A stretch of DNA of 59,143 nt, filler included, from Basidiobolus ranarum (Eukaryota), in NCBI GenBank assembly GCA_040143965.1. It is 8 parts of 8 records of this genome, joined end to end, with 100 filler letters (N's around TTAATTAATTAA, not from the genome) between each part and the next. Parts side by side here need not be neighbours in the genome. Positions count along the whole stretch, not along the records: positions 37,061 to 44,359 come from JASJQH010001145.1; 7 more parts are not named here. One strand, written 5' to 3'. Each line of letters starts with the position of its first letter. Position 1 is the first letter of the stretch. Below the pieces are notes generated by a model, which made no database searches, was not told the DNA's origin, and was given only the letters and a program-made list of their open reading frames with translations. The position numbers and the translations under genes were made by a program. Positions 1 through 59,143 of the stretch are shown here, in pieces.

Positions 1-362
1 TTTTGAAGGTGACAAATTAGCATTCAAGTGGTAATTGTGTAAAATTTGAGTTATGTTTTTTGCACATGTGTTGATCCATAGTTCTCTGAGATTTTAGCCA
101 ATCATTTGCAAATATTTTGCAAGATCTTGAAATTTCACTCCTGAAACTGAAAAAATTGATTAAAATCAAATCTAACTTGACAATTTTATGACACTAAGTA
201 AATGGTCAACCCCAAATGGATTAAAATTGTGATGGTTTTCCTATGATAACAATCCTTAAATTTCTCTTAGGGGAATGTGATCAACTTTATCCAACCCCAA
301 TAAATAAAAGTAAAAATAGATGTAATCCAATCACCTATAATCCTAAACATGAGTCAACGATG

Positions 363-570
363 AAACATATTGATATGTAACATTCATTTTATTCAAGAGA
401 GAGTTGAAGACACAGAAGCAAACTTGATTTATTGTAATACTGAAAACATGCTTTCTGATACACTAATGAGACCACTCAAAACTTCAAGTTTTGAAAAGTT
501 AAGAGCAGGCATGAGCATTAGTGAATATGAGCACAATACTGAATAAGAATTAAGGGAAGGTGTTGGATAA
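363..570 (+). mobile_element. Degenerate Ty1/copia retrotransposon 3' end: RNase H C-terminus, polypurine tract and probable LTR start
   Basis: Manual translation from 363 gives KHIDM*H, a frameshift, then HFIQERVEDTEANLIYCNTENMLSDTLMRPLKTSSFEKLRAGMSI, matching the copia RNase H end (KHIDIRYHFIRE...YCPTENMLADILTKPL...FEKLR). Purine run AAGGGAAGG (552-560) directly precedes TGTTGG at 561. Confidence 0.85.
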
Positions 571-2120
571 TTAATCTTTATTCAACATTCTAGTTAACTT
601 TAGTTAAAATACATGTATCAGATACAGTAAGCAACTTATCTATTGCTCTATATTCTAATTAAGAATAACTCTGTATCAATATAACTAGTATGTCTTATTA
701 CCCCTACCTATCTATTATATCTTATTAAACAAACTCCTGATTATCTCAAACAATTATTTTACTTAACAACTATATCAGTCACCATATTCTCTTGCAAATA
801 AAGTAACTAAAACACTATCATAAGTGGCCTCTGATATACAAAGTCTATCCCCATTATGTCAAGATCCTCCAACACATGTACACAAAACTACAAACATTAA
901 CTTTTGACTCAATAACTCAATAAGTGAAGACTACCAATTTCTTCCAGTTCTCCAAACCATTTCCAACAAACTCTTAAAATACCTCAACAGAATCTACTTA
1001 GAGTATTTCTATATATTTGAAAATTGTCAGAGTACTGTATTTCTTCTAACTGGTCCAAAAGAGTCCAGACTTTGTACACATGTGCCTGGGACCTTCTTGA
1101 ACATATATTATATGCTTGTTTATCTGTTCTTTGAAATAAGTAAAAATTTCAACTTGTACCCAACATCAATTAGTTATAAGCATAAGTTCTTGTAGACCTC
1201 CAATTATTTCCATCAACTCCCAAAATACTGCAATACTTCAGAATAGTTAGTCAAGATGCATTATGCATGATTTAATTCAGCATTCTTTATGCTTTTTTCT
1301 GGTAACTTTTGAGTTTCTGTGCTCTCTTTGGCTCACAAGACTGCTTTCATATTCATAAGCATTTTAATGTCACTTTTAGTATTCTTACCCAAATGGGCAA
1401 CAGTACCATAAAGGCTGGAGTTAATGGTACATATTTTCATTAGTGTTATTCATTGGTTTCATGAAAGTTGAATGGAGAAAGCTTCTTAATCCTGGTTCCA
1501 ATAGAATCTAACATTCTGCTTGTATTGCATATAGAATGGTACAGTAATTTCAGAGAGGTTGAGAGTACAGATTGTTACTAATCCACAAGTAGTACAAACA
1601 CCCTTAATCTGGTACATTGGTCATATCTGAAGTTTCTCAGATTTTGATGGTCATGGAAGTTCACCTTTGATATGGTGTCTGTATTCAACAAAAACATCTG
1701 ATATTTGAAAATAACTTTTGTCACCACCAATGCTGTGTATGCCATCTTTGAACATGATCATGATTTGTACATTATCTTTAAGTACAAATGCAAGTGGCTA
1801 ATTCCTGCCTGTTTCTACAAATGATTAAGATTAAAGATATATACACCTTCGTGTCAATATAATTCAACATTATCAAATAACTCGGGAGATAACACTCTAC
1901 ATCATCCTAATAGTATGGTATATTGAACCTATATATTTTACTACATAATCAATGACAAATAATGCAAGTGAGAAAGCAACTCGTCATTCACAAAACTCCC
2001 ATTCCCAATGCTCCAAAAGATAAATATAGATTAAAGTGGATTAATATGGATCCTCTAAGTTATGCAAAACCATCCATCTGTCCAGAGTGGTATCAGCCAC
2101 GTTTCAAGAGAAATCTATTT

Positions 2121-3101
2121 TTATATACAGAGGAAGTAAACTAGCCATACAAACAATAATGAAATTGGGAAGCCTATTACATTCGCGGATGAGCAGACTT
2201 GGTCTTCTATTTCCTGACCAGTAATAATGATCTGGTGACTTGGTAGATTTATTGGAGGACTAAGTCGGGTATTCCCAGACCTCAGCAGACTTTGAAAATC
2301 CTCTACACGATCGGCTAGACCGGGTAACACCGTGTCTGGATAACAACAAAGGATTCGTCGACGGATCCTCAGAAAACGGTCCAAATACTCCACCTCGGGG
2401 CCAATCAAGGGACCAGCCAATCGAATGATACTTCTTAAGCTGAACCCATCGTCCGTTTGGTATCCATGTTGAAAGACCGTATCAAAGAAGATCGCCTTAC
2501 CAAGATAGCTTTGAATACCCACTTCATTAGCTAGTTTGATGGCTGGCTCGAATACATGTATATCTAAAGCACGGTTCTGGGATTTTCGAAAGCTTGCTTG
2601 GCAGGAAACCCGACGCCAAACGTCACAGAAACCGTCGAAGTTACTGGGGTCTCCTTTGACCAAGTTACAATCGGTTTGATTACTAAAACGAAGTAAAGAG
2701 ATAAAATACTTTCCAAAGGGACTTCGTAGATGGTCTTTTTTATAGTCGGTTATCACGGATAATGCTGTACCAGTAGCAGTGGAAAATCCAGCAAAACCAC
2801 AAGTAAATCCTTTACCATCTTTGAGATTTTTACAAAATGAATAATCCAGTTTTGTATCTTGTGTCTCGAATGCATTAGTAATGGCGAGAATATTTTTACG
2901 AACTTCTGGTGGTACTGGGGTAAATGACCCGTTAAAGGGCAGAGGTGGTGTTAATACACATTCAGCAATGGGTTTTCTGTATGTGAAGAAGGCACAATTT
3001 TGAGGGGAGTTGGAGAATTGATCTTGACAGTATGGGAAAGATGCGGCGGTGACTGTCGCTATCAGCAGCAATATATGACTTACAGAAGTGTAAAACTTCA
3101 T
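2121..3101 (-). CDS. GH46-family chitosanase, signal peptide, probable GPI-anchor signal
   Basis: Motifs NAFETQ...Y...DGKGFTCGFAGFSTATG and AIFFDTVFQHG parallel GH46 (catalytic Glu and Asp, DGRGYT). Hydrophobic N-terminus; C-terminal SSA followed by a hydrophobic tail. Intronless. Confidence 0.8.
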   Translation of the reverse strand: MKFYTSVSHILLLIATVTAASFPYCQDQFSNSPQNCAFFTYRKPIAECVLTPPLPFNGSFTPVPPEVRKNILAITNAFETQDTKLDYSFCKNLKDGKGFTCGFAGFSTATGTALSVITDYKKDHLRSPFGKYFISLLRFSNQTDCNLVKGDPSNFDGFCDVWRRVSCQASFRKSQNRALDIHVFEPAIKLANEVGIQSYLGKAIFFDTVFQHGYQTDDGFSLRSIIRLAGPLIGPEVEYLDRFLRIRRRILCCYPDTVLPGLADRVEDFQSLLRSGNTRLSPPINLPSHQIIITGQEIEDQVCSSANVIGFPISLLFVWLVYFLCI

Positions 3102-3464
3102 GTCTAAGGTAAAGAAACTCTACGCTATCCTGAGGGTATATAGAATTAACCGCTACCTAGGCCAGTCTTTCCATGGCTTTTAGTCTAGATTCGGCGGCAT
3201 CTTTGTGAGTGTGATGCGATGTTATGTGGGGAAATAAGGTCGGTATATTCTCCATCTAATGCTTACAAAGGTTTTCTTTCCGTCAAATTTAGTCAGCCCC
3301 CGCCTCAAATATGTACTAAAGAATGCGTAACCCTGAATTAGTTATTTCTATAACCATACACTCTCTATACTAATGATCATAGTAAATAAATCTGGTGAAA
3401 AGCTATACATGTTTATTCTCTGCTGATACTTAAATTTATACGAATACATCCCTTCAAGGGTAAG

Positions 3465-3984
3465 CTAATCCAAAAATTGCCCATTTAAGATCATACTACG
3501 CATGGGAGATGCAGGGCGATCTGGAATATTTTTCGGGTTTTTAAGCGCTTGAACTCTCGCATGTGGGGGTTGAAGTTTATTTTCTACCATAAAATGTTAG
3601 CATTGAATATAAATACCATGGTCGTATCTCCTTTTACCTTTATGTGTAGTGTCTGGTAATTGACTAGATTTCTAAATCCAGACAAAATCGTTAACAAAGT
3701 ATGGTATTTAGACAGGGGAGACCCATACTTACTGGTAATGATGAATAGTTAAACAGTTGAAAGTAACCGGAAATGTTGGTGTTGGGAGGTGAGTTTGGAG
3801 GTGAGCTTCCAATACCGAAGCTTCCCGGCTTCTCGCCAAAGTTGTTCATAAAATTGGGGCTTGTGGGAGAAGTGCAGGTAATATGAGAGAAGGACTGTCT
3901 ACCTAGAGAAGAACCAACAGACAAGGCGCGACGACGGCCTGGTATGTTAAGAGGTTGAGGGCGTTCGGTGCTAAGGGAAGACAT
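3465..3984 (-). CDS. Small 3-exon S/P-rich hypothetical protein (about 134 aa)
   Basis: Exons 3984-3733, 3671-3638 and 3583-3465 join in frame via GT-AG introns of 61 and 54 nt. Begins MSSLSTERPQPLNIPGRRRALS and ends DRPASPMRSMILNGQFLD*. Confidence 0.7.
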
Positions 3985-4222
3985 TTTTACCTACTCTTGG
4001 CATGAACAGCACCATTATCTTTTATATAAGTTTGTAGAATATTGGTTTATGGTTAATGTTTTACTGTCAACGAATGAATAGGTGAGAGGTCATATGGTAA
4101 TTTGCATGACAACAATGATTTAGGCGAATTATGAACCTCAATGGTGATTCAGCTTCGCTCTTATAAGCTATGATATCAACTTCCCTCAGTCACCTGAGTG
4201 ACTTGTTTCTCCTCAATCCTTC

Positions 4223-4650
4223 TTAGGGTTAGGGTAATGCAGTGGTAGTGCCAAAAACTCCTCACTTCCTTTTGTTAATTAGTACTTTTTATTATTATCG
4301 GTTGTACTGGCTTAGTTGTACTGGCTGAACTCGGGGTTAGAGCCTAAAGTACATGAGTGGTTGAATTTTCTGGACCACAATGCAGGGTTAGGGTTGGATT
4401 CGGAGCTGGTTAGAGTAATACATAAAGTCGTACATAGGAATAACCCAAAATCCTTATAGGGTTAGGGGTTAGGGCTAAGGTTAATGCTAATCGTTGATCG
4501 ATTCTTAAAATGGTTTGTAGCACACCAACTTGATTGATTACGATTAAGCAATGGAAGGAATGGAGTAAGGAATGGAGGGTTAGGGTTAGGAAATACTCGG
4601 AGTTAGTCAAGTTTAGAGCCGGGTTAGAGTGCATGGTACTCAGGGTTAGG
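4223..4650 (+). repeat. Interstitial cluster of degenerate telomere-like TTAGGG motifs
   Basis: Repeated TTAGGG/GGGTTAG runs near 4223, 4333, 4385, 4458-4480, 4577-4590, 4621 and 4643, all on the same strand. Confidence 0.75.
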
Positions 4651-5125
4651 CTTGATTATGTATTCCACGCCTTATTTGGGATTTCTATCATATCTGGCCA
4701 GTAGATGTTGTCTAACTCATTGTAATGGGGACTAATTTAGTAACTGCATTTGAAGATGGTCAAATATGAAAAAAGTTAAAGGAAAAATTAATCTACGCCT
4801 AGCGTGCTCCCGATCCAACTTTTGATATGTAAGATTTGTATAGACAGTAATTACTCAAGAACAACGATACTTGTGCAAGCCCTTTGTCCAATAAGAGTAG
4901 CCTATCGGAGCTAAAAACGGATGTTTTGTAATGAAAATAGTAAATGAAGAATCCACATATGGCAAGTACTGGTGCTTAGTTTGGGGGCTTCTTATATATA
5001 TATAAACATTCAAGACATCATTGCTTTATAAGCGCTTAAAGGTACTGCAGTGATTCCAAAACTCAAGCTACTGATTCTGCGCAGGTCGCCACCTTCTATA
5101 CCTCGCACCCTTTACCTAATCACTG

Positions 5126-6928
5126 ATGGTTGCCCTTCGTGCTTCTTCTAATTTAGTTGAACCCGCTTCTTATATTGCTACTGCCAGAGTCACTAGCTAT
5201 GAGCTTCGTCGAGAAAAATGTTGGTTTGCATTATCAATTACACCAGACCATTCTCAAGAAAGCGTTAGTGGCCTACCAAATCAAGAGCAATACATAGTAT
5301 ATCGTCTCTTCAGTGATTTCAAATATTTCGCTAGTTATCTTACACTTGAATGCGATAAGTATGCTGAAAAGTGTCCTAAACTTACAACAAGAAAACGAAT
5401 TCTTTCTTCTAAAAGCTCGCATGCCGATCGCAGAGTTGAAGACATCAACAATTTCTTATCTCTAGTGTTTACTCTTCCCCTCAATATTCGTGGTTCTACC
5501 TGTTTCACTGAATTCTTTGGCTTATGGGAGTCGGATTTGAGCCAAGGAGCATTAGCAACCTCGGCGTCAATTGATTTCAGTAAAGCCACAATTCCTACCG
5601 TCAGTTCTGTTCAAGAGGCTTTCGAATCGTTCGAGTTGGAGAACTCTCCTGTGTCTTCAGCCAGAAGCTCACTTCAACGATCCAACACTCTTGCCTCATG
5701 TGCCTCGTCAACAGTGTCAGAGCCCCCTCTTAAAATGGCCCCTTGGAATGTACGACATATGACTGCCAAAGAGAAGGTAGTCTGGCAGACCAAGAGGAGT
5801 TCATTGATTCGTTCATATAGTTGTCGCTCACAGCGTAGCGGAAATGTGGCAGTCATCTCACCATTCGTTCGGATCAAAGTTATTTTGAACCCCGAAAATA
5901 TCGTCAACATCTTGGTTCCTCGCAACTCTTCATACGATGATCTTAGGAAACGAATTTTCGAGAAATTTTGTGAAAATCAAGCATTTAAGCTTGAAGACTT
6001 TGAATCCGTCGTATTGGCCTACAAGCGGGATAACAGCTTAGTGGTAATTGCTACCAATGAAGATCTTCGTGATGTTCTATCTGATGAAATTGATAAATAT
6101 ACCATATACCTTCCTTCCGCAAAACTGTTGGACGAGTTCTTTTGGATGCGTGAAGTCGCTGAGATAAGTAAGACTGCTACCAGTGAGAAATCAACTAATA
6201 GTAACCGTGACTCGGGATATATTTCATATCGTTCACTTAGTAACGAAAGTCTTCGTGAACGTTTCGTGCAGGAGAATCCTTATCAAGGTCATCAGAAGCA
6301 AAAATCACTCTCTGCTCTTCAACGTCAAAACTCATTTGCTTCCCTAAAAAGACAAAACTCACTTGCCACTCTACGTAACAAGTCCACACAAGGTTCTAAT
6401 TTGTACCGACAGAATACGATGGCATCTCTTCATCAAAAAACTGTCCTTGCTTCCCTCAAACGTCAAAATTCCGAACCTAGTCACTTCAATACAGAGCCGA
6501 AAGAAAATGATTCCTTAGATGGAGATTTGACCAACACATCGGAAGATTCGCTTACCTCCAAAAACAGAATCTTTAAACTCAAAGTAGTGTTGGATTCTGA
6601 AAGTTGCGTGGTCATTCCCATCCCGAATAATATAGCCTATTCTGAGCTTGAACGAGTGATTTTCAAAGCTTTTATTCTGGCAGGATATACAACTGAGAGA
6701 CTTGAATCACTTCAGTTAATTTATAGAACGGAGGATTCCCACTTCTTGGCAGTAGAGAGTGATCAAGATGTTCGTAACCTGATAGCTACTGTTCGCTTGG
6801 ACGAGCCCATAATTACACCTAATATTTACTCTTTATCGCTCTACTTGTTCCCAAGAGGTATACTCAACTCATTGCGTCGAAGTGGAATTCTCTTGGATAT
6901 TCCTCTGGACATGATTTATGTATCATAG
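5126..6928 (+). CDS. PX-domain protein with two PB1-like domains (Bem1/p40phox-like scaffold without an evident SH3)
   Basis: PX motif YIVYRLFSDF...RRVEDINNFL...EFF. Two PB1-like segments: RIKV...SYDDLRKRIFEKF...LAYK...ATNEDL and KLKV...YSELERVI...LIYRTED...ESDQDV. Confidence 0.75.
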   Translation: MVALRASSNLVEPASYIATARVTSYELRREKCWFALSITPDHSQESVSGLPNQEQYIVYRLFSDFKYFASYLTLECDKYAEKCPKLTTRKRILSSKSSHADRRVEDINNFLSLVFTLPLNIRGSTCFTEFFGLWESDLSQGALATSASIDFSKATIPTVSSVQEAFESFELENSPVSSARSSLQRSNTLASCASSTVSEPPLKMAPWNVRHMTAKEKVVWQTKRSSLIRSYSCRSQRSGNVAVISPFVRIKVILNPENIVNILVPRNSSYDDLRKRIFEKFCENQAFKLEDFESVVLAYKRDNSLVVIATNEDLRDVLSDEIDKYTIYLPSAKLLDEFFWMREVAEISKTATSEKSTNSNRDSGYISYRSLSNESLRERFVQENPYQGHQKQKSLSALQRQNSFASLKRQNSLATLRNKSTQGSNLYRQNTMASLHQKTVLASLKRQNSEPSHFNTEPKENDSLDGDLTNTSEDSLTSKNRIFKLKVVLDSESCVVIPIPNNIAYSELERVIFKAFILAGYTTERLESLQLIYRTEDSHFLAVESDQDVRNLIATVRLDEPIITPNIYSLSLYLFPRGILNSLRRSGILLDIPLDMIYVS

Positions 6929-7324
6929 TACCATAAGCGCTAATTCATTGCTTAACATTTATGCTGTACATAAAGTATATTTTCTACTCAATTCTCCACC
7001 TCCTTTACCTACCAATTGCACCCGTGCAAAGATATTAATTCAAATCAGCACTTCAAATAGATAAAATCCATTAGACAATTAATTTATTCAAATTGGCCAT
7101 TAAATTGGGCATATATTTAGAGTTATAGCAAATATAGATAGTAATTAGGATTAGGGTTATGACGGCATCCAGGTAACTACTATATTAGGATGTGGGTTGG
7201 GTTTAATGCAGATTCTAAGTTTAGACTGAAGAAACCCCAACGTAATTAATAAAATAAGAAAGGCAAGTCCATAAGTTACGTCAATCTTTGCTAATGCACG
7301 TGTTTTCATTATCAGCCCATATAT

Positions 7325-7424
7325 NNNNNNNNNNNNNNNNNNNNNNNNNNNNNNNNNNNNNNNNNNNNTTAATTAATTAANNNNNNNNNNNNNNNNNNNN
7401 NNNNNNNNNNNNNNNNNNNNNNNN
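7325..7424. other. Artificial contig linker
   Basis: N44-TTAATTAATTAA-N44 (stops in all six frames), identical at all seven junctions. Confidence 0.98.
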
Positions 7425-7570
7425 AACAACCCTCTCTTGTCGAGTATGTTTAACCCTTCTCTTTTTCTACCTATAATAGGAGCACCATGGTCATCTTTGA
7501 TACCATACGAACTGAAGAGAATCACTAACAAAACGAACAACGAAGTATTATGGATTTTTTTGAATGACAT
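7425..7570 (-). CDS. Possible first exon of a gene truncated by the contig end
   Basis: ATG at 7570, hydrophobic stretch SLFVLLVILF, plausible donor after ...APII. No family recognised. Confidence 0.3.
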
Positions 7571-8243
7571 TTGCCTGTGTGTTCTAGAGATTAATCTTCA
7601 GTGTTTTCGTTGGAGATCACAAGTAGTCCAAGGAACGGCAAAAGGAAGAAGTGAACCACGCTAAAGAGGGTAGGTGAGAGCGAATAAGTCAGAAGCGTGG
7701 TGGTAGTGCTTTATACTTGACAAATCCTAATGGTAAATGGACAACTTCCAATGAAACATTGTGACAGAGTAATTTGTTTGGGGTTGACTTTGGCACGGAA
7801 TATTTCCGAGCTGTTTTCAAACTAACAACCTCGAAGAAGGAGGAAGCGATATCACTACCATCATGTTTCAGTGTGATAGAATCATCGTGACACTCAAGTT
7901 TCGTAGATTTAGCTCAGTTACCAAATTTACATCGCTCATGCTAAAATTATCCATCAAATATCACTTGCCTCGGCTTTGACACATCGTGTGCACCATTACA
8001 AATCGGGCACATACCCAGTGATCATTGATAGCCTACCATTAGTTACAATCACTGGAAAAACTGGACCTCTGAAGACACTGCTCAGCATTGCATAGCATTT
8101 AAATAAAATTAGAATCGTTAGTATATTTTAATTATCCTTCATATCTTCTATCATATACAATCTACCTAGACTCAAATTAATCGTTTTCTTCTCTCTGAAA
8201 CTAATGGTTGTGGCCTTATAGTCTACATAAAAAATATTTAACG

Positions 8244-9551
8244 ATGGCAACATTACAAAACCAAGGCTCTGAAACAGATAGTCATCATGTTGGTCTGAAG
8301 CTCATGAGGCTTTCACGTCCCTCATTGGCCCTGGCACAACCAATATTTTATGAGAATGGGACTAGTTCGCTAGCAGAAACTTTGCATCAACTAGCTTTAA
8401 AGGATCCCATAGTACTTGAGAAAGAAGTCAAATCTCCTGAAGAAAACAACTCCTCACTTAAACTCCGAGATCTTGGTCTAAGCGAAACTTTGCTTCTTCC
8501 GGATTCTTGGGGAAGTGTTTACCTTGGAGAATTTCTCACCTGTTACCTGTGTTTAAATAATGAGGATACAGAGTCAGTCCGAGAACTTGGTATTAAGGTG
8601 GAACTTCAAACTACTTCAAAACGCTTCCCTTTAGCTGATACTACTACCTCCCCGCTTGAAATCTTGGCGCCAAATAAGGCCAGCGAAATAGTGGTTCAAC
8701 ATGAGATCAAGGAGCTCGGCATTCATATTCTTGTTTGTTCAGCCCAGTACCTAACTTCTACTGGAGAGAGAAAATTCATCCGAAAATTCTACAAGTTTCA
8801 AATTCAAAATCCTTTGGCAGTAAAAACCAAAGTAAATAATGGTCAAGATGGAAAAATTCTGTTGGAAATTCAATTACAAAACGTTGCAGCAAGTTCAATG
8901 CACCTTGAAAGTTTACGCTTTGAGCCAGCGGAGCCATTTGGTCATTCTGATTTAAACCAAATCATCCCTAATATGTCGCACCAGGTTAATGAAGAACAAT
9001 CGAGTTTATTCGGAGTGGGAGACTTCTTGTCGCCAAAAGATGTACGCCAATATGTCTATATGTTGACCCCTAAGAGCGTGAACGATATTGCTGCTCGCAC
9101 TACCAATGCATTAGGCAAGTTAGATATTATATGGCGCTCTGCACTTGGGGAATTCGGCAGACTCCAGACTAGTTCACTTATGCGTAAACCCCCTCCACTC
9201 GAAAGGATCGAGGTAAACGTGATCGAAATGCCAAAGGATGTTTATCTAGAAGAACCATTTCGGATTCAATGCCGAGCGATTAATCGTACACCTGCACCCA
9301 TGCATCTCCATTTAACCTGCAACAAAGCGAAGATGGGATCTATCCTAAGTGTGGGTTATTCCAGCAGGAACTTGGGGGATGTGCCTCCAAATGGCACTGT
9401 AGACTTCTCACTTGATTTCGTGCCACTTGCCCCAGGATTTCAAAGAATCGGTGGCCTAAGAATTACAGATAGTTTAGGTGGGTATGCTCAAGACTTTGAT
9501 TATTTTTGGGATGTATTTGTCTGCTACAGTCGAGAGCAACTAGATAGATGA
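8244..9551 (+). CDS. TRAPPC13: Trafficking protein particle complex subunit 13 (DUF974)
   Basis: LKLMRLSRPSL, LLLPDSWGSVYLGE, HEIKELGIHILVC, RKFYKFQ..PL.VKTK and GKLDIIWRSALGEFGRLQTS. First true ATG is 8244; the ORF track starts at a TTG. Confidence 0.92.
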   Translation: MATLQNQGSETDSHHVGLKLMRLSRPSLALAQPIFYENGTSSLAETLHQLALKDPIVLEKEVKSPEENNSSLKLRDLGLSETLLLPDSWGSVYLGEFLTCYLCLNNEDTESVRELGIKVELQTTSKRFPLADTTTSPLEILAPNKASEIVVQHEIKELGIHILVCSAQYLTSTGERKFIRKFYKFQIQNPLAVKTKVNNGQDGKILLEIQLQNVAASSMHLESLRFEPAEPFGHSDLNQIIPNMSHQVNEEQSSLFGVGDFLSPKDVRQYVYMLTPKSVNDIAARTTNALGKLDIIWRSALGEFGRLQTSSLMRKPPPLERIEVNVIEMPKDVYLEEPFRIQCRAINRTPAPMHLHLTCNKAKMGSILSVGYSSRNLGDVPPNGTVDFSLDFVPLAPGFQRIGGLRITDSLGGYAQDFDYFWDVFVCYSREQLDR

Positions 9552-9977
9552 TACAGCCTCGACTCTGTGGCATCCAAAGCTTCGATGTACCAGTCTACAT
9601 ACATATTAATGTTGTACTCTGCTTTACTATAATTCAATTGTTCTATATTTAAAGCCTTCCATATAAACATTCTAAAACCATACTCACACTGTGATGCCGC
9701 AATTTAAGCACACCTGAGTAATGGAGGTAAACTTCTATACATAGCTTCCAAGTTGATATTTTTCAGCGTACCATGCTCTACAATTTCCCATCTCTTGTGA
9801 TGAGCCTTTAGGACTGTAGCTCAATTTAGTCTGTTGCAATTAACAATGAGTCGAACTAAATTGACTTATCCAAGAGCAACACTTCCAACAAACCATCTTA
9901 AAACTGAAAATTTTCTATGAGTCTAATTCAATTCGAAAAAATAGGAAGTTAAGCAAATTTAACGTAGTAAAGAAGTC

Positions 9978-10628
9978 TCAAGTAGTTCCAGTAGATGGCC
10001 CGCTACTTGGTATATAATCTTTAATCGTTGGATTTTTACGCTCTAATGTAATGAAGTCTGGCACTGTTACTGTTCTATGAGGATCATAAGGCTCTACGAC
10101 TACTATTAAGGCTTTCTTGTATATGGTAAAGCCATCGTAAGTAAAGTCCTTTTGTTGTTTCCTCGCTTTAAAATCCAATTCTTCCTCTATTTTGACTGGG
10201 GCGTTTTGTAGTAGTAAATAATGTCGAGGTTGTGTGGAGCCTACTACAGTATAAGCCATTTGAAAGACCCCTAAAGACCACAACATATTTTAGGTATCTG
10301 ACAGTAATGGATTTTTTCATGTCAATATTTACCAGAACGATAGATCTCTGCTGGAGGATCTTTACTTTTAGAGTCGGAGATTTTTTTAGGAATTAAAGGT
10401 TGTAGAGCTGATAGAACCAACTTTAAAGTGAGGTTATAGGAAAAATACACACCACAGTTAACACCATATAAATAAGGGACTGAAAGAAAAACTTAGTACC
10501 TGAAATATATGATCACTAAACCAGCTTGTGTACTCGGGTTTTATATAAAGAATCATTTGAAGTACTTGACTCTTGGATATACGGAGATAACGAACTTCTC
10601 GCGTAGAAAAACTCTCATTTTCCGACAT
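9978..10628 (-). CDS. 3-exon hypothetical protein (about 169 aa)
   Basis: Exons 10628-10500, 10420-10333 and 10270-9978 join in frame via GT-AG introns: MSENESFSTREVRYLRISKSQVLQMILYIKPEYTSWFSDHIFQ/LVLSALQPLIPKK...YRS/GVFQMAYTVVGSTQPRHYLLL. Confidence 0.7.
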
Positions 10629-11837
10629 GGTAAACGGTAAACTGACTCAACGCTACCCACATTTGAAACGTTGCTTTATTATACTTTTAGATCAACATCA
10701 GTCTCATCTACCAATCAAATTGCACCCATTTCTGAACTTGGTTGCGCTCAAAACTGGAGTCAGAAAATGACTAAGTATGCTGACAATCTTACAATATGTA
10801 AAGAACCATCAATAACAGATTCAAGTATCTTCAAATGAAAGTCATCTCGAATTTGCACTACGTGAGCACTATATTGTTTTGCAAAGCTCTGATTCAACAA
10901 TGGCTGCGGCCACATCAGTACAGTATACCATACCAAACCGATATCTGGGCCACGTAGTGAAGAATCAACCGATAAGGCGAATCATAAATAATACAATTAA
11001 AGCAAACCGAAATGGGGTCAGCCGTTATTCCAAAGCTTAAGCCTCAACAGTAAACTCGGTTTCTCTTGGGCTTGGTCAAACAAGGACTATTGGCGCAGTT
11101 CTTCTAAAGAAAGCGCTAATGACCTTCCTGTTTATGCAAAAGGCAAGTATTTTGACGTTCGGTTTATAATAATAAGAATACCCGCGACTGGAGTATAGTT
11201 TTACTGTAATACACTAAGTGGAATCACACCAATGCAATAGCTGCTTTGGTTAGAACTATGAGAGTCAGCCTGAAGCCATACTGATAACTTTTTAGAGCTC
11301 ATTAATCACCTTCTTTAATTTGAATGTGTTGCGGAGTTGGTTACAAAGCCCAACAACTAAAGTAAAAGGTAGAGGCTTGATTGGTGGCACAAATCAATAT
11401 CTCTTTGGCCAAGCATTTTCTTTTTACGGTTTGTAACCCGTAGCATACGCATACGAAGATCTCATGATGGCGCAAAGGCATAGATTCTTCACGCGCTACG
11501 AGGAGCACTATTGATTTTATATCTCTGGACAATATTTAATTATGCGAAATTCGGGATCCTAGTCTAATAAATATCTAGTTGTAGGATATTGCAATGTATT
11601 ATAGGCATGATAAAAAATGCCATTGAAAAGAAACAATCAGGAAATTTTGAAGAAAATTCCCCGATTCCTACCAATCATCAATTAGGATACTGGTGATTCC
11701 AGGGTATTGAAAGAAATTTTTCCAAATTGGTGGGTGGGGTGGGTGCGGGTTTGTCACAGTAACAAAATCCGACATTTTTCTTACTTGTTTCTTTCTTTTT
11801 TCTCTTTAGCAAAAGCGGTTTCCCCTAATTTTAGAAT

Positions 11838-12434
11838 ATGTCTGCTGAACAAGTAAGTTTCAACTAGAATTTAGTTATTGAATCTCACCTCACTTCAAGC
11901 ATGTGTCAATCTAAATATACACACATGCTAAGTAGTTACAGTACATCAACGTTGAATCTTTTCTAACGTTCATTTTTTGTTCAGGTCGAGAAAGCTTTCC
12001 AAAAGCAAGTTGGTATCTTCCAAAACGCCAAGGTTGCCTCTGGCAAGAAGAGCCGCAACCTCCGTTGGTACAAAGACGTTGGTCTTGGTTTCAAAACCCC
12101 TAAGGAGGCCATCGAGGGTACTTACATCGACAAGAAATGCCCTTTCACTGGTGATATCAGCATTCGTGGACGTATTCTTAGCGGTGTTGTCATTTCCACC
12201 AAGATGAAGAACACTCTTATTATCCGTCGTGAATACCTTCACTACATCCCCAAGTACAACCGTTACGAGAAACGTCACAAGAACCTTGCCGCTCACGTAT
12301 CTCCTTGTTTCCGTGTTGAAGCTGGTGATGTTGTCACCGTTGGACAATGCCGTCCTCTGTCCAAGACTGTTCGTTTCAATGTTCTTAAAGTTCAAAAGAA
12401 AGCTCAAGGCAGCAAGCAATTCGCTAAGTTCTAG
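11838..12434 (+). CDS. RPS11: 40S ribosomal protein S11 (uS17)
   Basis: Exon 1 MSAEQ (11838-11852), intron 11853-11984, exon 2 VEKAFQKQ...[24 protein letters not shown]...RYEKRHKN...[17 protein letters not shown]. Confidence 0.98.
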
Positions 12435-13487
12435 ATTGCTTCTATACTCTATAAAATAAAACCTAGATCTTTTCTTTCTTGAACTTGGTCATTATATCTA
12501 TAGAAATACACTAGAACCCTTTCCCAATTACGGATCAACACCATATAGCTGTACGTATTACAAGTGAATGGGTCATGTTTGCCTTTGTCTTATATGCAGT
12601 GCCCCAAGGATCCTCAACCGAACTTGATTAGTATCTCTCAACCTCGGTAATAAATAAAAATAATCATAGACACTTGATGCTGTACATATTGGATATGAGA
12701 ACCGAATCGTCAGGATTGAGAGTAATCGGGCTAATCTTAACTATTTTATTAGAAGTTACGATCCTTAGACCGTCAAACTGGTCAAAGAAAGAGAAATCAA
12801 TAGAAATCCCGGTTCAGAGCTTTACATACATGACTTAAAGTATACATCGAGATGTCCAAGTTGATACCAGTTTTGTAATCAAGTAGCGGAATTCTAGCAA
12901 TGGCTTTTCACATAACTTACTCTAATATTCACTATATGAGCAAATAATATGAGGCGACTGTGGGGAAGTCAATAATGGATTGCAATGTGGTGCTTTTAAA
13001 GTCCAAGGGTTGGCAGACTCGTGTTTTTTGAGGGCTAAGGTGAGGATGTAATAATTGTCTGGTATTCTCTGATTTCCAACCATATTACTAATTGATAAAA
13101 CACAAGTATGGCCGAGAGGCTTTCCTTAACATATTTACATGTGCTGAAGCATTAATATGGGTAGCGAGGGTTTCAATGGTAGGGCATTCCGCTAAACGAG
13201 CAAGTGAAGCAAATGTTTTGAATAAACCAAGTTTATTTGAGTAAATTGTGTGTGAGTAGACGTGGCTGTTTCTATTGTCTAATACTGTGTGCTCGTCCAC
13301 TACTGCAAGCACTGAGTTGATATTTATTTCCTGTTTCGGTGGTCTCTTTTTAATGAATCAGATGTGCACAGATTGTTTACTATTTAGCACACCCCTGGTG
13401 GACCGTCAGCTACATTAAAGATTCGAATTTCGCCAGATAAGGGCAATTGATGATCTACTGTTTACCCAAACGTCATCTGATTCAATA

Positions 13488-14696
13488 TCAGCGTCTCATG
13501 TCAAATGTATATGTTCTGGGTTGATCCATCTCTGAGCCCTGCTCGTAATTCTTTCCTGCTGTTTCCACAAGTGCATCATCAGACAAGCCCTCGGCCTGAT
13601 AGGGAAATGGTAGCAAGATGTGTACCCGATGTAGTTTCTTGCAAGGCTGGAGCACATCCCTTAGGTATTGATCAGATAACTTCTCATCATCACTCAGGGT
13701 AATCTGACTTAACGTACGTTCGTAGGTGACGATGATAGTTAATACGTGACATATGTTTGGCCATCCGTCGACAGTCAGAATCTCAATTCTGTGCCCTCGA
13801 AGCCGCATAAATTCACTAAATTCATCAATAATCACCCTCTCCTGAGGACTTTCCAATGTCCCAGACCACCCGGCATCCAATTCCACAAGGTATGGGCAGA
13901 AATGAGTGATCTCTTTGAAGGCACCTTGCGGCACCGACAACTCTGATACATAGAGAACTCTTAATGAGTATCCATTTGTCTCCAGAATTTTCTTCAATCC
14001 AACATTACTCGTAGTCGTTTTTCTCAACGAGAGCTTCCTCAACCCATGACAGTGTGTTGCTATTATCATTGCCACTGAGTCGTCCACTTGGTCATTGCTG
14101 TCTAACTGAAGTGTTCGTAGTCCTCCGCCACAAGTTGAAAGAAGAGTTGAAAATGCGCTCAGTGAAGGAAGGCCTCCCTCGAGGCACTTAGATAAGTTCA
14201 AATGCTTCAAGTTTGAAGAAACACTCTGGCCTAGGAAAATCAGGGAAGCGTTCGTGATAGGGTATCCGGACAAATCTAGTGAGGTCAAGTGAGATCCATG
14301 GTTCTCCCATATCAGGTTGGTAATCGCTTCTGGTATCAAAGGTTTTCGATGGAATTTCAATTTTAACTCTGTCAGTTGACCCTCATATGCTCTAGCTATG
14401 TCATGGCATAGCTTTTCCACCGGCAGAGGTCGGTGGTTATCGAAATAGGTGAGTTCGATAGAAAGTGATTTCAACTGAGAGCAATGCTTCAGTAAACAGT
14501 CCATAAATGTTGGTGATGTCTTTACTAATGTGAGGCTCAGGTGCTCAAGTTTTGGTGTACGTGTCAATAGGGCCTCCACCAAATGGCTAGAGTAATATAT
14601 ACATTTTACAGTTAGCGACTTGATAACGGAGTATGGCCAACAGTCCGTTTCGCTTAAATGTATCTTCTTTAAAAAGAGCTTCGCGGGTGCCTTTGT
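13488..14696 (-). CDS. RNI-like leucine-rich-repeat protein (F-box/LRR type), 5'-incomplete
   Basis: Repeated LxxLxL units (LEHLSL, LKSLSI, LTSLDLS, LKHLNLS, LRTLQLD, LRKLSL). Frame stays open to 14696 with no upstream ATG before the contig end. Confidence 0.75.
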   Translation of the reverse strand, partial: TKAPAKLFLKKIHLSETDCWPYSVIKSLTVKCIYYSSHLVEALLTRTPKLEHLSLTLVKTSPTFMDCLLKHCSQLKSLSIELTYFDNHRPLPVEKLCHDIARAYEGQLTELKLKFHRKPLIPEAITNLIWENHGSHLTSLDLSGYPITNASLIFLGQSVSSNLKHLNLSKCLEGGLPSLSAFSTLLSTCGGGLRTLQLDSNDQVDDSVAMIIATHCHGLRKLSLRKTTTSNVGLKKILETNGYSLRVLYVSELSVPQGAFKEITHFCPYLVELDAGWSGTLESPQERVIIDEFSEFMRLRGHRIEILTVDGWPNICHVLTIIVTYERTLSQITLSDDEKLSDQYLRDVLQPCKKLHRVHILLPFPYQAEGLSDDALVETAGKNYEQGSEMDQPRTYTFDMRR

Positions 14697-14741
14697 TTAT
14701 AGTATTATCCCTTGAGGCAGCTACATCTTCTTTAAAAAGAG

Positions 14742-14841
14742 NNNNNNNNNNNNNNNNNNNNNNNNNNNNNNNNNNNNNNNNNNNNTTAATTAATTAANNN
14801 NNNNNNNNNNNNNNNNNNNNNNNNNNNNNNNNNNNNNNNNN
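14742..14841. other. Artificial contig linker
   Basis: N44-TTAATTAATTAA-N44. Confidence 0.98.
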
Positions 14842-15660
14842 CCTAGAATCTCTGAACGTGATCTGGACACCACTGCACCTTACAACTATCCCGACTCGGC
14901 TGGTGAAGGTGTGGATGTGTACATCATTGACACTGGGATTAATGTGAAGCATGTTGAGTTTGGTGGCAGAGCCACTCTTCCCGTCAGCTTCATCAGTGGC
15001 GAGGCGACCGCTGATCTCAATGGACACGGCACTCATGTCTCTGGTACCGTAGGTGGTGCCACCTATGGCGTAGCCAAGAAGGTCAAACTCATTGGAGTCA
15101 AGGTACTCAGTGGCAGCGGTAGTGGGACCACCTCCGGTGTCATCGCTGGTGTCAACTGGGTTGCCCAACAAGCCAAGGCCTCGGGTCGCAAGAGTGTAGC
15201 GAACATGTCACTTGGTGGTGGAGACAGTGAGTCTCTCAAGCAAGCTGTTGATGCTGCCGTTCAAGCAGGAGTCACCTTCATCGTTGCTGCCGGTAACGAG
15301 AGTCAGGATGCTTGCAACGTCTCCCCCGCCAATGCCGCCTCCGCATTTGCTGTTGGTGCTACCACCAAAAGTGACACTGCCGCCAGCTTTAGTAACTATG
15401 GCGATTGCGTCAAACTCTCTGCTCCAGGTCAGGACATAACATCTGCATGGATCGGTGGTAACACCGCTAGCAAGAAGATCTCTGGCACCAGCATGGCCAG
15501 TCCTCATGTTGCTGGCGTTGCTGCTTTGTATTTGGCTCAAGGTGGCCTGAACACTCCCGAAGATGTGTACACTGCGCTTGTATCACAAGCAACCAGTGAT
15601 GCCATTACCGGATTGCAAGGAACCACTCCTAATCTCTTGGTCTTCAACTCAAACCAATAG
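14842..15660 (+). CDS. Subtilisin/proteinase K-like serine protease (S8A), 5'-truncated
   Basis: Catalytic triad YIIDTG, GHGTHVSG and GTSMASPHVAG, oxyanion AAGN. Frame open from the contig start (PRISERDL...). Confidence 0.95.
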   Translation, partial: PRISERDLDTTAPYNYPDSAGEGVDVYIIDTGINVKHVEFGGRATLPVSFISGEATADLNGHGTHVSGTVGGATYGVAKKVKLIGVKVLSGSGSGTTSGVIAGVNWVAQQAKASGRKSVANMSLGGGDSESLKQAVDAAVQAGVTFIVAAGNESQDACNVSPANAASAFAVGATTKSDTAASFSNYGDCVKLSAPGQDITSAWIGGNTASKKISGTSMASPHVAGVAALYLAQGGLNTPEDVYTALVSQATSDAITGLQGTTPNLLVFNSNQ

Positions 15661-16132
15661 GTACTCAATACCATTTCGATTGCAATCCTTTATGTATTCT
15701 CCCAAAAGTTAGGAATGTGGCAATAAAGCAATTCACTTATTTGATATTTATCTTTTGGCTTTTTTGTTGAAATTTGTACGCAAACTTTGATAGAAATCCC
15801 ATTAAAGCCAGATTTACGTAGCGAACGAAATTACCTGTTGTTGGTGTATCAAGTATGTTTGAGACAACTACCCTTATTTATTACTCCCATTTAATTATTA
15901 ATGGCCAGTAGGGTAGTTGGTAAATTAATTTAATGAGGTAAAATAGAAATCTGGTAATCTTAAAATATGCTTTAATTAGATGAAATTCAAAAAGATTAAT
16001 GATATATAGCGGATGTGCTCAATGCCTGTTGCAAAGAATGAGCATAGTAAAATCAGCCAAAGACAAATGTTTGCTACATAAATAAGATCAACAGAAATAT
16101 ACCAAACGCTAGACCACAATTTATGATCCCAT

Positions 16133-17644
16133 TTATTTCGATTTTTGATGGCCGGATTCAGAAACACCTTCGGGTGTGACTTTTTCAAAAATCTGTCCAA
16201 CCATTTTTAAGGCTTGTGCTCTTCTCTTGAGCACTGGCTTTGTGCAAGAAGGATCTCTCAAAACTGTATCACAGACATCTCTTAACACGGACTCAACCTC
16301 CAGTTTGCTACCTCTCCAAATAGCATGCATTCCTTTTTGCGCTGCTTGTTCTTCAAGTACAGTTCTAGCATCACCATCCAACCCCTTCTTATCAGCTTCT
16401 TGAAGTTGGGTAACGGTACTCTGCATATCTATTGCTGACTTTACAGTGGAGTAGGTCTCACCAATGATATGACTCTTCTCGCGAAACTGATGGAAATAGC
16501 GACCGATTCCTAGGAATTCATCGCGACTGAGGTATTGACGAGATTTAAGAGTGTAAGTGTAACCGATGGCATGTAGGAGCTCAACACCGTAAGACTCAGT
16601 TTGGAGATCATTGGCTTCATGTATAATGGCGGATTTGAATTTATTTACGGCATCAAGATCTCCGGAAGACTCAACGAACATGGACAATTTGCTGATAAGA
16701 TTTTGAGCCAGTCTATTAACACGTTCTGCGCGAGCTTGGGCACGTTCTGCAGATTGTTGTTCTTCGCGTTTTTTTTTCTCTTCTTCAGACAAAGCTTCTA
16801 ATTCAGGGTTTGACTCTTGAATGGCCTCTTTAAAATCACGAGCGATGGAGATTTCACCAATCCAATCTACAAATCGATCTCCACCAAATTGCTGCCTAAA
16901 CATATCCTCAGGGTCGGCTACAGCATAACTGATAAGAAGAAGGCATATGGATACATTTCAAGATGAACAAACTTACCAAAACCTCCTTCAGGAGTAATAT
17001 TATTTTGTGGGCCGTACTCGTTATACTTTTTACGAAGCACAGGATCGGAAAGTATCTGATAAGCTTCAGAAATTTCTTTGAACTTTTAGGAAAGAAATCC
17101 CCATCAAAAGATTGTGAGTCACTTGAGTGAAAATCAAGAAGAAACAATGAAACTCGTTACCTTTTCCTCTGCATCAGCCTCCTGGCTCTTATCTGGATGA
17201 TATTTCATTGCTAAATTATAATACTTCTTTTTTATCTCGCCAGCAGTAGCTGTAGGGGCTACACCAAGGATGTCATAATATTCAGTGGAAACAGGTTTCT
17301 CATCTATTGGTTTGTGTTTGTATGTCATTGTAAAGGTTAATGAGTATGAAACAGCACGAGATTAGTTATCTACCGAAAGAAGTACCTGTTCCTAAACGCC
17401 GTGAACGTTCACCGGCACCTCCATTGAAGTTGTTACCATTTGGACTAGATGCTTTAGCATTGAGGGTGTTGTCAATAAAAGATGTGACATCTATCTCAGC
17501 GATGCTACTACAAGAAAAACATTTCACTTGAGCTTTGAGTGAGGAAGACTGAGTATGGAGAGGAAATTGGAACAATGTTTGACATTGTGGACATCTAGCA
17601 GTGCCAAGGGTGGGTTTGTGTGAGTCAATTATGGTGGCTGACAT
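16133..17644 (-). CDS. Djp1/Caj1-type J-domain protein with DnaJ-X domain and an N-terminal CxxC pair
   Basis: Exons 17644-17386, 17303-17161, 17082-16977 and 16917-16133 join in frame. YYDILGV...KYHPDK...[15 protein letters not shown]-domain [12 protein letters not shown] and [11 protein letters not shown]. Confidence 0.9.
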
Positions 17645-19218
17645 ATCAAATGAACGTTCTGTTGTCAAAACGAAGAAGGATTAAAGTAAATTGTTGGTGC
17701 AAAAAATGTAAATTCCCGAATAAACAAATCTCTTTCCTGGGATGGATTTCAATTGAGAATATAAAATCATTCTGATCTCCGATGAGGTTAGATAACTTGA
17801 AAATCATATAAAGATAAATAAATCGATTAGAAATTTCTATTCGTTCAATTCCCCAATTAGCATGCCAAGGCAAGCAGATCCTCACCATTTTTTCGTTCGG
17901 ACTAAATAAGGTAATCTGCTTAACCAAGCATTCAATACACATCTTCGTTAGAATTTTCCAAACGCATCAAAATAGTATGTCAAATAGTAGTACAGTGCGC
18001 GCAGCTGATTGAAAATATGCTGATTGCCGAAGCCATCATTGCGCAACAAATATTAAGGATGATGGATGTCACGTTAGGGCAACAAATATTGATTATCTAT
18101 GAACTTGGAAGTATAAGAAATGATCCGGTTAACGCCAACAACTCGCTTTAGTAGGGTTTATTCACCACTGCATTAACCTTTCTATAGAATCAGGAAGTTA
18201 TAAATAGACTTGGGGCTACCAAATGTGATTGTGGACCTGAGGCACGTGATTTGGCCTTATGCACACTTGATGTGTAAGCATTAACAGGGTTTTTTGACTG
18301 CAGGCTATTATCAAGTGTTAGGGTGGGATAACATGGATGTTGGGGTATTTGGGAATCTGTCTGTATTTCTCCAGGCAATGCTGTGGCTAGTTAATGCACT
18401 GACGTTGCATCAATGAAACATTTTGTTTAATCTAACTGAAAATCTCGATGAGCCGCATTTTTTGTTATTTGTAGCTTTGAAGAGTGCAGTGTTTTGGTAT
18501 AAATCCCATGTATACTTGCACATACCGTTGTTCGTTCTTCTGTAACTGAAGTAAACCACAAATGAGAACAAACACAGAAATCCTGTTGGGGCTTTGTTCA
18601 TATCCTGATTAATGGAAAGCTTGAGGAGCTGTGGTGAAAGAAGTAGGGGAGTGGATTCAAACAACCCCTACAGTTTTCAAGTTTTCCTAATATCGAATGC
18701 ATGCATGGCACCAAATACGGCTAGCTACACCTTACGTTTAGGTATTTTTGATAGGTTACGATTTGTTAGAAGGGTGCAACTGTGTAGGCGATAAAGCCCG
18801 TTGAAAGCGTGTCTTGAACGGCTCATGTGTCTACGATTCCTTTTACAGGAATAAAAGCATAATATAATCGTATTAATGGAGCTCTAGTCTCTAGTTTTAC
18901 TTAGCACATAATTTAAAGCCTCCTTGACGGGTAATTCTTAATATAGGGCTGGAGTCGTGAAAGAACAATCATGAGCCCCATCTGTTCTTACATTATCTTT
19001 GATAAGATCCTATCTTAAGTATTTTGATGATAACGCACTTGATCGTTGAATCTAGTGATTGGGCCTTCGATAGCACATGCCGGATCAACGAACTAAGATC
19101 AAGTTTATTTTAAACATTAATAGCTTGTAACAATGCTTTAGATAGTACACTTCGAATTAAAATAGTGCAGTGAGTACAAAAAATAAAGCAAGCATTTTGC
19201 ATTTCAATTACGCATTCA

Positions 19219-21156
19219 TCAAACAGACGGACTTAATTTGTTTTGTTTAAGATTTTCCTGAATCACAAATCGGAGCATGATTTCAGCACGAGAACGAATC
19301 CAACTGTCCTTATTCATTCCCTTCGCTACCTTGGCGATATCTTTAGCTTTTGCAAAAGCACGATTGGTATTATGCGTTTGCCAGTACCAACGAGTTAAGC
19401 TCCATTCAAGCGGAAAGTTTTCTTTCGAGTAGATAGAATCGCCATTTCTCCTTGCTCTAGTGCGATTGTCTAGAGTACGAACAACCACTTGAAACAATGG
19501 AAGAAAAGAATTCGTGATTAGTCGTAGACGAGCGGGTACTGATTCAGCAGGCCAATCAATTATTCCCGGTTCAGTATTAGACCCCTCTGATTCTGGAGCT
19601 GTCTCCTTTTCCTTCTTTTTGTCGGAACCAGAAGGAATTGGATACGGGTTACGGTTCCGAGTGAGCTTTTCATGTACGGCAAAGAAACCAACCAACGCTT
19701 CAAAAACCATCTTCAATTCATTTGTTGGAATATTATCGATATTTCCCTGAGCTTTTTCGAATATCTTATTGATAAAGCTTCGGAACAAAGTACTGGCATG
19801 CTCGTGATCTCCAATGTTGACTGAAACTCTGGCTTTCCAAAACCCTAGGGGATCATTTTCATTTTGCAATTGGAGCTTAAGTTTCTCACATAGCCAATCA
19901 ATTGCAGAAGGTTGTGTTTCGTTAATCTCTGGCATCTTCTTAGCTTTACCGTTATCCTTAGGATTTGTGCTAAAACCCCAGGGAAGCTTTCCATTTGCAC
20001 TCCACCAATAACGACCAAAGTCGTATACGTAAGCAGCAGCTTCTTCTTGGGTTCCTAACTCCACTACTAGCTTGGACTGCTCATTTCCCATGATTTCACC
20101 AATTAGTAATCTAGGAATAAATCTTTCTGGATCTCTTTGTAGAGCTTTGTTAAGCGCTCCAATAGTGATTTCGGAACTAGCACCATGAACATAGAATGAA
20201 GCCAAAACTTTAGTATATAGAAAATTAAAGAAGAGGTCATCTGTGACCAAGTCGTTTTTAACTCCAAGTTTTTTGTCAACGAATTTGAGACATTCTTTAT
20301 GCTCCTGTCTCTCCATTAAGATTTTTACTTTGAGGAATCTGGCACCATACTTATCCCCAGAGTCCGCATCAAGCAATTGATCAGCCGTCTCCAGAGCCTG
20401 CTTAGAGTACAGCAGTCTTTTTTTGCTATGCTCTGGGTGTTTCTGTGACAGCTTGAGGAGAACTTTGGTTTTGATATATAGACTTCTAAGGTATGGGCCG
20501 GCATAAATCCAGTTTCCAAATTTACCGTAATTCCTGTCCCAATGAGATTTTCCTTCAGGCTGTTCTTCCTCAGTTTTCCAGCCACGTAGGATTTCCTCCC
20601 CTTTTTTGCTAGCCTCTTCTAGAATTCTCAATTGTTCTTCAAGTTGATCGTCAGTTTTAGTAGTAGCCAAAAGTACTCTAGCATCCACCGATAAATCCGA
20701 TATCTTTAGTGCTTTTTTTGCACCATCGATGCGTTCTTGTTGAGTTGCCTTATGAAGCATATCGTAAACATATTCTTGAGCTTCAAAGTACTCTTTTGGT
20801 GGGTAGACAATGGAGACGTCCTTGGTTTTCTCCTTGTAAGCAGCATAGTTAGATTGCTCAACAGAGAAAACATCAGCCACCGGGCTTTGATTAGCCGCAT
20901 CCATGGAGAACACATCACTCCAGTAAACTGAATCTACGGTGGGATTGTGAACAGTTATTCTACAATTCCCAAGATATTCAATATAGCTTTGCTTGATCTG
21001 CTGAATGTTGTAGAACATACGGACTTGAACGGAGTTCTGTCGATTCAAGCTGCTGTAAAGCTTTCGCTGATCCTCACTAGTCTCCGGTCTATCGGCCGGA
21101 TTCTCAGCGGGCGGAAGTACGTTGGAGGACTTGTTGTTACGCTTTCCTCTAGGCAT
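19219..21156 (-). CDS. Intronless 645-aa helical-repeat (TPR/ST7-like) protein
   Basis: Long ORF with motifs EAQEYVYD...AKKALKIS..VDARVLLA, GPYLRSL, DSGDKYGARF, GTQEEAAAY and AIDWL. Confidence 0.65.
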   Translation of the reverse strand: MPRGKRNNKSSNVLPPAENPADRPETSEDQRKLYSSLNRQNSVQVRMFYNIQQIKQSYIEYLGNCRITVHNPTVDSVYWSDVFSMDAANQSPVADVFSVEQSNYAAYKEKTKDVSIVYPPKEYFEAQEYVYDMLHKATQQERIDGAKKALKISDLSVDARVLLATTKTDDQLEEQLRILEEASKKGEEILRGWKTEEEQPEGKSHWDRNYGKFGNWIYAGPYLRSLYIKTKVLLKLSQKHPEHSKKRLLYSKQALETADQLLDADSGDKYGARFLKVKILMERQEHKECLKFVDKKLGVKNDLVTDDLFFNFLYTKVLASFYVHGASSEITIGALNKALQRDPERFIPRLLIGEIMGNEQSKLVVELGTQEEAAAYVYDFGRYWWSANGKLPWGFSTNPKDNGKAKKMPEINETQPSAIDWLCEKLKLQLQNENDPLGFWKARVSVNIGDHEHASTLFRSFINKIFEKAQGNIDNIPTNELKMVFEALVGFFAVHEKLTRNRNPYPIPSGSDKKKEKETAPESEGSNTEPGIIDWPAESVPARLRLITNSFLPLFQVVVRTLDNRTRARRNGDSIYSKENFPLEWSLTRWYWQTHNTNRAFAKAKDIAKVAKGMNKDSWIRSRAEIMLRFVIQENLKQNKLSPSV

Positions 21157-22151
21157 GATGAGTGTATTACTAGAAAAGTTAATAGACCAAAGAGAAGATA
21201 GATTAGTCTAATAGTCCAAGAATCCCCCAAATTGTAGAAATTCAAGACGATGATAACGTCTCTACAACGTCAGAGCAAGGCACTCTTATATGTGGTTTAT
21301 CTATTCATCATCAATTCAGGGATTGGTTAGTTGACAGGTTAAAGGAGGGGAATTGAAGGGGTTTCTTGTGGAGAACCTAAGCTGGATATCAATTGGAATC
21401 CATAAAAAGCCCCTTAAAATCCCACTCCTCATTTAGTCGTTTCAATGAAGAGTCAACTAAATCATCATCAACACTTCTCCTTTTCGATTTCCAAATGCAT
21501 CACTTTTGTGTATCTACCAATAAAAATATGTTGGAGTAATTTTCAAAATACTTACTAAACTCTGTTGAAAACCGGCTTCTCTAAGAGAATTAAGTTGTCG
21601 TGCTATTCAGGGTACTTCAGATTTCGTAACGAAGACATCATGTGTGAGTGAATCATGAGCATTCTTCTTGTATATACATTCATTTAAACTAAACCAAATG
21701 AGGAAGCCCATAGGTTTGTGTTGTATACAGTGTGTCTGAGAGCCGTTGAGAACACGAGACAAACCATGTTCAACGTAATTAAGCCTCTAACCAATCGGCA
21801 GAAATATGGTGATTGTATTGGGCCTCAATCTAACACCTACAATAGCAATGGCGGTATTGTACTAGTGAGGTTTATCTTACCGATGAGCTCCTTGAGAATA
21901 AATCTCATATAGCTCTTCAATGCTATAGGATCGGCCCTTGGGAATCAGCGAGAGATCACAAAGACTGCAAAGTTCATTCAATCTCTTTGGCGTATGCACA
22001 GTAACCAACCATGAGTAGAGGCTGAAAGGTGTTGGCATTAAAATCCAGGGCACATGAGCCCCTTCCCCTTCCCCTCACCAGGCCAGCATGTGTGGGGTTT
22101 CGGTGGGCGAGAAGGGCGCCTGGATTGCTCTCAATCTGATCTGCCGGTCGT

Positions 22152-22251
22152 NNNNNNNNNNNNNNNNNNNNNNNNNNNNNNNNNNNNNNNNNNNNTTAAT
22201 TAATTAANNNNNNNNNNNNNNNNNNNNNNNNNNNNNNNNNNNNNNNNNNNN
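22152..22251. other. Artificial contig linker
   Basis: N44-TTAATTAATTAA-N44. Confidence 0.98.
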
Positions 22252-22310
22252 GTTTTGATTTAGGTAAAGTAAACGAGATTTTAGAATTCGCTATTCAGAT
22301 CAAATCTGTA

Positions 22311-22414
22311 TTAGTTATCAGAGTGAAAGTTTCACTTTGCACTATTGGTATTGTATTCATGTTTAGTTATCAGAGTGAAAGTTTCACTTTGCACTATTGG
22401 TATTGTATTCATGT
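22311..22414. repeat. Perfect 52-bp tandem duplication
   Basis: TTAGTTATCAGAGTGAAAGTTTCACTTTGCACTATTGGTATTGTATTCATGT at 22311-22362 and 22363-22414. Each unit contains the palindrome AGTGAAA-G-TTTCACT. Confidence 0.95.
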
Positions 22415-24312
22415 CGTAAGATTGGTTAACATACCATTACCATTGTCCCAACGTTTCTCCAATAGTTTAGGATGATTAGAAGAAATATGTGATTTGCACT
22501 TGTTGTTTTATTAAATTGAAAATAACAATGTATACTGATGTTAAAGAAAAAACGATAGAGATGTATTTCTAGGAAGTTTGGAAAGTTTTGGACGAGTTTG
22601 AAAATTTTTCATCTTCTTGAACATTTCTGACATTTTTATAAGATATCCCAAATATATGACGATTTTGACCTTTGAAATACAAACTAAATATATATCAACT
22701 ATGCTAAACAAGATGTGTGAAAAGTTAAGTGCTGAATACTAATATTTCAGCAACTTTCACATCAACTAAAGGTGAGTCTTCATCTTTGCTAAAGTATGAA
22801 AACTTACATTTGTTGAAATATTTCGGAAGCTTGTTACTGTTGAAATTAGCACGCAAGGAAGGTCACAGAAACATGTGTGCAAAGTTTGGGCTTCTAGGAT
22901 AAGTTATCAAAATCTATATATCTGAGAACTTCTGAGTAAATTGCTCTTGAGAATAATGGGTGATATGTTAGTGATATATGAAGAAACTAAGCTATATATG
23001 ACTATATAAATGTTTAGACTATGTTAATTTCAACAATATTGTTATGATATACTCACTGATTTTGTCATTTATACATGTATTGCTTGCCTAGTTTTTGTGG
23101 ACAATTTTTTGAGAGAAGCATGTAGAGTTTGATTTGACTGAAATGTATTCTAGAACCAACCTAATATAGTCAGATCCATTAGAAAATTAATAGAAATACT
23201 TGGGCTTAGAATACTTTAGTTGGGCACTGTAAAATTGTTGACGATCTTAGCGTTTGATTGTTATACCAATTGATAGTTACAGTGATTATAGCGTCATTAT
23301 GAAGTTCGTTATTCTCTACTACATATATATTGCCACATATATGTTAGCACTACTTAGATTGTTGATTATGTTCAATAGAAAGAATGTGTGAGCTCCCGAC
23401 CCTCATATCTCCGTTAAAATCTGGAAATCATGAAAGGGTACTTAGATACTCTTTTCGTCTACGCTTAAAATGACGCTCTTAAACTACAAGTAGTAACAAG
23501 CCTATGGTGCTAAGAGGCTTATGAGCAACACGGAAAATAAGCGGTGCCGCACGATACTTTTCAACGAGAACAAATTTTCAATATTTATACAAATCATCAA
23601 AATATGGGAATCCCGTTATTTGCAAATCGATTATTGGTGATAATTGATTGAAAATTAAGTACACTCCAATTTTTTTAACTCTTGATTGTACGTTCGGAAT
23701 GCTATTATAGTTTGATATTTTGGCTGAAAACTAGGGTTGTTCACCAAACTGCTTTATGAGCATCCAAGTCATTACGTAGGCTCTAGAAACCAACAAAATA
23801 GACTTATTCTATTATTCCATGTTAATATATTCAGTGTGGAAGTTTTGTGGAGAGTTTCGCGAAGTGATAGAATTTTCCAAGATTCACGGAGTTCCAAAAG
23901 AATGCCTTAAGGGAACTAGTGATTTTACACTTTAATCCAATATTCTTTATATATATTGCTGGAATGCTGGATAATTTTGGAATGCCAAATATCTCACTTC
24001 TTGTATGCCCTCCGAACGGCACAGGTAGTTACTTTTCCGATTTCCTTCCAATAGAACCTCTTATCTAGTAAGTTAGCTTTCTTAAAGGGGACACTGCACG
24101 TTCTCTCTTACTGAACCAGTATATTATGTCATATAGGTTGCCCTCTGAATTGGTATTAAAACTCCATCTGCATCGAAATGATCATATGAATTAATTTGTT
24201 TCGAATTCAATTATTGTATCGATCATAGCTAAATCGACATTAGTGCCTCATCCCCCAATGTACAAAATTTCTAGATTTGTCTAAAACTCGAACTCTCGCT
24301 TTTGTGCCAAGC

Positions 24313-24466
24313 ATACTTACCTGGCAGGGGGAGCTTACGATCATGTAGGTGAGCTCTTCGTCTTGGAAATTGAGCATTGCACAACGTCTCAGGGTCCTTG
24401 ACGCGAACATCTTTAGGGGTGTCTCGACTGTTAAATTTTTGTTTGTGGCTACCTACCCTTTCCCTC
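24313..24466 (+). ncRNA. U1: U1 spliceosomal snRNA (gene or variant)
   Basis: 5' ATACTTACCTGGCAGGGG; stem-loop I with GATCATGTAG loop; stem-loop II with U1A loop ATTGCAC; stem-loop III; CTCGACTG; Sm site AAATTTTTG at 24433-24441. The 3' end is approximate. Confidence 0.92.
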
Positions 24467-25525
24467 AATAATATAAATCAAATCGATCATTGATCATACC
24501 AAATTGAAGTTTGCAGCATTGATGGATTAAGCAACTTAATGTCAAGATGTTTGTTCTTGAATATTAAGTTTACGTAATATTGAGATACATGAAATAATTC
24601 AAGTCGACATTACTGTGTGCATCCATACTATTCTGATAATCGCGTATAGTTATTTACATCAATATTAATAAATACTGAATAATATGTGAAATTCTAGATG
24701 TGACACTACGTATCGAACGTTGTTTTCAAAACTACTAGTAAAATAGCAGTTTCTGTACTGATTAATTACATGTAACTAAGGGTAAACATAGGTTGATTTA
24801 CCGGATACTTGAGTAACTACTGAACAATACCTTATTGCTGTTTGGGACCAGGCGAGACTTAGTATGGGATTAAATATACGCGAACCTGAAAATAAGCAAT
24901 AGGTTAAGTTAGCATTTCCATATCTTATTATAATGTCTAATTATTGTTTATTCTTAGTCAAAATATACAAACTAAAAGTAATTTAAACTTGAATCTTTTC
25001 CCGAGATAGCCCAATAAAAGGATAGAGTAATATGATGGAAGAGCCAGTAGAGTAACCCTCAGTAGTTTAAATTTGGATCTAGTTCTGATCTAAATTCGGC
25101 TACCAAGCATTTTCAATTGGTCCAAGAAATGTGGCTAATGTCATATGAGAACTCTCCTCAAGATATACTGTATATGGCTAGGTTTACTATAATGGATACT
25201 CCGACATGGGTGATACAAGCAAATCTGTTCTACTAACCTGTTCTACCAACCCTACCACCATTTCTAGTAGAAAAAGCAAGTGGCTTCAATTCCAACTAAT
25301 GTTTATAATCGTGTGGTACACAACCAATAGAGGCAAGTCTAAGTCAACGTGGAATTCTACCCTTCACCCCAAATGAGAATAGGTTTGTGGAGAGGTACTC
25401 TAGTCCGTCAAATCATACTAAATCGAAATTCTCATTCTTTGTCTGTTTTTTGGAGTTCATTATAAATACTGCCTTCAAGAACGATGAAATTACAAATCAA
25501 TTTTCATATTTCAACTCTCATTCAA

Positions 25526-26881
25526 ATGGTCGATATATCGAGGATCACCAGCCGGGTCGGCATTCGGTTCAATAGCCCTATGGCCCAGGTTCTACTTGTC
25601 GGCTTTGTATGCTTCTGCTGTCCTGGTATGTTCAATGTCATCAACGGTATGGGCGGCGGTGGTTTAAAGAATGCTGATGTCGCCAAGAATGGTAACGTTG
25701 CCCTTTACACAACCTTTGCGATCTTTGGTGTCTTTGGTGGTGGTTTTTATAACACTTTGGGTGCTGGTATCTGTCTTCTTCTTGGTGGCTGCAGTTATGC
25801 TCTTTACACCGGTTCATTACTTTATTATAACCATCACGATAACCAGCTTGGCGCTGAGATTTTCGTTATTACCGCTTCTGCTATTCTTGGTATTGGAGCC
25901 GGTATTCTCTGGACCGCACAAGGTGTGATTATGATGTCATACCCACCTGAAGAACAGAAGGGTAGATGTGTCGGTTACTTTTGGATCATTTTCAACTTGG
26001 GTGGTGTTATGGGAGCTTTCATTCCATTTGGTCTTAACTTCTACTCCACAAAAACCGGAGTAAGCAGCTCTACTTTCGTCGCATTCTTGGTCATTATGAT
26101 TCTCGGTGGATTCATGGGACTTTTAATTCTCCCTCCCGAAAAAGTGATCCGTAATGATGGTTCTCGTGTTGAAGTCGAAAAATTCAACAATGTATGGACT
26201 GAAATCAAGGAGATTTTGAAGCTTTTCCTTGATAAAAACATGCTTCTTTTGACTCCAATTTCTCTTGCTTCCAACTGGTTCTACTCCTACCAATTTGGTG
26301 ATATCAACGGTGTATTATTCAACGTTCGTACTCGTTCCTTCAACAATGCCTGGTATTGGGCATTCCAAATGCTTGGTGCTTTCATGCTAGGTTCATTCCT
26401 TGATTCTAAGAAATTAGGACGTCGTACCAGGGCTCTTTACGGTTTATACGGTGTCTTCGTTATGATCATGGTTGTTTGGGGTGGTGGTTTGGCACTTCAA
26501 CTCCAGTATACCCGTGAATCTGTCAAACACTCACCTCCTGACATCGATTTCATCAAAAACCCTGGAGCTTTCTGGCCAAAATGGGTCCTATACTCTCTTT
26601 ACGGTTTACTTGATGCTGCCACTCAAACATATGCCTATTGGTTGATCGGTACTTTGACCAATGATTCCACTATTCTTGCTCGTTATTCTGGATACTACAA
26701 GGGAATTCAATCCGCTGGTGGTGCCATCGCATGGAGAATCGATGCTGTTGGAACCTCCTACTTGGTTGAATTCATTATTTGTTGGGCTCTCTTGGCTGCT
26801 TGCTTCCCATTCACTTGGTTTGTTGCTCGCAATGTAACCGAGACCTCGAATCTTGATGTTGAGAAGCAAGAGGACATGTAG
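25526..26881 (+). CDS. UNC-93-like MFS transporter
   Basis: QVLLVGFVCFCCPGMFN, LWTAQGVIMMSYP.E..KGR, GYYKGIQSAG; about 12 hydrophobic segments. TATAAATA at 25461. The upstream ATG at 25484 is an alternative start. Confidence 0.9.
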   Translation: MVDISRITSRVGIRFNSPMAQVLLVGFVCFCCPGMFNVINGMGGGGLKNADVAKNGNVALYTTFAIFGVFGGGFYNTLGAGICLLLGGCSYALYTGSLLYYNHHDNQLGAEIFVITASAILGIGAGILWTAQGVIMMSYPPEEQKGRCVGYFWIIFNLGGVMGAFIPFGLNFYSTKTGVSSSTFVAFLVIMILGGFMGLLILPPEKVIRNDGSRVEVEKFNNVWTEIKEILKLFLDKNMLLLTPISLASNWFYSYQFGDINGVLFNVRTRSFNNAWYWAFQMLGAFMLGSFLDSKKLGRRTRALYGLYGVFVMIMVVWGGGLALQLQYTRESVKHSPPDIDFIKNPGAFWPKWVLYSLYGLLDAATQTYAYWLIGTLTNDSTILARYSGYYKGIQSAGGAIAWRIDAVGTSYLVEFIICWALLAACFPFTWFVARNVTETSNLDVEKQEDM

Positions 26882-27431
26882 CCCTCCTATGATAGACATA
26901 GACTGTACTATTTTCACCAATTTTAATTGGTTCATTGACCATTTTAAATGATAAATATTCGTAAATCATAACAATAAATATCTACTTGTGTAAACCAATC
27001 GCTATCCTAATACGGTGCCTACACCTGCAGTGCTCCCAATGTAGTGGCAATTTCACTCAATTCGATTTATTAGCATCTGATCATGTTTAGCCAATAAAAA
27101 GAGTCTCAAGTTACCTAACCCTAAATTTGGCTCAGTAAGGTTTGTATTGTGCTGTTTCTATCGTTCATCCAAAACAAGTTTATCCTGGTAATTCCTAAGC
27201 AATTCCATGATGAATAGTCTCGAACGTACTACACTGGGTTGATAGTTACAAATGGAGGGATTAAGATCACATATGAGGCTTTGGATCTGTTCCGGGTACA
27301 TCTCAATAAGGCTTTGAAGATGAGTACAGTGTTTTAATCTAAAATGAGATGAATTAAAGAAAAGTATATACAAATGCTCGGTATATGAGAATATCCGTGC
27401 TTGTCTAGCTTCTCATCCTTGGAGCCACCCA

Positions 27432-27602
27432 TTCTAAATAGCTCAATATACTCTTCTAAATAGCGCAACATATCCCGCTAAATGGTTCAGGATATGGTGT
27501 AAAATGTTGCATTAGCCATATTGAAGAGATTGAGTTTTGCTTTAATGAATTTAGGTTCCAGCTTTACCCATCCAGTTTTCCCGTCCAGCTTTACCCGTCC
27601 AG
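27432..27602. repeat. Two short imperfect tandem arrays (22-bp x about 3; 13-14-bp x3)
   Basis: TTCTAAATAGC.CAA.. units at 27432-27495 and TCCAGCTTTACCC units at 27557-27602. Confidence 0.7.
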
Positions 27603-28031
27603 ATTATGAACTTCTGGAAACATCAATAGGATCCTGACAAATCATCCAATCTTAGTCGAAGTTCTCATATTGCAAGAATGCATACAGCACTGGGGTGCTT
27701 CTCACCACTATTTCTAAGCTTCAACTATTTGCCCATAAACCACAGCTGGGTAACTAGGCTAAGATTTACTGCATTTTAATCGACGTTGGCTTAAATTTTT
27801 CCATTCTCCCGGAGGTTGCTCCAACTGAAACAAATCATCCTGCGGATACGGTGTTTTAATCTATGAAATCACTAGAATAATTAGTTATGTTTCATTTTCA
27901 TGCTTACTAATGCAATTTGATCATCAATTGACAGTCCTTAGTTCTAATACTTGATATTCACTTCGCGTGCTGGCTGCTATATATATATTAAAACTCCACA
28001 TTCCACACATTTCTTTATTGGAAATACCACC

Positions 28032-28988
28032 ATGAATTCAAAATTTAACGATCAAACTACTGCTGAAGAGGCTGCTTCTTGTTTCGCTGGCGAGGTCAAA
28101 GGGAAGACTGTACTAGTAACTGGGTGTACTTGGGGAGGCCTTGGGGCTGAATCTGCTCGCGTAATAGCCAAGTATGGTGCTGGTCTTGTCATTGTCAGTG
28201 GTAGACGAAAAGAATCACTCAATGAGACCATCAAGAAGATCAAGGAAGAAACACCAGGGGCCAAACTGTTTCCACTGATTATTGATTTAGCATCACTTGC
28301 GTCAATTCGACTTGCCGCCAAAGAAGTTAACCAATTATCCGTACCCATCGATATCCTCATCAATAATGCTGCTATTATGGCTCCTGTCTATGAGACTACA
28401 CTTGATGGATTCGAGTCACACTTTGGCACCAATCACCTAGGTCCATTTCTATTCACCAGTCTGATAATGCCGCGCATCCTTGAATCCAAGTCCCCGCGCA
28501 TCGTCAATGTCTCCAGTATGGGATACCGGTTTAGTCCTATTCGCTTTAACGACTATAATTTCACAAATAGAGAAGAGTATTCAATGTGGCGGGCATACGG
28601 TCAATCTAAAACCGCTAACATATTGTTTTCACTTGAGCTAAGCAATCGATACAAGAAGCGAGGAGTTAGTGCGTTTAGTCTCCATCCTGGAGTCATCAAG
28701 ACCAACCTTGGTAATCAAGTTGACCTAGAGGTCGAGACTAGAAATATGGTCGACACCGAGGGCAAGCCCTTGGTACTAGAAGACATAAAATGGAAGACAA
28801 TTGAACAAGGTGCGTCGACTCATATTGTTGCTGCCTTGGATCCATCCATCAAGGACCAAAGTGGCTCATTCTTGCACGATGCCCAAATCAATAACACTGT
28901 TGTCATGAAATATGCACTAGACGAAGCCAATGCCCGCGAGCTCTGGTCTCTTAGTGAACAACTTGTTGGGCAAAAATTCAACATCTGA
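28032..28988 (+). CDS. Short-chain dehydrogenase/reductase (retinol dehydrogenase/WWOX-like)
   Basis: VLVTGCTWGGLG, ILINNAA, FGTNHLGPFLFT, NVSS, catalytic YGQSK and LHPG. TATA run near 27978. Confidence 0.93.
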   Translation: MNSKFNDQTTAEEAASCFAGEVKGKTVLVTGCTWGGLGAESARVIAKYGAGLVIVSGRRKESLNETIKKIKEETPGAKLFPLIIDLASLASIRLAAKEVNQLSVPIDILINNAAIMAPVYETTLDGFESHFGTNHLGPFLFTSLIMPRILESKSPRIVNVSSMGYRFSPIRFNDYNFTNREEYSMWRAYGQSKTANILFSLELSNRYKKRGVSAFSLHPGVIKTNLGNQVDLEVETRNMVDTEGKPLVLEDIKWKTIEQGASTHIVAALDPSIKDQSGSFLHDAQINNTVVMKYALDEANARELWSLSEQLVGQKFNI

Positions 28989-29119
28989 TTCCATTGGTCA
29001 TTATGATATCCATATTGTATAAGGCTGTATTTCTTCTGTAATGGGAACCACTCTAGCCAGAGTGCTGAATATCATTCCATATTTCAGCAATAAATTAGGC
29101 AAGTATGATGCTTACTTAG

Positions 29120-29209
29120 CTTTTAGTAGAGTCTCTATTCAAGTTACCAATAACTTCATGATGACTTTTAGTAGAGTCTCTATCCAAGTTACCAATAAAT
29201 TCATGATGA
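29120..29209. repeat. 45-bp tandem duplication (2 mismatches)
   Basis: CTTTTAGTAGAGTCTCTATYCAAGTTACCAATAAMTTCATGATGA at 29120-29164 and 29165-29209. Confidence 0.93.
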
Positions 29210-29557
29210 AGCTAACCATAAGCCATGTTGCCTGAGTTAATCCAGCGAATTCAGTGTTTATCATCATATATTGGGAGAATCTGTTACAATAAAACCACTG
29301 ACCTAACCCTAACCCTAAATCACCGATCTTGGATATTAGTTCTGGAATTTATCTCGGATACCTATTCCGAAGTCTGAAAAGGATGACTGTTCCACGATTT
29401 ACAGAGGATAACTGTTCCATGTAGTAGACATCGGCTGGGGATAAACATGCTCAAAGCAAATGAAGAGTGGAACTCTGAGCTGTAGTAATACCCGATCTAA
29501 GCATGTTTAAATAAATTGCTTAATCTGACATTAGTACCTTGTATTGTTGCATCCAAG

Positions 29558-29657
29558 NNNNNNNNNNNNNNNNNNNNNNNNNNNNNNNNNNNNNNNNNNN
29601 NTTAATTAATTAANNNNNNNNNNNNNNNNNNNNNNNNNNNNNNNNNNNNNNNNNNNN
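29558..29657. other. Artificial contig linker
   Basis: N44-TTAATTAATTAA-N44. Confidence 0.98.
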
Positions 29658-30015
29658 AGTGCCTCCCGATTCTCGTGTGAGGCTTCGATACAGATGGAGC
29701 GTAACGATTAGGGTTCACACAAGCACCTCCCTGGCAAGAAACGGAAGGAATCCATCGATCGGCACTTCCAGTATCCAGTATAACCGTGAATTTCTGAGGT
29801 GGTGTACCAATAGAGACCTCACCGTAGTATGAAAGATCATTCTCGTTTTGTAACGGAAGGTTTTTGGAGCTAGTGATACTTAAGTCTCCTCGAGTACTAT
29901 TGCCTAAAATACGGGCTACAGTCTCAGCATCTGATTCAAATCGTCTCAAAGGGATTCGAAAGATCCCACTTTCCACATAAGCAATGAGACCTAAAAGATA
30001 AATGGAGAGTTTCAT
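29658..30015 (-). CDS. Secreted pepsin-like aspartic protease (A1), 3'-truncated
   Basis: Signal peptide [16 protein letters not shown], propeptide RIPLRR, then [22 protein letters not shown]. Confidence 0.9.
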
Positions 30016-31508
30016 GCCCTGCAGAAGAAGAAACATCAAATTTTTTATGATCTCTTAGCGCTCAAACATTGAACCATTTATACTAAACGTTCTTTTATTG
30101 TTCAGAACCGTCAGCACGCTACTAACTTCAAGCATTACTGGTCTTCCCTTATCTAGTGCTGATCCGCGTTACATTGCTCATGTTCCCGATTTGCCTAAAA
30201 TATCAAAATCGTTCACGGGTGCAAAACCAACACCTTTTTTTAAGTATATACTTTCCACTGATTGTGTAATATTCCCAAAGAACCGTGTTGCTACCCGAGT
30301 TACCAGGCGGACGGATATGTAGTTTGCATTTGAAATCCCAAAGATTGGAGTGCCATTAGCCCCTTGATTTCAATAATTGACTAAGAGAGTACGAAGAAGA
30401 GGAATAAATCTCAGGTAATGTTGTTAAAGACGTAGTGACATTCAGCGTAACATGCGCGAAGTTAAATGAGGAGATACGTTTCAGGATCAGCTAGGATATT
30501 TACCTTTATTAGCAAAACAAAGACTCGTATTTTCACTGTCACTATCACAAACAACTTGAAATACATGACCCAACACTGCTGCATGGTTAGATCACAATGT
30601 ATCTAAAGTTCGTCATTTGCTGCTGTACGTTGAAAAGAAGATGATGTGATATAGCACTTTCGAGCCATAAACTATTCGTTTCTTCGTATCTAAACCCACT
30701 AAGGCGATTCCCACAATATTATTTACCGCTTCAGCGTCAACATGTGATTCAATTAAGGAGCAGCATCGTGCACATACAGAAAATCATTGTCTATATTTCT
30801 GCATGCCTGAGAAATATTTAATGAGAAATGATTTAGTATTATTAACAATGTTATGACCTCATCCAGGACCCAAGCTCAACCCAGTCTTTTCAGGTATTCT
30901 ATATATTGGAGTCTAACGATGTTGGCGACTATTTATTTATACTTGTTGGTATTTAATTTCTAAAATTCCAATTAGCCATATTTACATAGAAGATCATCGT
31001 GAAAGCTTGTATGCGCTATTTGGTCATCGAATTTAAAGTAATCCCCGTTGAAAGTATGGCTGAAGCTAAATGATTTGATGAATACCGAGCTGTTATTGAC
31101 AATAGGAATATGACGTGCATACCTCATGTACTTTGGATGTAACATTCTACTTGATGGCTTAACATTCGAGTATCTTAACAATACGCTAGCAATATGGGAC
31201 CCCTCTAACATAGAAAAACGAGCTTCCACTAAAATAACCTTCATGGTTCTACCGTGTCCAATATCACTGGATAAGTGATCATTGCTTTCGGGGTATAAAC
31301 GAATACAACTAGCTTTATAAAGCATAGGATTCATTGATTGATGCCTATTACATAGGGGGTTTATACTAATATAGTTGAACAATTGACACTAATGATCTAT
31401 ATATAATTAAGGTCATTCGTCACATAGGGCGCATTAGTATGAGGGAGAACCGCCAATTTACTTAAGAATTCAACCAAATTATGAAAAGCTAATTCAAACT
31501 TCATACTT

Positions 31509-32510
31509 TTAAAAGGGTTTATGTTTCGACCTCAATTTCATACTTTTTTGGTTGATACATGAGATATCAGGAGGATTTGATAGATAAGTTAATAGAGTAG
31601 GTACGGATGCTTGACCTAGTACAAAGAAACACGGTCCAATGTAAGGAATGTACATCAGTGAATAAAATGTAACCACAAAGGACAGGGTGATAGTTTGTCT
31701 AGGTGAAAACCATAGATATCTTTCGGAATTTGTCACTACTACTCGACAGAAATATGGTTCCAAAAGTTCCCATGCTAAAGCTCTGCACCCGTAAAAGTAA
31801 CTCAATACGTAAACACTGTATGGTTTGAGTACCGGAAATAAGAATGAAGCTAAAGCAAGAGTATAAGCAGTTGGCTTTCCTAAAGCCCGTGAAGTCAGCC
31901 ACGCGGAGGCCAACGGTGTTGCCCAGACTCCAACAACTGGTATCAAAGACAATATGTAAACAGTGAGTAGCATCCTTAGTCGACGAATGGTTCGGGCAAA
32001 ATAGCGCTTCATTTCTTTCCAATACGTAAACCGATATGGAACTTCGGAAAGTCGGGTAAAGTATGTGCTAGATGAAGCCCTCAGAGAGGTCATAAATACT
32101 CGATCGAACGGCTGGGGATATAAATAGCGTGCAAAGAGTAATCCGATAAAGGGGGTAGTAGCTATTGCATTTGTAATATTGACTATTAGTGTATCAAGTA
32201 CTAAATCAACATTAGAATAGTCATGATGGAGCACATAACTAAGCAAAATATTCCCCCACTTGATGAGCTTCAGAGGGAATAATATTAAGTTGTGAGTAAG
32301 AAAATAAACGACAATTAGGAAAGTAGAAAGGATCAAGAATGACCATAAAAGCCAAATTCGAAGTTGTGGATTTCGAAAAGACGAGATGGCTCCCTCACAA
32401 GCTAACTCGAACCCCTTGGAGATTTCATATAGTGTCTTTGTATTAGCCAAAGTTTGGGAGTATAAAATTGACGACCGCGGTGGGGAAACGTTTGGACTAG
32501 CTACGCCCAT
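31509..32510 (-). CDS. Multi-pass membrane protein (EI24/Rrt8/UsgS-like)
   Basis: 333-aa ORF with several hydrophobic segments; LSLIPVVG, ELLEPYF.R and IPYIGP motifs. Confidence 0.6.
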   Translation of the reverse strand: MGVASPNVSPPRSSILYSQTLANTKTLYEISKGFELACEGAISSFRNPQLRIWLLWSFLILSTFLIVVYFLTHNLILFPLKLIKWGNILLSYVLHHDYSNVDLVLDTLIVNITNAIATTPFIGLLFARYLYPQPFDRVFMTSLRASSSTYFTRLSEVPYRFTYWKEMKRYFARTIRRLRMLLTVYILSLIPVVGVWATPLASAWLTSRALGKPTAYTLALASFLFPVLKPYSVYVLSYFYGCRALAWELLEPYFCRVVVTNSERYLWFSPRQTITLSFVVTFYSLMYIPYIGPCFFVLGQASVPTLLTYLSNPPDISCINQKSMKLRSKHKPF

Positions 32511-32868
32511 CTAGATTCCTCTGTAATAGCATACATCCTAACTATTCAAGACTTATATCTGCTTCAAAGATGGATTCCCTACGTCATGTTTAAGCAATGG
32601 TTTGGATTGAGATGATGCACTCATATCTTGGCTTGATAGCTATATATTAATGTCATCATTTAGCCGCAGCATGAAATCCAGTTAACACCCGATAATCTAA
32701 ATATTTTGCATGCCAACCTTTATTGTCTCTATGAACTAAGATGAAAAAGTACACAAAAGTACAGCTTATATTTATAACGATGGATGGAGCGTGATGTAGT
32801 CGGGATTGAAGCGTTAATACATTTTTAAACTTGGTAAGATGTGGAGATGAATTAAAATGATATATAAG

Positions 32869-35014
<2,146 letters not shown>

Positions 35015-36851
35015 TTTGGCTTAGAAGGATGATACTAAGAACAACTGATTTTTAGCATAGACTGACCGACGGATATTTATAAGTTTTACCGATCATGAGA
35101 TTAACATTTTTGGGTATACGTAAGATACAAGCTTAGATTTGTAACACTCCATTTTCTCTGAAACCCAAATCTAATTTGAATCTGTTGATAGAACAAACAC
35201 TTTCTGATCATTGATTAGCATAATGATTGACATTGCCAATTGCAATCGCACTCGAGTCTTGCCCAGGTATATTGCTAGAATAAACAAATAGGTTTGGCAT
35301 TAGCTTTGAATAGCACGCCCACCGTTCTCTTTGTAGGCTTCTATCGATAGTACCACTCCAAACCTTCCACGGCCCAATTAATCTTGCCATTTGATATTAA
35401 TACGATAAGTACATGCCAATGCCCTAAGTGGGCTCAACCGGAACATTAATAGGCAGTCACGGTGAGACCTAGTATATTACATTTATTCTACTGCCAACCC
35501 TAAGGCACGAATACCCATTCATCTAGCAACTGCCCATCTCATCAATATTCATCACATACGTTGAATTGGATGTAGCAAATCTAGATGCCTTTATTGGCTG
35601 GGTCTTATCGTTCAAGATACTAACGTACGCTTTGCAATATGCATCTGAAACAATGGATTCACAAATACGGGCCAGTCTATAAATAAACGCCCGTCTATTA
35701 GAGCCCATATTTGGAAGAAGGTTAGCAATTGACGTAGAGTTTACCCATTTTAGACAAATGTCTTAACTGTCTCTGTGCTATAGCACCTCACACCCCATTG
35801 GCATTGTCTGACCTGTTCCATTAGACTAGAGGGATCGGAACACTGGAAATGCAATTTAGGTTCACCACGGCCTGCGTTACTGGATTGGCTCATGGATATT
35901 GCGACTTTAAATATTTAGATCTAATCTGCCATATGAAGATGGTCTTTCAAGTTGGCATACTGGTATTGGATGGTCGCTGAAATTCTACAGCATATCGCAC
36001 ATACACTTCACTGACCACCAACTTAGATAATCAACCACGGTGTTGATCTGAAGATATGAAATATTTGCCTGAAATTAGCACACTACCTGATTCTAATCCT
36101 GACGCGCCAACATTAGCTTCTGCATACATGTTTATCTCGTTGAATCTAGCCCTGTGAATTCATTACTTTGCATGTATCGGATCCTGATGTTGTACTGAAC
36201 TTCCGTTCTCCCTACCAACCCCCATCCCTGCCAATCTCATCATCTTCACTGCATGGCCATTAGACCTGCAGTATTGCTAGCAGTCACTATCGGATGCCTT
36301 ACTTGATGGCGTACAAACCGAGGAGCCCTTGGGGAAACGTCAAGTGAGCCCATCCCTTGACCCTGGGCAGATTTAGATCTCGTTGCCAGTATTTTAGAGT
36401 TATTCTAGAGAGCTAATATGGCCAGCATGATATTAGACCCAATCCCACTTTATTGGTATATGCGAACGCTCAAATCAGATTGCTCCATATAGTTCAACGA
36501 CATTTAACAATAACCATGGTGTAACCAATCGAAATGATTCAATTTCCATGATATATTCTTTATGGCAAAACTCACACGCTCTGGCCGAGTTAACTGAGGG
36601 TTTGTTGACGGTACCTTCGTAATACCTGCTTCATCATCGCACTAATGATAATAGGTTACTTAATAAATCCCTTCCCAAGATATGATACAAGGCGACATTT
36701 GAAATGTAGTGGACTAATGCTAAATATACTCCTGTGGTTTGAGTTGCGGCCATATGTATGTTTGGTAGTTGTTTGCAGCCCCATGGAGGGTTACCCAATA
36801 GGATGCCGTAGGTAACCTGCTCTTCATACCAAATGAATTTAGAATTTAGCC

Positions 36852-36960
36852 ACTGATCAAGATATCATAGTTACAGTCCTGAATAGCCTGCCACACAAGT
36901 TTCAGAGCCTAGTAATGGCTCTAGAATCAAGAACTGAAAATTTGTCCTTAAATTATGTAT
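36852..36960 (+). mobile_element. Ty1/copia Gag (UBN2-like) fragment
   Basis: Translates TDQDIIVTVLNSLPHKFQSLVMALESRTENLSLNYV, the typical copia gag L.SLP..Y..LV.ALE motif. CpG-free and at the contig end. Confidence 0.75.
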
Positions 36961-37060
36961 NNNNNNNNNNNNNNNNNNNNNNNNNNNNNNNNNNNNNNNN
37001 NNNNTTAATTAATTAANNNNNNNNNNNNNNNNNNNNNNNNNNNNNNNNNNNNNNNNNNNN
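36961..37060. other. Artificial contig linker
   Basis: N44-TTAATTAATTAA-N44. Confidence 0.98.
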
Positions 37061-37070
37061 AGATCAGCTA

Positions 37071-37163
37071 TGCAGGTTGCTTTTCTATTTCCAAATTGAG
37101 TTCTTCAACTACTGTGGGTGAGACAATAGAGTTGGTAGATCCAGTATCCAAGGTTACACTATC
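37071..37163 (-). mobile_element. Retropepsin relic of a Ty3/gypsy-like element
   Basis: Translates DSVTLDTGSTNSIVSPTVVEELNLEIEKQPA*, matching the LDTG(S/A)...IS...L.L protease pattern. CpG-poor flank to about 37600. Confidence 0.6.
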
Positions 37164-38456
37164 GCTCATGACTGATTCATGATTTGAGTGTGGAATTTTA
37201 AAAGCGGTATATTTTTAGACTTGTTCATCATATTATTGCCATACTTGATATATCCACTTGTCAATATTTGAGCAATATATATATCAATATAAAGTGTTAC
37301 TATCTGAGTTAGAAACCATGCTACCTGCTTCAAAAGTTCATTGTAAAGCTAAATCAGTTTTGAGCACAATGATTTCGAAAATTATTTATTTACAATATTC
37401 TTGTTATTACCTCCTTTTAGCTTATAAATAGCTTGAAGATATCTAGGCATACTGTGTATCAAGGATTGACAATCTTCTTTAGGTATTCTATACTACTCAA
37501 TACTATTCTCTCTCCAAGCTTTCCAAATTCTTAGAATAGAATACTCACAAACCTTCTTTTAAGATAACTCCATATATAGATTTGTGAGTGTATGTGTTTC
37601 AAGCTAGACAAAATAAAAATCGGTGATTTCCATAATTTTCAAATTGCTTTATTCGTAAATATGCTTAATTAAGGTGGTACCCCACATTAATGACATGACC
37701 ACGAGTGGCTGATATAGAGGCAAATCTCGATTAAACCCGATCGTCACCTATTACCCATTAACATGCCTCCCGCAGGTAGAAACGATTGGGGTAACTATGG
37801 GGTAGGGGTAAATTGTACTTCAAAATGAAGAATCAACTCTAAGGGTTAGACTTTAAGGTGAGAAATCAACACGAAGAGTTAGGCTATACTTTCAGGTGAG
37901 AAATTGCACCTTTACTAACAAGTTAATAATCATGGGTCGTTGAAAGGCATCACCTAATATGGAGTTAATCCCTTACGTAGTGATTCAAACAAGAAAGTTA
38001 CCTTTAAGTTGGCGGATGATTAACTCTGGATGGTCAACACTCATGACGAATATGCGTTGAAAAGAAATTTATTTATTGGTTCTTCTCGGTCACACACACC
38101 AGATATATCACAAAATCTGAACTCCCGTATCTTTCTTCGATATCATAATGATCCGTGAAGCACTCATATTTATACGCTTATGCTTATAGTTGTATCTAGA
38201 GCTAAGCCATCAATCCCTATCATCTATTATTATTTGGCAGCTTGGAAAAGTGATCAGAGTGCTACTAACATGTAGCAGGCTTTAGAACTGGTTTTCGTTT
38301 AGGGAGCGTTTCCAAGAAGGGATGGAATATTCAATATGGTGATACTTGATGTGATTAGGGAGAGGCTCTATTTCGAGTATATAAGAAGCCAAGTAGTATG
38401 GATGGCCGAGAATCTCAACATACTCTCTAAAGCTAAAGTAGTATCTACATTTCAAG

Positions 38457-39704
38457 ATGCAATCAATGAATTCTGGGGACCTCTACAAGAAAGAGAAAAT
38501 CACTCGATCTGATGGTACGAAACCTCACGTTCTGATCATTGGAGGAGGTGTTTCCGGTCTAACTACTGCCTGGACCTTACGTAACGCTGGATGTAAAGTC
38601 ACTGTAGTTGCCGAACAGTATACCGAGCTTGGACCTCAGGACAAGGAAATCGTCTCGGAGATTGCTGGAGCTTTGTGGGAATGGCCACCAGCCGTATGCG
38701 GTTCTCACGGAAAAGACACAGATGAGCAATTAAAGAATTTAAAGAGGTGGTGCCAAATATCCTATATCCAATTCAAGGACATTGCTGATAAATATGGGGC
38801 TAATGATACTGGTATTCGCAAACGGATGTCATGCTTTTTATTCGAAAAAAAACTTGCTGATCAAGGATTGAAAAAGAAACAGGAGATTGCTAAGATTTGC
38901 GATGGCTTTAACAATGATGTACCAGGATTGATAAAGAAATATAACTTGAATTCAAACACAGATAAAAAAGGATTCAATATTGTGGACGCTTACGAGCATT
39001 TGTCATATGTTGTGGATCCCGAGCAATATCTTCACTGGCTAAAAGCATTGGTTGAGAAGAAGAACGTTGCTCTTCTCCACGGAGTCCTAGAAGATACTAT
39101 CCATGAAGAAACACCGTATTTGCTACAACGTTACAAAGCTGATATTCTCATCAACTGTACTGGTATGAGTTCTAGAGAACTATGTAGTGACCAGAGGATG
39201 AAACCACTACGTGGAATTCTTATTCATGCCAAGAATGACGGAAAAAAATTTAAGAAGATTGAAAGCTGTATTTCAATCTCTCAGCGTGATGCCGATCTAA
39301 ACGCCTCTGCCGAAGAGAAATTGAAGGCAGAAGAGGGAAGGTTTGAGTTTATTGTTCCAAGGAATGACGACATTCTTATCCTCGGAGGTTATGCTCAAAT
39401 GGGCAAAGAAAAGCACCATTGGAATGAAAAAAAACACAATTATCTTAAGAAGATGAAAGATGGCTGTGTCAACCTCTATCCGGAGTTGGAAAAGGCAGAA
39501 TTTACTGACTATTACCACCGCGTTGGCATTCGCCCCTTCCGTGATGAACCTCGTGTTGGTCAGGACGAGAAAGATCCTAGAATATTCCACAACTATGGTC
39601 ACGGAGGATCTGGCTATACCCTGTCATATGGATGTGCACTCGACATTCGTAAAGCCGTTAAAGCTCATTTTGAAAATGTAATCAGACCTCATAGCAATTT
39701 GTAA
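38457..39704 (+). CDS. D-amino-acid oxidase-like FAD oxidoreductase, copy 1
   Basis: IIGGGVSGLTTA, AGALWEWPPAVCG, INCTG, P.RG, GIRP and HNYGHGGSG. C-terminal SNL is PTS1-like. Confidence 0.9.
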   Translation: MQSMNSGDLYKKEKITRSDGTKPHVLIIGGGVSGLTTAWTLRNAGCKVTVVAEQYTELGPQDKEIVSEIAGALWEWPPAVCGSHGKDTDEQLKNLKRWCQISYIQFKDIADKYGANDTGIRKRMSCFLFEKKLADQGLKKKQEIAKICDGFNNDVPGLIKKYNLNSNTDKKGFNIVDAYEHLSYVVDPEQYLHWLKALVEKKNVALLHGVLEDTIHEETPYLLQRYKADILINCTGMSSRELCSDQRMKPLRGILIHAKNDGKKFKKIESCISISQRDADLNASAEEKLKAEEGRFEFIVPRNDDILILGGYAQMGKEKHHWNEKKHNYLKKMKDGCVNLYPELEKAEFTDYYHRVGIRPFRDEPRVGQDEKDPRIFHNYGHGGSGYTLSYGCALDIRKAVKAHFENVIRPHSNL

Positions 39705-40244
39705 CTACTGAGTTGTTTTTATTAAGTACATTTAAAATATTGCTGATGTTACAAGTAAACATACGTATTAAATTGAGTATCGTTGATGTTAACAAACGTA
39801 AATATTAAAGAAAATATTACCAAATTCAAATCACCCATAATACCATAAACTGGAATACTATGCACTTAGTGTACTAAAAGCGAATCTCATGCTCGGAAAA
39901 ACTAATCTAAGATCTAAATGATTTTCTAATGAGGAAATTGTAAAAGAAATGGATTTTTCACTAGTCACTCTATATTACACTAAGCTAAGCCATCCACCCG
40001 CACACGATCACTATTTGCGTAGCTCGGAAAGATGATCATAGCGTTAACAGGTTAGGTTACCGGCTTTAGTTTAGGGAGTAATATGTTGCGTACTACACAA
40101 TTGTACCATATGATGCTTACAAACTGGCTAACTGTTCAACTGCGAGATATATAAAGAGCTGTCTGTATCGACGGTAGCAATAACAACTCTCTTTCAACAC
40201 TCACTAAAGTTACCTGAGCTTTTCAGCCTATTTAACAATCAAAA

Positions 40245-41489
40245 ATGCCCCAAATGAACCCAGGAGACCTCTATTGCAAAGAAGCTATCTTACGCTCGGA
40301 TGGTAAGATACCCCACATTCTTATCATTGGAGGCGGTGTGTCTGGTCTCACTACTGCTTGGGCATTACGTAAATCAGGATGTAAAGTAACTGTTATCGCC
40401 AAGCAGTACGCGCCCACTCAACCAGGAAAAGAGAAGATCATTTCCGAAATGGCTGGTGGTCTATGGGAATGGGCACCCTCTGTCTATGGATCTAGTAAAG
40501 AGCATCTAAATGACTACGAAAACTATAAGCGTTGGTGTCAGCCATCTTACGTACAATTTGAGAAGCTCCATGGGAAATTTGGCGCAGATGTCACCGGTGT
40601 TCGCTCTCGTATGTCATGCTTCTTGTTTGACAAAAAAATCGAAAATATTGATGAATCTGCCAAGCTCAAGATGTTAGAAATCAAAGAGCATTGCGATGGA
40701 TTTTACCGCGGTGTAGAGCATCTTGTTGAAAAGTACCGTATTAATACCAACGAAGATAAGCTTTATAATTTCAAGGACGGTTATGAGTACTTCTCCTACG
40801 TAATTGATCCTAAAAAATACTTGAAATGGTTAAGGAAACATGTTCAGAAACAAGGTGTTCGACTTTTGAAATTCGAAGTTGTCGGAAATCTTCTGGAGGA
40901 AGAGGAGAATCTACTCGATATGTTCCAAGCTGACGTTATTGTTAATTGCTCTGGATTAGCGTCCATAGATCTATGCCAAGATAAGCAACTAATTCCGACC
41001 CGTAGCATTCTGCTACATGCCAAGAATGACGGTGTTAAATTCCCCATAATTAAGAGTTGTGTCTCTATCTACAAATATGACAATGGTATTAGCCCCAAGA
41101 GTGAAGCAAGCAAATGTGGTGATGATCGTTACATGTTCATGGTTCCACGCAATGATAAAGTAGTTGTTGTAGGTGGTGCTACCGAATTGCATAATGGTGA
41201 AGAGGCCCACAGTGCATCTGAGGCCACTGATATCATCCAAAAGCAAATCAAACGATTGTATCCACAGATGCAAAATGCTGAACTTCTAGACTACGACTAC
41301 CACATTGGAGTTCAAAAAAGCCGTAAACATCCTAGAGTTGGCCGCGATGAAGACAGCAATAAGATCTTCCACAACTACGGCCATGGATACTCCCGCTACA
41401 GCTTGTCATATGGATGTGCCCTTGATATCCGTAAGGCGATTCGAAAACACTTTGCTGAGTTTAAAGTTAAGAGTCATAGTCATTTATAA
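40245..41489 (+). CDS. D-amino-acid oxidase-like FAD oxidoreductase, copy 2 (divergent active site)
   Basis: Colinear paralog of copy 1: IIGGGVSGLTTA, AGGLWEW and HNYGHG. C-terminal SHL is PTS1-like. Confidence 0.88.
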   Translation: MPQMNPGDLYCKEAILRSDGKIPHILIIGGGVSGLTTAWALRKSGCKVTVIAKQYAPTQPGKEKIISEMAGGLWEWAPSVYGSSKEHLNDYENYKRWCQPSYVQFEKLHGKFGADVTGVRSRMSCFLFDKKIENIDESAKLKMLEIKEHCDGFYRGVEHLVEKYRINTNEDKLYNFKDGYEYFSYVIDPKKYLKWLRKHVQKQGVRLLKFEVVGNLLEEEENLLDMFQADVIVNCSGLASIDLCQDKQLIPTRSILLHAKNDGVKFPIIKSCVSIYKYDNGISPKSEASKCGDDRYMFMVPRNDKVVVVGGATELHNGEEAHSASEATDIIQKQIKRLYPQMQNAELLDYDYHIGVQKSRKHPRVGRDEDSNKIFHNYGHGYSRYSLSYGCALDIRKAIRKHFAEFKVKSHSHL

Positions 41490-41672
41490 ACCTGGCTTCA
41501 AATTACAACAGCTATCGAGATGGTTTAACTTTCAAAATAAACTCATTCTTGAAACAATATTATTGATGTTTATTTATTTGGCTTTAGTGTTCGAAAATAA
41601 AGAGCAAGTTTGAAGTATTATACATTTGCATATCAATTGAAATCTGCGGAGAATACTCCATGGTGTGGATGA

Positions 41673-42594
41673 TTATTCTCCTGAGATCTCCTCCAATGTT
41701 TTTCCTTTTGGCTCAGGAATCCAGAAATTACATAAGAATCCTAAAAACATGAAATCAGCGAAGATTCCTAATGTCTGAGGAAGAAAGGAAGGTTTGTAAC
41801 TCTTCAAGCTCCGTGCTTTTCTTAATGTTAGCATAACGAGGTGATTCAGGCATGGTAACTCTGAAATATACTGCAAATATAGCTGGGACACATCCAAATC
41901 CAAGCATCAGTCTCCATACATAATCAAGATTCTGTTGATCTTCACGAATAGCTTCTTGAAAAATAGCTAGGACGATCACAGTGAAAACTGCTGCTACCAA
42001 AATGCCGACTCCTTGTAAAGCAAAGACTGAAGCAATCATCATACCACGGCGATTTGTTGAAGCAAATTCGGATGTAATGACAGAAGAAACTGGGTAATCC
42101 CCACCAATTCCAATACCAAGAATAAAACGCCAGAAGCCGAGGATAGCAATGACATTGACGCCTTTGGCCCAGGAACCAGCTAAAGCGCAGCAAATGGAAG
42201 CAAAGATGACAATAATTAACTCCAAACCATACATCTTCTTCCTACCCAGTCTGTCACTGAGATACCCAAAAAGTAGTTGCCCTATTAGAGTACCAAAAGC
42301 AGCAGCACCTTTCAATGGACCTGTAAACTGCTTTGGCACCTGGTTGTTATTGTCCTGATAGTAAACATACCCTAGCATGGGCACCGCCAAGTTGATGATG
42401 AAGATATCGTAAGCATCTGTAAAGAAACCAACACCACAAATAAGGATGGCCCGAAGGTGCCATTTGGTAAGTTTAGTCTCGCTGATAGCAATGAGATTAT
42501 TGACAGTCATATTGGATTCTCGGTCGAATGTAGAGCTGAGGGTTTTGGTGTTTGCTACCACAATTCTATCCTTTATATCCTGCTGATGCCTCAT
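41673..42594 (-). pseudogene. Pho84-like phosphate:H+ symporter with internal deletion and frameshift
   Basis: N-half intact (GVGFFTDAYD, DRLGRKKMYG, GIGIGGDYP, PESPRY). It then jumps, out of frame near 41790, to the last TM segment LPQTLGIFADFMFLG...IPEPKGKTLEEIS*. Confidence 0.85.
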
Positions 42595-43440
42595 GTATGA
42601 ACTAAAATAGGACCATAGACTAGTAACCAATCGTTTAGTCAACCACACCAGATACCAATTCCATTGGAGGGAGGGGGATTAACTTAATACAGAGGAGACT
42701 ATGTTTCTTCTCAAGAAGTTATAATCTACAATCATGACCATTTCCCTAATATCTCAAGTAAACTGTATTGCTACTTGCGACAGCTCAGTTGATTTTGGAA
42801 TATCTGATGAGAAATGTTTAATTGGGTAAAGTGGCATGGACCAATCAATGCACTATTTGAAGCACGTTGCATAACACCTCCGTTCATTGTTTCTTTTTAT
42901 GCAACAACAAACCCGTGACCGTGATTTTTCATCCTTTATACATAGTAGTTACTTACCAAAGCTTAGATAGGTTTTTTTTGCACGCATAGTCAAAAAGCGA
43001 AATCCGATGATCTGGGCCAGATTTGACAGATTTGGATAATCTATGGCATGTGTTTGATCTACACTTCCACCCTATTGGTACATTGGGTTATTTTCAAAGT
43101 CAGTGTAGTAGTTTTGCCCTGAATATATCCATATCAAGCGCAAAGAACTGCCATGATAGTTATAGAAAACACTCGGGAAACACGTGGGGAACACTCACGA
43201 TTAGAGAAGCATTCCTAGGATTACAGTTTGATCATAGTAAGCACAGCTCACTGAATTGTCTCTAACTCAAGCTAATCGATAACATCTTTAGAATTATGAA
43301 TCGTTAATTATGTATTAATTATTAAACAAATTGTGTAATTCATTTCTCTAACTCATCAGGTTCTTTTGAGAGTATATGCTTAACAAACTTTTCTATCCGT
43401 AAGCTAAAAAAAAGGTCAATTCACTTTTTCTCTTCTCTCT

Positions 43441-44359
43441 TTGGAACTACCTCTAAAGATTATAGCAGTCAAAAGCTCAATCGCTGGTGATGGGTGGAAG
43501 TTACAATATATTTCACAACTTATGTCACGTGTAGCTAACGTTCATACCCTTATGTCACATATGTTTTCCTTTTTGTAGTACATCTTTACTCATGAACTGG
43601 AACATAATTCTGAGCTTCTTTCGGAATATTTCATTAATATTGACTTTTTTAAAGAAGTCTTTGTGTCACTCCTCAATAACTACAAGCCAAGCAAACAGAA
43701 AGCTTCGACAGAATCAAGAGCCTATAAAGATTTAATACTCAAGTATCGGGATAAGTACTTTCAGTGCTGCTCTTACGAACCAGTCAACATGAAGTATGCT
43801 CATCAGATAGCTTCTTATGAAGTGGTAAAAATTGCCATTGCTTATCGCAAGGGGGCCAAACTTCAATTCGGAAATAAAGTTAGAATGTTTCTTAACTTGC
43901 TCTTGAAGAAGAACGAAAGAATCAAGGCACTGGAAAGCAAAATGAAGAATGAAAGAAGCGAGAAAGATATTAGGGCAGCCATAAAGACGATAACAGAGCT
44001 TATAAAGAAGGTCAAGCTTGCTATTTCGTCAAGAAATATCGAAGATATGTCTAAAGAATTTCTCTCCTCAGATGATTTGGATAGGATCCATAGTTTTTTG
44101 GCTTGCATTTGACAGACTATCAATTTGCAAAAGACTCAATCTATTGCGACTGCAAAAGCAACCCTCTCAAGCATATAAAGGCGTATTCCAGACTGTCAAG
44201 CTTCCGTTACGAAGGGGCTTCAGACCATCCTACATGCCAATTGATACGTATATTTTAAATAATCAAATCTTGGAGAATTCTATCACCAGCCACTTGGATA
44301 AAGAAGTAGTATGGGGAACTGTTATTGGCCTTACATCAAAGGCAATGAAATCACAAAGA
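43441..44359 (+). mobile_element. Degenerate Fanzor1 (TnpB-derived RNA-guided nuclease) ORF, N-terminal half, truncated by the contig end
   Basis: Stitched translation: IIAVKSSIAGDGWK...VHTLMSHMFSFL*YIF...FFKEVFVSLL...YKDLILKYRDKYFQCCSYEPVNMKYAHQIASYE...FGNKVRMFLN...; frameshift; DYQFAKDSIYCDCKSNPLKHIKAYSRL; frameshift; PLRRGFRPSYMPIDTYILNNQIL...DKEVVWGTVIGLTSKAMKSQR. Motif order matches fungal Fanzor1 proteins as I recall them. Confidence 0.8.
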
Positions 44360-44459
44360 NNNNNNNNNNNNNNNNNNNNNNNNNNNNNNNNNNNNNNNNN
44401 NNNTTAATTAATTAANNNNNNNNNNNNNNNNNNNNNNNNNNNNNNNNNNNNNNNNNNNN
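44360..44459. other. Artificial contig linker
   Basis: N44-TTAATTAATTAA-N44. Confidence 0.98.
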
Positions 44460-44601
<142 letters not shown>

Positions 44602-44851
44602 GTAATTATTTGCCTTTTGACTACTTCATGGTTTTGATAATTTTACGAATGAAATTCCTGAGAAATTTGGATGTATTTCTTGTAGTTGTGAATAAATTTT
44701 AATTAGATTTTATTAACATAATACATATGAAGAACTTGTCAAAGTGTAATGATAGTTTTCTATCATCAATGGATCTCCTACGCAAGTGAAAGATGCTAGT
44801 AATCACTAATGATATTAAGCGACAATTGAGGAATGCATATAGTTGGCACGC

Positions 44852-45563
44852 TTAAGGTTTGGGCTTGGGCTTATTGTCATCTTTCACAGATCTAAGTCTA
44901 GGAATCAATGCTGTAGATACAGCACGGTCCTCGTCAAGCAGCACATTGTATGTTTGGCATGCACTTCTCTATTGGCCACAAAGGAGAAAGATTAACGTCT
45001 ATAGTAATATGAAAAAACAATTGAACAATATTCATACGGTATTTTGAATTTCAATCTGGATCCCTTGCTTGAACAGATATTGACGGAGTTTCTCTGGTAA
45101 AGGTATTAAATCATCACCAGTTCCCAGAACCAATATCTCTGTAGAAAAAAAGTTTAATAAGATCGAGTTACTTCAATATATATTTCAAATAAATACCTGG
45201 TTTGGGAGAAACCACTTCGAATAGTTTGAACATCTCTGGTGTCCATTCACTAAAAGGCTTGGAATCTTGACCCTTACCATAAGGAACGCTCCATTCAAAA
45301 ACGGACCCATTGAGAATTATAATTGGTCCTTCGATTTTTTCGCCATCACTGAGGGTAAATTTATCTATGCCTATGACATCAATAGAAGGTGCAGAAGACT
45401 TGCGTGATAGAATGTTTACTAAAGGATTATAGTCTTCACCATATTGACGTATTCCAGTGTTGGAAAACTTTCGAGCTAAACATATCGGTGCCAAGCTTTG
45501 GACCGTATTATAGGGAGAAATTTTTGTTGCAACACTAATCGAAGAGCGAAATAGACACTGCAT
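44852..45563 (-). CDS. NDUFAF3: Complex I assembly factor 3 (Mth938-like domain)
   Basis: Exons 45563-45197, 45138-45038 and 44968-44852: PKPEILVLGTG...GIQIEIQNT/RSACQTYNVLLDEDR.V..ALIP. The N-terminus looks like a mitochondrial presequence. Confidence 0.88.
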
Positions 45564-46305
45564 GTTTATTGAAACTAGGTGACTTGTATGTATCGCAAGA
45601 CAGTAACTTCAACCCTTAGTATTAAATTTGTTCAGTCACAATGGCCATTTCAAAAGCTGACTGATTTTAAAAAATTTCAAATGTGGGGTCTGTTCGTGGA
45701 TAATTAGATCTGGGTATATAGATTCCCCACAACAAAACGACACGTGATCAAATGTGAGGTAACCAATGAAGTGGCGGCTTCATCAAGATAAATAGATTGC
45801 AGAAAGGCCAGCAGAAAATTACTTTCCGGACTCATAAGAAAGTAGGTGTTTTTAAGTAAGAAACACCAGCTGATACTAGAGTCCAAGATATTATGCGAAA
45901 TATTCGTTTAACCCAACAGTCATGGATATGTCTGGGTTAGAATATTACGCCAAAGCTTTTACTCGCTTAATTCGTCAAATCATCCACTGAACATTATTGA
46001 ATAAATGAAATATAATAGTTGGTACATATGGCCATTGGAGCATTATTTATCTCGCTTACTGAAATGCCTCTAAATCGAGTGTATGAGTAATTATTGTTTT
46101 GATTTCAGAATGAAATCGTGTCCATTGGGTAAACAATAACAATTCCAACTGAATTCCAAAATATTCCACTGTTGGCTGTAATTCTACAAGTCTCTAATAG
46201 TTTAGGAGTTTTTTCATCAACTCCCTAAGCTTTCTATTCTGTTTGATAACTAAGCAATCATTATTTGACTGATATCTGTGAAGGTAGACCTCGATCAAAA
46301 GAATT

Positions 46306-49300
46306 ATGGCTAATGAGAGACGGCTTCGAACTCGAGAAAATAAAGGGGAAAAATATGCACAACTCCGTGATCTCAAACAACGAGGAGAATCGAGAATAAA
46401 AACTTATGAGGTAAATTCCTTTTGGTGACTTCTAATAATATCTGCTTCCTTATTCATTGGATTTTACTCGAAAAGGTACAAGAAGACATCATATATGATG
46501 AAGTAGATGAGAAAGAGTATTCAAAACTAGTTAAATCTCGTTTGGAGGAACAAGATTTCGTTGTTGATGATGACGGTAGTGGTTATGTCGACCACGGCAC
46601 TGAAGATTGGGGTCAAGAAGGTTACTCTGACGAATTCTCCGATGATAACACCATCCCCAATAATGGTATTACCCAGTATTGTTTATTCATTCAAGGTCGT
46701 TTGATTTATTATTTTCTTATTCACTAGGAACTCCAAAGAGAAAGAGAAATTCAAAGAGCAAGAAGGAAAATAAGGTTCAGAAAGAAAAAATCAACCCATT
46801 CTTCACTAGAGCTCATCAAAATCTAGGTTCCAGCGGTAAAAATGTATATTATTCATCTTATTGACTTCGCTTTCAAGGGTGGATACTTATTCTCTGTGAA
46901 CGCTCTTTTCAATGTAGTTGACTTCATCCGCTAATGAACAAGAGTTTATGAACTCTTTACTAAATGATGTTGATACAAGCGTCAACACTCATATTCTGAA
47001 GAAGCAAAAGTTAACCTCTAAAATGACTGATTCCCAGCGAATCGAGCAATTGGCCTTGTTCGGTAATTCAAGTGAGACGAAAAACATAACACGTCCTGAG
47101 ATAAAATTCGAAGAAGATACTGATTCTACATGGAAAAGCAAATATCAGACCACCAAGGAAGTTGAGAAAAAAGTTTCTATCGAGCAACAACCGTCATTTC
47201 GTAACATGGCCGAAAAGGCGTTTGCCGAGTTCCAAGACATTGACTTTGATGATTTTAATGATGATCTGGAGGATCCAATGGAAGGGGTTAAATCTAGTAA
47301 TGCCAATGTCAAGATAGAGAGTCAAGAGCCCATCTCCGCCATAAAAGCTGAACCTATATCTCCGGAGAAGATCAAGGCGGAGAACGGAGATGACAAACTC
47401 TCCTGGATGAAGATTCAAGAAACGCTTACATCTCATATGGAACAGGCTTCGTCACAACCCAAGTCCGAATCTACTAATGGAACCAGTACTCTTGAAGAGC
47501 ATGTTTTGGAAGAGGATGGGTCCCTGGATATGTATTGGATAGATGTTTTTGAGAAGAGCGGATCGCTCTATTTCTTCGGAAAGGTTAGAAATTCTCTCTC
47601 AGTATTCTGCTATCTTAACATTAACACTCGATTATTTTAGGTCTTCAACCGTTCATCCAACTCGTATATTAGTTGTTGCCTTGCCGTAAATAATCTTGAA
47701 AGAAACGTGTTTGTGCTTCCTAGAGAGACAAAAATCGATAGTAAGCGAAGATGATGTACTTAGTAATGGAATTTTCATATTGATTGATTTTATCACTAGG
47801 CGCTGGAAACCCAACTGATGTTGAAGTGACCATGTCCGATGTATATCAAGAATTCCGTAAAGTCTGCACCAAATATAACATAAGTGCGTGGGGAGCAAAG
47901 GAAGTTGTTCGCAAGTACGCATTCGAAATTATGGATGTGCCAGCCGAATCGGATTACCTCAAGGCCGTGTACTCATATAATCGTAGGTCTTCTCCATCCG
48001 TGTTTCATATGATAAAAATGTTGCTAATAAGAATCTTCACCCACCTATAGTTCCTCAATTACCAAGCGATCTAACCGGAGAGACGTTTGAAAGAGTCTTC
48101 GGTACAAATACACCTGCTTTAGAATCGTTTATTATTAAAAGAAACATTATGGGTCCTTGTTGGCTTAAGGTCAAAAACCCTCAATTCAGCAATCGTAATG
48201 TGAGTGTCACTTACCCTTATTGCGTCTATTCCTCTCAAACATTTGACTGACCTTTAAACTCAGATTTCTTGGTGTAAATTAGAAGTCAACTCTAACAATC
48301 CCAAAGATGTTAACCCGGTAAAGGAGTGCGATAACAAGAAATCCACACCGCCCTTGACAGTTTTAAGTCTCAGTCTTAAAACTGTAATGAACCGCCAGAA
48401 GCACGCCAATGAAATTGTTATGGCTAGTACCCTTGTATATGACCAAGTTCCGATCGATAGCACTTCATCGTTAGATAAACTTCCATGTTCTCAGTACACA
48501 GTAGTGAGGCAACTTAATGACATGCCTTATCCCGTTGGATTCAATGATCAAGTGCAAAGACAAAAGTGGAAGCTGGAAGTCTCTAGAACTGAGAGGGCAC
48601 TTTTAAACTATCTCATAGGTTGGTGGTGTAATTTAATTGGGGTCAAGCATCAGATTCTAACCATCTTTTATGTTAGCCATTATTCACAAAGCTGACCCAG
48701 ATGTAATAGTTGGACATAACTTCATGGGATTCGATTTGGACGTTCTTCTTCATCGTATGAAAGCAAATAAGGTAGACCATTGGTCCCGCCTCGGAAGATT
48801 AAGAAGAACTCAATGGCCCCAACTTCAAGCCGGTGCTGGTGGTATGGGTGACTCTACTTATGCTGAGAAGGCTATTGTAAGTGGCAGAATTATTTGCGAC
48901 ACATACCTAGCTACCAAAGATTTGATTAGGGCAACTAGCTATAGTTTGTCTAACTTGGCTAAGACAGAGCTGAAGATCAGTCGAGAGAACATCGAGTTCG
49001 AGAAAATCCCATATTATTTCAATTCCACCAAAGATCTCTCCTACGTTATCAAGCATTGCGAATTTGACGCCTACTTGACCATGGCACTTATGTTTAAATT
49101 GCAAGTATTGCCCTTGACAAAGCAGTTAACAAACCTTGCTGGTAATTTATGGTCTCGCACTATGACTGGTGCTCGTGCAGAAAGAAACGAGTATCTTCTG
49201 CTTCATGAATTCCACCGCAACAAGTATATTTGTCCGGATAAGACATTCAACAGTAAAGCACGACCTGTTGTCAACACAGAATTGGATGGTGATGGTCCAG

Positions 49301-51168
49301 ACGAAGAGCAAGAAACTCGCAAGACCGGAAGACGCAAGCCAGCATACACTGGTGGTTTAGTTTTAGAGCCAAAGAAGGGCTTATATGACAAATACGTCTT
49401 ACTTCTTGATTTCAACAGTCTGTATCCTTCAATTATTCAAGAATTCAACATCTGCTTTACTACCGTAGAAAGGAAGGATGAGAAAGAACCTGATCAAATT
49501 CCCGAGGTGCCTGATACTGATATTGAGCAAGGCGTTTTGCCAAGACTGATTCATACTTTAGTGGAGAAGAGAAGAACCGTCAAAGGACTGATGAAAGACC
49601 CTAGAGCCTCTCCTCTTGAATTGGAGCAGTATGATGTTCGCCAGAAAGCTTTGAAGTTGACTGCCAATAGTATGTACGGTTGTCTAGGTTTTACCCACTC
49701 CAGATTCTACGCCAAGCAACTTGCCATGCTTATTACTTCCAAAGGAAGAGAAATTCTACAAAATACTGTGGATTTAGCCCAAGCTGAACGACTTGATGTT
49801 ATTTATGGAGATACTGACTCCATTATGATCAATACGAATTCCGAACTTCTCGAAGATGTCCGCAAGATTGGTTCATATTTCAAGAAGAAGGTCAATGAAC
49901 GCTACCGACTTTTGGAGCTCGAAATGGATGGAGTTTTCAAGAGGATGCTTCTACTGAAGAAAAAAAAGTATGCTGCTTTAAAGTTGGAGGAGCGTGATGG
50001 TAAAGAAGAAACAGTCATGGAAACTAAAGGTCTTGATCTGGTTAGACGTGATTGGTGTGACCTTTCCCATGATGTTTCTAATTTTGTTTTACAACAAATA
50101 TTTTCTGGTGATAATCGTGAAGAAGCAGTAGAAAGAATACACAAATATTTAGTAAAGATTGGAGAAGATGTTCGCAACCAGCTTACTCCCATCAACAAGT
50201 TCATCATTAACAAAGGGCTTACGAAAAACCCCGAGGATTATGCTGACGCTAAAAGTCAACCTCATGTTCAGGTAGCCCTGCGTATGAAGTCCAAAGGAAT
50301 TAGTATTCGTGCTGGTGACACGGTTCCTTTCGTGATCTGCAAAATATCTGACGATTCTTCAAACACAAAATCCTCTTATGCTGAAAGAGCCTACCATCCT
50401 GATGATGTAACACGTCAAGGATCTTCCCTCACGATTGATATTGAATGGTATCTCAATCAACAGGTTCATCCTCCAGTGGCTAGATTATGTGACCCTATTG
50501 AAGGAACAGATGCAGCCCATATTGCTCACTGTCTCGGCCTTGATTCTTCTAAGTATCACAGTACTTCCGCTAAAGCTTCCGACGAAAGATTTACCACACT
50601 AGATTCACAAATCCCCGATGCTGATCGATTTAAGAACGCCGTGAGATTTTCACCAAAATGTAGATACTGCCATCAAGCTTACGAGTTTGTTGGAACTGCC
50701 GTGGTTCAAGAAGACCGTGTGGTAACTGGCTTTAAATGCCCCAATGCGTCGTGCGGACAATTGGCGTCTGTCGGGTCCTTAGCGGTCCAACTTAAACTCG
50801 CTATTCGCTCTCATATTAGCCAATACAATGAGGGTTGGTTGGTTTGCGAAGATCCTCAGTGTGGCCATCGCTCCAAGTCCATGTCAGTGTACGGGCGTCG
50901 TTGCTTGATGCGTCATAAGGGAGTTGTAGCGTATCAATATAACGACACCGATCTATATACACAGTTGAAGTACTATGAAAGTCTATTCGATGAGGATAAG
51001 ATTAGGAAGAATGCCGCTGGAACTGAGTATGAGGCCAAGATCCAGGCTCTTTGTACCACTCATAGAGTCGATGCTACTCGTATGAAAGATCAAGTGAGCA
51101 AGTATTTGAGTAAATGTGGTCGACGTTATGTTGATCTAGCGCAAGTATTTAGTTTCTGCAAGATATGA
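46306..51168 (+). CDS. POL1: DNA polymerase alpha catalytic subunit (about 8 introns in the 5' half)
   Basis: N-terminal IYDEVDE...[10 protein letters not shown]; family B motifs [27 protein letters not shown] and YGDTDS; C-terminal Cys motifs. Confidence 0.97.
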
Positions 51169-51636
51169 AGATTTTCTACTATTTGTATTATTATCACTTA
51201 CCATGAATTAGACAATAAACCTGATCATATTTGTACCATACATCCTAGTATGATATTGCTCAAAGCCACTGGATACTAGGTTCCTCACATGTGCCTATAG
51301 CCTAATCTGCGGTGGACCATGACTCAGTTCCCGACTTTCGCACAGACGTTACAAAAAGTATTATACTCCTTGCGTCTACTTGAAACATCTCACTTTATAT
51401 TTGAGACCAATTTATTCCAAGAGCTCCTCAATGACTGGCCGAATAGCATAGACCCGGAATAGTGTCGATAAGGACACAATCCCTTTCCGAATTATTAAGC
51501 ACTCAAATAGGTTATTATAGAGTCTATTTGTAGATCTAGAAATGGATTTACATTCGTAACTTTCTTTTAGCTTTAACCCAACTATTTCGCACCAACTAGG
51601 ACCTCTCTTGGTTCATTTTACGTTTCATTGTACATG

Positions 51637-51672
51637 CATTTGCTTTCATTTGCTTTCATTTGCTTTCATTTG
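51637..51672. repeat. 10-bp minisatellite (CATTTGCTTT) x about 3.5
   Basis: Directly visible. Confidence 0.9.
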
Positions 51673-51757
51673 AAAGATATGGCTTTAACTTGGCTTAATA
51701 TCGGAAAATATTGACTGAGGATGAGGATTGAGCCAATGTGAAGATACTTACAAAATT

Positions 51758-51857
51758 NNNNNNNNNNNNNNNNNNNNNNNNNNNNNNNNNNNNNNNNNNN
51801 NTTAATTAATTAANNNNNNNNNNNNNNNNNNNNNNNNNNNNNNNNNNNNNNNNNNNN
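51758..51857. other. Artificial contig linker
   Basis: N44-TTAATTAATTAA-N44. Confidence 0.98.
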
Positions 51858-52416
51858 GTTTTTTTTCTGTGTTAACCAACACGACCGTGACCGGCTGAAA
51901 CGTGTCCACGCTTCTTTCTGTTCTTATGAAGGGTAGTAGGCTACAGTAAAATGTACGATTTAGTCTCAAATCCATCGAAAATAGGCAGTTCATCCAATGG
52001 GCCATCCATTGAAAAATTAATATACGCTCTTACCATGACTACAAGACCAGTGGATGGAAAAGAGAAAGAGAAAGAAAGGATTATACCACTTGTTATACTA
52101 AGTAAATTTTTTCACATCCCACCAATCATTCGCACTAAATATTCGCACCAATGGTCTAAGCCTTCCAGCATTCATCAAAAATTAAATTTTCTTCAGATCA
52201 GTAAGTAGCTTCCAACTAAGTTGCTCTCTATAATCAATTGATCCATTTAGGAGGGGGGTTAGGGTTAGGGCCAGTCTGTAAGATCAGAATAATATCTTGA
52301 ATTTGGGAATAGTTACGTTTAGTGCTAGCTACGTAATCAAAATTCCTGATAGTAATTTTTCATTCAAATCCATTACGAAGTTGCATTGTGAACTTCTAAC
52401 ATACAATAAAGTCAAT

Positions 52417-53531
52417 ATGAGTTTAAGCGAAGCCAAAGGATTATACGAAAATCTCAGAACCGAATTCAACTCACCCAACTGCAATCTCGATAAATGTGGT
52501 GAACTTTTGAGCAAACTCAAAGTATTTCTATATTCCACATCATCGCCTTATCTTGAGATATACTTTCTAACCATTTTACACTATAACTTATGTAGATTGC
52601 TTTGACTGAATTATCTTTTCTTATTCATGGCGATGACAAGACCAACCAAGAATCTTTACTTCTTGCACGTGAGTCATTATATGAGTGTTGTTTCGTATAT
52701 TTCACTGTATTAATCTATAGTATTGTTTTCAAGGTGAGGTTCTTGAAATCGGAGCTCAATGGAGTATTCGTGTGAAAGATGTTCCATCCTTTGAGCGTTA
52801 TATTGCTCAATTGAAGACTTACTATAGTGATTATAGGTTTGTTGACTATTCGTATATACATTTTTAAATCGTTTTTTTCACTAACTTGAGGTATTCAGCT
52901 CTCAACTCTCCACCTCCGATAAAATGTACCCTTTGATCGGATTGAACTTGTTGCGTCTTTTGGCTCAAAACAAAATCTCGGAATTTCACACCTCTTTGGA
53001 ATCCATCGAGCCAGACCAACTTCATAACAACCCTTATATTAAGCATCCTGTGGAGTTAGAGCAATCTTTGATGGAGGGAAGCTATAACAAAGTATGGAAC
53101 TCCCGCTCAGAAGTTCCAGCAGAAGAGTACTCTTTCTTCATTGATATTCTTATGGAAACTATCAGGTAACGTTTGAAATAATTGCAATGGGTTGTATATG
53201 AAGATACTAAATTATTCTCAATAGAAATGAAATCGCTGGTTGTAGTGAAAAAGCTTACGAAAGTCTACCTTTGGGTGACGCTGCTACTTTACTCTTCTTT
53301 AAGAAGCTCGAAGATGTCTTGACCTTTGCTCAAGAGGTATCTATTTAACTTTTAATCAACATTTAAGCAAACAGTATTTCTTATTTGATTTTTTAGCGTG
53401 GCTGGACGATCAACCCTACTGATAAGAAAATCTACTTCACTACTAAACATGAAGAAGTGGTTGATATCCCCTCAAATAAGATAATCGCTCAGAGCTTGAA
53501 CTATGCACGTGAGTTAGAACGTATTGTATAA
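52417..53531 (+). CDS. RPN12: 26S proteasome lid subunit Rpn12/PSMD8 (6 exons)
   Basis: LLSKLK/IAL...LAR/EVLEIGA...[12 protein letters not shown]...[17 protein letters not shown]...[13 protein letters not shown]...[13 protein letters not shown]...YARELERIV*. Confidence 0.95.
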
Positions 53532-53756
53532 ACCAAATGCTTGAAGTGCTATTTGTTATTATTCATTTAATCATTAAACGATCTAAACTACGCGTTCATG
53601 TGACTTGAATACTCTCCCATGTGAAGATCAGACAGGTTCCTAATTAAATGCATGGTTTCATGTGCAGTATGATCAATTTTATTCATGTTGCTGACAGTTT
53701 GGGATGTGGTGGAGTGGGGTGGAGATAGTGTCGTAGGCGTAGGCTTAAGGAGAGGT

Positions 53757-54477
53757 TTATTTGTTGTGCCAGATTAGATTCTTCAAGGAGTTCCATTTAT
53801 TGGAATCTATGTATAGATATTGCATAGAGGCTTGTAGAGAGGGTTGTAAAGTGTCTCTATCATGTCGGAACAACCACATGACAATTCCCCAAACTACAGC
53901 TGCAAACACCGGGAAGGAATGTTGTGGTTCTTCAATAACTTGACGCTTCACTGTGAGTTTGGCTAAACCAATAATGATACGAGAAAACAGATAGAGAACA
54001 ATCTATGGATAGTAGTGGGGAATGTTAAGATAGACTCTTCAAAAAGAATGAAATACCCTACGCACCTGGTTGTTGACATTGTTATTATCTCCGAAGATCA
54101 AGTAGCCTCCTAGCAAACCAGCAACAAACGAATGATGGTTAAGTTCTTTGCCTTGGATACGTTTTTGTAAGAACATCATAGTCTTGTATATGGTCACAAA
54201 GAAAGCGAGGTTACGAGCGTGAGCTTTGGTAGCCTTGAAAATCGCTTTCGCCTTTTCTTGAAAGCTAGAGTTAAATAAATTAATAAATGTAATACTTGTG
54301 TGCGAATAGTACCAAGAGTTACCTTCCGGAACGGAACAAGAAAGTCATAACTAAAGCATGGGGAAACCGAATCTTGGTACCATAAACAAGACCATTTCGG
54401 AAACCCTTAAGGATAGAAAGAAACTCATGATTTTGAGGTTCAAGAGCGAACTCTTGAAGTGTGCTTAAAATTGGCAT
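53757..54477 (-). CDS. PXMP4: Peroxisomal membrane protein 4 (Tim17 family), 3 exons
   Basis: LKGFRNGLVYGTKIRFPHALVMTFLF...HARNLAFFV...NNQ/IVLYLFSR...FAAVVWGIVMWLF...LQASMQYLY. Confidence 0.92.
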
Positions 54478-55097
54478 TACAAGAAACAGAAACTTGGAGG
54501 CAATAGAAATTAATAAGATAGAGAGTTGATGAAGAGTATCTGAGGTAGAGAACGCGGTAAAGAAAATGAAGTGTTTTTATTCCCTATTAAATATTCGGCG
54601 TAAACTCAATTCACCTACTTTTCATCAATATAAATCACCAGCCGAGTATTACTCCTTTATATTTAGAAACGGAGGTGTGAGAAAGATGGGGGTACTAGGG
54701 TGGGATGGTTTTTTGATGCTACCAGCAGGAGTCCATTAGGTAATCCTGTATTACTAAGATCGAGATACTAAAACCCTGACTTCCTTTAAGCACCTGATAA
54801 TCATGTATTAAGCTCCCAAGCACACCTGACCATATCCGTTTTCACGTGAAGTGGACTGTCATAAAAAAGCAAGCGAATTACGAGAGTTGACCATGTATGA
54901 TTTATTATGTGGTGTATTGGGTATAGTAATGGCCATAATAATAGGTGCTAATTGCCTGGTAATGACCAAAACAGATATATGATTCGCTTTTGGTTTATTA
55001 GAAATTTTTCGAGCGCCCTGGGAAGATGTTGATGGGTGACATGGAGTAAAGATTGAAACAAAGAGAAGGATGGAGAAGAGTGTCGACTATACGTGAT

Positions 55098-57811
55098 CTA
55101 ATCGTAGTCTTTTTCAAGAACTGATTCAAGGTCTAAGGCTTTTCCATTGATATTGAGAACACCTAAATACCCGGCGCACTCAGTCTTGATATAGTACACA
55201 AACAGAGCCAGAGTTTGGAATAAATTGCTACGTTGCTAGGTTCAAAATAGTTAGTGATTGAGGCGTCAACTTCTTACTCTAAAGTAAACATTAGCTTACA
55301 GGATAGACGTCGCAGCACTTGTTTCCAACCAATATGCAAAACTGAGGGGGATTCCTCGTTAACTGTTTTATTTGGACAATAGAATCTTTTGCTCCTACAC
55401 AGACACCAGTCGTTAGTCATCAAGGAAACATTCCAAGTACAGAGTCAATAAACAACTTACCAGGCTTTCCGTCAACGGGAACAAAATGCTTGAAGGTGAA
55501 AGGACTTCCTCCAAAAGCAGAGATGGTTTCAGCAGGCATGACCAAATCCATGAAGGCGCAGAAGAGATGAATAACAATCTAGAAATTACAAAATATTGGT
55601 TTCATCATCGAGAAATTCTTGGCAACAAAGACTGACCTGAGCATCAGTGGGAAGGTCGGTATTCCAGGTTTTATTGCCACCCCACTGGGTAGCACCGGTT
55701 TCCCAGCGATAGGCAGCTATGGCATGTCCGCGGGCAAGAGCCTCAATCCGTTCAACAATATATTCACGTGCATCAAACCCAGGAATAGTAAGGTACTTCT
55801 CGATCTTGAGGCGCTCTTGAGTAATGGGAATCTGCGAAGAGAAATTAGAGGCAACTCGAAATGCAAAATATTTACAAAAGATACGAACATGTGAGAACTT
55901 CTGGCTAAGATCGAATAAGTTTTGCGGTTTTTGAGACTGTTGTGAAAGACTGGTGTTCAGACTGCTGTTACCAAAGAGACTCATAGAACCTACGAAAATG
56001 AGTTTCTGGCACCACAAGAAATGTAACGAACTATGTGAGCTTACCTGGGGCTGTATTGGTAGATCCTAGAGCAGTTGTAGAGGAATTGGCTACTGCGTTA
56101 GAGACAGCTAATGCGCTACTCTTCAAGTATGAGGCAGATTTACAATCCAGATGCTCCAAGCCATTATCTTTTAGGATTCGATCAATTTGATGCATTCCGT
56201 CCACCAAAGGATGCAGAATTTTGGTGGCAATCCACTACAGAACACGAGGGTTAGTGACTTAGGCTCATTGAAATTCTTGATATACTCTCTTACCTTACGC
56301 ATGTTCTCCCCCCAAGCATCTATTTTATCGTCGATGCCAAGATTGTCTAAAACCTGCAATTGAAATACCAAAATAAATCACCTGATAATGAAATTAATTC
56401 AAAGGATCAACATACTGTTTGTGGATCTTGGTAAATAAAGCCATCAATCATGTGCTCAATTTTGGCGGTCTCCTTTTGTGATGGAGAATCTTGAACAGCG
56501 GTGTAATATTTTTGTAGAGGTACATTGGAAGAGTATGGGTTAGTAAGACCAACGGAGTTAGATCCTGTACGGAAGTCAGTATCTACTCGAGTAAGGAATT
56601 GTAAGTAAAAACACGCGCAAACAACCAAACATGCTATTTACTTTTGCTTTCATCGGAATCCAGCTCAAGCATCTGCTCAACTTCGGATACTGATCTGACA
56701 GCTTCGTACTCTGACCCGACTGATAACCCAGATTAGTTAAATAGTTATTTTGAATCTCACTAGAAAGTTTTAACATACCAGAGGTTGACGCTCCAAGCTG
56801 CTCACCCATCATAGAAGCGCTAGGTGTAGATCTGGGATTACGGGATGGAGTCAATGGGGATCCAAACACGCTGTTACCAAATCGGAGGGAGGACTTTGAT
56901 GGGGTTGGCGTTCCAGAGTATCTTCTCTCCATATAGGTCTCGATATAAGATTTACCAGGAGTTCCAGATTTAGTGACTCTAGCTTTAGGTGAGGTCTTTT
57001 GGCAAGTGGGAGGAGTAACCGCTTTGATGACCTTCTCAGGGGCTGTGGATTTCACATTGGGGTCGAGGCCAAGAAGTTTTCTTTGTCCCGGGGTAAGTGG
57101 TAAGTCGGCATAAGCTTCAGCGGGTTTGAAATATTTCCACAGAGCCTCAAAGAAGTTCCATAGAAAGACTAGAAATAATAGATACTCCATTCCAACGAGT
57201 ATATCCGCTCCTCTTGACCAATATCCACTTATTACATGGATTGTATCTATATGTACTTTGGAACTGGATACTAAATATAAGCATACTAAAGCAAAGAAAT
57301 TATTACGAACGCGAGCAGGAGTTTCACTAGTGATTCCTTTTCTTCTTCTAGCTTTTTCTAGCTTTGCTAAGGCTGGATGTTCCCAATTTCCAGGTGGTGT
57401 AGGACTATTTGGGCTTTGTTGAATTGCGTTCGGAGTGGAAATGCTTTGATTAATACTAGAACTACGTCCAATAGGAGTAGAAGGGATCTCTCTGCCCGTG
57501 GACTCACGACTGAACTCTGAAGTAGTTTGAGGAAAAGTAGCATCATTTCTATAGCCATCGGGCGTTGATGGTGCACGTTGACGAGCTAAGTTATTCGGAG
57601 TGAAAGAAGCCGGAGAACGCACAGTCGAATTTGTTAAAGTCTGAGAAAGCGAATTTAATGGAGTAGAGGGAGGGGCATCGAATCTTTCCTCTGTAAAAGA
57701 AGTATGTTGATTTTGGATATTTCGATTGGTAGTAACGGGTGAATGCATGTTTAATGATTCAAAAAATGCAATCCGCTTATGTGGATCTTGCTGGGGTGTA
57801 GTGGTAGCCAT
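55098..57811 (-). CDS. TMEM209-like nuclear-envelope membrane protein, multi-exon
   Basis: Two TM segments then LTPGQRKLLGL; C-terminal YIVERIEALARG...YRW...WNTDLPTDAQ/IVIHLFCAFMD and NLFQTLALFVYYIK...GYLG, as in TMEM209. Confidence 0.8.
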
Positions 57812-58464
57812 GACCTATACTTTTAAAGATAATAATACGTGTTTCCACAAAAGTACGTATCACTAGAGAAAATGGACTCAGTTTAACTCTACAACTATAA
57901 ACAATTATGTAGAACGTCAATATCACGAGTGGATGTTTTCAGCTTTTGTCAAAACCAATGAACTCGGAAATCTGAAAACATTTGAGCAAGTTCCTTTTTT
58001 TTATTAGTGAAAAAATCTTAATTCAAAACTAACTAATGATGCTAACTAGTGATGATCATCAAATCATTTGTTATGATTGGCACATGACTTGAACATTATA
58101 AACATCATACGGGGTTTTGCGCTGAATCTCTTTGCCATGTTAAAGGCCCGTATTAGCAGGAAGATAAATTTCATTTATTTTTATCCAAAAAAGATGGAGT
58201 TTAGCAATAACATTTTCGATAAAAATTCAGGAAAGATTATTAGTTGAAATGGCCATAATCGCCTCCACATGATAGCAGAGAGGATCTTCATAGAGATCGC
58301 ACTCCTTCAAACAACCCATAATAAAAAGACATTCAATGCAGGCAATGTAAGTAGCTATGCGGGAGAAAAGGGAGGAGAGGAGAGGAAAGGAAATATAAGC
58401 AATATACAGGATGCAATAAAAAACTGGTCTATTCGCTTTGTAGCTCAAGTCAAAGTTCACGTGA

Positions 58465-59103
58465 CTAATCATCATCCGTCATATCCATTCGGTTAAGTCT
58501 AGGTGATTTTCTAGATTTGCTAGGTGGCTGTGCACGCATTTTACGACTGGGTCTAGGTGATCTGATTTCAGTTTCAACGGTAGTTTGGATCATTTCTACT
58601 TCACTCGTCTCCTCAACTAAAATCACATCATCGTTGGAAATGCTGATATTCTCGCTCATGACTGAATCTTCATCATCTTGAGATTCATTGAAGTGATTTT
58701 GATTTGGATAGCCCCCTGGAGTATCCGAGACTTCGGCAGAATCACGCTCTCCACTTCTGCGAAGAATTGATCCGGATTTTCCTGTTCTGACTGACGGTTT
58801 GCTTCTCTTCTCACGGGGAAGAGTGATATTGTCCGATTCTTCTTCAGTAACATCACTCACAAGTTCACTGCTCTGTGGCGACTGTTGAGTCTTTCTCACA
58901 CGAGAGTGGTCGAAGGAAGGGGTAGACTCCTCGGGATTCAAAGTGAGCTTACTACGACTAGTTCTGTTGGTACTCCGTGCGGAACGGATGATACTGTCAG
59001 GAGCAATCGGGGGTTTTTGAGGTGTGAACTCAATACCGCGACTTCCAATTGAATATCTCTTTGGGCGTGCTGGTGTCTTCCTTATAGATTTACGAGCCGG
59101 TGC
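58465..59103 (-). CDS. Last exon of a gene running off the window; low-complexity S/R/E/P-rich tail
   Basis: Frame open from 59103, after the acceptor TTATTACAG, to the stop at 58465. No domain recognised. Confidence 0.6.
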   Translation of the reverse strand, partial: APARKSIRKTPARPKRYSIGSRGIEFTPQKPPIAPDSIIRSARSTNRTSRSKLTLNPEESTPSFDHSRVRKTQQSPQSSELVSDVTEEESDNITLPREKRSKPSVRTGKSGSILRRSGERDSAEVSDTPGGYPNQNHFNESQDDEDSVMSENISISNDDVILVEETSEVEMIQTTVETEIRSPRPSRKMRAQPPSKSRKSPRLNRMDMTDDD

Positions 59104-59143
59104 CTGTAATAAAGTTTTTCATATCCAATTACATAATATTCGC

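Follow-up and report, generated by a model that had tools for sequence, protein, structure and literature searches.

A very probable dead Fanzor1 gene copy, cut short by a contig end, in the genome of Basidiobolus ranarum

Bao and Jurka (2013, PMC3627910) described Fanzor1 proteins from taxa that include Rhizopus, Mucor, Phycomyces, Spizellomyces and Allomyces, and reported four Fanzor1 families in Rhizopus oryzae, one of which, ROr-4, has TIRs of MuDR type and TSDs of 9 bp. That Fanzor proteins are RNA-guided nucleases was established in 2023. Saito et al. call Fz1 "highly spread in fungi" and count 42 loci in S. punctatus, 19 of them full length (PMC10432273). According to the same paper, SpuFz1 of Spizellomyces punctatus has a 5'-CATA TAM, an omegaRNA of ~90 nt and conserved inverted-repeat ends, and the part of the protein before RuvC is the REC lobe, whose WED and REC domains recognise the TAM and hold the duplex of guide and target (Saito 2023, PMC10432273). 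There, prokaryotic TnpB (IS200/IS605, IS607) figures as the RNA-guided RuvC nuclease ancestral to Fanzor, its WED, REC, RuvC and zinc finger following in the same order. The described system whose fold is closest to the locus reported here is PpFz1 of Parasitella parasitica (PDB 9cf0-9cf3; Xu 2024, PMC11423790). PpFz1 is an intact protein, active as an omegaRNA-guided nuclease, and besides RuvC it has a RuvC insertion domain and a TNB zinc finger; the copy in Basidiobolus, in contrast, is broken three times and ends before RuvC.

We analysed a stretch of 59,143 nucleotides of B. ranarum DNA (hereafter the window), in which seven identical spacers, ~7.4 kb apart, mark the joins of eight contigs that are set in falling order of length, from ~7.32 to 7.29 kb. 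In one of these contigs, positions 43441-44359 of the plus strand hold a Fanzor1 coding relic that corresponds to the N-terminal ~44% of the protein and is spread over three reading frames. The contig, the parts of the relic and the spacer that follows are listed here.

37061 to 44359, no strand assigned: relic-bearing contig of 7299 bp, which also holds two tandem genes for FAD-dependent oxidoreductases of the DAO family and a gene for an MFS/Sugar_tr transporter (Pfam)
43441 to 43575, plus strand: relic segment 1a, frame 1, the first 45 codons with detectable Fanzor1 homology, with TTG at the position of the relatives' ATG
43576 to 43578, plus strand: in-frame TAG stop, where P0001, P0002 and P0201 have K
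43579 to 44100, plus strand: relic segment 1b, frame 1, a helical REC-type region, covered by the PDB 9cf0 match, the AF2 model and the Foldseek matches
44094 to 44099, plus strand: T-run with the first frame change (1 to 3), 1 nt short relative to P0201 (IHSLFGLYLTDY) and P0003
44103 to 44198, plus strand: relic segment 2, frame 3, peptide LHLTDYQFAKDSIYCDCKSNPLKHIKAYSRLS, matched in tblastn by residues 220-254 of P0001 and 104-140 of P0003
44199 to 44206 (approximate), plus strand: junction with a net loss of 37 nt and the second frame change (3 to 2), ~12-14 codons of P0208 and P0003 being gone
44201 to 44359, plus strand: relic segment 3, frame 2, LPLRRGFRPSYMPIDTYILNNQIL...KAMKSQR, which reaches the final base of the contig and has the second 9cf0 match and the alignment to 8gkh 658-710
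44360 to 44459, no strand assigned: artificial spacer (44 N, TTAATTAATTAA, 44 N) between unrelated contigs, not a sized scaffold gap

A coding relic hidden across three frames had been proposed at this place in a first-pass annotation made from the sequence alone, and the pieces recovered by tblastn agree with its limits. When P0001, P0002 and P0003 were compared with the 59-kb window, each found a single locus and the same three pieces: residues 1-222 of P0001 fall on 43441-44103 in frame 1, residues 220-254 on 44094-44198 in frame 3 and residues 267-319 on 44198-44356 in frame 2, with a joint E of 6.8e-105 that refers to the window alone. In P0003, residues 104-140 correspond to the frame-3 piece and are followed by a gap from 140 to 152, while in P0002 the span covered by the relic is residues 38-354 of 713. 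In the public annotation an anonymous ORF is called in this stretch, P0202, of 107 aa, which lies within the relic at 43789-44109 and is 100% identical to it.

The right-hand limit of the relic is set by the assembly. Short-read assemblers end contigs inside multi-copy elements, and the first-pass annotation had read the contig break as one that falls immediately ahead of the TDG and DPG motifs of a repeated element. The break is a genuine contig end, but the DNA after it is not adjacent, being an artificial spacer and then an unrelated contig that opens with the C-terminus of PCNA and has no relation to the relic. As to the motifs, the numbering of P0003 bears out the proposed position: the end of the relic is residue 203, TDGV stands at 217 (14 further on) and DPGRRD at 272 (69 further on). 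The contig therefore ends upstream of the RuvC D-E-D residues, the C4 zinc finger and the omegaRNA region, and membership in Fanzor1 is judged from the N-terminal half alone.

For that judgement the open frame of 177 aa at 43579-44109 was used as the search query. Among 5.8 billion proteins it has eleven longer relatives with E values from 3.5e-60 to 9.5e-12, the best of them 415-713 aa long (3.5e-60 to 2.5e-35), and an exhaustive HMMER scan with the same piece gave 120 representatives with E<=0.001, including 41 with <=1e-10 and 3 with <=1e-30. Chance similarity is excluded by an E of 3.5e-60 in 5.8 billion proteins and by the 120 representatives at E<=0.001. Compared with the Parasitella parasitica Fanzor 1 structure (PDB 9cf0), the piece at 43579-44109 gave E 2.4e-24 and that at 44201-44359 gave E 1.2e-6; the order of blocks is alike in the two proteins through KAxKSQ, whereas ~130 N-terminal residues of PpFz1 ahead of the aligned start have no counterpart in the relic. 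The upstream blocks that had been picked out at first pass (YIF, FFxEVFxSL, QIAxYE, FGN and SIYxD..P..H.KA) are visible in the alignments of the relic and of P0002 with solved Fanzor1 structures. The first-pass annotation had also drawn a parallel with a block of SpuFz1, IPLRRSLIQSHVRIDTIILYQHIL...EKDDLW..V.NL..KAFRS. SpuFz1 (PDB 8gkh) aligns with the relic exactly there, its chain residues 658-710, with the block PLRR...IDT.IL...W..V.NL..KAF, lying against 44201-44359, but the E of 1.8 is not significant on its own.

The full-length relatives lead to the same family. P0002 (713 aa) matches PpFz1 at 9.5e-158, SpuFz1 at 7e-50 and GtFz1 at 4.2e-4, and both P0002 and P0003 have the motifs of RuvC and the zinc finger, the catalytic D-E-D triad included, namely DPGRRD, DEF[KR]TS then CPxC, and WNRD (DEFRTS-CPSC in P0003, CPTC and CTSC in P0002). 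The four pieces of the relic, when compared with a local copy of Pfam-A, matched no family at E<=1, the TnpB/OrfB families PF01385, PF07282 and PF12323 included; the relic thus differs from TnpB in having no detectable profile similarity to it, and its enlarged REC region is specific to Fanzor1. P0002 itself has a weak match to PF07282 (Cas12f1-like_TNB; E 0.0011, 19.5 bits, below the cutoff of 26.3). Six relatives taken through Pfam showed one weak TNB match and an unrelated S24e fusion, and nothing else; the relatives bear the precomputed label PF26935, which the local Pfam copy lacks. The ESM Atlas contained no usable match to the relic.

The 177-aa piece was modelled with AlphaFold2 on an alignment of 27 rows; the model is confident, with a mean pLDDT of 87.4, and all-helical. 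In a Foldseek search of the PDB with this model, which returned 284 matches with E <= 10, ranks 1-6 are exclusively Fanzor1 structures (PpFz and SpuFz), and from rank 7 onward E is 1 or higher. The match to 9cf0 has E 3.9e-8, TMq 0.65 and 34% identity. SpuFz1, against which a comparison of folds had been proposed at the outset, is among the six (8gkh, E 0.044, prob 1.00) and has the same fold, although it is distant from the relic, with 17-18% identity in the fold alignment. The modelled piece has the predicted fold of a Fanzor1 REC lobe, with the enlarged helical REC between the WED segments. Since the relic matches 9cf0, since the model finds Fanzor1 alone at ranks 1-6 and since the relatives have the RuvC and zinc-finger motifs, we consider the assignment to Fanzor1, as judged from sequence comparison and a predicted structure, to be firm; the identity first suggested is one on which the two 9cf0 matches and the fold agree.

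The copy contains no intact ORF. At 43441 the relic has TTG in place of the ATG with which P0001 and P0201 open. The TAG at 43576-43578, which had already been noted, is in frame both in the sequence and in the ORF list, and replaces a K that is conserved in the context ...AFLK[YF]IF... in P0001, P0002 and P0201, the last being from the same species; since homology is gapless on both flanks, the TAG is due to a nonsense change, not to an intron. The two frame changes were also seen at first pass, near 44110 and near 44200, and can now be described more closely. The former is a shortfall of 1 nt in the T-run at 44094-44099, where the window has AGT, five T and GGC and the relatives read S-[LF]-F-G, and past it frame 1 runs into a TGA at 44110-44112. 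This 1-nt loss sits in a homopolymer, where a sequencing error is possible. The latter is a net shortfall of 37 nt at about 44199-44206: P0208, from the same species, and Rhizopus P0003 retain there 14 residues (SMCEALQNK.FNCF, in the order ...RLS, SMCEALQNK.FNCF, PLR...), whereas the window has only 5 nt. With its start position lost, a TAG, a 1-nt frame change, a 37-nt loss and a contig end before the nuclease lobe, the copy is unable to encode a working protein.

It is not the only copy in this fungus. Five further B. ranarum proteins of the family were found: P0201 (247 aa, 78% identity), P0012 (110 aa, 88% identity), P0204 (112 aa), P0208 (165 aa) and P0217 (204 aa). The suggestion that the genome carries its own Fanzor family is therefore supported by these additional fragments, while the companion suggestion, that there may be intact copies, is not: among annotated B. 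ranarum proteins found by a search for shared words, which may miss relatives, no family member exceeds 310 aa and none is intact. All five are short, compared with 577-713 aa in the full relatives, and end at differing places. Given the lengths, the differing ends and the lack of a protein above 310 aa, the evidence points, though weakly since it concerns annotated proteins only, to a family that has decayed in B. ranarum. In spite of an internal loss, P0217 continues into TDGVGVS...DPGRRDLLYC and thus has the first RuvC motif; this same-species fragment rules out that the family continues downstream into a DDE transposase or a host domain, the case named at first pass as one that would speak against Fanzor1. 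In the public annotation the loci are labelled as hypothetical proteins only.

We also looked at the surroundings of the relic. A repeat scan of 42600-44359 found no inverted repeats, the contig ending before the right end of the element, and the three short two-copy direct repeats in this interval are chance-like. A blastn comparison of 42679-44359 with the window found only itself and one 21-nt chance match, and thus no second copy that would mark a 5' boundary.

The closest full-length relatives of the relic are Fanzor1-type proteins of R. arrhizus and R. delemar (e.g. P0003, 577 aa), and these proteins probably belong to the ROr Fanzor1 families that Bao and Jurka reported (2013, PMC3627910). 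A maximum-likelihood tree was calculated over the columns of the relic (40 rows, 328 columns kept) from the relic, the five B. ranarum fragments, 16 Rhizopus, three other Mucorales, three other Zoopagomycota and 12 further rows, the relic being entered as a read-through in which X marks the three breaks. The rows from Basidiobolus, six in all, group together with support of 97/87, and their clade is nested in one with support of 99/98 that also includes the R. arrhizus/delemar copies and three further rows; outside it fall R. microsporus, Thamnidium, Mucor, R. stolonifer, the Parasitella cluster and another lineage of R. arrhizus, and the copies from Coemansia and Syncephalis are far off. This topology is to be read with its limits, as eight of the 40 rows fill less than half of the columns, branches at the base are long and the root is a midpoint root. 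When the tree is viewed as unrooted, the Basidiobolus clade separates from every other row. An AU test rejected a grouping of Basidiobolus with the other Zoopagomycota versus the named Mucorales (delta lnL 61.4, p 1.7e-9), with Backusella left free and the group named after the tree was seen.

Identities follow the same order. Basidiobolus copies are 69-88% identical to each other and 64-85% identical to members of the R. arrhizus/delemar clade, these Fanzor values standing uncalibrated by the divergence of host genes. The relic itself is 74.6% identical to P0003 over 189 columns, 62.5% to R. microsporus, 44% to Thamnidium, 33% to Syncephalis and 26-28% to Coemansia. The hosts of the closest copies are Mucoromycota, whereas the host of the relic belongs to another phylum, and the Basidiobolus and Rhizopus lineages split hundreds of millions of years ago. 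Since identity across hosts equals identity within the genome, in copies that are decaying and across phyla, descent from a common ancestor is hard to reconcile with the data. We see about an even chance that the Basidiobolus family was gained by horizontal transposon transfer from Rhizopus-like Mucorales, and then amplified and decayed; ancient paralogous lineages followed by differential loss could yield the same picture. Basidiobolus has already been noted for uptake of foreign genes. Viral contigs contain 23 loci, mostly on contigs of giant-virus type, with 26-29% identity only, and none of these 23 is a close viral copy that might be a vector of transfer. Among metagenome contigs, 588 pattern matches based on an alignment of three proteins included no confirmed relative.

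We very much favour the view that the locus is a dead copy of a Fanzor1 gene, truncated by the assembly, in a genome like that of B. ranarum. Three other explanations have to be considered. The gene might be alive, the stop and the frame changes being sequencing or assembly errors or introns, and the remainder hidden by the contig end. The assembly is indeed highly fragmented, with contigs of ~7.3 kb, one of the breaks lies in a T-run, and fungal Fanzor genes can have introns, a multi-exon prediction being mentioned in the Methods of PMC3627910. Nevertheless, an intron does not account for a TAG that replaces a conserved K amid unbroken homology, nor for the 37-nt loss, which deletes residues kept in P0208, as missing DNA cannot be an intron; there are three independent lesions in addition to a lost start position, and all five of the other B. 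ranarum fragments are short as well (110-247 aa vs 577-713 aa for full relatives). A live gene is thus highly improbable. A different possibility is that some part of the gene was retained by the host, e.g. the P0202 ORF (43789-44109) or a REC-like piece, for a new role in nucleic-acid binding. An open frame of 177 codons does survive, with a protein called at this place in the public annotation, but the open stretch is bounded by lesions rather than by conserved ends, copies of the same species are broken at different places, as neutral decay predicts, and no conserved short form is seen among 18 matches of 97-310 aa. We regard such domestication as extremely unlikely.

The likeness to Rhizopus raises a further question, namely whether the relic belongs to the Basidiobolus genome at all, or reflects contamination from Mucorales (Rhizopus-like) or a chimera formed at the end of the contig. 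That the nearest full-length relatives come from R. arrhizus and R. delemar, with the identity to P0003 given above, is what one would expect of such contamination. However, the relic lies 760 bp from genes of Basidiobolus type on the same 7299-bp contig, where the second oxidoreductase shares 93% identity with K7432_012821 of B. ranarum and has further B. ranarum and B. meristosporus proteins as its next relatives. The GC content of the relic (0.34-0.38) is inside the range of its contig (0.31-0.43), and the six B. ranarum copies, 69-88% alike, form a clade of their own, whereas a contaminant would fall within Rhizopus and be near identical to its copies. Foreign origin of the DNA in this sense has, in our view, only the slightest chance of being correct.

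On our reading, what remains at the locus is the part upstream of RuvC-I of a eukaryotic TnpB-type, omegaRNA-guided RuvC endonuclease carried on DNA transposons. The family is represented in B. ranarum by no fewer than six diverged fragments, which we take to be the leftovers of a burst that a Fanzor1-bearing element once underwent. From what is known of the family, the ancestral element would have encoded a Fanzor1 that bound an omegaRNA made by transcription of the element's 3' end, recognised a short TAM via WED and REC, and cut DNA by RuvC.

The relic itself is of little weight, as early-diverging fungi have been known since 2013 to carry Fanzor1, and partial copies abound. What it brings to light is a Fanzor1 family that is unannotated in Basidiobolus, where its loci bear hypothetical-protein labels only; full-text searches of the literature gave no joint mention of Fanzor and Basidiobolus, although supplementary tables of the 2023 surveys may list Basidiobolus matches. 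That an element decaying in another phylum is so close in identity to Rhizopus copies makes it a candidate for transposon transfer from fungus to fungus, a subject that, judging by titles and the openings of abstracts, none of the Fanzor papers found by full-text search treats. An intact copy, if one exists, would offer a new omegaRNA and TAM, which would probably be near those of the Rhizopus elements.

The window is made up of eight independent contigs, each of about 7.3 kb and decreasing in length along their order, as the map of N-runs and spacers shows, and between each contig and the next lies the same artificial spacer, composed of 44 N, TTAATTAATTAA and a further 44 N (n = 7, at 7325-7424, 14742-14841, 22152-22251, 29558-29657, 36961-37060, 44360-44459 and 51758-51857). 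Neither gene order across a spacer nor any feature that spans one is real.

Giant viruses are known to carry Fanzor1. Near full-length Fanzor1-type proteins are encoded at 23 loci in viral contigs (L001-L023), several of them in giant-virus metagenome bins (GVMAG names), which is consistent with this known occurrence; their identity to the Rhizopus Fanzor1-type protein P0003 is 26-29%, over residues 7-545 or 114-545. Among the relatives of the relic, P0008 of Rhizopus arrhizus (561 aa) is annotated as a single protein that combines a Fanzor1 part with the N-terminus of ribosomal protein S24e (Pfam PF01282, E 2e-11, residues 510-549), probably a gene-model fusion spanning a truncated element.

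Other coding features of the window are as follows.

2121-3119, minus strand: ORF with a Glyco_hydro_46 (chitosanase) domain (Pfam, E 1.1e-28)
13488-14696, minus strand: long open frame, 402 codons
19219-21207, minus strand: long open frame, 662 codons
38442-39704, plus strand: FAD-dependent oxidoreductase (DAO family), paralogue 1
40236-41489, plus strand: FAD-dependent oxidoreductase (DAO family), paralogue 2

A Pfam search of the two long frames returned no family at E<=1e-5. The DAO paralogues lie in tandem with 49% mutual identity, and B. ranarum holds many more (identity 47-93%). Among their relatives from outside Basidiobolus there are no other fungi, and the nearest named ones belong to a liverwort (35% identity) and to cyanobacteria (33%); these oxidoreductases could represent an expanded family of foreign origin. 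Glyco_hydro_46 is a mostly bacterial family, and the chitosanase-domain ORF may be another transferred gene in B. ranarum.
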